Shown here piece after piece: positions 1-64,000 of a stretch of DNA of 64,000 nt. Position 1 is the first letter of the stretch. Each line of letters opens with the position of its first letter. A program made the translations under genes and the position numbers. The notes under the pieces were generated by a model, which was not told the origin of the DNA, did not search any database, and saw nothing but the letters and a program-made list of their open reading frames with translations. Source of the stretch: Felis catus (taxonomy: Eukaryota); assembly GCF_018350175.1 (NCBI RefSeq), contig NC_058368.1, forward strand, positions 54,872,001 to 54,936,000, read 5' to 3'.

Positions 1-809
1 CATATTATGTGATATACAATTAATAAAAGATTGACTTTCCATAAGGTAACTGTTATAGAAATATTTTTTTCTACTTGCATTTTAATTCTAAATGTTAAGC
101 AATATATAGTGTTATCTAAACAAAAGATGTCAGAGATATACAAAATTTTTCTCCTCCGAGAACTAGGCAATGTACCCTTATGAGACTATGGCCTATATTG
201 ATTATCTTAGCGGGTTTAGGAAAATAATTTCCAATATGAAAAACATCTGTTAAGTGATAGTGCCAATATCATGTGATCTAAGATACTTACCTCTCTAATA
301 CTATCGTAAGATTTTAAATTAATAATATTGACATTTAAATACAATTGGGCCAATTATTCCAAGGCTCTTTTGTAAATGGTTCAATGTATTTTTGTATTCA
401 TTTACCTACTGGCTTCAAAAAAACCAAATTGGATATACTGGTAGCAAACAGCAATTAATCTATAAGTTATTTATGACATTCAGTATAATTACTGCTATAC
501 TCAAATGTACTGGAATTAAATAATAGGAAAAATAGACCACAATGTTTAAAACATTCACAAATGAACTTTAGCTAAGTAATTGTTTTTCTGTTTGTATTGC
601 AGAAACTTTCCCACCCACCTTTCAATTTTAACTCAGCTATCATTTCCTCCCATACTTCTTCCTACATCCTCTCTCCACTTCTTAAGCGATGAAATTGCTG
701 CTACTTCCTATATCCACTGATGCACCTTTATGAATTTCTATTAAATACCTTTTTTTAAAAAGATACTATACACACATATGCACACACACACATATTTTAG
801 ATCAGCATA

Positions 810-935
810 TCACGAGCTCCTTGAACGTAGGAATTTTAACTTGCTCATTTTTGTTTCACCAGTACATCCTCTGAGGGTTGGGACATACATGGTCTTGTTT
901 GCTGAGAGATTGTTAGAATCAATAATAAGTAATGA
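810..935 (+). mobile_element. L2 LINE 3' end remnant
   Basis: gagctccttgaa...ttgctcatttttgtttcaccagtac...gggacata...gaat resembles the decayed L2 3' terminus. Confidence 0.55.
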
Positions 936-980
936 AAGTAAAATTAGTCATTCAATGACATTTTGAATTATCCCATAAAC

Positions 981-1440
981 TCTAGTGGTCTAAATGGTGG
1001 CCACCAAAAAGATATGTCCGTGTCTAAATCCCTAGCATCTGTGATCCTGCAAACCTTTATTTGGAAAAGGAGTATTTGCAGATATAATTAAGGATCTTTA
1101 AATGAGATATCCTGTATACTTAATAGGCCTAAATATAATGACAAATGTTCCTATGAGAGACAGAAGAGGAATGAAACACCCAGAGAAAAAGGTGATGTGA
1201 TGAGGAGGCAGAGATTGGAGTGATGTGGCTATAAGCCATGGAACCCAAGAAATGAAAATAGCCACCTAAAGCTGGAAAACTAAAGGAAGGATTCTCCACT
1301 GGAGGTTGCATGGTGAATCTGACCTTGGTGACACTGATTTTGGAATTCTGGCCTCAAGAAGAATGGGAAAATAAATTTCTGTTGATTTAGGACACTAAAT
1401 TAGTGGTAATGTGTTATGGCAACTCTGGGAAACTTATGCA
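981..1440 (+). mobile_element. MaLR solo LTR, MLT1C-like
   Basis: Starts tctagtggtctaaatggtggccaccaaaaagatatgtcc, contains ggaggcagagattggagtgatg, ends aataaatttctgttg...tgttatggcaactctgggaaacttatgca; all typical MLT1 motifs. Confidence 0.85.
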
Positions 1441-2282
1441 AGTACTATAAGAAAATGTGTAAGAAATAGAAACTAACTTCCCTACCTTCAATAGCCCTAT
1501 TTATTTAATACAGACACACACACACTCTTCAGAAGAAACTTACCTTATCAATGGTTGAAAATGAATATATATAGTTTATGTTGAATAAGTTGAGGCAATT
1601 TCAAAATTTGAAATTTCAAAATTCAAAATACTGAATTATTTAACTTAGAATGTACATGGGACTGTCACAGTAATAAGTACAGCTTATTTCATGTATTTTA
1701 TCAATATATCTATTTATTTAAAGTGATTTTATTTGATTGTCAGTATGACTATTTCACAAACTGGTTAAAGTATACAGAAAATATTTTGGAAAAGTCTGGC
1801 TAAGTTGTGATTGATCAAGAATGACTACTTAAATGTGGAACTGGATCATTTCCATGCGTTCTGGCTGTTGGCAGAATTTTGAGTACACATTATTAAAGAG
1901 AGGTAGTTGCCACATTGGTCCAATGTCCCACAACAGAAGTCAGAAACTCATTTGTCAGGTAATCATTTGCATCAATCATTAAGGCATGGAGACAGCTAGG
2001 AGTCTGGATATCTGGCAATGGCAGCTCTGGTTTTTAAGAGCAGTGGTGGAAAAATTTGGAGACTACAAACTGCAGTACCTATGTCAGATGGTTTAGGCAA
2101 ATGGGACCTCCCAGGGCTTTTCGTTGTGTATTGTGAGCATAGCTCTTTGAAGTGATGTCCAAGTCTTTGGCTTTCCTTTTAATAATTTCTTTTTCTCCTT
2201 AAATCTGATAAACTGAGTTTTCTTTTCTACGCATTCAAATTACAAATTAGAAGAGAATGAGAAGTTTAGGAATTGAGGAAAG

Positions 2283-2283
<1 letters not shown>

Positions 2284-2330
<47 letters not shown>
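2284..2330. repeat. (TG)n microsatellite
   Basis: Perfect TG run of about 23 units. Confidence 0.95.
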
Positions 2331-2332
<2 letters not shown>

Positions 2333-3699
2333 AGGAGGGGAGTCTAGATTGGACAGAGTATATTACAAATAAGTGATGATTTGGCATTTTTATATAAATA
2401 TATTTGAAAATATAAACAAAATGTCTCCTTGTTTTCTCATATACCCTATATCCAATTGGATTACTTAATCACATTATTTCTTTTTAATATGCCCGTATCC
2501 CTCCTTCCTTCTTCTCTTCGCTGTTGCAATAGTCTCTCCATTGATTTCTTTGCATTCAATCTCATCTGAACTCTTTATGTGAAAAATAAATAAACCTTCT
2601 AAATAACCACTTATGTATGTTCTTTACATTATTGAATAAATTTCTCTAGCCCAAATGAATTAATTAATGAAAAGATGAATGCATATGTCATATTGCCATT
2701 GCAGTGGATCTTATAGGGCTCAATACATTCTGGTAGCAAAATACAGGAATAATTTGGATAGACATAAAAAATAAGATTTTGCTTTCTATCAATCATGAGG
2801 TTCATTAAAAGATGTGATATACCATCTCACTTTATTAAATTGGATGAATATCATGTTTTACTTTTATGTTCTATACAGTGGAAAATAAATTTTTTCTACT
2901 AACCAAAACTGTCTTTGTTGTGTTTTAGTGTAAACCATTTATCCTTAAAAATTTTGTAATACTTAATTATCTTTGCATTTATAGCTATTTTGTAGTAAAA
3001 TGTACATACAAAACATTCGTATTTTTATCTACTAAAGGAATTATTATTTTTGTTTTAATGCATTAGAATGCCAAAGCAATAAAATGTACTCTTGACATTA
3101 CTAATGCAAATAGTATGCCTTTAAAATGAATCTAAATGATAAACAGAATTACAGAATGCTTGAAAACATAACTATTCTTAGATGATAAAAAAGCTTTTCT
3201 GTTTCAACCATAATGAGATTCCTGTTTTAGTGTAATATGTAAAGCAGGCATATACAAAAGCTTTGCAAGAACTTGCCAAAATAAAAACTTCAATTCCTGA
3301 ACAGCATTTCAAAAACCTCTACATTGTAGCATTATCTTACTACATTTATATTCACCTCTGTGAACAAATTAAAGAACAAATCCTTTTTAATAGAAGTATA
3401 TCACTGGGATACATAAGATATTTCATCTTTGGGAACTTAGTCAACGACTATAGTCACTGATGTTTAAATGACGATATTTACCGATAAAACGTTTTGATAC
3501 ATATTAAGAGCAGAAAAGCATCTAATGCAATGAGGATACCTAGTTTGCAGAAGCAACGATGCCACCACCAGACAGGAGGCATGGAGCACTTCCCTTTACA
3601 CATACGACCGTCCATGAAGAAGGTGTGGCAGAAACACGTCTAACTTTCCTTCTGCTTATAAACTTGATTATGCAATGGGACTTAAAAATTGTGTGGGAC

Positions 3700-3859
3700 T
3701 GAGCCCTGGGTGGCTCAGTCAGTTAAATGTCTGACTTCAGCTGACAGCTCAGAGCCTGGAGCCTGCTTCTCTCTCTCTCTGCCCCTCCCCTGCTCATGCT
3801 CTGTCTCTGTCTCTCTCTCTCTCCCGCAAAAATAAATAAACATTAAAAGAAAAAAAAAG
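3700..3859 (+). mobile_element. Can-SINE (SINEC_Fc family) with two internal deletions
   Basis: cctgggtggctcagtc head, (CT)n and aataaataaacatt tail; B-box segment missing. Confidence 0.9.
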
Positions 3860-4017
3860 AGAGCACAAAACTTTATCTCACGGTAACTTCGCTGTAGTAC
3901 TAATTCTTTCCATATCTATACATTTAACCCCTTAACAAAAGATGCAATTATATTAAACCTATGTCTCCAGAGAAGATGAGTTCAGAGAAAATGAGATTAA
4001 GAATATATAAAACAACA

Positions 4018-4246
4018 GGGCGCCTCCGTGGCTCAGTCAGTTAAGTGTCTGACTTAGGCTCAGGTCATGATCTCACAGTTTGTGAGTTCGAGCCCCATGT
4101 CAGGCTCTGTGCTGACAGCTCAGATCCTGGAACCTGCTTCAGACTCTGTGTCTCCCTCTCTCTCTCTGCCCCTCACCTGTTTGCTCTCTTGCTCTTTCTC
4201 TCTCTCGCTCTCTCTCAAAAATAAATAAAATGTTAAAAAAAATTTA
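4018..4246 (+). mobile_element. Can-SINE (SINEC_Fc family)
   Basis: gggcgcc...gtggctcagtc head, gagttcgagcc B box, (CT)n, A-rich tail; degenerate TSD aagaatata(t/c)aaa. Confidence 0.95.
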
Positions 4247-4902
4247 AAGAATATACAAAGCAGGGTACTTAGTTCAGGAGTAAATAAAATGAGCTAGGAG
4301 AAAGTGTTTGGTTACTCTTCATTAATTTCTTCAACATAGTTTAGAGCTGCTTCTGTGTGCCAGGAATACTACTGAAAACAGTTATAATGGCTGAGATATT
4401 TCCTCATCTTCAGTCACTCTCTGATTGCCAGTGTATACTCTACTGGACTACCATTATAAATATTTCCTAAGTATTTTGAAATCTAACGTGTGTTTAACTC
4501 AGCATTACATTAAATTTTAAAAGTCATGAGCTCGTGAGTTTGATGTACTCGACCTAATTTATAATACTTGTGAAGACAAAAGTGTTACTATTGGAGTAAA
4601 ACAAAAATTCCAACCAAAAAAATCAGCTGATTGGAATGATAAATGAATAACAGATAGTACGTTGGGTACATTACAGTTTTAAAAGTCTGTTCATTTTTCT
4701 AGAAAATCCACATTAAAATAAATGCCAAATTTGAATGCCACTATAGCAAAATTAAAAAGAAAAACATATACATTATTGAAATAGTCCTGTACACAAAAAC
4801 GAATGCAATTTTTCTTGGAAACGTTCCTTATTTCTGCTCCTATAACTGTGACAAATGTCTTAATTTTGTTGGTTAGTTATCAGATTAATAAATTATAACT
4901 AT

Positions 4903-5121
4903 GGGCACCTGGGTGGCTCAGTCGTTTAAATGTCCAAGTGACTCCTGGTTTCAGCTCAGGTCATGATCCCCTGGTTCATGAGTTAGAGCCCCGTCAGCTG
5001 TGCACTGACAGTGTGGGGCCTGCTTGGGATTCTGTCTCTCTACATCTCTCTCTCTCTGCCCCTCCCCTGCTTGCACTGTCTCTCAAAATACCTTAAAAAA
5101 AAACTTCAAACATAAAATAAA
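4903..5121 (+). mobile_element. Can-SINE (older subfamily)
   Basis: gggcacctgggtggctca head; TSD aaattataactat. Confidence 0.93.
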
Positions 5122-5936
5122 ATAAATTATAACTATAAATACAAAATCAATATACATTTACCACAATGTCAAAATAATTCATTTCTTAAACTTGTTTCTA
5201 CTTTCTATTTTTTCTGATTTATGTTATTATGTGTCATTAGCCCTTCTGTAAATACCCCAGTTTGAAACAGTAACTGGTGGTGCATAATATATACCTAATA
5301 CTTAAAGTGAAATGATGTTTCACAAAATATATGTTCTAAAAGGAAAAAATAAAGCATTTTGTATATGTACTTCAACTGAATGAAAATTCTACCTGCACAT
5401 ATGAAAATTAAAGAAAATCAGAAAAAATGTGTTTATTTTATTATTTTGAAGTCATTGACTTCTGATCACAAGTTCACACAACTGCCATGTGTCTATAAAG
5501 TTTCAGTTAAATCAATTAGTTAAATGAATGCATATGCTAAGAGTGAGGGGGAAGTCATACATAACCCCAAATTATTCACTGAAAAAGTATCTTTGCTCTA
5601 CTCTCACAAATATAGATGAACTTGAGAAGTTCTTTAAATCTTTGTTTATAACTGATATGACCCTGTAGAATATGTGAACTTTTGATTTTTGCAAGACATC
5701 ACTTGTTTATCAAGTTAAAACTTATTAGAAATGTTTCATCATCCTTGCAGGACAAGTTACTCACAGTCCAAGTTACTCAAGTCCAATTTTTCTCCTAAAT
5801 TCCTAAATTTTCATTACAATAAAAGTGATATATGTAGGTCTCTGTGTACATATATGTATACACACATATATATATATTCATATGCAAACATTGAGACCAT
5901 ATATGAAGTGATAGCCACATCAAAAATTTAATTGTA

Positions 5937-6149
5937 GGGGCGCCTGAGTGGCTCAGTCGGTTAAGCGTCCAACTTCAGCTCAGGTCACGATCTCGCGGTC
6001 CGTGAGTTTGAGCCCCGCGTCAGGCTCTGGGCTGATGGCTCAGAGCCTGGAGCCTGTTTCAGATTCTGTGTCTCCCCCTCTCTCTGCCCCTCCCCCACTC
6101 ATGCTCTGTCTGTCCCTGTCTCAAAAATAAATAAAAACATTTAAAAAAA
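5937..6149 (+). mobile_element. Can-SINE (young SINEC_Fc-like)
   Basis: CpG-retaining body with gggctgatggctcagagcc; TSD aaaattta(a/g)ttgta. Confidence 0.95.
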
Positions 6150-6278
6150 ATTTAGTTGTAACTTTATAAAATGTTTTGCTTATATATGACCAGTTTAAGA
6201 AGAGTCCAGACTAATCAGAAGTTTATAGCTTGCAGAGGATTGCACTGTCTTGAATGTAAGTCAAAGGAATCCCCAAGA

Positions 6279-6279
6279 A

Positions 6280-6319
<40 letters not shown>
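6279..6319. repeat. (AAT)n microsatellite
   Basis: About 13 AAT units; gives the poly-Tyr in ORF 6215..6607. Confidence 0.95.
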
Positions 6320-6699
6320 TTTCCTCAGTTTGAAATGAAAGGATATGCCTGTAAGATGTGACTCTGACTCAATATGGGGCCAAATATCAATCTTCATAGC
6401 CATCTTCCCCCACAAGAAATGTATGTTTGCCAGAGTATGTAATATCTGTTTTCTACTTGCCCCAAAAGTCATACAAAAAGGCTGGTTTCTCACAGAGGCA
6501 TGTGTGCCATATAAGGAGGGGAGATTCTTCAGTAAGTCATTTTGGGCAGCTGTAATACTCTTTCTGCCAGGACTGTCCCTGGCTGTGCCTCCCATTCTAT
6601 TTCCCATGGACTAGAAAATCTCAAAAACTGACAGCTCAAAATTAAAATACCCCTCAATTTTACCCTTAATTCTTTATGTAGGCCTAATTATATTGATGA

Positions 6700-7320
6700 G
6701 AGTCCATGAAATCTATTTCAGAACTGATTTCATCTCCTAAATTTAGGGGACATATATCACAGAAAAAATATATATACATTCAAAAGAAGAAGAGGACACT
6801 CAAGTCTTTACTTACTGGGAAAGAAAAAAAAAAACAAGACACAGAAAAATTATATAATCAATTATTCAATATTCCCAAGAAAGACACATATGGAAACCAT
6901 ATTTATAAAAGAAATGTAGAAATCAGTAACTGGAAAAAATCTGAGATCAATTTTTTTGAGTTTTAAACATAATCACTGAATTTCAGAAATATCGAGTCAT
7001 GGAACAAATAATCTGAATATCAAAAAATATGAAACAATTAGGGGAAAATGTCAAGAATATCACTGAATTGAGAAAAAAATACAAAACTCTATAACCCTGA
7101 AAGTATTAGAGACATTTAGGATTAATCTAGGATGCAAAATATACATATATGCTGCAAAAATTAGAGAAGTAAAAAAATTGTGAAATAAAAATATCAACTA
7201 AAGATGTAACAACAGCTTCCTGAAATGAGATACAAATGAAACAAAACAAAACAAAAAAACACTATACAGAGAGTAACATAATGTTACTTAATGTCAAGAA
7301 TCATGAAAACTTTGTTTTTG
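6700..7320 (+). mobile_element. Highly decayed old L1 (ORF1 region)
   Basis: Strongly A-rich sense strand with L1 ORF1-like segments; no intact frame. Confidence 0.4.
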
Positions 7321-8260
7321 CATTAGGATAAAAAACATTTATATGTTTTTAAATGTTAAAATCTGATTATTTGTCTTTAATTACTTGAGTCAAAATAGAT
7401 TATTATAAACTGTCTTATAAAGAAAACATAGGTGCAATGTCATTGCCATATCACTCAAAATATCAGAATTAGATATATAAATAAAAATTATAAATTTCGG
7501 CAATCAAGTGAACAATGGTCTTCCTTGACAGTTACTGACAGTTACTCTAATGAGAACAGATTCAAGTTCAGAATGTAAATTATGATATTCTGTCACACTG
7601 AGAAGATTTCAGAAACATACAAGGAAGCATTAGAAAAAGTCTACAAAACTCCTACTGTGCCTAACTGGTTTTAAAGCATGGTCAACCTTTTCAAATTAAT
7701 GAAAGTTATGTTTTATTCTAACATCATTCTTTCCTTGTTGTTTCTAGTTATGTATTATAGCTTGTTTCTTTTTATAATGCTAGGTACCTAAAGAGAAACA
7801 CATTTCCTAAATCAAGAAGAGAAATTCTAATTTTTCTTTTGAGAAATGTTATCAACTGCAGTAAACAATTGTGCTAACAATGTGTGCTAACAATGTACAC
7901 AAATATAAGACAACAGTGATGCTACAAAATAAAAAAAAATATGTATATTGCTTCTGTGTAGGTAAATTAAACAAGATTTCAACAATGTGGACATTCCCAG
8001 CAATATACAATCTGGTAGCTCACAATGTCACTTTGTTCCCTTCGTGCAGAATGACTTAGGGAGTTTCATTTGTCTTTCTGCAACTATAAATCGTAAGGTG
8101 AGCTGTGAAAACATTTACTACTAAAGAAGTATATAACAATTAGCCCTTACACTTCAAAGTCAAAGAGAAATGAAACATACTGTTTTTAACACTTGAATGA
8201 AAGGAATGTTTTTCTGCCATACATCCATTTCTAAATCACCATTCTATTCCCTTTGCTGGC

Positions 8261-8279
8261 GGGGGGGGGGGGGGGGGGG
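8261..8279 (+). repeat. Poly-G tract (G19)
   Basis: 19 consecutive G. Confidence 0.95.
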
Positions 8280-9471
8280 AGATAAAGCGATTGAAAACAG
8301 GATGATGTAAACAAGCCATCAGAATTTTCTCATATATCATCTCCTGAATTGGCAAGTTCTGTGTGGAATTAGTTTATATGTATATATAATAAAGTGACTT
8401 TCTGAATTGTTGACATATTGATACATATGATCTTCTTTTATATATGTGTGTGTGTGTGTGTGTATTTTTGCTTTTCTTAGTTGGTAGTCAGGTCATTAAA
8501 AACACTTTAAATTTATGTTAAATTTTTCTGATATCTGAATATATTGTTTTATTATAAAATGGATTCAATTAAGATCTTTCATGTATGCCCTTGACGCTAT
8601 CCCTCTGCATATGAAGATGAAGATCATTCTCTATTTGTTCCATTAATATGTAAGATTTCTATAATGTGGCTTCATAAGGGCCTAGGAACTACTGTAACTC
8701 TTCATAGAGCCCCTAATTCCACACATGTAGAATAAACCCTGTTTTGTAGCCCTATCTCATATCTCTTCCATGGGACTCTCACCATACATAAAGACAGTCT
8801 CTAAGAGGTCTAGACCAAATGTGGTCAGCCTCTAATTGAGGAAAACCAGTTATCTCATGATCCTCAAGTTCACTGAATTGTCCATATACCTATGTCCCAA
8901 AAGACATCAAGTGTTATATTGTCCTGTGGTCCCTCCCAAAACTCCCTTCCCCTTCGCCCACCCATACTCATCAGTTCTTATGCTCACCATATGAGCCTTT
9001 ATACTGCTCTATGTCAGCCAATGCCCTATAGAAACTCATGAATACCAAGGCACTCATAAATCTCAATCTATATAAATATCCTCTTCACTTCAAAAACTAA
9101 GAATCAAAATTTCCCTCAAGTGTCACTTCCATTCTATCACAGTCTTTACACTTCTAATCCCCACATCTTAGTCGGAATTACATATTAAAAACCATGAAAG
9201 ACCAAATATATCAACATATCAACAATTCATAAATATCACTTCCTTCTCTGATTTTACGGACCTGGTTCTTAACAGTTTGGGGTAGTACATGACATACCTG
9301 GAAACAGTTCCTTACAAATACTACCATGTCAGTTATTGATTATGAAACCTAACCAGATTATTATAGTGTGAGATGCAGATAAACTTACTATGGTCAGTTA
9401 TTAAGAGTAATAAATGAACATTTATTAAGAGGAACTCACCTTTAAATGTTAAAAAAAAAATTAAAAAAAAA

Positions 9472-9691
9472 GGGGGGCGCCTGGGTGGCTCAGTCGGTTA
9501 AGCATCTGACTTCGGCTCAGGTCATGATCTCGCAGTCCATGAGTTCGAGCCCTGCGTCGGGCTCTGTGCTGACAGCTCAGAGCCTGAAGCCTGTTTCAGA
9601 TTCTGTGTCTCCCTCTCTCTCTGACCCTCCCCCATTCATGCTGTCTCTCCCTTTCTCAAAAATAAACAAACGTTAAAAAAATTTAAAAAAA
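9472..9691 (+). mobile_element. Can-SINE nested in an orphan A-rich tail
   Basis: Full-length SINE; outer TSD aagagga(a/c)ctcaccttt at 9427-9443 and 9692-9708. Confidence 0.95.
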
Positions 9692-9857
9692 AAGAGGACC
9701 TCACCTTTGTTTAGATCACTAATTTATCACACAGTGTAAGCAAAGATTTTTACTTGTCTCTCAAATGCCTATATATTTGAAAATACCAGACAGGTACAAA
9801 TAAATAGCATTTCCAATCATGTTTATATTAATTCATTGTTAAGATTAATGTGCTTAA

Positions 9858-10068
9858 GGGGCGCCTGGGTGGCTCAGTCAGTTGAGTGTCCACCTCCAGC
9901 TCAGGTCATGATCTCGGGGTTTGTGAGTTCTAGCCCTGCGTCGGGCTCTGTGCTGACAGCTCAGAGTCTGGAGCCTGCTTTGGATTCTGTGTCTCCCTGT
10001 CTCTCTCCCCCTCCTATGCTCATGCTCTGTCTCTCAATAATAAATAAACATTAAAAAAAATTTTTTTA
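9858..10068 (+). mobile_element. Can-SINE
   Basis: Perfect 17-bp TSD aagattaatgtgcttaa at 9841-9857 and 10069-10085. Confidence 0.96.
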
Positions 10069-11456
10069 AAGATTAATGTGCTTAATTTTAAATCTTCTAA
10101 TTTGTTTTTTTTTCCCATTACCTTATACTGCATTTTTTCTTTTTTCTTTTTTTTTTGGGGGGGGGGGTTGGTGGCCAGCATAAGATATTATGTTTAGAGG
10201 AAGATGACAAAATGTACAAGTAAGGGACGATATTTTATAATACAATCATTTCTTTTCTAAACTGTGAGGTTAAATTGAGATGTCTTATTATCCATGATCA
10301 TGCAACAAATAGCATTTACTAAAGATTTATAGAGCACTACAATTTTCTCCCTTACATTTTGTTTACAAAAATAAGCCTGTCCTATTATACAGGACCCTAT
10401 AAGATTTTTTAAATATTCAAGGTAGAACAAATTAATGTGACATTTCCATGAATCAATTCTGGCCACCTGAAGGTCCCAAATGAAATTGCCCATGACAACA
10501 ATAAAGTATGAGGTGGTGGGGCAGACAGAAGACACCAACAATAGCAGCCCCACCATTTTCTATTATCTTGTGTCATTATATCCATGAGGGTCTATCCCTT
10601 GGGGAAGACTAAATACTGTGCAGGGTGTTTCATGGGTCAGTTTATAATCTCTAGTGGGTTCTCTGTGTTTAACAAACCGTTTCCTCATGTTTATTTACCT
10701 CAACACTAAGCTCCTTACTCTTTATGGTATCTTTCTAACCATAATGTTTGGACCCATTCACTTCTATTTTGGTTAACCCAACTTTTTAATTACGTAACAT
10801 TTGGCTTGTTACTGATTGATACTGACCTGTTTATTCTGACATTTCTCTAAATTTCCAGTCAGTAGCAGACAATGGAGCACACACAACTGATGAAAGCATA
10901 TTTGGATGTTGAATGCTTTCATATGTCACTCTTACATTCTTATAGTGCATCTGAATAGGGAGGAGGCAATGTATTTCTTCTGGAAGAGGGAAGATCATTT
11001 GTAAATATATGTATTCCAGAAGAAAGCGTTATCTGTGTTTGAATATATGTTTGGGTATAAACTGAAAGTGATTTGAGGCTGTCAAAAATACTTAACCTGC
11101 CAATATATTTCTTACTTAGACACTTAGTTGTTCTTTAGCATTATAGAAATAATACAATATGTTTCAGAATCCTGAAACATTTATGCATCTTATGTTGCAT
11201 AATTATGCATCCTATGTTGTATAATTGAAATGCAGTATATAAGGTAGACCATGGGAGATGGTCCATCCAGGTCAGGTAAACAGAGGCCACATTAGAAGAT
11301 AAAACATCCAGAATTTATTTCCCAGTGTGTGAGAACTTGAATTTAATTCTGTACCAGAAATTCTAAATTAGGATCACTGTAGTTAAATCACTCTAGAAAC
11401 AAGATTGAGCATAAATTAGAGCATTAATATAATGATTTAGTTTATAGTATAGCTTT

Positions 11457-11482
11457 AGTATCTGTGCTGCCGGAGCAAGCAC
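11457..11482 (-). pseudogene. RNU6: 3'-truncated U6 snRNA retrocopy (U6 nt 1-26)
   Basis: Minus strand GTGCTTGCTCCGGCAGCACAGATACT vs U6 GTGCTCGCTTCGGCAGCACATATACT (23/26); perfect 19-bp TSD tagtttatagtatagcttt at 11438-11456 and 11483-11501. Confidence 0.9.
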
Positions 11483-11769
11483 TAGTTTATAGTATAGCTT
11501 TGCATATAGAAATCAAACTGATGTAAACAACAGCCTTTTAATATAGACAGGGTATGCAAATATTTATATGTTATTGACCACCAACACTAATACTTGCCTA
11601 CTTTTTTTGATGATATAGATTTTAAGAACAGATCTTTTGGCTTCCAGTCTGGAATTGTGTTCATGTTCAATTCTGACTTTTTAGTAACAATTTAGATAAC
11701 ATTTGTAAAGTATGCAAGATGTGGCACTGTCCCAAGAAATTGAAATTTATTAAAAAAAATAATCCTAAA

Positions 11770-11937
11770 TCTATAAAATAGCAATATTACTTCAAATATA
11801 CAGATAAGTGAATAGGATATAGAAACATTAAGTAACATGGTCATACCTACCTCTAATAAATGGTGGACTAGAACACTAACCCAAGATTTATATCTACATG
11901 GCCCAAATTTTTAACAGTTATTTAACATTGCCTCTCC
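11770..11937 (-). mobile_element. MIR remnant
   Basis: tacagataagtgaa...taagtaacatggtca...taaatggtggactag...aacccaag...ttaac...ttgcctc follows the MIR core. Confidence 0.6.
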
Positions 11938-12589
11938 CTTGATTATACTTATATTCTCTTTTATGTTTATTATTGACAGAAAATTACCTGACTAAGAAAA
12001 AAATCTCAAGTCTCTTCTACTAGTACTTTTGTAAATACACAATACAATTGAGGAATTTAATGTGTTTTGTCCATTAGATTCATAAAACTCAAACTATTCA
12101 TAGGATGCTGAAACATATTATATTATTTCTATAATGATAAAGAACACCTAAGCTTCTGAGCAAGAAATATATTGTCAGGTTAATTATTTTTGACAGCCTG
12201 AAATCACTTTCAGTCTATGCACAATACTTCTAGGAATGTGACCCTAGATTGACTCTCTGGTCTACTTCATTACCAATACGAAAATCCTATGAATCACAGT
12301 CCCTCATAAATGACATTTCTATAAAGAGTGACACACAACTGAATATTTCTCAATTCCCCAATTAAACCTTATATTTCAATATAAAGAGTATGCCTGTCTA
12401 CATCACTAAAAGATGACATAACTGCTTCATACATGAATCAGGCACTTGTAAAGGTTTTAAAATAACAGAATGATATTTATCTTTAATAACAGTATTAACA
12501 TACATAGTAACTCCTACACATTTCAAAATTATTCATAAAAATAAAATAGGTTCTATGTCTCTATTTACTTGGCAAATTTAACCATCTCT

Positions 12590-12830
12590 AAAGACTGAGC
12601 CTAGGGAAACATCACCCTTTAAAGAATTAATGAAGAAGCTTGAGAGTGGCCAGGAAGTAGAAAACAAACAGCACCATGCTTTCCTGGAAGTAGAAAAGCT
12701 GAGCATTTCTAGGACGAGGCTGACCTACAGCATCAACCGCTGATGAGAAGTCAAGTAGAGCAATAAACCACAAATCGCGTTGGATTTGTTTATTTGGAAC
12801 ACAAGTCATTTATTAGAACCTTTTAAGTTA
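12590..12830 (-). mobile_element. L2 remnant
   Basis: gactgagcctagggaaac...gagtggccaggaagtagaaaac...gctgatgagaagtcaagtag...ttggatttg is a typical L2 segment. Confidence 0.7.
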
Positions 12831-12934
12831 CTCAGTGAGTGTCTGTGAAGAAATGTTAATGCTGGAAAACTTTTTAAAATTGGCATAGCATATAATCACT
12901 TTGTGATCTAAAATTGTAGGGATAAGAATTAGGA

Positions 12935-13135
12935 TAATGGAATGAGCCTGAACTTTCATGTCTGAAATAGATCTAGATTTAATTCCTTCCTATATCCACT
13001 ATATATTTTGGAGGAAACACTCAACCTCTCAAACCACAGTTTGCTTATCTATTAAAAAGGTAAAATACTAACAGTGCAGAGTTGAACTATTAAATAAAAT
13101 ATTCAGTGGAAAACAATGCCTGGACAGTATGAACT
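12935..13135 (+). mobile_element. MIR remnant
   Basis: agatctagatttaattcc...ctcaacctctcaaaccacagtttgcttatctattaaaaagg...caatgcctggacag. Confidence 0.7.
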
Positions 13136-13485
13136 CAATCTTCCTGTACTTAACTGAAAATAGAATACCTAAATGGCATATCTTCCTATCTGACTTTAGA
13201 AATAGGCAGAAAAAAATAATAAAGGATTCTTGATTTGTCATCTAGTGCTCTTTTTATACATAGCTTGTGATCTTTGTTGAACTTTTAGTAAAGTACTTTA
13301 AGTTTTACTTACTTTTCCAACATTTGGGGAAATAAAACAGTATTGATCTCAAAATTTTGTTGTAAGGTTTTAGTTAATGCAGTCTGCATGCTTAGGAGAG
13401 TTTGAAACAGTTAATACCATGCAATGAAACACTGCTGCTGATGACAATAATGATAATAAATAAAAATTATAATAATGTTATTATA

Positions 13486-13664
13486 GGGACGCCTGGTGGC
13501 TCAGTCGGTTAAACATCCAACTCTTGGTTTCAGCTCAGGTCATGATCTCATGGTTCATGGGTCCAAGCCTGAATAGGGCTCTGTGCTGGCAGTGCAGCCT
13601 GGTTGCTCCCTCTCTCTTCCCCTCCCCTGCTCTCTCTCTCAAAATAAATAAATAAACTTAAAAA
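13486..13664 (+). mobile_element. Can-SINE (older, shortened)
   Basis: gggacgcctggtggctcagtcggttaa head; aataaataaactt tail; TSD-like atgttatt. Confidence 0.92.
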
Positions 13665-15386
13665 GTTATGTTATTGTAATGTTGGCATGAGAATAAAGTA
13701 TATTTTTTTATTTAAAAAAGGTGTTTTTTTTTCCTTTTTCTGTGTCAAGCTAACCTCCTCATCAGTTTAGTGAATACTCTTAAATAAATGTTACAAAATG
13801 CAGTAAGAAATTCTGAGACTACCACAGGTTTTTCATTATAGTGAAATATCAGTATTTACATTACTAAAAAGTCTTGCCTTAATTTCCCCATTGACCTTTA
13901 GTTGGAGCTTTCAGTAAACACCCATAATTTTGTACTCTCAATTTAATCAATTCTGACATTAACAGCTAAATAGAGAAAGAATCAAATTATTTTAGGAACT
14001 GGATTTATAATATTGATCACATAATATATCCTCATACAAAGGAAGGAGTTTACAAGATGGAGACAGATTCTATTTCTAATCCGAGCCTGAAACAACAGTT
14101 TATATTTGACCTATTATTCTGACATTGAGATTATATTGAATGACTGTTAATCATGTATAATATAACAGATAAGAAGTGGTTTGGGTTTAGAATTTCCAGT
14201 CTAACTTTAGTAATGAAAACTAACAGAAAGAAATGCTTGAATTAAGTTGTATACTCAATATTTTTATTTTAAATTACTGTTTAATTTCCCTTTTTAACAC
14301 ATACACATATAGATGTACTTAACATTATCAGTTACCATTTCTTAACGTATGTCAAAGATGTTCTACTTCACAATACCAGTATTGTCATAAACATGGTGTA
14401 AATGGCGTCCCTGCAGTCATATAACAGAAATAGGCTTCAGTTTCCAATGGAGAAATTCCCTGCGCCTGAAGTGTTCCTTTCTCCTTTTAGATTTCCGCTT
14501 CTATAGCTTTACCAGACTCCAAGTGAACTACAAGAACAATATTTCAAATCATTACAGCTTCCTTTCAAATTGAAACGTTGCTCTTCTTCCCTTCTGATCA
14601 GATCACTACGACTTTATGTATCCACTTAAAGCAGAACACCAAGTTTGTGAAATATACTGCATACTCTCTCCATGTCTTCACCCTTGCAGAAGAGCTATAA
14701 TTTGCACAACAAGTTATACTATAAATCCTAACATCTAATCTCATTGAGTAGCTGAATGTATCAAATGAAAATTGATTGCAACTACTTTCCAAGGGAATTC
14801 AATCTCAATATTGAGAAGCATTTCTGGTAAGCCAGACAACTGCCTTTTTTTTTTTCTTTTTTAAGTCTCTCAAATTAATGGAACACAAAGAAGTTTTTCT
14901 TATGTAAGATTTTTATCCTTTTAATTTTTTTCTATTAAAGTATCATGCATTAACTGAAAAGCACATACCAATTATTGAAAATACAGAGCACTGGATTTAA
15001 GTACTCATTAATGTTCACTCTAAGGTATTTGATATTTAATGTTGGTATATTTTTTCTCAATGTTCTTACAAATATAAGTGATTCCTTTTCAATCCTAATA
15101 TCAGGATTTCTCATTTCTTGAATTAAATGGTTTCATTTTACTTTTAGCTTTTCAGGGTAAATAATGTGATGTTTAGGTAAATATTGCCTTACAAAATAAA
15201 TATGGAATGAGTAATGTCATCACGACAAAGAGTATATAATAGGTATAAGGATTTTGAAAATATTCTTAATTTCTTTGCAATGCATATTAAAGAAAAAACA
15301 TAAAATTCCTAAATCCAAAAGCAGTTTGGAATACTATAAAATATATTCCTTGAAAATGTTTTCAATCAGAAATTAGAAACAGTTTT

Positions 15387-15604
15387 GGGGATCTGGGTGG
15401 CTCAGTCGATTGGGTGCCTGACTACAGCTCAGGTCATAATCTCGCGGTGAGTTCAAGCCCCACGTTGGGCTCTGTCCTGAGAGCTCAGAGCCTGGAGCCT
15501 GCTTTCAATTCTGTGTCTCCCTCTCTCTCTACCCCTTCCCTGCTTGCTCTCTCTCTCTCTCTCTCTCTCTCAAAAATAATAAACAACTTAAAAAAATTTT
15601 TAAA
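15387..15604 (+). mobile_element. Can-SINE
   Basis: TSD attagaa(a/g)cagtttt. Confidence 0.95.
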
Positions 15605-15846
15605 GACATTAGAAGCAGTTTTGAACTAGACCTCCTGTATTAAGAAAATTAAAAATTTGATTCTCTGCTTATATCTTATTTATTTATTTATTTTATAAGG
15701 TAAATCCCCAAGAAGTATGAATTCTATCTTCTTAGAACTAATTATCTCTTTTTTACTAAAATCTTCACAAAAAGTAAGAGTAACATTTACAAAGTGCTCA
15801 GTATGTGACAAAAACTGTTCTACGAAGAGTAAGCAAAAAGTCTTCT

Positions 15847-16059
15847 TAAAAATTTTTCTTAATGTTCATTTAATTTTGAGAGAGAGACAGAGCGCAAGCA
15901 GGGGAGGGTCAGAGAGAGAGGGAAACACAGAATCGGAAGCAGGTTCCAGGCTCTGAGCTGTCAGCACAGAGCCCAACGCGGGGCTTGAACTCATGAACCA
16001 TGAGACCATAACCTGAGCTGAAGTTGGACACTTAACTGACTGAGCCACCCAGGCACCCC
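15847..16059 (-). mobile_element. Can-SINE
   Basis: Ends gagccacccaggcacccc; (GA)n body. Confidence 0.95.
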
Positions 16060-16900
16060 AGAAAATCTTTCAAAAGAAAACATAGAATATCTTCACAACT
16101 GAGGACAGGCCTAAAAGACAGACAATATCAAAGTTAGTGAGTATACGCAGTTAGAGTTCTCAATTATTGGTGGTGGGAGTTAAATCTGGTGTAAACCACT
16201 GTGAACACTTTTGCTGCATCTGCTGGAGCCAAATACATGATTAGCCATTAGCCCACTAATGACCTTTCAAGTATATTGTTATCAGATGGGCAAATATAAT
16301 ATTCCCTTAAAATGCACAAGTGGGGGGCACCTGGGTGACTCAGTCAGTTGAGCGTCCGATTTCAGCTCAGGTCATGAACCCATGGTTCATGAGTTTGAGC
16401 CCCATGCTGGGCTCTGTGCTGACAGCTCAGAGCCTGGAGCCTGCTTGGGATTCTGCATCTCCCTCTCTAACCCTTCCCCACTCGCACTCTGTCTCTCTCT
16501 CAAAATAAATAAACATTAAATTTTTTATTTTAATGCACAAGTTTGTGTATATACCAATATTACTCATAATAGTCAAAAACTAAAAATTAATGTTTTCAGT
16601 AGAAAAGGTTGTATTTAAACATAGAAATACTAGTCAGCAATGAGAAAGAACAAACTATCATTACAAGCAAAATTGTGGAAGATCTCCCAAGTATAATAAG
16701 TAAAAGAAGTTGGGTATAAAGGAGCATATATTGAAGAAAAAAAAAGAGCATAAACTGTATTATACAGCTTAAATACAAAACAAAATAACACATATGATAT
16801 TAGAAGTCACAACAGAAGTTATCTTTGGGCAAAGTGACTGGAAAAAGATATATGAGCAAATTCTGAGATACTGTTAATTCTCTCAACTTTTCCACTTCTA
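16060..16900 (+). mobile_element. Decayed old L1 (L1M-type) 3' region, interrupted by a SINE
   Basis: ggtggtgggagttaaatctggtgtaaaccactgtgaa and cataatagtcaaaaactaaaa resemble L1 ORF2 end and 3' UTR motifs. Confidence 0.55.
16322..16531 (+). mobile_element. Can-SINE
   Basis: TSD aatgcacaagt. Confidence 0.95.
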
Positions 16901-17515
16901 CTTTTTAATTACAGTATGCTTAAATTAATATATAATATTATTCATGCCTTAAATCAGAGGTGACGAAAGCTGTTTTAGCAATTTCACAAAGATATTACTT
17001 GGTAAAATTTAGTAAACAATTTTAATCACAAAAATGACACTTCATAGAATATAAAATGATATAAAATCATATTTTTCCTTAATAACACTATTTGTTTTTA
17101 AGGTGTTCAGATTTTTAGAGAAATCACTTTAGACTTGGAAACTAGAATACCATCTTAATTTACACTTCCAATTTTTATACACCAATTTTAATCATTATTT
17201 TTGAGAAAAAAGAGTGTTAGTAAGAAAACATAAGATCCTTAATTTTATCTATTTCTTATTACAGCTGCATAAATAAAGTGTTTTTCTGTTTTAGATTGAA
17301 GATCACTTTTTTCTATAAACTGTCAGATTTAATGCAATTCCATATTTAAATGAATATTCTGTCTAGGGACAATGATATTTGCTTTGCGTTTTTGCTCTAA
17401 CTCATAAATTAAAAGGCCATCTTTAATATATTGGCAGTTTCTCATGCCGGTGACAGAGATACGGCCATGAAATTCTTTCTTGACAGATACCATTTGATAT
17501 GAACAGAGATTATTC

Positions 17516-17735
17516 TTTTTTTTTATTTTTTTTAACGTTTATTTATTTTTGAGACAGAGAGAGACAAGCATGAATGGGGGAGGGCCAAAGAGACAGGGAG
17601 ACACAGAATCGGAAGCAGGCTCCAGGCTCCGAGCCATCAGCCCAGAGCCCGACGCGGGGCTCGAACTCAGGAGCCATGAGATCGTGACCTGAGCTGAAGT
17701 CGGCCGCTCAACCGACTGAGCCACCCAGGCGCCCC
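17516..17735 (-). mobile_element. Can-SINE (young SINEC_Fc-like)
   Basis: CpG-rich body cccgacgcggggctcgaactc; ends ccacccaggcgcccc. Confidence 0.96.
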
Positions 17736-20493
17736 TAGAGTATTCTAATAAGACTGTGTGAAGTTTCTTTAGTGACATTCTTTGGTACTTGAAATATGTT
17801 CATTTTTAAAAAATTAGTTTGCCAGTAGAACTGGTTCTCTGCATAGGATTAAATACTAAAATACATTCTATGACACTTTCTGAAGCTCAGTTTATTAACG
17901 CATTTCCAGAATTGCTATAGGTTGACCTACAGCAGGTACGCTGTACTTCACTAGAAAAAAAATATTAAAAAAATAAGAATATACCTAAAATAATCATTTT
18001 ATGTTATTTTTATAACAGCTAAAAACTATCACTTCAGAAGTTTTTTTGAAGGTTGCTATAAATATATAGCAAAAAACACTGTTGAATTTATGTAGGAAAG
18101 GAAACTACAGACAATTTGGTGACAAACCTTTAAAAGCTCTCCTCAGAGCAATAAAAATGAACATCTTGTGCTGTGTGGATAGAAAACTTAGTGTCCCAAG
18201 TACTGGTGAATTTTTCCCAGAAAGAGAGAAATGGGCTTTCTGAAAAGAATCCCACAAAGTAGCAGTGTTATTATGTGAGAGAAACATTGCATCTCTGTTG
18301 GGAGAACTCAAGGTAGACTACAAATTGAGGAATGGAAAACTAAATTCAACCAGCACAAAATGAATAAGAAATTCTTTATTAATAAGAAGTCACAGTCCAA
18401 AGAGTTTAAAATATGAATCAATGTTGGAGGACAGAAACATATATGTATGAGTCTATAACTCCACATTTACACCACACATATTTAGTTCTACAGATTAATG
18501 TAAATAGCTTAAATAACTGACCTGTAGTAAGCTCAATGCTAGTTTGATGGGTTTATTGGTAAAATATGCACTTTTATATATTTTAAGTGGAATGCAAAAG
18601 GGAAATATGGGCTTATTCATATAGCAAACAAATATTTATTGTTCCCCTGGCAGAGTCAGGCACTGCACTAGTTGATACAGATTTATTAAGATCTACTCCT
18701 ATAAAAGACTTTTTGCCTAGGTTGCTTCATGTTTTAATGGATGCACCAGAGATTAACCCTTCCCCCAGCAACACCGTATTTCAATTAAGAGTCTTTAACT
18801 CAGGGTATTGTGGTATTCCATGTCTTCTTAACACAGTACTTTCTCTTTGGTCAAGTTTTCACTGTCCATATTGAATTCTGGGAATTGATATCTTCAAACC
18901 TATCTATTCAATACTCACATGTAGAAACTCCAATCTTATTTTCAATATTTTTAATTATTCTACCAACAGAACTCCTCATGAAATTACTATTATTAGCCAT
19001 TGCTGCATTAGTTTTAAACCAATATATTCATTAAATCTATATGAAAAATAAAGTTATTGTTTATTATTAACTGCATGACAATTTACACCACACATGCAAG
19101 TCCACAAAATCAAGTCCAATTCATTTTGGAGATCCCAGAATAACTTATCAGTATGGATTTTCAGTGTGCTTATTCTGGAAATTATATAAATTAACCACAA
19201 TGCGAATTCCACTCACACCTTAGTGTCTTAAGATAAACTGGAAGATGAAAGGAACCTTAAAATAAACTAGTAGAATTCTATACACAATACAAAACGATTA
19301 TGTCTCTCTGACTGATGTCCATATAAATTGTACACTGAATACCTGTAGTTCTGTATGAATCTTTAGAAATTCCAATATGTCTGGAGACACACATCTGGTT
19401 TTCAATAACCTTTGTACATGAATCATAGCATTATTTTCCCTTGTGTAGCATAACCTTTTTAAATGCTAGCCTTGCAATATTAAAACAAAAAAACAGTACT
19501 GTTTGACAACAATTGAACTTGAAATCCAATAAGAAAAGTATTTCTTTTCACATATAAGCTAGTTTTTTTCTGTATTTATGCAATTAAATCATGTATAAAT
19601 TAAATGAACAGATTTATAATATCTCTGTTGATTTTCATCCTTTTGACTTAGATATTACTTACTGGAAATTCTTTTGAGCTTTACTTATAATAGACACAAC
19701 TTCACTGATAAAACCAGATTATAATAAATGCGTTAACATCCATATTTATCTTTAAAAATCTATAAGCTAAATGTATAATTCAAGTTATGTGATTTTGTTT
19801 ACATCATAATAACCACTGATGCAGAAGATGTCTGCTGCTTAATAATTGGTGTCTAGGTGAAAATAGTTACTTTGCAGTGAAAATAATTTTTATTCACTGG
19901 CAAAATTCCTTAAAAATCAAGTACTTTAACAGTTGTATGCAATTTAGACAAATATAAATGTTCTTGGGAGTATAGCTAATGTTTAAAAAGCAGGAAACTA
20001 TAAACATATTTGACTTTTTAATTTAAATTTGTATTTAAATGACACATGTGATTTATTTAGAAAGAGCCAAATGGAACACTGGAATGAAACAGCAGCTAGC
20101 TGAATGTAAGCAGGAAACAGAAGTGGATAAAATATCCTGTGATTATTTTGCATATTTCAGTAAATAGAAGCTGAACTATAAGGATCTCACTTGGACTGAT
20201 GAAGACTATGCCTGTGGCAAGGAACAAAAAACCATGGTCCAGGAAAGAAGAAAAATGTGTTGGCTTCTGGATCTGAGGAAATAGGAATAGACATAAAATC
20301 AGGAACACCTGAATATCAGAGAATAAAACTGATCACAAGGATCTGGATTTTCTTCACCACCTTCTATGGCATTGGTTATATTCTAATCAGTAAGAATAAT
20401 TCAACAAAATAATGGGCGTGAATTGGAACTGTCGAGGTCAAATGAACTGTATGGCCACCTGATGTATACCTACATTGCAATTTTCTCTTGCAG

Positions 20494-21846
20494 TTGATGC
20501 AGTTACTAGTGATCTTCATGCTTCTTAGTCAGAGGTATTGTATGTTGCACCCTTGGAGACTAGTAGCCCAATATTTAATCCAAAGAGGAAATCTACATGC
20601 AAGAGGAAACCTATATAAGGCAGATAGACTTAAAAGGGGAAAGGGAAGGATCTCCAGATGAAAATTAGGAATTGGTGCCAAAAGAAGGGTGCATAAAAGA
20701 GTAGCAGTCATTTGAAGAGGGTACAACTTACTGCACAGATCAATGGTTTAGAGGCAGGATTAAAACACAACAGTTAAAAAAAAAACACCATGTAAAGTGG
20801 TGGAGATTGCTGGAAGTAACAACAGACGTTGATTTGGAAAACAGGAAACTAGAAAATACAGACACAGGAACATGGACTCATCACTGGTGCCTTCTGTGTC
20901 ACTGACTTCTACTCTCATTGGGATAACATTTGTCATTATCATCCAAAGTGACATCGGAGATGTACATTGAGTAGAATGTCAATTCCGGAAACAGTAGATC
21001 TTTACTAAGCTCACTTTGTGTCTTCAGGGATTGTTTTTTGTGCTCGAGCATTATCTTAATGCTTTCACAGGCTTTGTGTCTCAATGATAACAAAACTCCC
21101 TTAACTTCTTACTAGGTTTTTAATAAATTTCCTCTCCGTAAACTCTAGAGGCACATAAACAAAGATGTCCCAAATCATCATCTTTGGGAAGATTTGTTCA
21201 TTTTTATTTGGTAGCCATAAACTTTAGTGATCTACCCTACCACTTAATTATCAATTTGATGTTCTCTCTCTTGGCTTCTAACCTTTGGCCAATCTACAAC
21301 ATAATATTAAGTTAAGTAGTCTAATCTACATCAATCTACTCAGAAGGAATTTTGGACCCCTCACGCACCTCACATGGTGTTAATCTCTGTCCTGCTATAT
21401 CTCTTATTTACCTTCTTCCTTCCATAGCATCTCCCTTATCAACAGGGGAAAAGAAGTCAGCTCAGTCACCACTGCAAGCCTCCAGGTTGCTGGAATTGCC
21501 TCCTGGGCAGCCATTTTGTTCCAAGGCTTCCTACTCCACTTTCCAGGGATGGGGATTTGCACTTAGAGAGCTATAGCAGCATTTATTTGGGAGTGTATCC
21601 TTAAGCTCCTTGTCCAAAGTACCAGTCTCTCTGCATGTTCATATGTGGGACACTTACTAAGGACCAAGCACACTGACTCGGTGGTCCTGCATTATTTAAA
21701 CAACTGGGTAACTCTGGCAGGAGGGTGCAGGGGTGGATCTTTGTCCCATGCCCTCTTTGGATTAAATATTGGGCTACTAGTCTCCAAGGGTGCAACATAC
21801 AATACCTCTGACTAAGAAGCATGAAGATCACTAGTAACTGCATCAA
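20494..21846. repeat. Perfect 95-bp inverted repeat; arms 20494-20588 and 21752-21846
   Basis: ttgatgcagttactagtgatc...aatccaaagagg is the exact reverse complement of cctctttggatt...actgcatcaa; 1163-bp spacer. Confidence 0.97.
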
Positions 21847-22330
21847 AGGATGTGATGGCAAACAAGACAGCCACGCCACTATAGCACCTGAGCAACATGG
21901 GCAAGGAGACCAGAAGGCAATAACTTTCACTGGGAGGAGCCCCACCAACACCTTCCTCTACAAGGGCTGCCTAAAACACACAGACCAACTAGAGTTCTGC
22001 CCAAAATAATAATAAACACTGCCAAACAAGTGACAGCTCCTGAAACAGGCCTGCTGCAAACAAAATGTGAAAGTACACAGGAAAGCCCCTCCCAAATAAG
22101 TGACATAGTGGCCTATCACTCCCATGCACTGAGATGTGCCCCCAGTCTCGGCTAAAATCTATCCCCCGAAGTACAGCCAATTAGTACGGTTTGTTTTGAA
22201 TGTATCCACACCTAGGAAAACGCAGTAAAGAGAACCTGGTGACCACTGGCAGAAACAGAAACAAAAAAGTCCCAAGTCACTTTTGCAGTAGTTAGCAGGA
22301 ACCAATTAATAAGCAAAGAGCAGTTTCCTC
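21430..22330. mobile_element. GC-richer interspersed-repeat-like segment (possible old L1 5' UTR or LTR), family not identified
   Basis: Compositional shift from AT-rich flanks; no splice or coding signal; family assignment is a guess. Confidence 0.35.
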
Positions 22331-22389
22331 ACAAAGCTATGCAAGAGTCAACCATATTACTCACATTGTTAATTATTTCATAAGATTAA

Positions 22390-22825
22390 AAATTCTGCTG
22401 GTGGTGAAACACAACATTCTGACACTTAGATAGATGAAAGGCAGAACTCTGTTATTTTCAGCTCTGAATGTGAGAAGGCATCCAGACAGGGCCACATAGA
22501 GGACTGCAACCTGGACAGAGTACGAACAAGCTGGAGTTGCAGGGGGCAGCATATTTATGGACAGTAGGGTGGAGTTAGCTAGGTTTGCTGGGCTCCCTGA
22601 GGGTTGGCTGATTTGAATGATTTCAGGCTCCAAGGCACATGGGCTATCTCTACTGTCTGGTACCTGACCTTAAGAAACCCAGAGCCTGAAAGTGGTAGGG
22701 GGTGCAGTCTTAATTAGCTGCTCAAGACAGAGAACATAATAGCTTCTAAGCAGGGCCTCAAACCTGGGTCAAGATAGCATTAAAAAACAACAACAACAAC
22801 AAAACCCCACAACCTTCTACTACAG
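22390..22825 (-). mobile_element. Probable old ERV LTR
   Basis: agggtggagttagctaggtttgctgggctccctg...ttggctgatttgaatgatttcagg resembles eutherian LTR antisense sequence. Confidence 0.45.
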
Positions 22826-23266
22826 GTTAAGCTTTGTTATAATTCCTGAATAGATGTTAAAGAGAAGTTACTGATAAACATCCTAGATTTAGCATAAACT
22901 AAAAATATATTAGTGGGCATCAATTATGGGATTGTGAGTTACCAATGACATTGCCTTGATGCACATTCTATGTTAAGGAAAGGAGAAGCACAGGAAGCAA
23001 TGTTTTTATAAAGTTTGAACAAAAAGGCTTTTGGAAGACTAGTTGACTTTGTAGATTGTATTCCTTTTGTCACGGTTAAAAATGTTCCCTTTTCAGCATG
23101 ACTAATTTGATTTCTTTACTAAAAAAGAGACGTCTTTCCTCCGTTTTTGTCTTCATTGTACTGTATCTTCTTTAGCAATCAAGGTTTTTCACTGTTTTGT
23201 CTCTATCCTTAGTGTTTACAATAGTCTCTAACATGTTTGTTGAATAAAGGAGTGAATGAAACTCTC

Positions 23267-23464
23267 TTTTTTTTTAATTCTTAATGTTTGAAAGAGAGAG
23301 AGAGTGCGCAAGTGGGAGAGGAGCAGAGAGAAAGAGGGAAAGAGAATTCTAAGCAGGATTCGCACTGTCAGTGCAGAGCCTAACGTGGGGCTCAAACTCT
23401 CAAACTCTGAGATCATGACCTAAGCCAAAATCAAGTCAGAATCTCAACTCAACCCAGGTGCCCC
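23267..23464 (-). mobile_element. Can-SINE (older subfamily)
   Basis: gagaattctaagcagg...gagatcatgacc...cccaggtgcccc. Confidence 0.92.
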
Positions 23465-24809
23465 TATTTGTCTTTTTTTTTTAACTGACTATATGGCATT
23501 TTACTTTTAGAACACTTCAGCATATATGTATAATATATATGTATATGTCAATTATCTTTAATTTACCCACTAGGAGAGAGTCGATAACATTTGAAATACT
23601 CTAATCAGAAATCAATACTCCACAGGAAATTACATTTCCCAATTTCTGTGACCGAAATTTACCACAGAGCATTTTGAATAGTATAAACATGCTTTAAATA
23701 TATAATAATATGTTTGTATATATAATTTCTACACCCCTCCACCCCCAAATATATACACACACTGGCACAACGAGTATTACTCAAGATACGTAGGAGGTTA
23801 GAACGACTGTGTAGCAACTAGGTCAGGCTAATATAATTTCAGTATAGCTTTGATATCTCCTGTTCTGCCGATCTTCTGTTTTAAGGGGGAAATCTATTGC
23901 CTGTCTACCAGCCAAGAAATATGGCTGGTCCTGCTGACAAAGTATCTTTGCATCTGCCTCCCAGTTAAACTCTCCTGCAGCTTGCTAGCTCCATGCCTAA
24001 GGGCAGAGTGAGACTTAACCCTGAGCTGTAGAAAGAATCTGTTTAGCTGTTTTTTAGTGTCTGGTTGCTAATAAATATTTGTGCCCACAGCATAATTCTG
24101 TCTAAGGTTTGCCTTCATTGTGGGAAGTGATGTGAAAGATGTATAGCTCCCAGGGGTTTGCCCAATATTAATAAAAAAGAAAAAAAAACACTTTAATTGT
24201 TGAAAAAGTACATTGCCTAAGAACACTGAAAATTCTTGCAGTAACTGTCATGGTCATGTTTCTCTGAATTACAATAAATCTAAATCTGAGAACATATCTT
24301 TATTCTGAAATTTGATGAGTTAGTTAGAAGCATGTAAATATGTCCCTACGTAAATTGTTTTGTTTTGTAAAAGATGAGGAGGGTTGGGTGGGGGAGAACC
24401 TAAGGACTTCTTTTGAAAAGATCCAAGATACTCTTTGGCAGCAAAGTTAAAACAACATTAGAGAACTAAAAGCTGGTCTAACAAGGGGGAGAGGCAGGAA
24501 TGCTGATTTGCTGACATTTTGTTAGTTTGCATAAAGTGTAAGAAATTATAATTGAAAGCATGACCATATGAAATATGGTTAATCCCATACTCTTTTCAAA
24601 TACGTACTGCAATTTTAAAAACAAAAAAATGATTATTTTACACAGTCTATGTAATAAGATGCTCAAAGGGTGATGGTTCTTTAAGTCTGAGTGCTGATCC
24701 ACAGGCCAAGGATCTGCCAATGTCAATTCTACTAGATGGAGCTAGTACCTGAGAAAACTGAAAAACTCTAAAAAGCAAAAATTCAAAATGGAAAACAAAA
24801 CATAAAAGT

Positions 24810-24992
24810 GGGGGCGCTTGGGTGCCTCAGTCAGTTGAGTGTCTAACTCTTGACTTTGGCTCAGGTCATGATCCCTGGGTTGGGGGATCAAGCCCTGCAT
24901 TAGACTCCACACTAAAGTATGGAGCCTGTTTGGGATTTTATCTCTTTCTCCCTCTGCCCTTTTCTCTAATTCGCACAGTCTTTCTAAGAAAT

Positions 24993-25052
<60 letters not shown>

Positions 25053-25066
25053 CAGACAGACAGACA
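24810..25066 (+). mobile_element. Can-SINE with tail expanded into (GAAA)n(GACA)n
   Basis: ggggcgcttgggtgcctcag head; tetranucleotide tail at about 24992-25066. Confidence 0.93.
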
Positions 25067-25113
25067 AAGGGTTTCCCAGGCTAGAATTAAAGACTAAAAG
25101 AAATAACCTGGGT

Positions 25114-25338
25114 GGGGTGCCTGGGTGACTCAGTCAGTTAAGTGTCCGACTTCGGCTCAGGTCATGATCTTGCGGTCCAGGGGTTGGAGCCCCACATCGG
25201 GCTCTGTGCTGACAGCTCAGAAGAGCCTGGAGGCTGCTTCGGATTCTGTGTCTCCCTCTCTCTCTGCCCCTCCCCTACTCATGTTCTGTCTCTCTCACTC
25301 TCAAAAATGAATAAATGTTAAAAAAAAAAATAAAAAAC
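25114..25338 (+). mobile_element. Can-SINE
   Basis: TSD aagaaataacctggg at 25098-25112 and 25339-25353. Confidence 0.96.
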
Positions 25339-25485
25339 AAGAAATAACCTGGGCCAAAAAAAAAAAAAAAAAAAAGGAAACAGGATGTGCCTCCTATTCT
25401 TAGAATATTTACTAAGGGAGTACAATTATTCATGTTAAAAAAAATAAAACATTAAATAGTTGTTTTCTAAAATTGAAATAGACTA

Positions 25486-25686
25486 GGGATGCCTGGGTGC
25501 CTCAGTCGGTTAAGTGTCTGACTTTGGCTCAGGTCATCATGTCACTGATGGGTTTGAGCCCTGTGTCAGGCTCTGTGTTGACAGCTCAGAGCTTGGAGCC
25601 TGCTTCAGATTCTCTGTCTCCCTCTCTTTTTTATTCTTCCCACTTGCGCTCTTTCTCTCTCTGTCTCTCAAAAATGAATAAACATT
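25486..25686 (+). mobile_element. Can-SINE (host; tail resumes at 25898-25923)
   Basis: Outer TSD aaaattgaaatagacta (25469-25485) / aaaattgaataagacta (25924-25940). Confidence 0.93.
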
Positions 25687-25896
25687 AAAAAAAATTTTAA
25701 CATTTATTTATTATTGAGAGACAGAGAGACACAGAGTGTGAGCAGGAGAGGGGTAGAGATAGAGGGAGACACAGAATCCAAAGCAAGCTCCAGGCTCCAA
25801 GCTGTCAGCACAGAGCCCGACACGGGGCTCGAGCTCACAAACTGCGAGATCGTGACCCGAGCCAAAGTCAAGCGACTGAGCCACCCAGGCACCCCT
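25687..25896 (-). mobile_element. Can-SINE inserted antisense into the tail of the previous SINE
   Basis: 17-bp TSD aaaaatgaataaacatt at 25670-25686 and 25898-25914. Confidence 0.95.
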
Positions 25897-26776
25897 GAAA
25901 AATGAATAAACATTTAAAAAATTAAAATTGAATAAGACTAAAATGAGTCACTGACTTCATTATAGAAAGATAAATTTGCCTCCTCTCCATCCTCCTTGAG
26001 GTGGATCCTATAACCCAGGCAAAGTGTTTACCTCCACCTATTACCAGAGAATAAGAATAAAAAATTATATAAAAAAAAAAGAACGAAAAAATTATAAATG
26101 ACAAAGACATTTTTAAGAAATGAGCTAAAATTAAATGGGGGATCTTGAAAGCATAGAACCCCCTCTGAACACTGATGAAACATAATTCATATAGTTGTGA
26201 AAAGCGTCTCTCACCAAGGCCTTATATAGTATAGTACAGAATTGCACAGTAACTATAGTATAGGAAACATAGATACAATGTTGATAGGTACCTTAAACTA
26301 TCAGAAATATGGTGAGGAAATATGGAAAACTTTGAGAAAAAAGAATAAAATTGATTGTCAATAAGGTAAAGTACTATAAACATTAATAAGACACCATTGT
26401 TAGACTAAATAAATTCAAAGGACAGCAAGTGTCCAAGATAGGTTGTTAGAACATAAATTTAAGAAATTTGAGGATAGCTCTAGATATCTAGTTTCACGTG
26501 TGGCAACCCCTGAAGCTGATTTATAATTACAAGTAGGAATTCAGTATTCTGACAGGTTATTCTACAAGGGAGGTTAATAATAGCACGTACACAACCCTAA
26601 GATTTATTGAAATCTCAATAATCTGCAGAAAGTTTTAAATGGCTCTAATACAAATAAATACATTTCCCTAGAAATCCAAAACTATTTAAAGGAGCTATAA
26701 GATTGAAATCAGAGTTTTTGATAGTGTAATCATTCTGGCAATAAGAATGAAGAGTCAATCAGAAATAAAGCTATGA

Positions 26777-27005
26777 GGAGGCGCGTGGATGGCTCAGTCA
26801 GTTGAGCGTCCGACATCAGCTCAGGTCATGATCTCACAGCTTGTGAGTTTAAGCCCTGCGTCAGGACACAGGTCCCGACAGCAGGCTGACAGCTCAGAGC
26901 CTGGAGCCTGCTTCGGATTCTGTGTCTCCCTCTCTCCCTGCCCCTAACCCACTCGCATTCTGTCTCTCTCTCAAAAATAAATAAACATTTAAAAAATTTT
27001 TTTAA
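26777..27005 (+). mobile_element. Can-SINE with small internal insertion
   Basis: TSD agaaataaa(g/c)ctatga. Confidence 0.94.
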
Positions 27006-27299
27006 AGAAATAAACCTATGACTAATTAGGTGGCTGGAAATATGGCATCCTGAATACATCAATGGAATAGTTACTTGGGGAACAGGGAGACAGCTCTCTA
27101 CAAAAGAAAGAACTACAAGTTGGGGGGTTACTGCTTCCAGTTTTAGCAGATTACCTTGAATCAGATCACCTGTAGCAACAAAAACATCTTTAAAAAGTGA
27201 ATAAAGTATACAAATTCAAAAAACAATAAAAAATAAATATAAAATATCAATTTAAGAGCAATGAAGCAGGGGCATGATTCTATACAAATGAGGTGATGC

Positions 27300-28370
27300 T
27301 TGGGTGCAAGATTGACCAAAGTTTTAAAAATCAATCAATAAAATACATCATTTAAACAAATTAAAAATAAAATCATACAATAATCATAGAAAAATCATTT
27401 GATAAAATCCACTATTCATTCATAATAAAAACACTATTTAAAAAACCCTAGGAATAAAAGAAAGCTTCTACATCTCGATAAAAATTATCTATGAAGATCT
27501 TAGAGCTTGCATCATACTTAATAGTCAAAGATTAAATGATTTCCCTCTAAGATCACAAATAAGTCTAAGATGTCCATTCTTAACTACTGTTTTGCAACAT
27601 TGTTTTAGTGGTCACAGCTATTGCTAGGTGGTAGGACAAACAAATTACATAGAGAATGAAAAGAATAAGCGAAAGAATGTTTTTCTTAGATAACATGACA
27701 TCTATGTAAGTTATCCAAGGACTCCACAAAAACACTACTGGAGCAAATAATAAATTTAGGATAGTTGGCAGAGATATCATATCTCTGTATATTAACAAAA
27801 ACAATTTAAACTTGAATTTGGAATACCATTCACAACAGCATAAAACATGGGAAACACTTTGGAATAAACTTAAAACACATACAAGACCTCCACACTGAAA
27901 ATTAAAAACAAAACAAACAAACAGGCAAAAAAAAAAACAATTACTGAAAGAAACTGAAGAACACCTAAATTGAAAGCTCTATCATATTCATGGATGAGAA
28001 GATTAAATATTGGTAAGGGATTAATTTTCCTCAAAGTGACATGCAAAACTAAAGCAATGCTAATCAAATTTTCAGCAGGTACTTTTTAAGAAATCGACTT
28101 ATTCATCAATTTATATGGAATTACAAAGGGCCTAAAACCGACAAAATAATTTTAAGGAAGAAGATAAAACTTAAGGACCTTTTGTTAACTGACTTAAAGA
28201 CTTACTATAGGACTGCTGTAATCACGACACTAGAATATTGTCATAAAGAGAGATGTGTTAATCAATGGAGTCCAAAAATAGACCACACTCTATAGTTAAC
28301 TGATTTTCAATTAAAAGGTCCAAGGTAACTCACTGGAACAAAAGGGTTTTTATTTTTATTTTACAGAAAA
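27300..28370 (+). mobile_element. Old L1 ORF2 remnant (resumes briefly at about 29061-29137)
   Basis: gaaaaatcatttgataaaatcc, catcatacttaat...ttccctctaagatca, atattcatggatgagaagattaaatattg, cttactataggactgctgtaatcacgac are L1 ORF2 motifs. Confidence 0.85.
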
Positions 28371-28383
28371 TGGTAGTGTATTA

Positions 28384-29060
28384 AAAAAAGCCTTAAGCTT
28401 CTTTTATACTATTAACCTTATTTTGTTGTCTTTTCTGGTGTCTCCCTGCCTAGTGCCAAGACTCCTTCACTGCTATAACTTCTAGAAGATAGATGATCCT
28501 TTCCATTCAAGGAGATTCATATATGTCGTCTACCTTGGATTGGCTGCCTCTGCCTTTGGTAATTCCTATATATAAATATCCCAACTGACCAATGTTGAAC
28601 TATAGGTAGGGACATCTCTATGCCCCTATTCAGCAGGAAGATGTTACAGAAGAAAGCACCTCCCACTCTCAGAAACCTTAAAGATTTAATGGTCAAAATA
28701 GTTAAGGGGGGAATGATGTGGGAAACAAAGGCAGAAGGAAATGGCAGATAAAATTAAAGTCCCTTAGAACCTGCAGCCCATTGACAAATACTTGAGGGTT
28801 TCTCCAGGAACTCCCTACTGTCTTAATGCTAATGATTTGCTAGAGGGAAAAACAACCTTAGCTTGACAATAGCTAGGCCTCCAGTATCCTGTGAGTCTTC
28901 TTTAGCAGATGAAAATCTCATTAGAAACTTACCCTGGACTTTACCTATCCCAACTCCATAGTATATAACCAGTCTCTCCTCATGGTCCCAGGGGAGCTCT
29001 TCTGCCCATGGGTCCTATCCCCATGTTTTAATAAAATCACACTTTGCACCAAAAAAAAAA
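28384..29060 (+). mobile_element. 5'-truncated, polyadenylated ERV1-like 3' end (env tail, PPT, U3-R, no U5): probable L1-mediated ERV retrocopy
   Basis: env TM-like frame SFFYTINLILLSFLVSPCLVPRLL from 28396; PPT aaggggggaa 28704-28713; LTR TG at 28714; TATATAA 28962; AATAAA 29030; A10 at 29051-29060; TSD-like aaaatggtagtgtatta / aaaaaggtagtatacta. Confidence 0.75.
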
Positions 29061-29137
29061 GGTAGTATACTATTTCTTATCCTAAGGATACAATTAATCA
29101 AACAAAAATTTGCCTACATGACACCATATTCAAAATT

Positions 29138-31661
29138 AGAGAAAAAACTTGAACAGACTTATATAACCAGCAAAGAAATCGGATCACTAATCAAAAATGT
29201 CCCAGCAAACAAAAGTCCAAGGTCAGATGGCTTTACAAGGGAATTCTACCAAACACTGAAAGAAGAGTTAATACCTATTCTTCTGAAACTATTCCAAAAA
29301 ATAGAAACTCATTCTACGAGGCCAGCATTACCCTGATTCCATAACCAAAATGTCTACTAAAAAAGAGAATTACAGGGGCGCCTGGGTGGCACAGTCGATT
29401 GAGCGTCCGACTTCAGCCAGGTCACGATCTCCCGGTCCGTGAGTTTGAGCCCCGCGTCAGGCTCTGGGCTGATGGCTCAGAGCCTGGAGTCTGTTTCTGA
29501 TTCTGTGTCTCCTTCTCTGTCTGCCCCTCCCCCATTCATGCTCTGTCTCTCTCTGTCCCAAAAAAAATAAATAAACGTTGAAAAAAAAAAAAAAAGAGAG
29601 AATTACAGGCCAATATTCCTGATGAACATGGATGCAAAACCTCATGACAAACTACTGCCAAACTGAGTACAACAGTACATTAAAATAATTATTTAACATG
29701 ATTAAGTGAGATTTATTCCTGGGCTCCAGGGTGGTTCAATATTTGCAAATCAATTGACATGATATACCACATTAATAAAAGAAAGTATAAGAACCATATG
29801 ATCTTCTCAATACATACAGAAAAATCAATTGACAAAGTACAACATCCATTCATGATAAAAACCCTAAACAAAGTAGGTTTAGAGGGAACATGCCTTACAT
29901 AATAAAGGCCATATTTGAAAAACCCACAGCTAATATCATCCTCAATGGAGGAAACCGAGAACTTTTCCTCTATGGTCAGGAACAAGACAGGGATGTCCAC
30001 ACTCACCACTTTTATTTAAAATAGCACTGGAAGTCCAACCTTAATAACCAGAAAAAAATAAATAAATAAAAGGCATCCAAATCAGCAAGGATCACTATTT
30101 GCAGATGACATGATACTCTATATAAAACAAAGAAACAAACAAAAGATTCCACCAAAAAATTGCTAGAACTGATACAGGAATTCAGTAAAGTTACAGGACA
30201 CAAAATCAACATACAGAAATCTGTTGCATTTTTATACTAAGAATGAAGCAGCAGAAAGAGAATCAAGAAATAGATCCCATTTATAATATCACCTAAAACA
30301 TAATATACCTAGGAATAAACATAATCAAAGAGGTAAAAAAAATCTGTACTCTGAAAACTATAGAACACTTATGAAAAAATTGAAGATGACATAAAGAAAT
30401 GGAAAAACATTCCATGCTCATGGATTAGAACAACAAATACTGCTAAAATGTCTATTCTACCAAAATCAGTCTAAACATTTAATGCAATCCCTATCAAAAT
30501 ACCACCAGCAGTTTTCACAGAGCTAGGACAAACAATCCAAAAATTTATATGGAACCACAAAAGACCCTGAATAGCTCAAGCAATATCACAAAAGAAAAAG
30601 CTGGAGGAATCACAATTCCAGACGTCAAGCTATATTACAAAGCTGTAGTGATCAAGATAGTACGGTATTGGGACAAAAACAGACACATAGACCAAGGAAC
30701 AGAATAGAAAACCCAGAAGTGAATCCACAACTACATGGTCAACTAATCTTCAACAAAACAGGAAAGAATATCCAGTAGGAAAAAGAGAGTTTCCTCAACA
30801 AGTGTGTTAGGAACACTGGACAGTGACATGCAGAAGAATGAACCTGGACCACTTTCTTACACCATACACAAAAGTAGATTCAAAATGGATGAAAGACCTA
30901 AATGTAAGGGAACCCAACACAATTGTAGAAAAGAACACAGATAGTAACCTCTTTGACACAAGCCATAGCAACTTTTTACTGGACATGTCTCAAGAGGCAA
31001 GGGAAACAAACGCAAACATGAACTATTGGAACTTTATCAAGATAAAAATCTTCTGCACAGTGAGGGAAACAATCAACAAAACTAATAGGCAACCTTTGGA
31101 ATGCGAGAGGATATTTGCAAATGATATATCTGAAAAAGAGTCTGTATCCAAAATAAATAAGGAACTTTTAAAATTCAACACACAAAAAATAATTTGGTTA
31201 GGAAATGTGTAGAAGACATAAATAGACATATTTCCAAAGAAGATATCCAGATGGCTTATCAACACATTAAAAGATGCTAAACATCACTCATCATCAGGTA
31301 AATAAAAATAAAATGATATAACACCTCACACCAGTCAGAGAGGCTAAAATTCCTAACACAGGAAACAATACCCATTGGAGAGGATGCAGAGGAAGAAGAA
31401 CCCTCTTACGCTGTTGGTGGGAATGCAAACTGCTGGTGGGAAGCCACTCTGGAAAACAGTATGAAGGTTCCTCAGAAAGCTAAAAATAGAAGTTCCCTAT
31501 GATCCAGCAACTGCACTACTAAGTATTTACCCAAAGGATACAAAAACACTGATTTGAAGGTATGGATGCACCTCAATGTTTATGGCAGCATTATCAACAA
31601 TAGACAAATTATGAAAAGAGCCCAAATGTCCATCGACTGATGAATGGATAAAAAAGAGGTG

Positions 31662-31707
<46 letters not shown>

Positions 31708-31960
31708 GAATATTAGTCATGAAATACAGTGAAATCTTGCCATTTGCAATGACATGGATGAAGCTAGAGAGTATTAGTGCTATGTGAAATAAGTCAGCCA
31801 GAGACACAAATACCATATAATTTCACTCATATGTGGAATTTAAGTAACAAAACAGATGAACACTGAGGGGGAGAAGGAGAGGCAAACCAGAATAACAGAC
31901 TCTTAAGTATAGAGAACAAACTGAGGGTTACTGGAGAGGAAGTGGGCAGAGGAATGCATT
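29138..31960 (+). mobile_element. Carnivore L1 (ORF2 RT and C-terminal region plus partial 3' UTR), truncated at both ends
   Basis: ORFs 29118..29336 (KSPRSDGFTREFYQTLKEELIPILLKLFQKIE) and 30823..31212 (LDHFLTPYTKVDSKWMKDLNVR) are L1 ORF2; (TG)n at 31664-31705. Confidence 0.95.
29375..29594 (+). mobile_element. Young SINEC_Fc inserted in L1
   Basis: TSD-like gagaattaca on both sides; cagccaggtcacgatc diagnostic. Confidence 0.96.
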
Positions 31961-32444
31961 AATTTGCTTTGATAATCTTAACTGTAATTTTTTGTCTGAT
32001 TTAATTTTAAAATTAAAATTCTGAAGCACCAATAAAAGAATGTATTTCCACCTACGAGCACTATGTGTTTTCTTTTGCCTGGTGCCTGGGCATATTTTAG
32101 ATCTTTTTCAGGGAAGTCAAGGATATTTTTGAGTTTTAACTCAAACCAACACCTTGGATCCAAGGCATACTTTTTCAATTCCACTACTAAAATGATAAAA
32201 ATCAGAAATATCTTATGCAGATACCCCCATACCCACAAACAAGAGAAGGATAATTGAAACTCAACAAAGCAAAATTTGGAAAAGCTGAATGGATGATCTT
32301 AAACATACATTTAAGCTCTATTATTCCACAATTCTATTTTATTACTGCACAAATTTTCAAGGCAAATTCTAAGAATTGCCATTTTCTCTTCTAGTACACA
32401 TAGCAAGCAGAGAATTGAAGAAATATGTTTAACCAGTTTTTAAA

Positions 32445-32658
32445 TTTTTTTTTCAACGTTTATTTATTTTTGGGACAGAGAGAGAGACAGAGCATGAACG
32501 GGGGAGGGGCAGAGAGAGAGGGAGACACAGAATCGGAAACAGGCTCCAGGCTCCGAGCCATCAGCCCAGAGCCCGACGCGGGGCTCGAACTCACGGACCG
32601 CGAGATCGCGACCTGGCCGAAGTCGGACGCCCAACCAACTGCGCCACACAGGCGCCCC
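32445..32658 (-). mobile_element. Young SINEC_Fc
   Basis: CpG-intact; TSD tgtttaaccagtttttaaa. Confidence 0.97.
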
Positions 32659-34481
32659 TGTTTAACCAGTTTTTAAAGCATGCTTTAGAAGAAATGAATT
32701 TATAGTTGTATTATCTATTTAAATTAAATTACTATAATGTGCTATACTACAATAATTTCAGCAATAAACAAAGGAGTAAAATCATTCATACATGTATTTG
32801 AATAGTGAATATGATCTTTTTTTCTGAGGACATTCATTATTTAACAGTCTATGCTATTCATGCATGTGAAGTGACATGGCTAATTTTGGATGAACTCTTC
32901 ATTCATGAAACAGTCTGTTATGACAAATTTGACATTATACCGCTCACATTTCATTGCCTTTTGTACACAAAGGAAGTGATATCCATTATGGACAAAAATA
33001 TTCAAATAATATTCTTCACAAATGGTAGCAAGTAAAAATATCTGGCTATGCTTTGGTTGTGTGAGTATTAGTATTTAGTGCTATTTTTATGCTATTATAA
33101 GAGAACATTCAGTAAGTTGAATAATGTCAAAGTATAGGAAATACCTAAAAAACAGAAATCTATATCTAAAAGATTATACAGTAATATCCTGAATGGAACA
33201 TTTAGGACAAAAATCTAAAAGATGTCATCTGTAAGACTTATACAAAAGTATTTTTTTAATTAATATCAAACAGCTCAGTTAAATGCAGGATTCCAAATAC
33301 TTTAATATAAAACATTAAGTAGGACTTCTGAAACTTCCCATACATACCTGTTAAAAAATTCAATTTGCACATGATTCAGTTGAAGGGGTGTCTTTATATG
33401 AACATTATAGTAAACCTGCAATTTAGATTTGAGTATACCATGATGCTTTAAAGTAGAATACTTAAGATGGCCCCATGAGAGATGGACCCATGTTTCAATT
33501 CAAGAAATGTCACTTATTATATACATTATTTAGTCAACTTATTTTCCAACTATTATGCTTACTGTATTAATCTCCCGGGATGATAAATATTGTATTTTCC
33601 CATCTGGGTTATTGAGGGCTGTTTGTAAACAACACTGTCCGAGTAAGAGTAAGAATTATTATATATTAATTGATATTATGTATATTGTTACATTTTAAAA
33701 TTATTTTTGTTAGTCCCCATAACTCTTGTATTTGTAACAACAAAATTATTCATTTTTTATCCAATCTCTTGTATGTGCAGACTCTTACTTCTAATTCAAA
33801 ACTGTTACGTAGATACATATAAGCCAGAATACAAAACAAAGAAAAATTATATTTCCCTAGAAATAGAGGCTACGTTATTTGTCACAATTGGGTTTCTTGG
33901 TTCTTCAGTTTTTAGATTCTTCTCAATTTTAGGCATTCTGTATTCATTTCACTATTAAAGGAGTATCCTCAAGGATAAAAACCTCATAGGGTACGCAGTG
34001 AGAGAATGTATGTAAAAATTTATATGACACCTTAAAGGGAATCTGTAAGCATATACTAAATCTATTTTATTCTTGGTTTTGTTACAGTGAAACACACAAT
34101 AATTCACAATATTTATCTGTGTACTAAACAATTAAATTTTGAATTTTACATATTTACCAACTTTATTCTTATTTTTTATAAGAAGTACACAAACATTGGA
34201 CGTGGGCTAAATGAAATCATTGGAAAACTTACTCTAAAACTATTCTATTTTTTTTTCTTTCACATAAGTAACAAAATTTGGAGTTTAATCTTAGCCCTGA
34301 ACTATGTCTTTTGCCTTTGTGTTTTTTGTTGTTGAAATGCATCACATTTAAATTATACCTTAACATTATATGTAACATTACACTTAACATTATAATTAAG
34401 TAATTATACTCACTCTTGCCTCTTTTCTTTAGTGACCATAATTGGTAATTGGTTTGATCAGAACCAAATGTTATTATTATC

Positions 34482-34509
34482 ATTTTAAAGTTTATTTTGA
34501 TAGTGATAG

Positions 34510-34590
<81 letters not shown>

Positions 34591-34756
34591 TTATGAGTGG
34601 AGGAGGGGTAGACAGAGACGGAGACAGAGAATTCCAAGCAGATTCCATGCTGTCAGTGTGGAGGCTGATGCAGGGCTCAAACTCACATGCCTTGAGATTA
34701 TGATGAGCTGAAATCAAGAGTCGATGCTTAACTGACTGAGCCACCTAGGTGCCTCT
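34482..34756 (-). mobile_element. Can-SINE with (CA)n(GA)n expansion
   Basis: gagaattccaagcag...gactgagccacctaggtgcc. Confidence 0.93.
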
Positions 34757-34884
34757 CAAGTGTTATTAGACCTAGTAATATGATGACTACATGAATTTAA
34801 CATAAGTGAAATTCCTTTTCCATTTCTCAAATCTTTACATAAATGTTTGTGTGTATGTATGTTGTAATACTACATGTATGTATA

Positions 34885-35411
34885 TATAAATCAACTGGAT
34901 CTAACAGACATCTAGAGAACACTCTACCCAAAAAGAGAACACAAATTCTTCTTGTGTGTACATGGAACTTTTCCCATGATATATCATATGCTAACCCATA
35001 AAAGAAGTCTCAATATATTTTAAAAAACTGACATCATAAGAGTGTCCTGCAATCAAAATGGAATAAAATTAGCAACATTTTCTGTAACAGCCAAAAGGTG
35101 AAAACACCAAAAACATCCATTAATTGAGGAATGGATGAACACAATGTGGAGTGTCCATACAATGCAATACTATTCAGTATTAAAAGGAAATGATGTATTG
35201 GTGCAAGTTACAATATAAATGAACTTTGAAAACATTAGGCTAAGGGAAACAATCCAGATATAAAAGGCTTCATATTATATGATTATATTCTTATGAAATG
35301 TCAGAATAGACAAGCCCAGAGATAGAGAGAGAGAGAGATTAGAGGACTGCAGAGGCAGTTGGGGAGGAGGAAATGGGGACTGACTTCTAATGGATACCGA
35401 AAATTCTGTGT

Positions 35412-35451
<40 letters not shown>

Positions 35452-35600
35452 TTGTTTTTTTGTTTGTTTGTTTGTTTGTTTTACTAATACAAATGTTCTG
35501 GAAATATATTATGATGATATATGCAAAACTTTATGAATACACTAAAACCACTGAATTATAAAGTATAAAAGGATGAATTTTATGGAATATGAATTACAAG
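34885..35600 (+). mobile_element. Old L1M fragment: ORF2 endonuclease segment joined to a 3' UTR segment
   Basis: aactggatctaacagacatctagagaacactctaccc (EN region), then gaatggatgaacacaatgtgg...tgaatacactaaaaccactgaatt (L1MB/MC-like 3' end). Confidence 0.8.
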
Positions 35601-35639
35601 GGATGAGGAAGAAGAAAAAACAGGAGGAGGAAAAGAGTC

Positions 35640-35745
35640 TAGAGAGCTTGTTAAATATATGGATGTTCAAGCCCAATCCCAATCTTTCCAAATCAGAATT
35701 CCTAAAGGTGGGTCCTGGATATCTGTGAGCTTTAAGGAAGCATAA
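35640..35745. mobile_element. MER5-like hAT-Charlie DNA transposon remnant
   Basis: gagcttgttaaa...aaatcagaatt...ggtgggtcctgg. Confidence 0.5.
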
Positions 35746-35986
35746 TGATAACAGAAATACATAATATTTTTCTTTCATAGATAATACAAAAGCTAAAAAT
35801 AAACACTCTTTGCCTTCATTAGTACCAAGCAAGTCATATTTTTGGTCCTCCTTTTGATACTTCAGTTTTCCAAGTTGTATTTTTCTCAAAGTCACACCTT
35901 CTTTAAACCTAGAATGGACTTACACATGATAGTTGTTGGTAAAATCTTAAGGCATTTCACTGCTAAGGCAATAAAATTTGCAACCT

Positions 35987-36185
35987 ATTTTTTTTTAAGT
36001 TTATTTATTTTGAGTGACAGAGAGGGTGGAAGAGGGGCAGAGGAACAGAGAGAGAGAGAATCCCAGGCAGGCTCTGTGTTTCAGTGTGGAGCCCAATGTG
36101 GGGCTTGAACTCACAAACCATGAGATCATGGCCTGAACCAAAACCAAGAGTCATATGCTTAACTGACTGAGCCACCCAGGCACCC
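35987..36185 (-). mobile_element. Can-SINE (older subfamily)
   Basis: gagaatcccaggcagg...gactgagccacccaggcaccc. Confidence 0.94.
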
Positions 36186-37749
36186 ATGATTTGCAATATC
36201 TTAATGAACTCAGTCTTTAAAATATCTAGGAAGGCCTTAACCTTGCCATCTTTCTATTCACTCATTTTCAACCATATGACTGCTTTTTTTGACTTAGAAA
36301 CTCAGGTTTTTTTCTCACATATTTTACAGTCTTCTATAAATATTCACTTCATCTCCATTCTTTGTTTATTTTTAAAGATCTTTATTTTGTTTTGAAAATC
36401 CCTAGTTAAGTCCTGATTCACTTTAAATAAGTATGAGTCTTTATAGAGTAAGTAAAGCCATTTTAGAATTTGCAGTTTCCATTTTCCTACTCAACTCATA
36501 ATTATATATTTAATTGTGATACGTATTCAACATATTTCCCAACCATTTGGGGTGAGCATCTCTTAGGGACCTTTCCTGCTCAAATCAACTGCCTTTTATA
36601 GTAGACAACTCTTTACCCCAAACACCACAACATAACCACTGCCACCCCACAAACAAATCAATGGATTAGGAATAAAGAGGGTAGTAATCAGCCTCATGAT
36701 CAGAAGATATCTCCAAGTGTGCCTGATAATTTGTGTTAGTTGCATTAATTTTCTGCCCTCCCAAATCCCAAAGTTGCCTAACTAGCATATTTATTACTTC
36801 TTAAGGTTCCTTGTGCAACATAATCACTTAGGAAACATTAACAAATATTTATATCTAATGTCCAATGGACAACACTATCAAAAACCTAATTGAAATTTAC
36901 AGAACACTTCACCAAATATTAGGAAATGAACATTCAAGTGCACAGAGAACATCCACCTAGGTATATTAGCCCCATGGACTGGAATCATTTACCCATTTGA
37001 TTCTTTAGCTCTGCATGGATTCTGAAGCAAGCAATCTCTCAGATAACTATCTTTCTGCCTAACCAGAATTACATACTCTCAAATGTTATAAAGTGTGTTG
37101 TCATCCTAAGAGGTTGGGTACTATTAATTTTAAATCTATTATATATATAATTATATATACCTAGAAATATAAACAGAATGCTATTGATACATAAAAGAAT
37201 GATTAATTCTAAATGAGGGAGAAATGGAAAGCAGAGTATTAGTTTTCAAGATGATAGTTTTCATAGGCAGAAAAGGGAGGAAAAAACAATGTGAGAAATG
37301 TAAATAAATAACTGATGTACGAGAAAGTGCATATTCAAAGTGTATTCAAAGAATTACAGAAGATAAGGCAAGACAATGTTGGACTAGCCTGTAAAAACTA
37401 GTGAAAGCTAAATGTTGTCAGTTCACTCTTTTAAAGCAAGAATGTCACATGTTTAAACATAATCTCAAACTTTCAGAATGTATGTTGACGGGTTGAAATA
37501 GATCATCTAAAGAGAGTTTAGATGTTATTGGCAAGCAAATTCTTATGAGACTCTTAACTAAGAACAGAAAAAGGAGATATGAATAAATTAGTAAGAACTT
37601 CCAATCTTGAAACTACATATGTAGAACCTTCTTTGTTAATATGTCATATGAGTCTAGTCTAATAAAATTAGTTGTCAGGTGTTACATAAATGATAACAAA
37701 ATACTGAATTGTGATTAAACTAGATAAAATACAAGTCAAAATACTTAAC

Positions 37750-37900
37750 ATAATTTACTCCTTACAACAATACTACATGATGTATATTATTACCCTCATA
37801 TTGCAGATGAAGAATATTAGGCTCAGAAAGCTAAGTAAATTGCCCTCAAATTAATTCATGGTAAATAAGTGATGGAGTAGGTGTTTACTTTTGACAAATT
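37750..37900 (-). mobile_element. MIR remnant
   Basis: ccttacaacaa...attattaccctcatattgcagatgaagaatattaggctcagaaagctaagtaa. Confidence 0.7.
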
Positions 37901-38051
37901 ATTAATTATTGCCACGTATTAATAAGTAACAATAAGCAACTAAGTAAACAGTAAAATGAAGAGAATTAAAGATCAGCAGTTATTTTAATATTCAAGAAGG
38001 TAACAAATACTGGTACTCCCAAAAAATTATCAATTCATATTTATACATTTT

Positions 38052-38259
38052 TTTTTCAACGTTTGTTTATTTTTGGGACAGAGAGAGACAGAGCATGAAC
38101 GGGGGAGGGGCAGCGAGAGAGGGAGACACAGAATCGGAAACAGGCTCCAGGCTCTGAGCCATCAGCCCAGAGCCCGACGCGGGGCTCGAACTCCCGGACC
38201 GCGAGATCGTGACCTGGCTGAAGTCAGACGCTTAACCGACTGCGCCACCCAGGCGCCCC
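38052..38259 (-). mobile_element. Young SINEC_Fc
   Basis: CpG-intact; TSD tcatatttatacatttt. Confidence 0.97.
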
Positions 38260-38789
38260 TCATATTTATACATTTTATGAGACATTGGTGAAATGGAGGA
38301 AAATAATATAAAAGCCATTTTAAATAGGCCAACTAAAATTTATCCAAGGGCCATATCCACCCTCAGATTGCCAATTCCCAAAAATCATTACTGATTTTGC
38401 AATACCATAGCCTAAATGAATAGATAAGAAATTTATGAGACAAGAAATTTTGATCAAATGTAAGATTTCATATTTTCATACGGAACAGGCATCCAAGAAA
38501 CACTGAGTGTGATGAACATGACTTTTAATCAGAATAAGTGGTGTATTCATGCTCCCCACTAAGCCAAGTGAGCAGCTGAATCTGTTTGACATAACATTTA
38601 TTCCCTGCTCTTCTCTTAAACCTTCAGATTTCCATATCTATCATTATATATCAAACAGAGTGATATTCTTAAATCCCTTTCAATTTACACTATTTTGTCT
38701 TTGCCTTCTTTTTTCTTTCGTTACTAGTTTTCAAAATTGGCTGTGAAACAAAATCACTCAGGGAGCTTTTTAAGATTTGATTCCCCTGA

Positions 38790-39170
38790 ACTATACTATC
38801 AATTGACTTAACTGAAATTTATAGGACACTTCGCCAAGTATCAGCACAATAAACATTATTTTTGACTGTACATAGAACATTCACTTAGACTATATTCCTG
38901 TTGTAAACAGGTTTCAGTACATGTATTTTTTAATTTAAAAAATAAATTATATTCTTTGACCTCAGCAAAATTAAACAATAGCACTATATCTAGGAAACAC
39001 TTTATATTTGGAAATTAAGCAATATACCTCTAAAAGAGAAATAAAAAGGATTTTAATTAAATTATAACAAAAATTAAGATCTCAAAAAATTTAATATATA
39101 AAGTAGTAGATAGAAGGGGGTAATATTACAGCTTTGTATGTTTATATTAAAAAAATCAAAGATAATATTA
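38790..39170 (+). mobile_element. Old L1 ORF2 endonuclease-region fragment
   Basis: ttgacttaactgaaatttataggacact...atagaacattcac...tttggaaattaagcaatatacctctaaa. Confidence 0.65.
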
Positions 39171-39532
39171 TACATCCTACAGACATTTAAAGATGTTTTG
39201 AGAATTCAAATTGAAGAATATTTTCAAACACATTCTGAGATATTCTGTGGCTCTCAGAACAAAGAGATACCAGCAATCACACATGGAATATTTCATTTCC
39301 AGTACAAATAGTGGAAATTTGGTCTACAAGGACTGTGGTAAAAGTGACACTAAGCTTCTAGACTCTTCTATAGCAATGCAAAGCACTGGAAGAACCATCA
39401 CCTCTTGAGACAAATGTGTATGTATAAAGGATAATTGGTAGTGTGGCTATGAAACCTAGGCCAACATAAACCATCAGTAATAACTGGGAAATTATTTAAA
39501 TATTGTGTATTTAATATTTGAGTTAGGTCTTA

Positions 39533-39558
39533 TTTAAAGTTTACTTATTTTTGGGGGG

Positions 39559-39590
<32 letters not shown>

Positions 39591-39849
39591 GAGAGAGAGA
39601 AAGCATGTGCCCAAGCAAGCAGGGGAGAGAGAGAGAGAGAGAGAGGGGCAGAAGGAGGGAGAGAGCATGTGCCCGAGTGAGCAGGGGAGGAGGCAGAGGG
39701 AGGGAGGGAGGGAGAGAGAGAATCCCGAGCAGGCTCCATGCTGTCAGCATGAAGCCCCACACCAGGCTCAATTTCACAAATCGTAAGGTCATGACCTGAG
39801 CCGAAACCAAGAGTTGGATGCTTAACCAACTAAGCCACCCAGGCACCCC
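39533..39849 (-). mobile_element. Can-SINE with internal duplication of the (CT)n-linker region
   Basis: TSD agtta(g/a)gtcttat; block agcatgtgccc..agcaggggag present twice. Confidence 0.93.
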
Positions 39850-40667
39850 AGTTAAGTCTTATACTTAAGACAGTAAGGAAAACTTTTGTGTCTATAACTT
39901 TATGTGTTAGTGCATTAGAAAAGTGGCTGATAATCTCTACTTTCACCAGAGTATGGAGTAGAAAAGACTACCCTTTTTGAGAAATTATAAAGATAATAGG
40001 ATGAAAAACAAGCAATATTTAGAAATTATAACAAAATAGATGGATAAAATTATGGGATGAATTAAATAAGCTACTTCAAATGAAGATACATTTGAAAGTA
40101 AGTACATCACAATGTTTATGAAAGACACATATTCCTTAATATCTTTTAAAATGTACATTTCAGTGATTATGATTCCTAGAAATAAGTTGGCACTGATAGG
40201 TGGAAACTCTAATTGTATTATATAGAAGTTGCCCAATTGAGTGGGAGCAAGGATATGAGCCTAGGAGTCCCATGAATGTGTTTTATGCCCATGTGTTGTG
40301 CTCTGTGCTAAGTTTTTTATTAAGATTGTGTTGCTTTAAGGTTGTGATATTCATGGAAACCACAGAATATGTCTACATAAGTTAGCAGTACTGGGATACT
40401 TTTGATCATAAGAGAAATATATTTATTGGAAGCATTAATTATAAGATAAAGTTTTAGTACATATTAAGTCAGTTAACTAATGGAAAATTGTATAGGTCAT
40501 AAAGATACTATAAAACATAAAAATATAGATGAGACACAAGAGTAAGACCAGTTCGGAACACAGCTGAAGAAGGGAAAGGTTAATAAAAATTAGAATGCAT
40601 AGGTGTTATTTCCCTTTATCTTGGTTATAAGAGTCCCTCAAAATATTAGTATTATTACAATGGGAAT

Positions 40668-40888
40668 TTTTTTTATTTTTTTTTTAAAGTTTACTCATTT
40701 TTGAGAGACAGAGAGAGAAAGAGTATGAGCAGGGAAGGGGCAGAGAGAGGGAGACACAGAATCTGAAGCAGGCTCCAGGCTCTGAGCTGTCAGCACAGAG
40801 CCCGACGCAGGGCTCGAACTCACAAACTGTGAGATCATGACCTGAGCTGATGTCGGACGCTCAACTGACTGAGCCACCCAGGCGCCCC
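40668..40888 (-). mobile_element. Can-SINE
   Basis: TSD tacaatgggaat. Confidence 0.96.
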
Positions 40889-41550
40889 ATACAATGGGAA
40901 TATTAACATTCATTCAAATAGAGTAAATAGCTATCAGAGAGACAGCAAACATGGACTAGTTATCTCTATTTTGACAGAAAACAGGATAGAGGTTTGGAAG
41001 TTTGTCCAGTTGTCAGAAGGTGAAATGTATAAGGAAACATTGTAGGTTGTAAATAGTAGGGATTACACTGTTCAAGGATTTCTGGGGAAGAGTTGTGTCT
41101 TAGGGCATCTTTGGTATTTTAGTTTTTAGGGCGATATGTAGTCAGTCCATGAGTAAACTGTCCAGATTTCCACACCTATTTTACCTACTAGATTTTGCTC
41201 CATAGAAGATGACTCTAATTCTGGGATATGATAGAAGTCACTCTTCTTCTCTGGTGGCATTGATGATTTGGCTTAAATGTCAGAAATTGTATGAGTCAGC
41301 TGTCTTATATTTCCTGGCCCTCTGACTTTTAGGGTATAGAGCTTGTCCAACAGTGTTGGGAGATTTATAGGAAAATCTGATTTCCAAATTTTTAGTTGAT
41401 TCACCTTATGACTATAGGAAGCAAAATACAAGATACCAAGGAATTCTTAGCATAACTTTACTGCGCACCCCAAACTTCATGGCACCCAGACTGTGCCCAA
41501 TTACCCTTTGGAAACTTGTCAAGGGAAATGGATTTTAAGAATAAATTTAA

Positions 41551-41760
41551 GGGTCATCTGGGTGGCTCACCCAGATGCCTAGGTTAGGCATCTGACTCTT
41601 GATTCCAGCTCAGGTCATGAACTCATGGTTTGTGAGTTCAAGCCTGCATCAGGCTCCATGCTGATGGACAGCCTGCTAGGGATTCCCTGTCTCCCTGTCT
41701 CTCTGTCCCTCCCACGTGCTCTCTCTCTCTTTCTCAAAGTAAATAAATTAAAAAAAAAAA
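41551..41760 (+). mobile_element. Can-SINE with fold-back insertion in the A box
   Basis: Head gggtcatctgggtggctca, then non-consensus cccagatgccta, then ggttaggcatctgactctt. Confidence 0.92.
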
Positions 41761-42443
41761 AGTTCAAGAATCTCATAATATTTTAAAAGTAATCTTATTA
41801 GTTTTTACTTAGGTATGTCTCACTATCAATAATCAACTTATCTATTAACATTTTAAAATTGTGTTATATTTTCATGTTTTAAAACATCACCTTTTATTTG
41901 ATAAGTAAAATGCAGGTTTCTAAAATAAGATTTAGTAACATCTTCTGGATATGATTTTAGTCTGTTAAGAGAAATAAAGTAAATTGGAATGGTATACTTA
42001 GGCTAATTTCAAAGATTATTTTCTTTTCTCTTTGTCATGTTTAACCTGACAGCAAAAAAAATCAGCTAAGTTGTCTTGACCTTCCAAGTATTAATTGGAA
42101 ATTTACTTCAAGGTTTCTCTACAAAAGTTTGGCTAAGAACATGTTTTAAACTTTAGTTTTTACTAATATTAAGGAATTTATGAATATGACTTCCCATGAC
42201 ATTGAGAAATTCAAATTTTCAAAATTCCAAAAAAGCATGAAACATATATCACATGAAATGGTAAGAAAACATGCTGGCTGAAAATAAAACTAACGCAAAT
42301 TTTAGAGTTTACTTATTATTTTAGTTATTCAGAAGGAAAAAATATGCACTCCTCATTCTTAGAAAATAAGTCTTATATTTGTTGGATAATACTCAATATT
42401 AAATTTTGAAGTGGATTTTAGATTAATACAATTAGATGTTTTT

Positions 42444-42662
42444 TTTAAATTTTTTTTTTCAACATTTATTTATTTTTGGGACAGAGAGAGACAGAGCGTG
42501 AACAGGGGAGGGGCAGAGCGAGAGGGAGACACAGAATCGGAAACAGGCTCCAGGCTCTGAGCCATCAGCCCAGAGCCCGACGCGGGGCTCGAACTAAGGG
42601 ACCGCGAGATCGTGACCTGGCTGAAGTCGGACGCTTAACCGACTGTGCCACCCAGGCGCCCC
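42444..42662 (-). mobile_element. Young SINEC_Fc
   Basis: CpG-intact; TSD caattagatgttttt. Confidence 0.97.
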
Positions 42663-42714
42663 CAATTAGATGTTTTTATAAGGAAACAAGAACTGGGGGG
42701 CAGATTGCTCGACT

Positions 42715-42900
42715 GAGGGATGGTTAACAACAGAGCCTCTGGAGTAGACAGCCAAAGATGGAATCCCAGTTGCACCACCATGCTGGTGTTCAAGTCTACA
42801 AATGGATAATTATTTCATAAAGCTTTTGTAAGGATTAAAGGAATTAAAAAAAAACTAAGTGATAACAGTGGCTAACATACAGGAGAAAAGTAGTCTGCAA
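42715..42900 (+). mobile_element. MIR remnant
   Basis: ggttaacaacagagcctctggagtagacagcc...gaatcccag...ttttgtaaggattaaag...acagtggctaacatacag. Confidence 0.65.
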
Positions 42901-43512
42901 AATTGTTATAAGAATCATTCCCACCCACCACCACTTAAATACCTTCTCCTATTATGACCCTTGAAAGATAACAGCTTAGTTCAAATTGATAATATATATG
43001 AAAAACTAATGAGGCTACTTGTCTGTCTCTTGAAACAAATTAAATCCAAAGGGAATATTCCATTTTAAATAAATCTTAATGATGTATTTCAAAGAAGAAA
43101 AGATTCTGCTCTGTTAATATCTCCAAGAAATTTGACTGAATAGCTATTTTACAACTTAGCCTGTGTAGGAATGTTAATTTTAATTTTTAGAACTGTAGAA
43201 AATTATGAGACTATTCAAGCTTTATAAAATATTCATTATAAGACTTCTACATTGGCTGTTGAGGCTTTCTTAAGTTTTCATCGAACTGTTTCCCATTAAG
43301 CTATAGAAATGCCTGCATAAGCCTTAGATACATATGCATGTGAATGACAGAAATATAGCATGAATGTCAATTATTAAAACACTATGGTGATTGTAATCCA
43401 TTTAAGTGTTTACTTCTAGTTATTAAGCATGCTTAATCATTCTTTGTTCTTTTATTTAGGGTCACTGTAACTATTGTCTCTACTTAATCTTCTCATAAAT
43501 ATTTCCAGCAGT

Positions 43513-43637
43513 GGGATGCCTGGGTGGCTCAGTCAGGTAAGCATCTGGCTCTTTATTTCAGCTCAGGTCATTATCTCATGGTCATGGGATTGCGCCCTGT
43601 GTTGGGCTCTGTGCTGAGTGTGGAGCCTGCTTGGGAT

Positions 43638-43674
<37 letters not shown>

Positions 43675-43769
43675 TTCTGCCCCTCTCCTGCTCACATGCA
43701 TGCTTATGCTCTCTCTCTCTCTAAATACATACATACATACATACATATATACATAAACACATAAAAAAA
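43513..43769 (+). mobile_element. Can-SINE with (TACA)n tail
   Basis: TSD tttccagcag. Confidence 0.93.
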
Positions 43770-43902
43770 GTTTCCAGCAGCAATATATTAAGTATAGTTT
43801 GCTAGTCACTCATTGAACCTGATGTTATTACTGATGATCAATACTCAGCCTGCACTAAACGTGGAGATTCATTTGTGAACATGTATTAAAACCAAATATC
43901 AT

Positions 43903-44113
43903 GTTTATTTATTTTTCAATGTTTATTTATTTTGAGAGAGAGAGAGACAGAGAGAGCAAGCACATGAGCCGGGTAGGGACAGAGAGAGAGGAGAGAAAGA
44001 GAATCCCAAGCATAAGAGCCTGATGCCAGGCTGGATCTCACGAACTGTGAGATCATGATCTGAGCTGAAATCAAGAGTCAGATGTTTAACCAACTGAGCC
44101 ACCCCAGTGCCCC
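43903..44113 (-). mobile_element. Can-SINE (older subfamily)
   Basis: TSD ccaaatatcat. Confidence 0.93.
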
Positions 44114-44167
44114 TAAATCCAAATATCATTTAATAAAGGAATCTTTAAGGGATTATGGTTTAAAATT

Positions 44168-44376
44168 ATTTTTAACGTTTATTTATTTTTGAGACAGAGA
44201 CAGACAGAACATGAACGGGGGAGGGTCAGAGAGAGAGGGAGACACAGAATCCGAAACAGGCTCCAGGCTCTGAGCTGTCAGCACAGAGCCCGAAGCGGGG
44301 CTCGAACTCACGGACCGCGAGATCATGACCTGAGCCGAAGTCGGACGCCCAACCGACTGAGCCACCCAGGCGCCCC
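44168..44376 (-). mobile_element. Can-SINE (young)
   Basis: Long TSD taagggattatggtttaaaatt; CpG-rich. Confidence 0.97.
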
Positions 44377-44959
44377 TAAGGGATTATGGTTTAAAATTGG
44401 ATGAATATACTTTCTTTTACTAAGGACCATAATGAAAGTAAAAGGAAGAAAGAGATTCTACTTGTGTTCAAGTGCTCAACATTTTAGCAAACCTTTAATT
44501 TTATAAATTCAAACTGCCAAGAAATCTAGGCTGAGATATGATCTCTAGTTTAGTGGTTGAAGAGTTATTTCTTGACTGTGAGCAGTGACTTTGGTATTTG
44601 TTGTCCCTTTATAGCATAAGAAATATACAAAAATTCTCTAGCCTAGAGTCTATCATAATTTTTTCTCACATATTTCTACTTCAGAACTGGGGAAATAACC
44701 ACAGAATAAGTTTGGGGGGTCTACTGTACGACTCCCAAAGTCGTACAGTACAGTCGTTTTCTTGTTGTGAGAAAAACCTGAGCTGTAAGTCCATTGGTCA
44801 CCTCCACAAGCCCCTAGTCTCATGGGTGGACCACGAAGGCATTTTGGGTTTCCTGGAATAAAGTGTTGGTTCAGAGCCCGTGTACAAAAATCCCCTAAAG
44901 TCTGATGATTTCCTTTTTCCCAATGCACAGTCACCCTGGTAAAGGCCTGTAGAACTGTA

Positions 44960-46430
44960 GTATAGATTTATGTATCTTTCTTGGTGCTCTCTGAACTTCC
45001 TAGATATGTAGTTTGGTGTCTGGTATTAATTTTGCAAAGTTTTCTGATACTACTTCTTAGAATATTTCTTTTTCTTACCCTTTTTCTTACCCTTTTTCTT
45101 ACCCTTTTTCTTACCCTTTTTGTATTCTAATTATGCATATGCTACATCCTTTGATATTGCCCCATAGTTATTTTCTGTTCTTTTTATTTTTATTATTCAT
45201 TCTCTTTCTGTTGTAGTTTTTGACTTTGTATTGACCTGTATTCAACTTAACTGATATTTTTCTTGGCATGTTAAGTCAACTACTGAGTCTATCAAAGGTA
45301 TTCTCCATTTCTGTTACTTTTTAAAAATATGTAACATTTTCTTTGTTTATTTCTTAGAGTTTCTAACTCTCTGCTTACACAATCAGTTCTTGAATGCTGT
45401 CTATGTTTTCCATTAGAACCTATAGTAATGCATCAATCACACTTATTTTAAATTCCCCAAATGATAATTCCATCAGCATCATATTTGAGTATTGTTCTGA
45501 TGATTGCTTTTTCTTCATACTCTGCTTTTTCTTGCCTTTTGTAATGTCTTTTAAGTTGTTGTGCTTCTCTATAAGTTGATGTTTGGTAGGAGTTTGTGAC
45601 TTACAGTTCTTTCAGCTGACATACACTGTTACCCTGGAGTTGCCTTGACAAGGTGGTGTAGTGTGTTCAGGAGGGTTGAGAACAGTGGGGAATGATCTCT
45701 AGTTTTGCAATTAGAATCCTCCAATCCTCCAAAGTTGCCCAGACTTCAGTGGTTCTATACTTTGAAACTGGCCTTAAGGAGTGTCTCTGATCCTCTCCCC
45801 TCTGCTCCCCTCTTATAGAGCTTTTATTTCCTCTTGCCTCATACTCCCTACCTATCCTGTCTACAGCTTTCCCAGTCCCTTTCCTTTGATCCACAGTCCC
45901 TATTGACAAGGTTTCTCTATCCTTGTAGGTTAGATAGGAAGCTTGGAGGGGACTTGAGTGGGAAGGAATTCCTATACACCTGCTGATATAAGTTTTCAGA
46001 ACTGTGCTCTGATAAAATCCTTTATTCCTATAGAGTAGACGTGCTACAGAGAAGTTTCTAGGCATGTTTTACAATGGCTACTCTTCCCCTCCGATTGCCA
46101 TAAGGGGATCTTTCTTGGATCCTCACTATGAGAACCTGGTGGGTTCTTTGAGCGAAAGCCCAAAAACATATGTGGTGGCCCCCTAGGAATTTCTCACTGT
46201 ACTCTAATTCACACCCAGTCTCCAGCAATTCCTCAAATAAGCAGTTGCTGCTTCTCTCTGGATGTACTTCTCTCTCATATTTTGAGATGGGGGTTACCCT
46301 GCAACCTAAATTTGTTGATGAGCCCAAGAAAGTGCTATTTTCTTAGTTTTTCCAAACTTTCTTGCTGTAAAGACAAAGTCATAGTATCTAAGCTCTTTAT
46401 CTATTCAATCTGATGCTGGAAGTACTTCCT
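44960..46430 (-). mobile_element. Old L1M (ORF1 and 5' region, antisense)
   Basis: ggtgctctctgaacttcctagatatgtagtttggtgtctggtattaattttg...ctactgagtctatcaaaggtattctccatttctgttac resembles L1MC/MD antisense. Confidence 0.75.
45069..45121. repeat. 12-bp tandem repeat (tttttcttaccc) x4
   Basis: Four perfect units inside the L1 remnant. Confidence 0.92.
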
Positions 46431-46697
46431 CAATCTCTAAACTGTGGTTTAATACAGGGTTAATTCTTTGTTCTTTTCATCATTACCAACACATACTTCC
46501 TGGGGGAGCCCATTTATGCCATCATTACAAATGCTATCTAGATTCTAGAAATTCCTAAACATATAGTTTCATCACAAAATAACTCATGTGATGAAAACTC
46601 ATAGATCCAAATACAAAATTAATTTTATATGGGTGTGTCATGTAGTCACCTCAAATTCAACACGTGTAAACCAGAGTATCTGAGTTACAAAATTTCC

Positions 46698-46897
46698 TTT
46701 TTTTAATTTTTTAAATGTTTATTCATTTTTTGATAGAGACAGAGCATGAGTGGGGAAGGGGCAGAGAGAGAGGGAGGCACAGAATCTGAAGCAGGCTCCA
46801 GGCTCTGAACTGACAGCACAGAGCTGGACCCGGGGCTGGAACTCACCAACTATGAGATCATGACCTGAGCTGAAGTCGGATGCTTAACCGACTGAGC
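46698..46897 (-). mobile_element. Can-SINE lacking its first ~15 bp
   Basis: Ends tgcttaaccgactgagc without the ccacccaggcgcccc head. Confidence 0.93.
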
Positions 46898-46899
46898 TT

Positions 46900-47290
46900 A
46901 ATCAGTATATGCCTGGCATCCTTTTCACACTGTTCAAACAGGGTAGATTCTTTCCCAGCTCAGCACAATTGCCCTTAAGCTAGTGATTCTTGAAACCGTC
47001 TGTCTTCCTTGTTAACATTGCTATCTCCATCCCCTCCTTCAAATCTCACCTCAGATATAACTTTCTCTGAGAGGCTATCCAAAATCTTCATATCTAAAGT
47101 AATTCAATTTCTCCAATCCCTCCTCAGTAATAAATGTCACATCACCCCATTTACCCACTTCATAAAACTTACCACAATTTGCATTTATGTTCTTTCCATA
47201 TTTGCCTACCCGCATATTGCTTTGTTTTGCTCTATTATGATTTAAAATTCAAGAAAAAGTTACTGAATTAATAAGTATGTGAAAGAATTA
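46900..47290 (+). mobile_element. L2 remnant
   Basis: ccttcaaatctcacctcagatataactttctctgagaggctatcc...cataaaacttaccacaattt. Confidence 0.55.
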
Positions 47291-48619
47291 ATTTATGTAA
47301 AATCAAGATGAGAAATAACCTCACTTAAACCCTTTAATTTATAGGGTAAAAAACTGATGCTTAAAGTATTTAATGGATTTTATCAGAGGAAAAGAACAAA
47401 TCGTTTTAGAGACACAACTACAAAGAAAGTCTACTACTAAACTGTTTTATGTCTGCACTCCTCCAGTATTTTTCTAACTTCGCATCATTGTAACTGACAA
47501 TTTGTACTCAAGTGTCACTTTCCTGTCACTATAAGTCATACTTCCAAAATCTGTAATTTTACCTTTTACATATACGTTAGCAATGTTTTAGATTTTTCAG
47601 TATAACTCCATAGTACCTTGTTCATATTATAAAAAGTATTTTTGTGTATCATTTTATTTTATTAAACTAAAATTGTATGTTTTGTCTACTTACGTGTTGT
47701 TGACTGCCTTATATCACTGGCACAAACTTATCTCTTATGTTTTTCTTGCCCTTTGTTTTCCTCAAAACTGTCATCAATTTGCCCTTCGGTCTAATAATGG
47801 TTTGGGGGAAGGAGGCACTCGCTTAATATATAAGATGAAATCTAGATAATGGTCTGCACTACAGAAACTGAGATTGTGTGTACATACAATCCAGGAGGTG
47901 ATTTGAATACACACTGCCATATTGGATAATTTTCTACTCCTTATACACAAAGGAGATCCATGATTGTAAAGCTACAATGGGTCAACTAAAGGAGTCACGT
48001 TCCTATTCCACTGAAGTTTTTTTGCATTATCTAAGAGCAGTTTTTCAGATGAGGGATGAAAAAGGCTCTTACTGGTATTTGGCATCTTGTAGAAAAAAAA
48101 AATCAATCAACCATATTCTGAGCTTGCTAATTAATAACAAACTTATTCTCTTAATAACAAACATACTGCATTTTGCTTCTTTAGTTTTCTTGCTTCTTTA
48201 GCTAGTCATGATTTATTGGATCCCTAAAGGAAGGCATTGTGCTAAATTCTTCTCTCTGCAATGTCTTTATGTATAAAACAGAGTTTGTTTTATTACTATA
48301 ACTTGTAAATCACAAAACTGATAGTAGGAAGAAGTTCGATATTTTTTTTTACCATGTTTGAATGACTGTGTCAACCATTCGCCATGAGGTAATCTCTTTT
48401 CATGAACTTCATAACTCAAGTAATATCTCAGAAAAAAAAAGATCTGTCTAACTAGTTTGCTACTTCACATATATTATTAGAATAAATAACTTTAGGTTGC
48501 CTGATTAAGAGTATGGTTTTACTTTTTCATTGCTAGTGGATGCTTTTCATTCTTTCACCATTTGAATATCCTTTATGTGTTCACAGTGTTTTCCACTTTG
48601 CAAATTTCACCTCAAGAAA

Positions 48620-49005
48620 GAACCTATGCATTTGCTTTCCCAGAATACCATGCACTTATGACACAGGCATGCGATCTGTGTTCAGCCTACATGAGAGATT
48701 TCAGTTTCAAAGGGAGTGACATGAAGAAAGAGGTATCATTTGTGGTATCAGCTGAGGAAGAGTGGGGGTCAGAGACACATCAATTTACAGAAGGAGAGAT
48801 ACCCCATACCCAGTCTTGACAAAGCTGGTTCTATATGATCCTAAAAGAAGGCGGCTGGACTTATGAACTATTTGTACCACAGTTTCTGGCTATGCATTCT
48901 ACAAACCTGATCCCCTGTACTTCCAAAGTTTCTCCACCCTACAGAATATCCTTTAATACATCTTTTTTTTTTTTTTTGCTGCTTTAAGTAGCCTAGAATA
49001 GTTGA
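48620..49005 (+). mobile_element. Probable decayed MaLR (MLT1-type) LTR
   Basis: gacacaggcatgcgatctg...aatacatcttttttt...gctttaagtagcctagaatagttg resembles an MLT1 3' end. Confidence 0.45.
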
Positions 49006-49879
49006 TTTTAAGTATGAACTTTGTTCATACTTGGTAAAAATTTTAGTCCTTTTTTTCCATACATACTAAGTAAAAAACATGGCTACAACTAAAGGGAGTT
49101 ATCATTTGAGGAAAACAATAACATTTGCTACAGTATATATTAAACACATAAATTTCCTACACTACTTATAGGTTAATAAAATCTTTTGAAGTATATCAAT
49201 TTCAAAATGCTAATTCCATTATTAATGTAACTATATCAAATTTAGGAATAGTACACAAAAGTAAAAAGTTACATGGATAATTTTCTATATATTAAAATGA
49301 AAAAATAGCAAATCCACAAGGTGACATAGTCAAGTAAAATGTTTTATTAGAAATATATGAAATTCATACCTTTTCTCAAAGGACTGAACAAAACTATTTT
49401 CTTATATAAATTCTTAACCTTTCATAATCAACAGAAAAGGGATTGACCTCAGTTTTATGTCAAGTCTCTGTTTCCACTTGGTGTTCAATTAATAGAACAA
49501 AATTGACCAGTCAGCCTCCCCCAAATTACATGCACATTTCATCCTTTTGTTATTTTCTAGAAAAACAAAAGGTAGTGTTTTAATTATTCTGTGCACATAC
49601 TCAGTATGCACAAACTTAATGAAATTCGTAGAATTTGAACTCTAGCTTGAACTCTTTGGGATCATTTAATACAGTTGTTGAAATCTTTTTAAGTTAGAAC
49701 TAATTTGCAGAACTTTCCTTTCACTTTCAATTTCAGTGACAGATCATCAAAATGCTTTGCTTCTTCTCTTAAAAAATATAGAACTAAACACGGGAAATTA
49801 GAGGACAATTTTCATTAGTAACATTTTTCTAAATATTAGCCTAAATTTTAAGCCAATGTTAAATCTTATTAGAAAATCT

Positions 49880-50095
49880 GGGGCACCTGGGTGGCTCAGT
49901 CAGTTAAGAGTCCAACTTCGGCACAGGTTGTGATCTCGGGGGTTCAAGCCCCTTGTCAGACTCTGTGCTGACAGACCAGAGCCTGAAGCCTGCTTCAGAT
50001 TCTGTGTCTCCCGCTCTCTCTGCCCCTCCTCTGCTCATGCTCTGTCTGTCTCTCTCTCAAAAATAAACATTAAAAACATTACATTTATAAAAAAG
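49880..50095 (+). mobile_element. Can-SINE
   Basis: ggggcacctgggtggctcagtcagttaag head, (CT)n, aataaacatt. Confidence 0.95.
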
Positions 50096-51199
50096 AAAAC
50101 ATTAAATGAGTACCATTAAAAAGTTAATAAAAACAAATCTTTTTGTAAGTATATGAATGGGAGACCTCAGTAAAATCAATCACACTTAAAATGTATTTTC
50201 TATTTAAAATGATTACATGTTTATATTTTGAAAAAATATATAAAATTTTTTCCTGATGTACCTACATGGAATTTTATATAGCTTTCCAACTCAAACAGTG
50301 ATACACATAAGTAAAATTTATTATTATGCTATATTTAAAATGGTGACTAGAGAACATATTTTTAAACAAATATAAAAATCTACTATAATTACATCAACAT
50401 AATACTATTTATAGATTATTTAATATTTGAATAGAATTATGTTCAGAATTGTGTATAAAAGCAGATATTTTTCAAATTATCTGAAATTCAGGTCACTGTT
50501 ATCAATTTTAAAGCTGAAAAAACAAATAGCGTTAAGTATGAAATACTTTTCTCAGGGAGGATATGAGGTAAGAGAAATGTAATTTGCATAACTGTGTAAT
50601 AAAGGTTCTATTAGGAACTTTCCATCTAAAATTTTGTTTTCATAATTACCAACAATAATTGAGTTTCTCATAGTTACCTATGCACTCTTGTTCTTCAGCC
50701 TGCCATTTTAAATAAAATCTGACATAAAACTTACCCTAATATCCCCAAACAGAAATGAATGGTTTATCCTGTAACATGGCTTTGTCCATGAAGCTTGTCA
50801 CATACGCTCTTTGAACTGAGTTATTTTGATATATGTTTTTCCAAGAGAATTATGTGTTTTCCACTAGCAATGTTTATATTTTCATGATAATAAGTAGCAG
50901 TATACCATCTAATTCTGTATATGAATAGCTAAGACCTGTGGGTTTCTATGAAGTTAATCCAGGAATAGCATTTTTCCCATCTTGTCTTCAGACTATACCT
51001 TGTTGCAATATTATTTCAGTGCTCATTTATTTGTACTTTCCAAAAGTCATTTTTATAAGCCACAAATAATTATGAAATTAAACACTAAAATGGTTAAAGG
51101 GACTACTTACTCACCCCAAAAAAATTTTTTTTTGACTATACAGTTTTCCATAACAGAAGATAACAAAAATCAATAAGCAAATAATTTAGTTAACAAATT

Positions 51200-51830
51200 G
51201 AATGCCAGTGGCAGATAAATGACTATTTCTAAGCTATACCAGAAGCACTGAAATACTCACCAAAAAAAAAAAAAAATACATAAAAGGAAAAACAAGAAAA
51301 TATATAGAAAATTCATTAAACATCAAATTCAAATTACTGACTCATGAAAATATATTCAAAGTCACAAAGAGTCACAGAAATAAAATGAGGGTGATATTAG
51401 TCATAACCATCACACTGGGAATAAAATTGAAAAAGATAACTTAGTGAGTGTGGGAATGAAGGAATGTAGACACTCCTACCTATTGCTGGTGGACACTTAA
51501 ATTGTAATACGTTTGCAAAAACAATCTGGCGCCATTTTTTAAAATACAATAAGCCCCACACATACACCTACACACCATGAATCCATTATCAGGGTATATT
51601 CATAGAAGTCAAGGACGCAACTATATGCTTACAATGATGCTTAATATGTGTTTTGGAATAATGGTTTAAAAAACAAAATGAAAATAAATGCCCATTAGGG
51701 GTGACTGTATCATAGCACAAACACATTATACACTGTAGATCTTATATTAAAACTCAAACAGTTGACTTACAGGATGAAGAATGGTTGAGTGAGAAAAGTA
51801 AGATCAAGAGACCTATAATCTAATCAATGC
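51200..51830 (+). mobile_element. Decayed old L1 (L1ME-like) 3' region
   Basis: gacactcctacctattgctggtggacacttaaattg...aaaacaatctggc...aaatgcccattagggg. Confidence 0.6.
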
Positions 51831-52354
51831 TGGGAATATTTTTGTGAAACTAACAACGATGAACTTCCTATGTGTGTTTGTGTGTATGTTGAAAATATAA
51901 GACACTCTAGATTCTATTTATGAAGTGCTAACAATAAATGCAATAAGCGGCTTATGTAATCAGAGAAGCTGCTACTAATTTTATGAGCCTGAATTCCCAA
52001 GTTGGTGCTTCACAAAAGCTCAGGTGTGAGCAGCTGTACCTTTTACAACTTTCTATATGATCTTCTATACCTGCAGCCAACAAAAAACCAGCCATTTTTA
52101 AAATATCACGCGAGAACCTCTTATGGTTAGTTTCCCATCTAGAACCCATTTGATAAATGTAGATTTCAGCTTTTCCTCTGGATCAAGAGTTATATGTGCA
52201 TAGAAATGTCACCGAAGGAGTAAACAACATCCCTATGGGCGGCTCATCCATATGGGTGAGATGAACAGGAACTATAAATTGAGAATCAACAAAGAAGAAA
52301 GAAATGGAAAATAGAATAATATAGAAAAATATTTGCTCTAAGAAATCCAGTATA

Positions 52355-52546
52355 GGGGTGCCTGGGTGGCTCAGTCAATTAAGCATCCAACTTGGGCTCA
52401 AGTCATGATCTCATGGTTCGTGAGTTCGAGCCCTACATCAGGCTCTGTGCAGACAGCTCAGAGCCTGGAGCCTGCTTTGGATTCTGTGCCTCCCTCTCTC
52501 TCTGCCCTCCCCCACTTGCTCTCTTTCTCCCTGAAAATAAACATTA
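52355..52546 (+). mobile_element. Can-SINE
   Basis: TSD aagaaatc(c/t)agtata. Confidence 0.95.
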
Positions 52547-52846
52547 AGAAATCTAGTATACAGTTATGTAACATAATCTCATTTACCTAAAATCATTTAT
52601 ACACATATATGCATATACTCACAAATATACATATTATACACAAGATGTGTGTATTTAGACATACATGTGCTTGATAAATTTAATATATTTATTTTTTAAT
52701 CAATAGAATTAGAATGAGTTTCAAGTATATCAAGTATATACTTTCAGGTGAAGCAAATGAATTTCAGAATAATGTCTAGAGTAAATTCTGTTTTTCAGAA
52801 AGAAATGTTTTGAAAAATAAAATTTGTATGTGTTATATGTTGCAGC

Positions 52847-52960
52847 TGTGTGTGTATATGTATGTATATATATATGTATATATATATAAATATTATATGT
52901 ATATACATATAACTATTATATGTATATACATATATATATGTTATATGTATATACATAAAT
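52847..52960. repeat. Degenerate (TG/TA)n low-complexity repeat
   Basis: Alternating purine-pyrimidine tract. Confidence 0.85.
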
Positions 52961-53160
52961 GTCATCTGTAATATGAAGCAGCCAGTATTAGTATTAGATG
53001 TCAAAGGAAATTCCATAAGTCTTATAACTTACAAACATATATAATACAAAGGCTCTGCCAGCATCAGTTGCTTCCCTTAATTAAATTTCTATTAAGTTCT
53101 AGTCCCCACTACTTTAGAAAAAATAAACTCCTTTGCGCTGAGGTAAACACACAGGATTTT

Positions 53161-53164
53161 TGTG

Positions 53165-53214
<50 letters not shown>

Positions 53215-53229
53215 TATATATATACATGT

Positions 53230-53286
<57 letters not shown>
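53161..53286. repeat. Compound (TA)n/(CA)n microsatellite
   Basis: Seen directly. Confidence 0.95.
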
Positions 53287-53287
<1 letters not shown>

Positions 53288-53716
53288 TTAAAATTTCATG
53301 GAAAATGAGTAATTCTGACAGCCAAAATGGAAAGAAATAGACGATTTTACCAACAGCTAGGCTGGATTTATTTTGATTAGAAAACTGACAACAGAAGGCC
53401 TATTTAAACAGATGAAGGTTGAGCAGCTGAGTCAGGTTTCTTTAAGAGTTAATAATGCAGCAGCAACAACAAAATATAGATGAATCTCAGGAATGAAGCA
53501 TCAAGGCAGCCATTACCATTTGCTCCAGTTTCAGAGAAAAAACGATATAATACAAATTTCTGCAAGGAAGCCAGTTCTGGTACCACATCCATGAATATGT
53601 TTGATCCAATGAAAAGTCACAAAAGAACTAGCACTGTATAAAGTTAGATATGACACAGAATGGAGTTGTTGTTAAAAATTATGACCTATATTTATATGTC
53701 TACATACATGTATTCG

Positions 53717-53717
<1 letters not shown>

Positions 53718-53767
<50 letters not shown>

Positions 53768-53773
53768 ATATAT
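53718..53773. repeat. (CA)n microsatellite
   Basis: About 23 CA units. Confidence 0.95.
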
Positions 53774-55530
53774 ACTGAGAGATGGATTATGTTTTAAAGG
53801 AAATCTCTTGTATTGTTATAATTGTTATGGTCATTTTAGGTCAGCCATTACATTCATAGAGATGTCTGTGTGTGTCTGTATGTTTGTATACGTATGTGAT
53901 TCCAGTTATCTTTTATTTTAAGGTAATTTCAAAAACAACCACTGAATAACACTTCTACAGTAGTATTATTTTACATAACCTGGTGTTGTATAAAGTTGAA
54001 ATAAAAATCTTCCTAACTTCAGTTTCTATCTCAATTACCTAGTAATGCATCAGAAACCTTAACTTCACAAATTTTATTTTATTTAGAAATTCAAAAATAT
54101 AAAATGATATTAAGAATAAAAATCTGAAGAATTTAAGAAAATGCAATCCTTTTCCATATCTATAGGAAAGAGAAAAGAAAAAAAAAAACACTACAAACTG
54201 GTCACAACCGAAAATCCAAGTGAGAGAAGCACTCTTATGGCTTTGTTGTTGCTTAAAATTATGTTAACTGCTATTAAGGTGCCAGTATTTTATATATGAA
54301 ATGAAGATTAAAATATCTAGATAAGGCACTTCATGCACAGGAGTTATAAAATAGAGCTCATCTCAATATTTTTATGCTAATTTGAGTTCAGATAGAGTTC
54401 AAAAGAAAGTGATTTATGATCATGAAAGGATATTTGCCTCAGAAAGATTTTAAATAAGTTTTCCAGCCCAGGGAACTGCTGTTTATTAGATTAATGGTGA
54501 GTTTTGTGGCACTGAGTAAGCAAGCAGGTGGACGTTTACTTTTCTTGTTGACATTTAAAAAAAATGATAGTTCCTTGTGAAACTATTGAAAAATGACTGT
54601 TGAAACCAAGATATAAAACCATTTATATTCTTTTGTGGACTTTCTCTTATTATAGTCACTGGTTCTTTTTTTTAATCTGCCTTTCTGCATCTCAAAATAC
54701 TATCAGCATTCATGATTTATTAATAATTCCCCAGTTATTATAAAGTTTTAAAATGAATTTAGCCATTAACGCACATATTAATGTATTATACATTAATTAA
54801 TATTTCAAATTTGTCTTGTCTTTCTGATTTGATGTGCAAGTTGCAGTCTATAGATTGGATATAATCTCAAGAACACCTTAGGAATAGAAAATTCATGTAA
54901 GCATTGTTGATTCGCCTCAGAAAAGGAAGGGGGGAGGAGATAAAGTCAAAGGAAAAAAATAAATAATTATCCTTCCTAAGACTTTGGAAGAAATTAGGCA
55001 TCAGCAAGGAAATAGATCTGGAGAGATGGCTAAGCATAAGAAATTATTAATATTATTAATAGTTTAAATAAATTAATAAAGATAAGGATGCTTTCTAGGC
55101 AACATCCATCCCTAAGGCACAAGAAGGCATTGTTCCATACTGAAATCATGCACAAATACATCTTAATAAAAAATGATATGTTGAATTTGATGAAGTACAC
55201 TCCTTTTACTATATATTTTTATATATTATGGAGAAGACCTAAGGAAATTTGTGTTTCCATCACAAAGAGTTGAATACATTTCAGTATGAAATGTATAAAG
55301 CCGCCAAGTTTTTCCAATAAATATTCTACCATTTTCCCCTATATTCCTGTCAGAATATCACAGTGTTTTTCCATGATAACCAGCTCCTTTAACTGGACGT
55401 TTTTACATTTGATTCTACCCCAATATCTCCGGCGATTTGGGTTTCCTTTTATCTCAAATATATTCTAAGTTAAAACAAGGTAAGTCATGTAAAATAAGGC
55501 CACTGGGGAAGTTGTTTTCAGGGATCTTAC

Positions 55531-55636
55531 TTGCAATCCAGGTTATAGAGCTGAGTGGGTTCTCTCACATCCTCCAATAGCATTTCTCACACTTTTGGTT
55601 CAAATTCAAATCTACTAACCAGTCTTCAGTGAATGA
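55531..55636 (-). other. Candidate non-coding or UTR exon (106 nt)
   Basis: Minus strand acceptor tcctaaatctttaccttcctctcttccctccctag and donor CAA|gtaaga; no open read-through frame. Confidence 0.3.
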
Positions 55637-56244
55637 CTAGGGAGGGAAGAGAGGAAGGTAAAGATTTAGGAAATAAGGAAATCAATTACTTGACATTTTT
55701 GTTATAAATTTGAAACCCATATAGAACTCCAAATAAAATTTTTTGTATAGGAATATATAAATACTTTCACTTCATATTTGAACAGTTTAGAACAGACACA
55801 ACACAGCAATAAATTCTGCTGGTAAAGGTATTACAATATGCCTTCTCCCATTCTAGCTGCAAAACTCCAAGGCTAATTTTATAGGGTTAAAAAATGTAAG
55901 TATAGTATTTTACAGTTTATCCCTTTTTCTTTGCATCTTAAAATGAATTCTTACAAAATCACATTTTAACTTTTTTAACTCCAATTTTATTTAAAATCAC
56001 CATTCTTATTTCTAATATAATAGACAAATATTAATAGATGTAGTTCAAGAGTTCAGAATCCAGGAACAAAAAAACTAAATATAAAGAATTAAAGGAAACT
56101 ATTTAAAGAAAGTATCTAGAAAACCAGAAAAATTAAAATCCCTACTTTATTCTTTCTTTTAAAAAAACAACCAAATGGATCAAAGCATTAACAGAAGTAA
56201 CCAAACAATTACAAGAAAAAATATGGCTAAAAAAAAATAATCCT

Positions 56245-56455
56245 GTTTTTTTTTAATTTTATTCAGTTTGGAGAAACAAAGAGACAGAGCACAAGCAGGG
56301 GAGGAACAGAGAGAGACAGAGACACAGAATCTGAAGAAGGCTCCAGGCTACGAGCTGTCAGCACAGAGCCAGATGCAGGGCTTGAACCCATGAACCATGA
56401 GATCATGACCTGAGCCAAAGTCAGACATTTAACCGACTGACCACCCTAGCACCCC
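56245..56455 (-). mobile_element. Can-SINE
   Basis: gacacagaatctgaag...gactgaccaccctagcacccc. Confidence 0.94.
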
Positions 56456-56482
56456 AGTAGAGCCTTTCTAACCTAGTCATAA

Positions 56483-56693
56483 GGAGTTCCTGGGTGGCTC
56501 AGCTGATTAAGTGTCTGACTCTTGATTTCAGCTCAGGTCATGATCTGCGGGTTCCTGGGATGGAGCCCCGTGTGGGACTTTGCACTGATAGTGCGGAGTC
56601 TGCTTGGGATTCTCTCTCTTCCTGTCTGCCCCTCCCCCACTCTTTCTCTCTTTCTCTCTCTCCCTCTCAAAATAAACACTTCAAAAATAAGAA
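56483..56693 (+). mobile_element. Can-SINE (older subfamily)
   Basis: cctgggtggctcagctgattaagtg head; TSD-like tagtcataa. Confidence 0.93.
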
Positions 56694-57044
56694 ACATAGA
56701 GTAGTCATAAAAACAAAGCCATAAACCATTAAAAATTCATATACAAAGTAAAAATGCAAGAGACAAATAAATGTATTCAAAACACATGTGACTAGTGAAA
56801 AGCCATTTCCTTCATATACAAAGAAGTTTTACAAGCCACCAAGCAAAGAGCAATGTAAGAGAATGATGGATAATTGGCTATGGGCTTAAAGGCAAATCAT
56901 GGAAAAAGCCCCAATTTATTCACAAAAAATGAATAAAAATTCTTTTTTATGATATATCTTTACCTAAATCCAATTACAGAAGATATATCCAGTTTTATAT
57001 ATTCATAAGTTAATTCTTTTTTCATATCGTACTATGTCTTTACT

Positions 57045-57590
57045 ACTAATTCATTTATACATTCAACAATATCCGTGGGGCTCCCAAGAGCACCAGATGC
57101 TGTTCTGGCAATTAGAACACTGCAGTAAACAAAACACAGTTCCTGCTCTCAGAGCTTACATTCTAATAGGAAAGATAAAAACAAAATCAACAGACTAAAA
57201 TAAATAAATATCAGAGAATTATGAGTGCTTCACAGCATTTACACTGATAAAACAGGAACATTAAATAAACTGGAAATCATAGCAGGAAGCTTGTTTTGGA
57301 TAGACCAAATGGAGAGGACATCTTCAAGTGGTGAACTTATGGCTGAGAGACGTGAATAATGTGAAAAGCTAGATCATAAAGTATCAGAGAGAAGAACACC
57401 ACAGATTTAGGAAACCACAAGTAGAAAGTCTCTAAACTATATGTTTGTTGGTAAGTTGAAAGGGCAATGAAGACGATGTGATTGAAAGAAGAGTAAAAAA
57501 AAAAAATAGGGTAGGAAATGGTAAGTGATAGGTAGCTAGAGGCAAATCCTTTTAGGGCTTCCGGGATTATTTTTTAGTTTGTGAACAAAT
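57045..57590 (-). mobile_element. L2 3' region
   Basis: cattcaacaatat...ctgttctggc...cagtaaacaaaacacagttcctgctctcagagcttacattcta is the L2 3' end in antisense. Confidence 0.8.
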
Positions 57591-57594
57591 GATG

Positions 57595-57596
<2 letters not shown>

Positions 57597-57676
<80 letters not shown>

Positions 57677-57700
57677 GAGAGAGAAGAGAGACAGAGACAG
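57597..57700. repeat. Compound (TG)n(AG)n microsatellite
   Basis: Seen directly. Confidence 0.95.
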
Positions 57701-58949
57701 AATATGAGAGGGCAGCAGGCAGGAAGAGAGACTTGTACTTGAATGATTTTTTAAAATATGTATCCAGTTTACCTACTTCCAAAAACTCTTCTGAGAATAA
57801 TTCAAAACTTCATATATTTAACTGATATTGCTGGATATCTTCAGGTCTGATTCATGTAGAAGGACAAAAAATTGAACACAAAGAATTTGCATATTTTATG
57901 TTTTATCTGTTCTCAATTTGATAATTTTGCTTTTGAAACTGTACTTTCATCACTGGTTTCATTGTAATACTGAATTAGAATCATAATCCATTACTGTTAA
58001 CAGCATGGCTATTTTATTATTACTCCAAAAATAGGGCGATGAATATATGTAATTGATAATAAAAAATACAAACAGAATCAATGCACATCTGGGACAATGA
58101 CCTTTGAGTTTCACAAGGGCTTATACTTTGAGGTATAATTACTCTTGTACTTGCAAAGTTGTATGAAATCTTTCATCCTAGAGAGTCCTGATATAATATA
58201 GAAATTAACCTTCTGAGAATGCATTAAGTCCATTACAGAACAATATTTTTCTCATGATGTCACATTAGTCTCACTTTCTTAATCAACCTATGGCACTAAA
58301 GTGCTTTTATATCATCCAATGTGAATTACTATTGAAAGTAAGTTTTTTTTTTCTTTCAAAGTAGACAATAAATTTGACATATATAATACATAAAATAACT
58401 ATTTCCCTTTTAATATTATGGGAATTATATATTAATATATAACATATATATTACATTATTATACATTACATTACAATATTACATTATATATTATATATAA
58501 TTAATATTAACATAATATATAATGAATATATCTGATTAAGATATATCAGATTAAGTTAGCTTAAATTGTCTCCAAACACATCCAGAACTTAAACACTGAC
58601 AGTTTTTTGCAATAATTTGGCCTAATAAGTATGAAAGCAAACTGCAAAACTATGGGTCCTGAAATCAGGGGCAAATATTATCACTTCTCACTTTTTTTCT
58701 CTCAAAGTAAACTGATTTTATCATTTCTTGACAGATGAGGAACCAAGTATTTATCTCCTCTAATCCTCTATTGCCCCTTTCAAGAATTTAAAATTGCTGG
58801 TTACCTAGTGTGCTGTTATGTAGTGAATAAGTACAAACACTACATCCTAGCTGTTTCTTGCTGTTGCTTCCTACTACTGCTGGTAAGGAGTGGTCTCACG
58901 AGGTCCATTGACACATGCTAGGATGTGCTTCCCTGACTACAATGCACAC

Positions 58950-59820
58950 TATCAGGGGTCTTGGTCTTTACAAGAAGCTGAGGGGCCGTACTCAATACTC
59001 AGCATGGCAATGAGAGCTCTGCTTGAATTCCAAGAATAGCTTTATTCCTCTTCTACTGTGCATATCATTCAAGAAGGCATTAGCAAACTCAGAACTGACC
59101 AACCTGGCCTTATGTACCACTCAGCCTGACCAAACTTTAGAGATTTCTTCTCTTTTTTTAAAGATATGTTTATTTTATTTTTCCAACTTTTTATTTAAAT
59201 TCCAGTTGGCTAACAAGCAGCATAATATTGGTTTCGGGTGTAGAATTCAGCGATTCATCACTTACATACAACACCCAGTGTTCATCACAAGTGCTGTCCT
59301 TATTACCTGTCACCTATTTAACGCACCGCCCCCCCCACCCCGCTCCATCCATCTCCCCTCCAGTAACCATCAGACAGATTTCTTCTTGATTCCAGGTGCT
59401 TAACCTGTCTTTTCCGACAGCATTTACTTTAGAAAACTTACAATTGTATTTCACTGTCCCTTTGAAATGCAAGTTTTCTCCCAGCCTCTTGCTAGTTTTT
59501 CAACCCAGAGCTGTCTTTCTCAAGCACAAAGGAGCCATCCCTTTGAAATGTGATAATTATCAAGAAAGGTAGTGCCCCTCTCAGTCTCTGTGGAAGGTGG
59601 AAGCCTAACTTCAAAAACAATAGTTAGCAAACACAGACAGCTTCATCTTACCTACTAACCTTCAGGCTAATTTTCCATTGGTCCACCCTGGTGCTTAAAA
59701 AATTTTCCTGCCTTTTGTTTCAATAGCATTTGAAATCAGTCAATCTCATTCTACTGCAATAGTCTTGAATAAACTTGTTGTTGCCTGTTTAACTGCATCC
59801 AATACAATTTCTCTTCGATA
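58950..59820 (+). mobile_element. ERV1 solo LTR (MER31/MER34-like), interrupted by an L1 3' fragment
   Basis: ccctttgaaatg twice, ggaagcctaacttc, tgcaatagtcttgaataaa...gcctgtttaact...caatttctcttcgata resemble MER31/34-type LTR ends. Confidence 0.75.
59152..59372 (-). mobile_element. 5'-truncated carnivore L1 3' end
   Basis: tttatttaaattccagttgg...gattcatcacttacatacaacacccagtgttcatcacaagtgc; TSD agatttcttct. Confidence 0.9.
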
Positions 59821-60419
59821 GTACACAAATTATTCTAATAAGCTTTTCATTCTCCTTTTCTCCTCCTGGTATCAATTCAAATAGTTTTTCTCTTTGACTT
59901 CTAGTATACACAATGCCTCTAAGCTTCTTTCCAGGAATATGAAACCTCTGTTCCCACTATGCCTATACACACCCCTTTCAAGCAGGGCTTCCATGATTAT
60001 ATCCAGAGAGTCAGGAAATCTAGAGACCTCCTACACCAGTAGTTAGAGCGATTTGTAGTGATTTAATGTGGTATCTCTGCCCTGGAACAACCAATTTTAA
60101 AATACAGCCATTCCAGAAAGCTAACACAAAATAACAAAAAAAAAAAAGCTTCATATACTCAGTGACTTAAAATAGTATGCATGTGGTCATTCCTTTAATA
60201 AAACTGCAAAAGTATGATTCTTAGGAGTTAAGTATATTACTATATGATTAATTGCTCAGGATACAGTTTCTGAAAAGTTAATTTTGGAAAAATTCATGAA
60301 ACATTTGAAGATTCTTTAAATGTTTTTCCAGAAAAAAATATTAAAATATTCCTTTAGCTGAAAAAGAAAGTGTCTGTCATCTCATAACCTCAGGAGCATT
60401 AAGCATTGTCACATAAAAA

Positions 60420-61077
60420 TATCTGGACTTCTTTTTCTGGATCTGGATCTATAAATAATGAAGTAGATATCTGCAAAAACCTCCTGCAACAAAACAGCTA
60501 GAAAAATTGACTAAACTATGTAGCTGAACTTATGAAAATATTGTCAGAAGTTAAACTGAAGAGAAGCTGAAAATCAGAATGTCAAGAGGGTAATGCCCGC
60601 CTTAACCTGTCCTGAGAGAATCTGTCTTCAGAACCAAGGAGGTTTTATTTTACTGGACCAGCAGGATGGGAAACAAGAACTTCCACAGGTCTCCATGTGG
60701 AGAATTGAGACCCAGACACTCCTCCCACCCCCATTTCACAAATCAAACTAGAACATAAAGAGCTATAACTCCAGGACTGAGTGGACCTGAAACAAGTCGC
60801 CCCACTGACAGAGAAAGAAGTAAGGATATTACTCTGACTTGGCTCAAGCTCTAGATGTGTAAGATTCTACATGAGCAATTTATAAGCACAGACCCATTTT
60901 CAAAGGAACTTGAGTTTTGGGATTCCTGGGTGGCTCAGTGGGTTAAGCATCAGGCTTCGGCTCAGGTCACAACCTCACAGTTAGTGAGTTCGAGTCCTGA
61001 ATTGGGCTCTGTGAACAGTGCCGAGCCTGAAGCCTGCTTTGGATTCTGTGTCTCCCTCTCTCTCTGCCCCTCCCCAG

Positions 61078-61136
<59 letters not shown>

Positions 61137-62050
61137 AAAAATAAATAAACATTAAAAAAAGATTCTTCAAAAGAACTTCAGTTTTAACTTCCTGAGTGGC
61201 TCAGGAAAACACAAGCCATGGAAATTAATATTATTTTCTGTTTAATAAAAAACAAGAAACAAAAATTACTTGGAGGAAATCACCCTATATCCAAGGCAAA
61301 TTGCATTTCCCATATATAACACAATACTGATCGTGACCTCACCAAATTTTGTATTTTATAAAGATAAGTAAACCTGAGTGAGAATCAGCAGAAAGAATAA
61401 TGTATTGTTTTAGGACCCATGAAACCTAGATAAGATGTGCTAATATATAACTATACATAATCAAATAATATTTTAAGGGTGAACATTAAAAAGGAATAAG
61501 ACTCCATTAAAAATGCTAGGATGATTTATATAAAAACAATTTCTGAAAATAATAAATATATATAAAGATTGGAATAAAAATTTAAAAGTATAGGTAAAAA
61601 TGGGGATTTAAATTCTACTAAAGAAAATACTAGCTAACTGGAAGATATATAAATTAATTTTAAAAATAGCACATGGAGAAAAAATAATGAAAGTATCAAA
61701 GGAGATGCCTGAGGATAAAATTTGTAAATCCAATATATATCTGAAAGAGTTATTAGCAGAAGATAGCAAATGCTGGAATAAAAGGTAACGTGTAAGATTG
61801 TTTAAAAGATAGCTAAAATTATTTTCCCTTTGATTCAGGAAACAAAACTAATAGCGAGTAGAAATAGGAAAAAAAAGTGGAAAGAAGAAGGGAAGGAAGG
61901 AAAAAAGAACTGGAAAACAAAAAAAAAATACAATTAACGTTAAATCATGACAGGTTAATAGTTCACACCAGAAAAATACGGAGAACAGAAGACAATAAAA
62001 TAATATTCTCCATTTTTTGAAGGAAGTAACTAACAACCTACACGGGGCAC
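60420..62050 (+). mobile_element. Decayed old L1M (5' UTR and ORF1), interrupted by a SINE
   Basis: A-rich sense strand with ctggaagat, aatccaatatatatctga, tgattcaggaa as ORF1-like remnants. Confidence 0.5.
60919..61167 (+). mobile_element. Can-SINE with long (CT)n
   Basis: TSD gaactt(g/c)agtttt. Confidence 0.95.
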
Positions 62051-62120
62051 TATGATAATTTAGCCAGATCTCACGTTAATAATAAATGTCTTAAGTTCCC
62101 CCCTCCCCGCCTGCCCCACC

Positions 62121-63290
62121 AAGGAACCTCCATACTGTTTTCCACAGTAGTTACACTGTGGAAATATACATTCCAACCAATAGTGCACAAGGGGTCCATT
62201 TTCTCCACATCCTTACCAACACATATTATTTCTTGCCTTTTGATTCTAGCCATTCTGACTGGTATAGAGTGACATCTGATTGTAGTTTTGATTTGTATTT
62301 CCCTGATGATTAGTGAAATTGAACATCTTTTCATGTGTCTGTTGGCCATCTGCATGTATTCTTTGGAAAAATGTCTATTCAGGTCCTCTGCCCATTTTTT
62401 TAATCAGCTTATATGTGAAAAACAGTAGAGAAGTTTCTCAAAAAATTGAAGATAGAAATACCATATGATCCAGTAATTCCCCTAGTAGGCATTTAACTAA
62501 AGAAAATGAAAACACTAACTCAAAAAGATATATGTGCTTCTATGTTTATTACAGCATTGTTTATAAAATCCAAGAAACGGGAAACAACCCAGTGTCCATC
62601 TTTAGATGACTGGATAAAGAAGATGTGGTATATTTTCTTACATCATCATAGATGGACCCAGAAGGTATTATGCTAAGTGAAATAACTCAGACAGAGGAAG
62701 ATAAATATCATATGATTTCACTTATACATAAAATCTAAAAAACAAAACAAACAAAACAAATAGAGTCTTAAATACAGAGAACAAACTTGTGGTTGCCAGA
62801 AGGGAGACAGGTAGGAGGAGGATGGGTAAAATAGAAAAAGAGGATTAAGGGATACAATCTTCCACTTATAAGTAAGTCATGGAGATAAAAATATAGTATT
62901 GGAAATACAGTCAATAATATTTTAATAACTTTTTGTGGTGACAGATAGTGACTACATTTATCATGGTGGGCACTGAGTAATGCATAGAACTGTTGAATAA
63001 TTATGTTGTACACCTAAAACTAAAACATTTTAAATTAATTATACTTCACTAATATTTTTTAACATTTATTCATTTTTGAGAGACAGAGAGAGAGACAGAG
63101 TATGAGCAGGGAAGGGGCAGAGAGAGAGGGAGACACAGAATCCAAAGCAGGCTCCAGGCTCTGAGCTGTCAGCACAGAGCCCAACGCAGGGCTCAAACTT
63201 ATGAACTGAGAGATCATGACCCCAGCCGAAGTCGGACGCTCAACCGACTGAGCCACCCAGGCGCCCTGATACTTCAATAATAATTTTTAA
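62121..63290. mobile_element. L1 with 5' inversion: 62121-62410 minus, 62414-63290 plus
   Basis: Minus ORF 62071..62355 ([23 protein letters not shown]) is the L1 ORF2 C-terminus; the plus segment continues from the same L1 position into an L1MA9/L1_Carn-like 3' UTR. Confidence 0.85.
63054..63267 (-). mobile_element. Can-SINE inserted in the L1 3' end
   Basis: TSD atacttca(c/a)taat. Confidence 0.95.
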
Positions 63291-63947
63291 AAAACAATGA
63301 ATAATTTTTTACACAACCTACTGTAAGTGCTGCCAGCAAACAGCTTGCAGCTATCAGCCTTCCTCAGGAATCACCCTCTACTGAGGAGAGCTGCTTCAAC
63401 CGAAACCACCGTCAAAGGGACATCCAAAGACTGATGCTTAAGAACAGCTCAGCTTCCTTGCCTCAATTCCAAAGGGCCATCCTAGCTTCAGAGCTCCAAG
63501 GGTTTGATGGAGAAATTTTTTTAAAACTGTAGCTGACCCTAACATATTACTTTCTCTTCCTCTTTGTTTCCTAACAGTCTCTTGCACTAAAATCTTGGTC
63601 TCAATATAGTATACTCCAGGGAACTCAATTAGTCATATAGCCACAAAGAAAATAAGCAAATGAATGACATTTCACAATTAAAGGTAAAAAGTTATAGACC
63701 AATAAACAAATAATAATAAACACACAAAACTTTCCACTGGCAAATGGTAAATTCTCAGCAAACAAGTGTCTAAAAAATTCTTTAGAAACAAGGAAAATAA
63801 ACTGAAGATCAAAGTTTCAAGAAATAAATTTGAACAAACAGGTAATCAAAAGGATAATTGTCATCAACTGCTGGCATAAACAAGGATAAAAATAATGAGC
63901 AATGTTGGTGAATAACAAAACAAGTGAAATTAAAATACTGGACAATA

Positions 63948-64000
63948 GGGGCGCCTGGGTGGCGCAGTCGGTTAAGCGTCCGACTTCAGCCAGGTCACGA
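63948..64000 (+). mobile_element. Young SINEC_Fc, cut by window end
   Basis: ggggcgcctgggtggcgcagtcggttaagcgtccgacttcagccaggtcacga. Confidence 0.95.

Follow-up and report, generated by a model that had tools for sequence, protein, structure and literature searches.

A perfect 95-bp inverted duplication in AT-rich DNA of the cat, best read as a local templated insertion

Known inverted duplications and the cat locus

Among the described systems, the inverted duplications of the 1000 Genomes map are close to the locus presented here. Of the 229 inversion sites validated for this map, 54% are given as inverted duplications, nearly all of them shorter than 1 kb and no more than 5 kb away from their second copy (PMC4617611). 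For inverted duplications resolved by long reads, a median length of 284 bp and mostly 1-15 bp of microhomology are reported, and a replicative origin is suggested (PMC12350158). Short-range template switches, as formulated in the four-point model, also yield a perfect inverted repeat, with copied lengths of median 12 and maximum 128 nt (PMC7954356). In the repair described for polymerase-theta/SD-MMEJ, the joints carry inverted and direct repeats as products of snap-back and loop-out synthesis (PMC2943611), and inserts originating from several places are read as the result of repeated priming (PMC5068794). A rearrangement class described in tumours likewise has two inverted joints that are confined to one region.

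The window, i.e. the whole stretch of 64,000 nucleotides (64 kb) of Felis catus that was analysed (contig NC_058368.1, all positions counted within the stretch), contains a left arm on the + strand (20494-20588, 95 bp, GC 0.40, no CpG) and, on the - strand, a right arm (21752-21846) that is its exact reverse complement. Between them lies a spacer of 1163 bp (20589-21751), which is unique in the window. With the inverted duplications of the human maps, as these are described in the two reports, the cat site shares an inverted copy of less than 1 kb within 5 kb of its source, here 95 bp at a distance of 1163 bp, as well as the absence of retroposition marks and of long homology at the joints (PMC4617611; PMC12350158), where at most microhomology is found in the cat (candidate micro-repeats of 5-9 nt). 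It differs from them in length, with 95 bp as opposed to a median of 284 bp, and in being known from one assembly. Compared with the four-point model, the copied length of 95 nt is within the reported range, whereas the templates of that model are located tens to hundreds of bases away and not, as here, at ~1.2 kb (PMC7954356). At the left joints of the cat site, the short repeats, both direct and inverted, resemble loop-out and snap-back products of polymerase-theta/SD-MMEJ, but the templates described for this pathway are only a few bases distant from the break as opposed to 1.2 kb (PMC2943611; PMC5068794). For a 95-nt copy whose template is 1.2 kb distant, MMBIR-type switching is an equally good or better fit than SD-MMEJ. 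The locus most plausibly adds one case to the known, common class of small inverted duplications, and it bears no sign of function.

The inverted repeat and its setting

The initial annotation had reported two inverted arms with 95/95 identity and sharp ends around a spacer of 1163 bp, and direct comparison of the arms together with the identity of their flanks confirmed this description. Outside the arms, the identity amounts to 4/20, 10/40 and 19/100 positions, and on the spacer side to 3/20, 4/40 and 20/100, which is chance level in both directions. No exact inverted match of the window exceeds the arm pair in length, for which the chance expectation is ~2e-44; the next longest measures 50 nt and is formed by two SINE copies. 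The longest exact direct match of the window, with 76 nt, is also formed by SINEs. No third copy of the 95-mer was found in the window, in which the best score elsewhere was 30-35 of 190 compared with 30-47 for shuffled sequences, and a 25-base piece of the arm gave 0 matches against metagenome contigs.

The GC content of the window is mostly between 0.28 and 0.43, as in AT-rich mammalian DNA, and the setting looks like non-coding, unannotated DNA. In total, 34 copies of one SINE were counted in the window, which we take to be of a carnivore-type family, and these copies form 22 inverted pairs less than 3 kb apart. The most similar pair of the window (38048-38259 and 42451-42662) is 94.8% alike over 212 nt, including an exact run of 76 nt, and to describe all recognisable repeats as decayed, as had been done earlier, is an overstatement for the window as a whole. 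In two inverted SINE pairs, the two copies nearly touch each other (25485-25896 and 56247-56690, with gaps of 8 and 33 nt), the first of which folds at -274 kcal/mol. In addition, a perfect 12-bp tandem repeat with 4.5 copies is located at 45068-45121, while the search for tandem repeats in 18000-22400 yielded one weak 9-mer only, which lies away from the arms.

The searches for genes and protein families in the region gave the following picture, with the restriction that small exons escape the family and homologue tests used. None of the six frames of 19900-22500 contained a Pfam family (0/6), 15 shorter pieces gave one Pfam match with an E-value of 0.8, and the three + frames gave one chance-level match to PDB sequences (E 0.036). 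The homologue search of 20039-20905 returned 162 candidates, none of them at E 1. For a frame of 118 amino acids over the right arm, these searches gave no homologue and one weak match (E 9e-4), the latter to a repeat protein that is unrelated. Among the 150 longest of the 171 listed stop-free frames of the window (at least 62 amino acids), four weak Pfam matches were obtained, all below the cut-offs. A literature search found nothing that joins inverted duplications with felids and the cat genome, and the supplementary variant tables of the assembly papers could list the site.

Both joints are known from this one assembly, in which the repeat is real. In 20 sequencing runs, which belong to one organism and come from 8 studies, 0.98-0.99 of the 247 words sampled from 20000-22400 are present (19 runs at 0.98 and one at 0.99), and therefore the region exists in other samples; 14 of the run rows are marked as possible sources, and the other six, from four studies, are not so marked. 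Perfect identity and abrupt ends are also what an assembly or library artefact would show, in which a chimeric read or a polishing step wrote the 95 bases twice. In accordance with this, 0/20 runs reach a share of 1.00, and the loss of two junctions would give ~0.975. However, the same shares result from one or two SNPs or from arm-internal words that are lost where contigs break at the repeat (expected share 0.972-0.987), and a real but polymorphic insertion would give them as well. The word shares cannot separate the loss of junctions from SNPs. The micro-repeats at the left joints, which resemble repair traces, also speak against an artefact, and we regard it as improbable.

Origin and direction of the copy

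In our assessment, a one-off local templated insertion that produced a small inverted duplication without function is the probable origin of the repeat. It is the best reading in view of the chance-level identity of the flanks, the lack of a third copy in the window and the absence of marks of retroposition or transposition, and it had already been among the origins proposed in the initial annotation. While germ-line DNA was replicated or a break in it repaired, a 3' end would have left its template and primed ~1.2 kb away on the opposite strand, where a few bases of microhomology allowed it to pair. It would then have copied 95 bases before returning, which would result in a perfect inverted repeat that has acquired no difference yet. 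Fillers at both joints of the left arm are as would be expected from repeated priming of the polymerase-theta/SD-MMEJ or MMBIR type. Local copying by template switching is what is left when gene conversion, transposition and L1 retroposition, whose marks are absent, and inversion from staggered breaks, which is disfavoured by composition, are set aside.

Four candidate micro-repeats on the + strand are found at the left joints. An imperfect direct repeat, in which 20470-20480 matches 20593-20602 in 10/11 aligned columns (P 0.12 alone), brackets the left arm together with short fillers and is a candidate target duplication. It is followed by an inverted 12-mer at 20481-20492, which is the reverse complement of 20598-20609 at 11/12 positions and may represent a snap-back filler (P 0.012 alone). 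The span 20583-20609 contains a 9-nt direct repeat (copies 20583-20591 and 20601-20609; P 0.02 alone) as candidate microhomology, the first copy of which straddles the 3' end of the left arm; the span also includes 20593-20602. Finally, a 7-nt direct repeat at 20489-20504 (copies 20489-20495 and 20498-20504; P 0.13 alone) extends across the 5' end of the arm and could be a trace of re-priming. The combined micro-repeat score was matched by 0.4% of 3000 random pseudo-arms for the left joints and by 81% for the right joints, with a statistic that was devised after the repeats had been seen. That two of the four repeats are imperfect is odd beside a perfect arm and counts against a templated insertion.

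Mobile elements were considered as well. For L1-mediated retroposition (TPRT), there is no poly(A) at either arm and the only direct repeat is the imperfect one of 10/11 columns; for a DNA transposon or MITE, there is no Pfam match in the six frames and the element is unique in the window. A repeat of at least 7 nt common to both outer flanks beside the arms was not found. The initial annotation had stated that target-site duplication, poly(A) and transposase are missing. This holds for poly(A) and for Pfam families in 19900-22500, but the statement on the target-site duplication has to be qualified, with an imperfect direct repeat (P 0.12, not significant by itself) around the left arm and its fillers.

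Two further origins had been proposed for the repeat. Gene conversion is a known process that could have homogenised older inverted homologous arms, but diverged homology beyond the identical tract is absent. The outer flanks gave P 0.27, and the P of 0.045 for the inner flanks goes back to a short match more than 250 nt from the arm ends. This origin is disfavoured and we hold it to be extremely unlikely. Staggered breaks, on the other hand, yield inverted copies that flank a unique spacer. This geometry is found here and would suit the breakpoint duplication of a 1.2-kb inversion, with a spacer that is now reversed relative to the ancestor. However, the composition prefers the present orientation of the spacer by 36-83 bits in 4/4 settings. 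Among the three settings that were run with 400 random controls each, the values of 63 and 83 bits exceeded the 90th percentile and that of 41 bits fell just short of it. The test is generally a weak one, with only 57-67% of the controls positive. The left end of the spacer is purine-rich and has a GC content of 0.39 compared with 0.38 in the left outer flank, and the right end has 0.46-0.50 compared with 0.49 in the right outer flank. Because each end resembles its present outer neighbour, the spacer has probably not been flipped, and the inversion is disfavoured and appears very unlikely as the source of the repeat.

Within the preferred reading as a templated insertion, it is somewhat more probable that the left arm is the inserted copy and the right arm the template than the reverse. 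We infer both the insertion and its direction from this one sequence. The four micro-repeats at the left joints and the strand-aware composition favour this direction. In the composition test, the arm was grouped with the right-hand context in 6/6 settings (-2.7 to -8.4 bits), although not all held-out pieces were placed correctly, with some from the right taken for left and one from the left taken for right. The plain GC content points the other way, with 0.40 for the arm, 0.40 and 0.38 for the left flanks and 0.53 for both right flanks, as does a splice-acceptor-like site at the start of the left arm. The earlier proposal of the right arm as donor is therefore modestly favoured, with these two observations opposing it.

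The sequences around the arms were also inspected by eye. The purine-rich + strand at ~20070-20650 resembles the terminal part of an ancient pol of the ERVL type, with an integrase end and a dUTPase-like segment, and if it is such a relic, the left arm would be native. In a dUTPase test with frameshift-tolerant profiles, which were built from 80 viral-contig proteins and then from 349 domains, this segment ranked, with the broader profile, 6 of 312 and 3 of 322 among the scan results, with a score within the background range, and the resemblance is thus not supported by the profiles. No ERVL protein was present among the 120 listed matches of the dUTPase search. On the - strand, ~21900-22900 is presumably LTR-like, followed by leader-like sequence toward the right arm.

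The acceptor-like site (20458-20493, + strand) consists of a branch-like motif, 9/10 pyrimidines and CAG, and it ends exactly where the left arm begins. Acceptor-like sites occur 80 times in 128,000 positions (~0.0006 per position), and 30 sites have all of these features. This position would suit a right arm that is a copy of spliced RNA from the left locus, produced by RNA-templated repair or by a slip of retroposition. The right arm is preceded by 5 nt that are identical to 20134-20138; this stretch comes before a + strand GT located 355 nt upstream of the acceptor-like site. The GC content of the arm matches the left side. The report of 17 probable RNA templates among 1,651 complex deletion sites in humans (PMC4617611) was also counted in favour of this origin. 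However, the inverted 12-mer at 20481-20492 plus position 20493 form the pyrimidine tract and CAG of the site, which is partly explained because the reversed copy of a purine-rich neighbour, as in a snap-back filler from the right, is a pyrimidine tract. Moreover, the 5-nt match, which was sought post hoc, is found twice in the 20 kb upstream, the surroundings of its GT look weak on inspection, there is no donor-like site of at least 7/9 within 700 nt downstream, and poly(A), a nearby gene family and transcript evidence are lacking. An origin from spliced RNA is consequently considered very improbable, and the same degree of doubt applies to its specific form, in which the right arm would have been reverse-transcribed in the germ line from a transcript lacking an intron at ~20139-20493 and inserted 1.2 kb from its own gene. 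RNA-templated repair in cis would then have left a natural and inherited mark, recognisable by the start of the copy at a splice junction. Only if the copy did come from spliced RNA would the locus gain in importance.

Age and consequences

A mutation rate of 0.86e-8 per generation, with a generation of 3.8 years, is given for the domestic cat (bioRxiv 10.1101/2021.04.06.438608). At this rate, two 95-nt copies are still identical with a probability of 0.5 after 1.6 My and of 0.05 after 7.0 My. The event is young but not necessarily very recent. To call it very recent, as had been done initially, is overstated, since the 95/95 identity gives only an upper bound of ~7 My.

Two consequences had been proposed, namely a 95-bp double-stranded stem if the locus is transcribed, and a recurrent inversion of the spacer. 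The arms would indeed pair perfectly in RNA, with a predicted -180 kcal/mol, and could form a maintained stem. However, Rfam gave 0 matches across the window, an arm alone folds no better than shuffled sequences (z +1.5), and 5/5 folded inverted SINE pairs are stronger (-274 to -405 kcal/mol), with 22 such pairs present; a special dsRNA role of the arms is therefore predicted to be unlikely. For a switch by inversion, 95 bp is short. In mouse cells, a shortening of the identical tract from 232 bp to 134 bp is reported to lower recombination 20-fold, and for human meiosis a length of 300-500 bp is estimated, with events on less than 50 bp recorded for close repeats (PMC2583991). Because 95 bp is under the lengths of efficient mammalian recombination, a hotspot of recurrent inversion would be unlikely, while rare flips of the spacer may occur. 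Altogether, the chance that the repeat is a functional element, be it an RNA stem or an inversion switch, appears next to negligible.

In short-read data, sites of this kind are known to have been mistaken for inversions. The repeat described here most likely goes back to a slip of DNA replication or repair, a kind of mutation scar that is common and ordinary in mammals. As a further small inverted duplication within AT-rich, non-coding DNA of a mammal, it most likely has little significance. If it is polymorphic, it could be a lineage or population marker.
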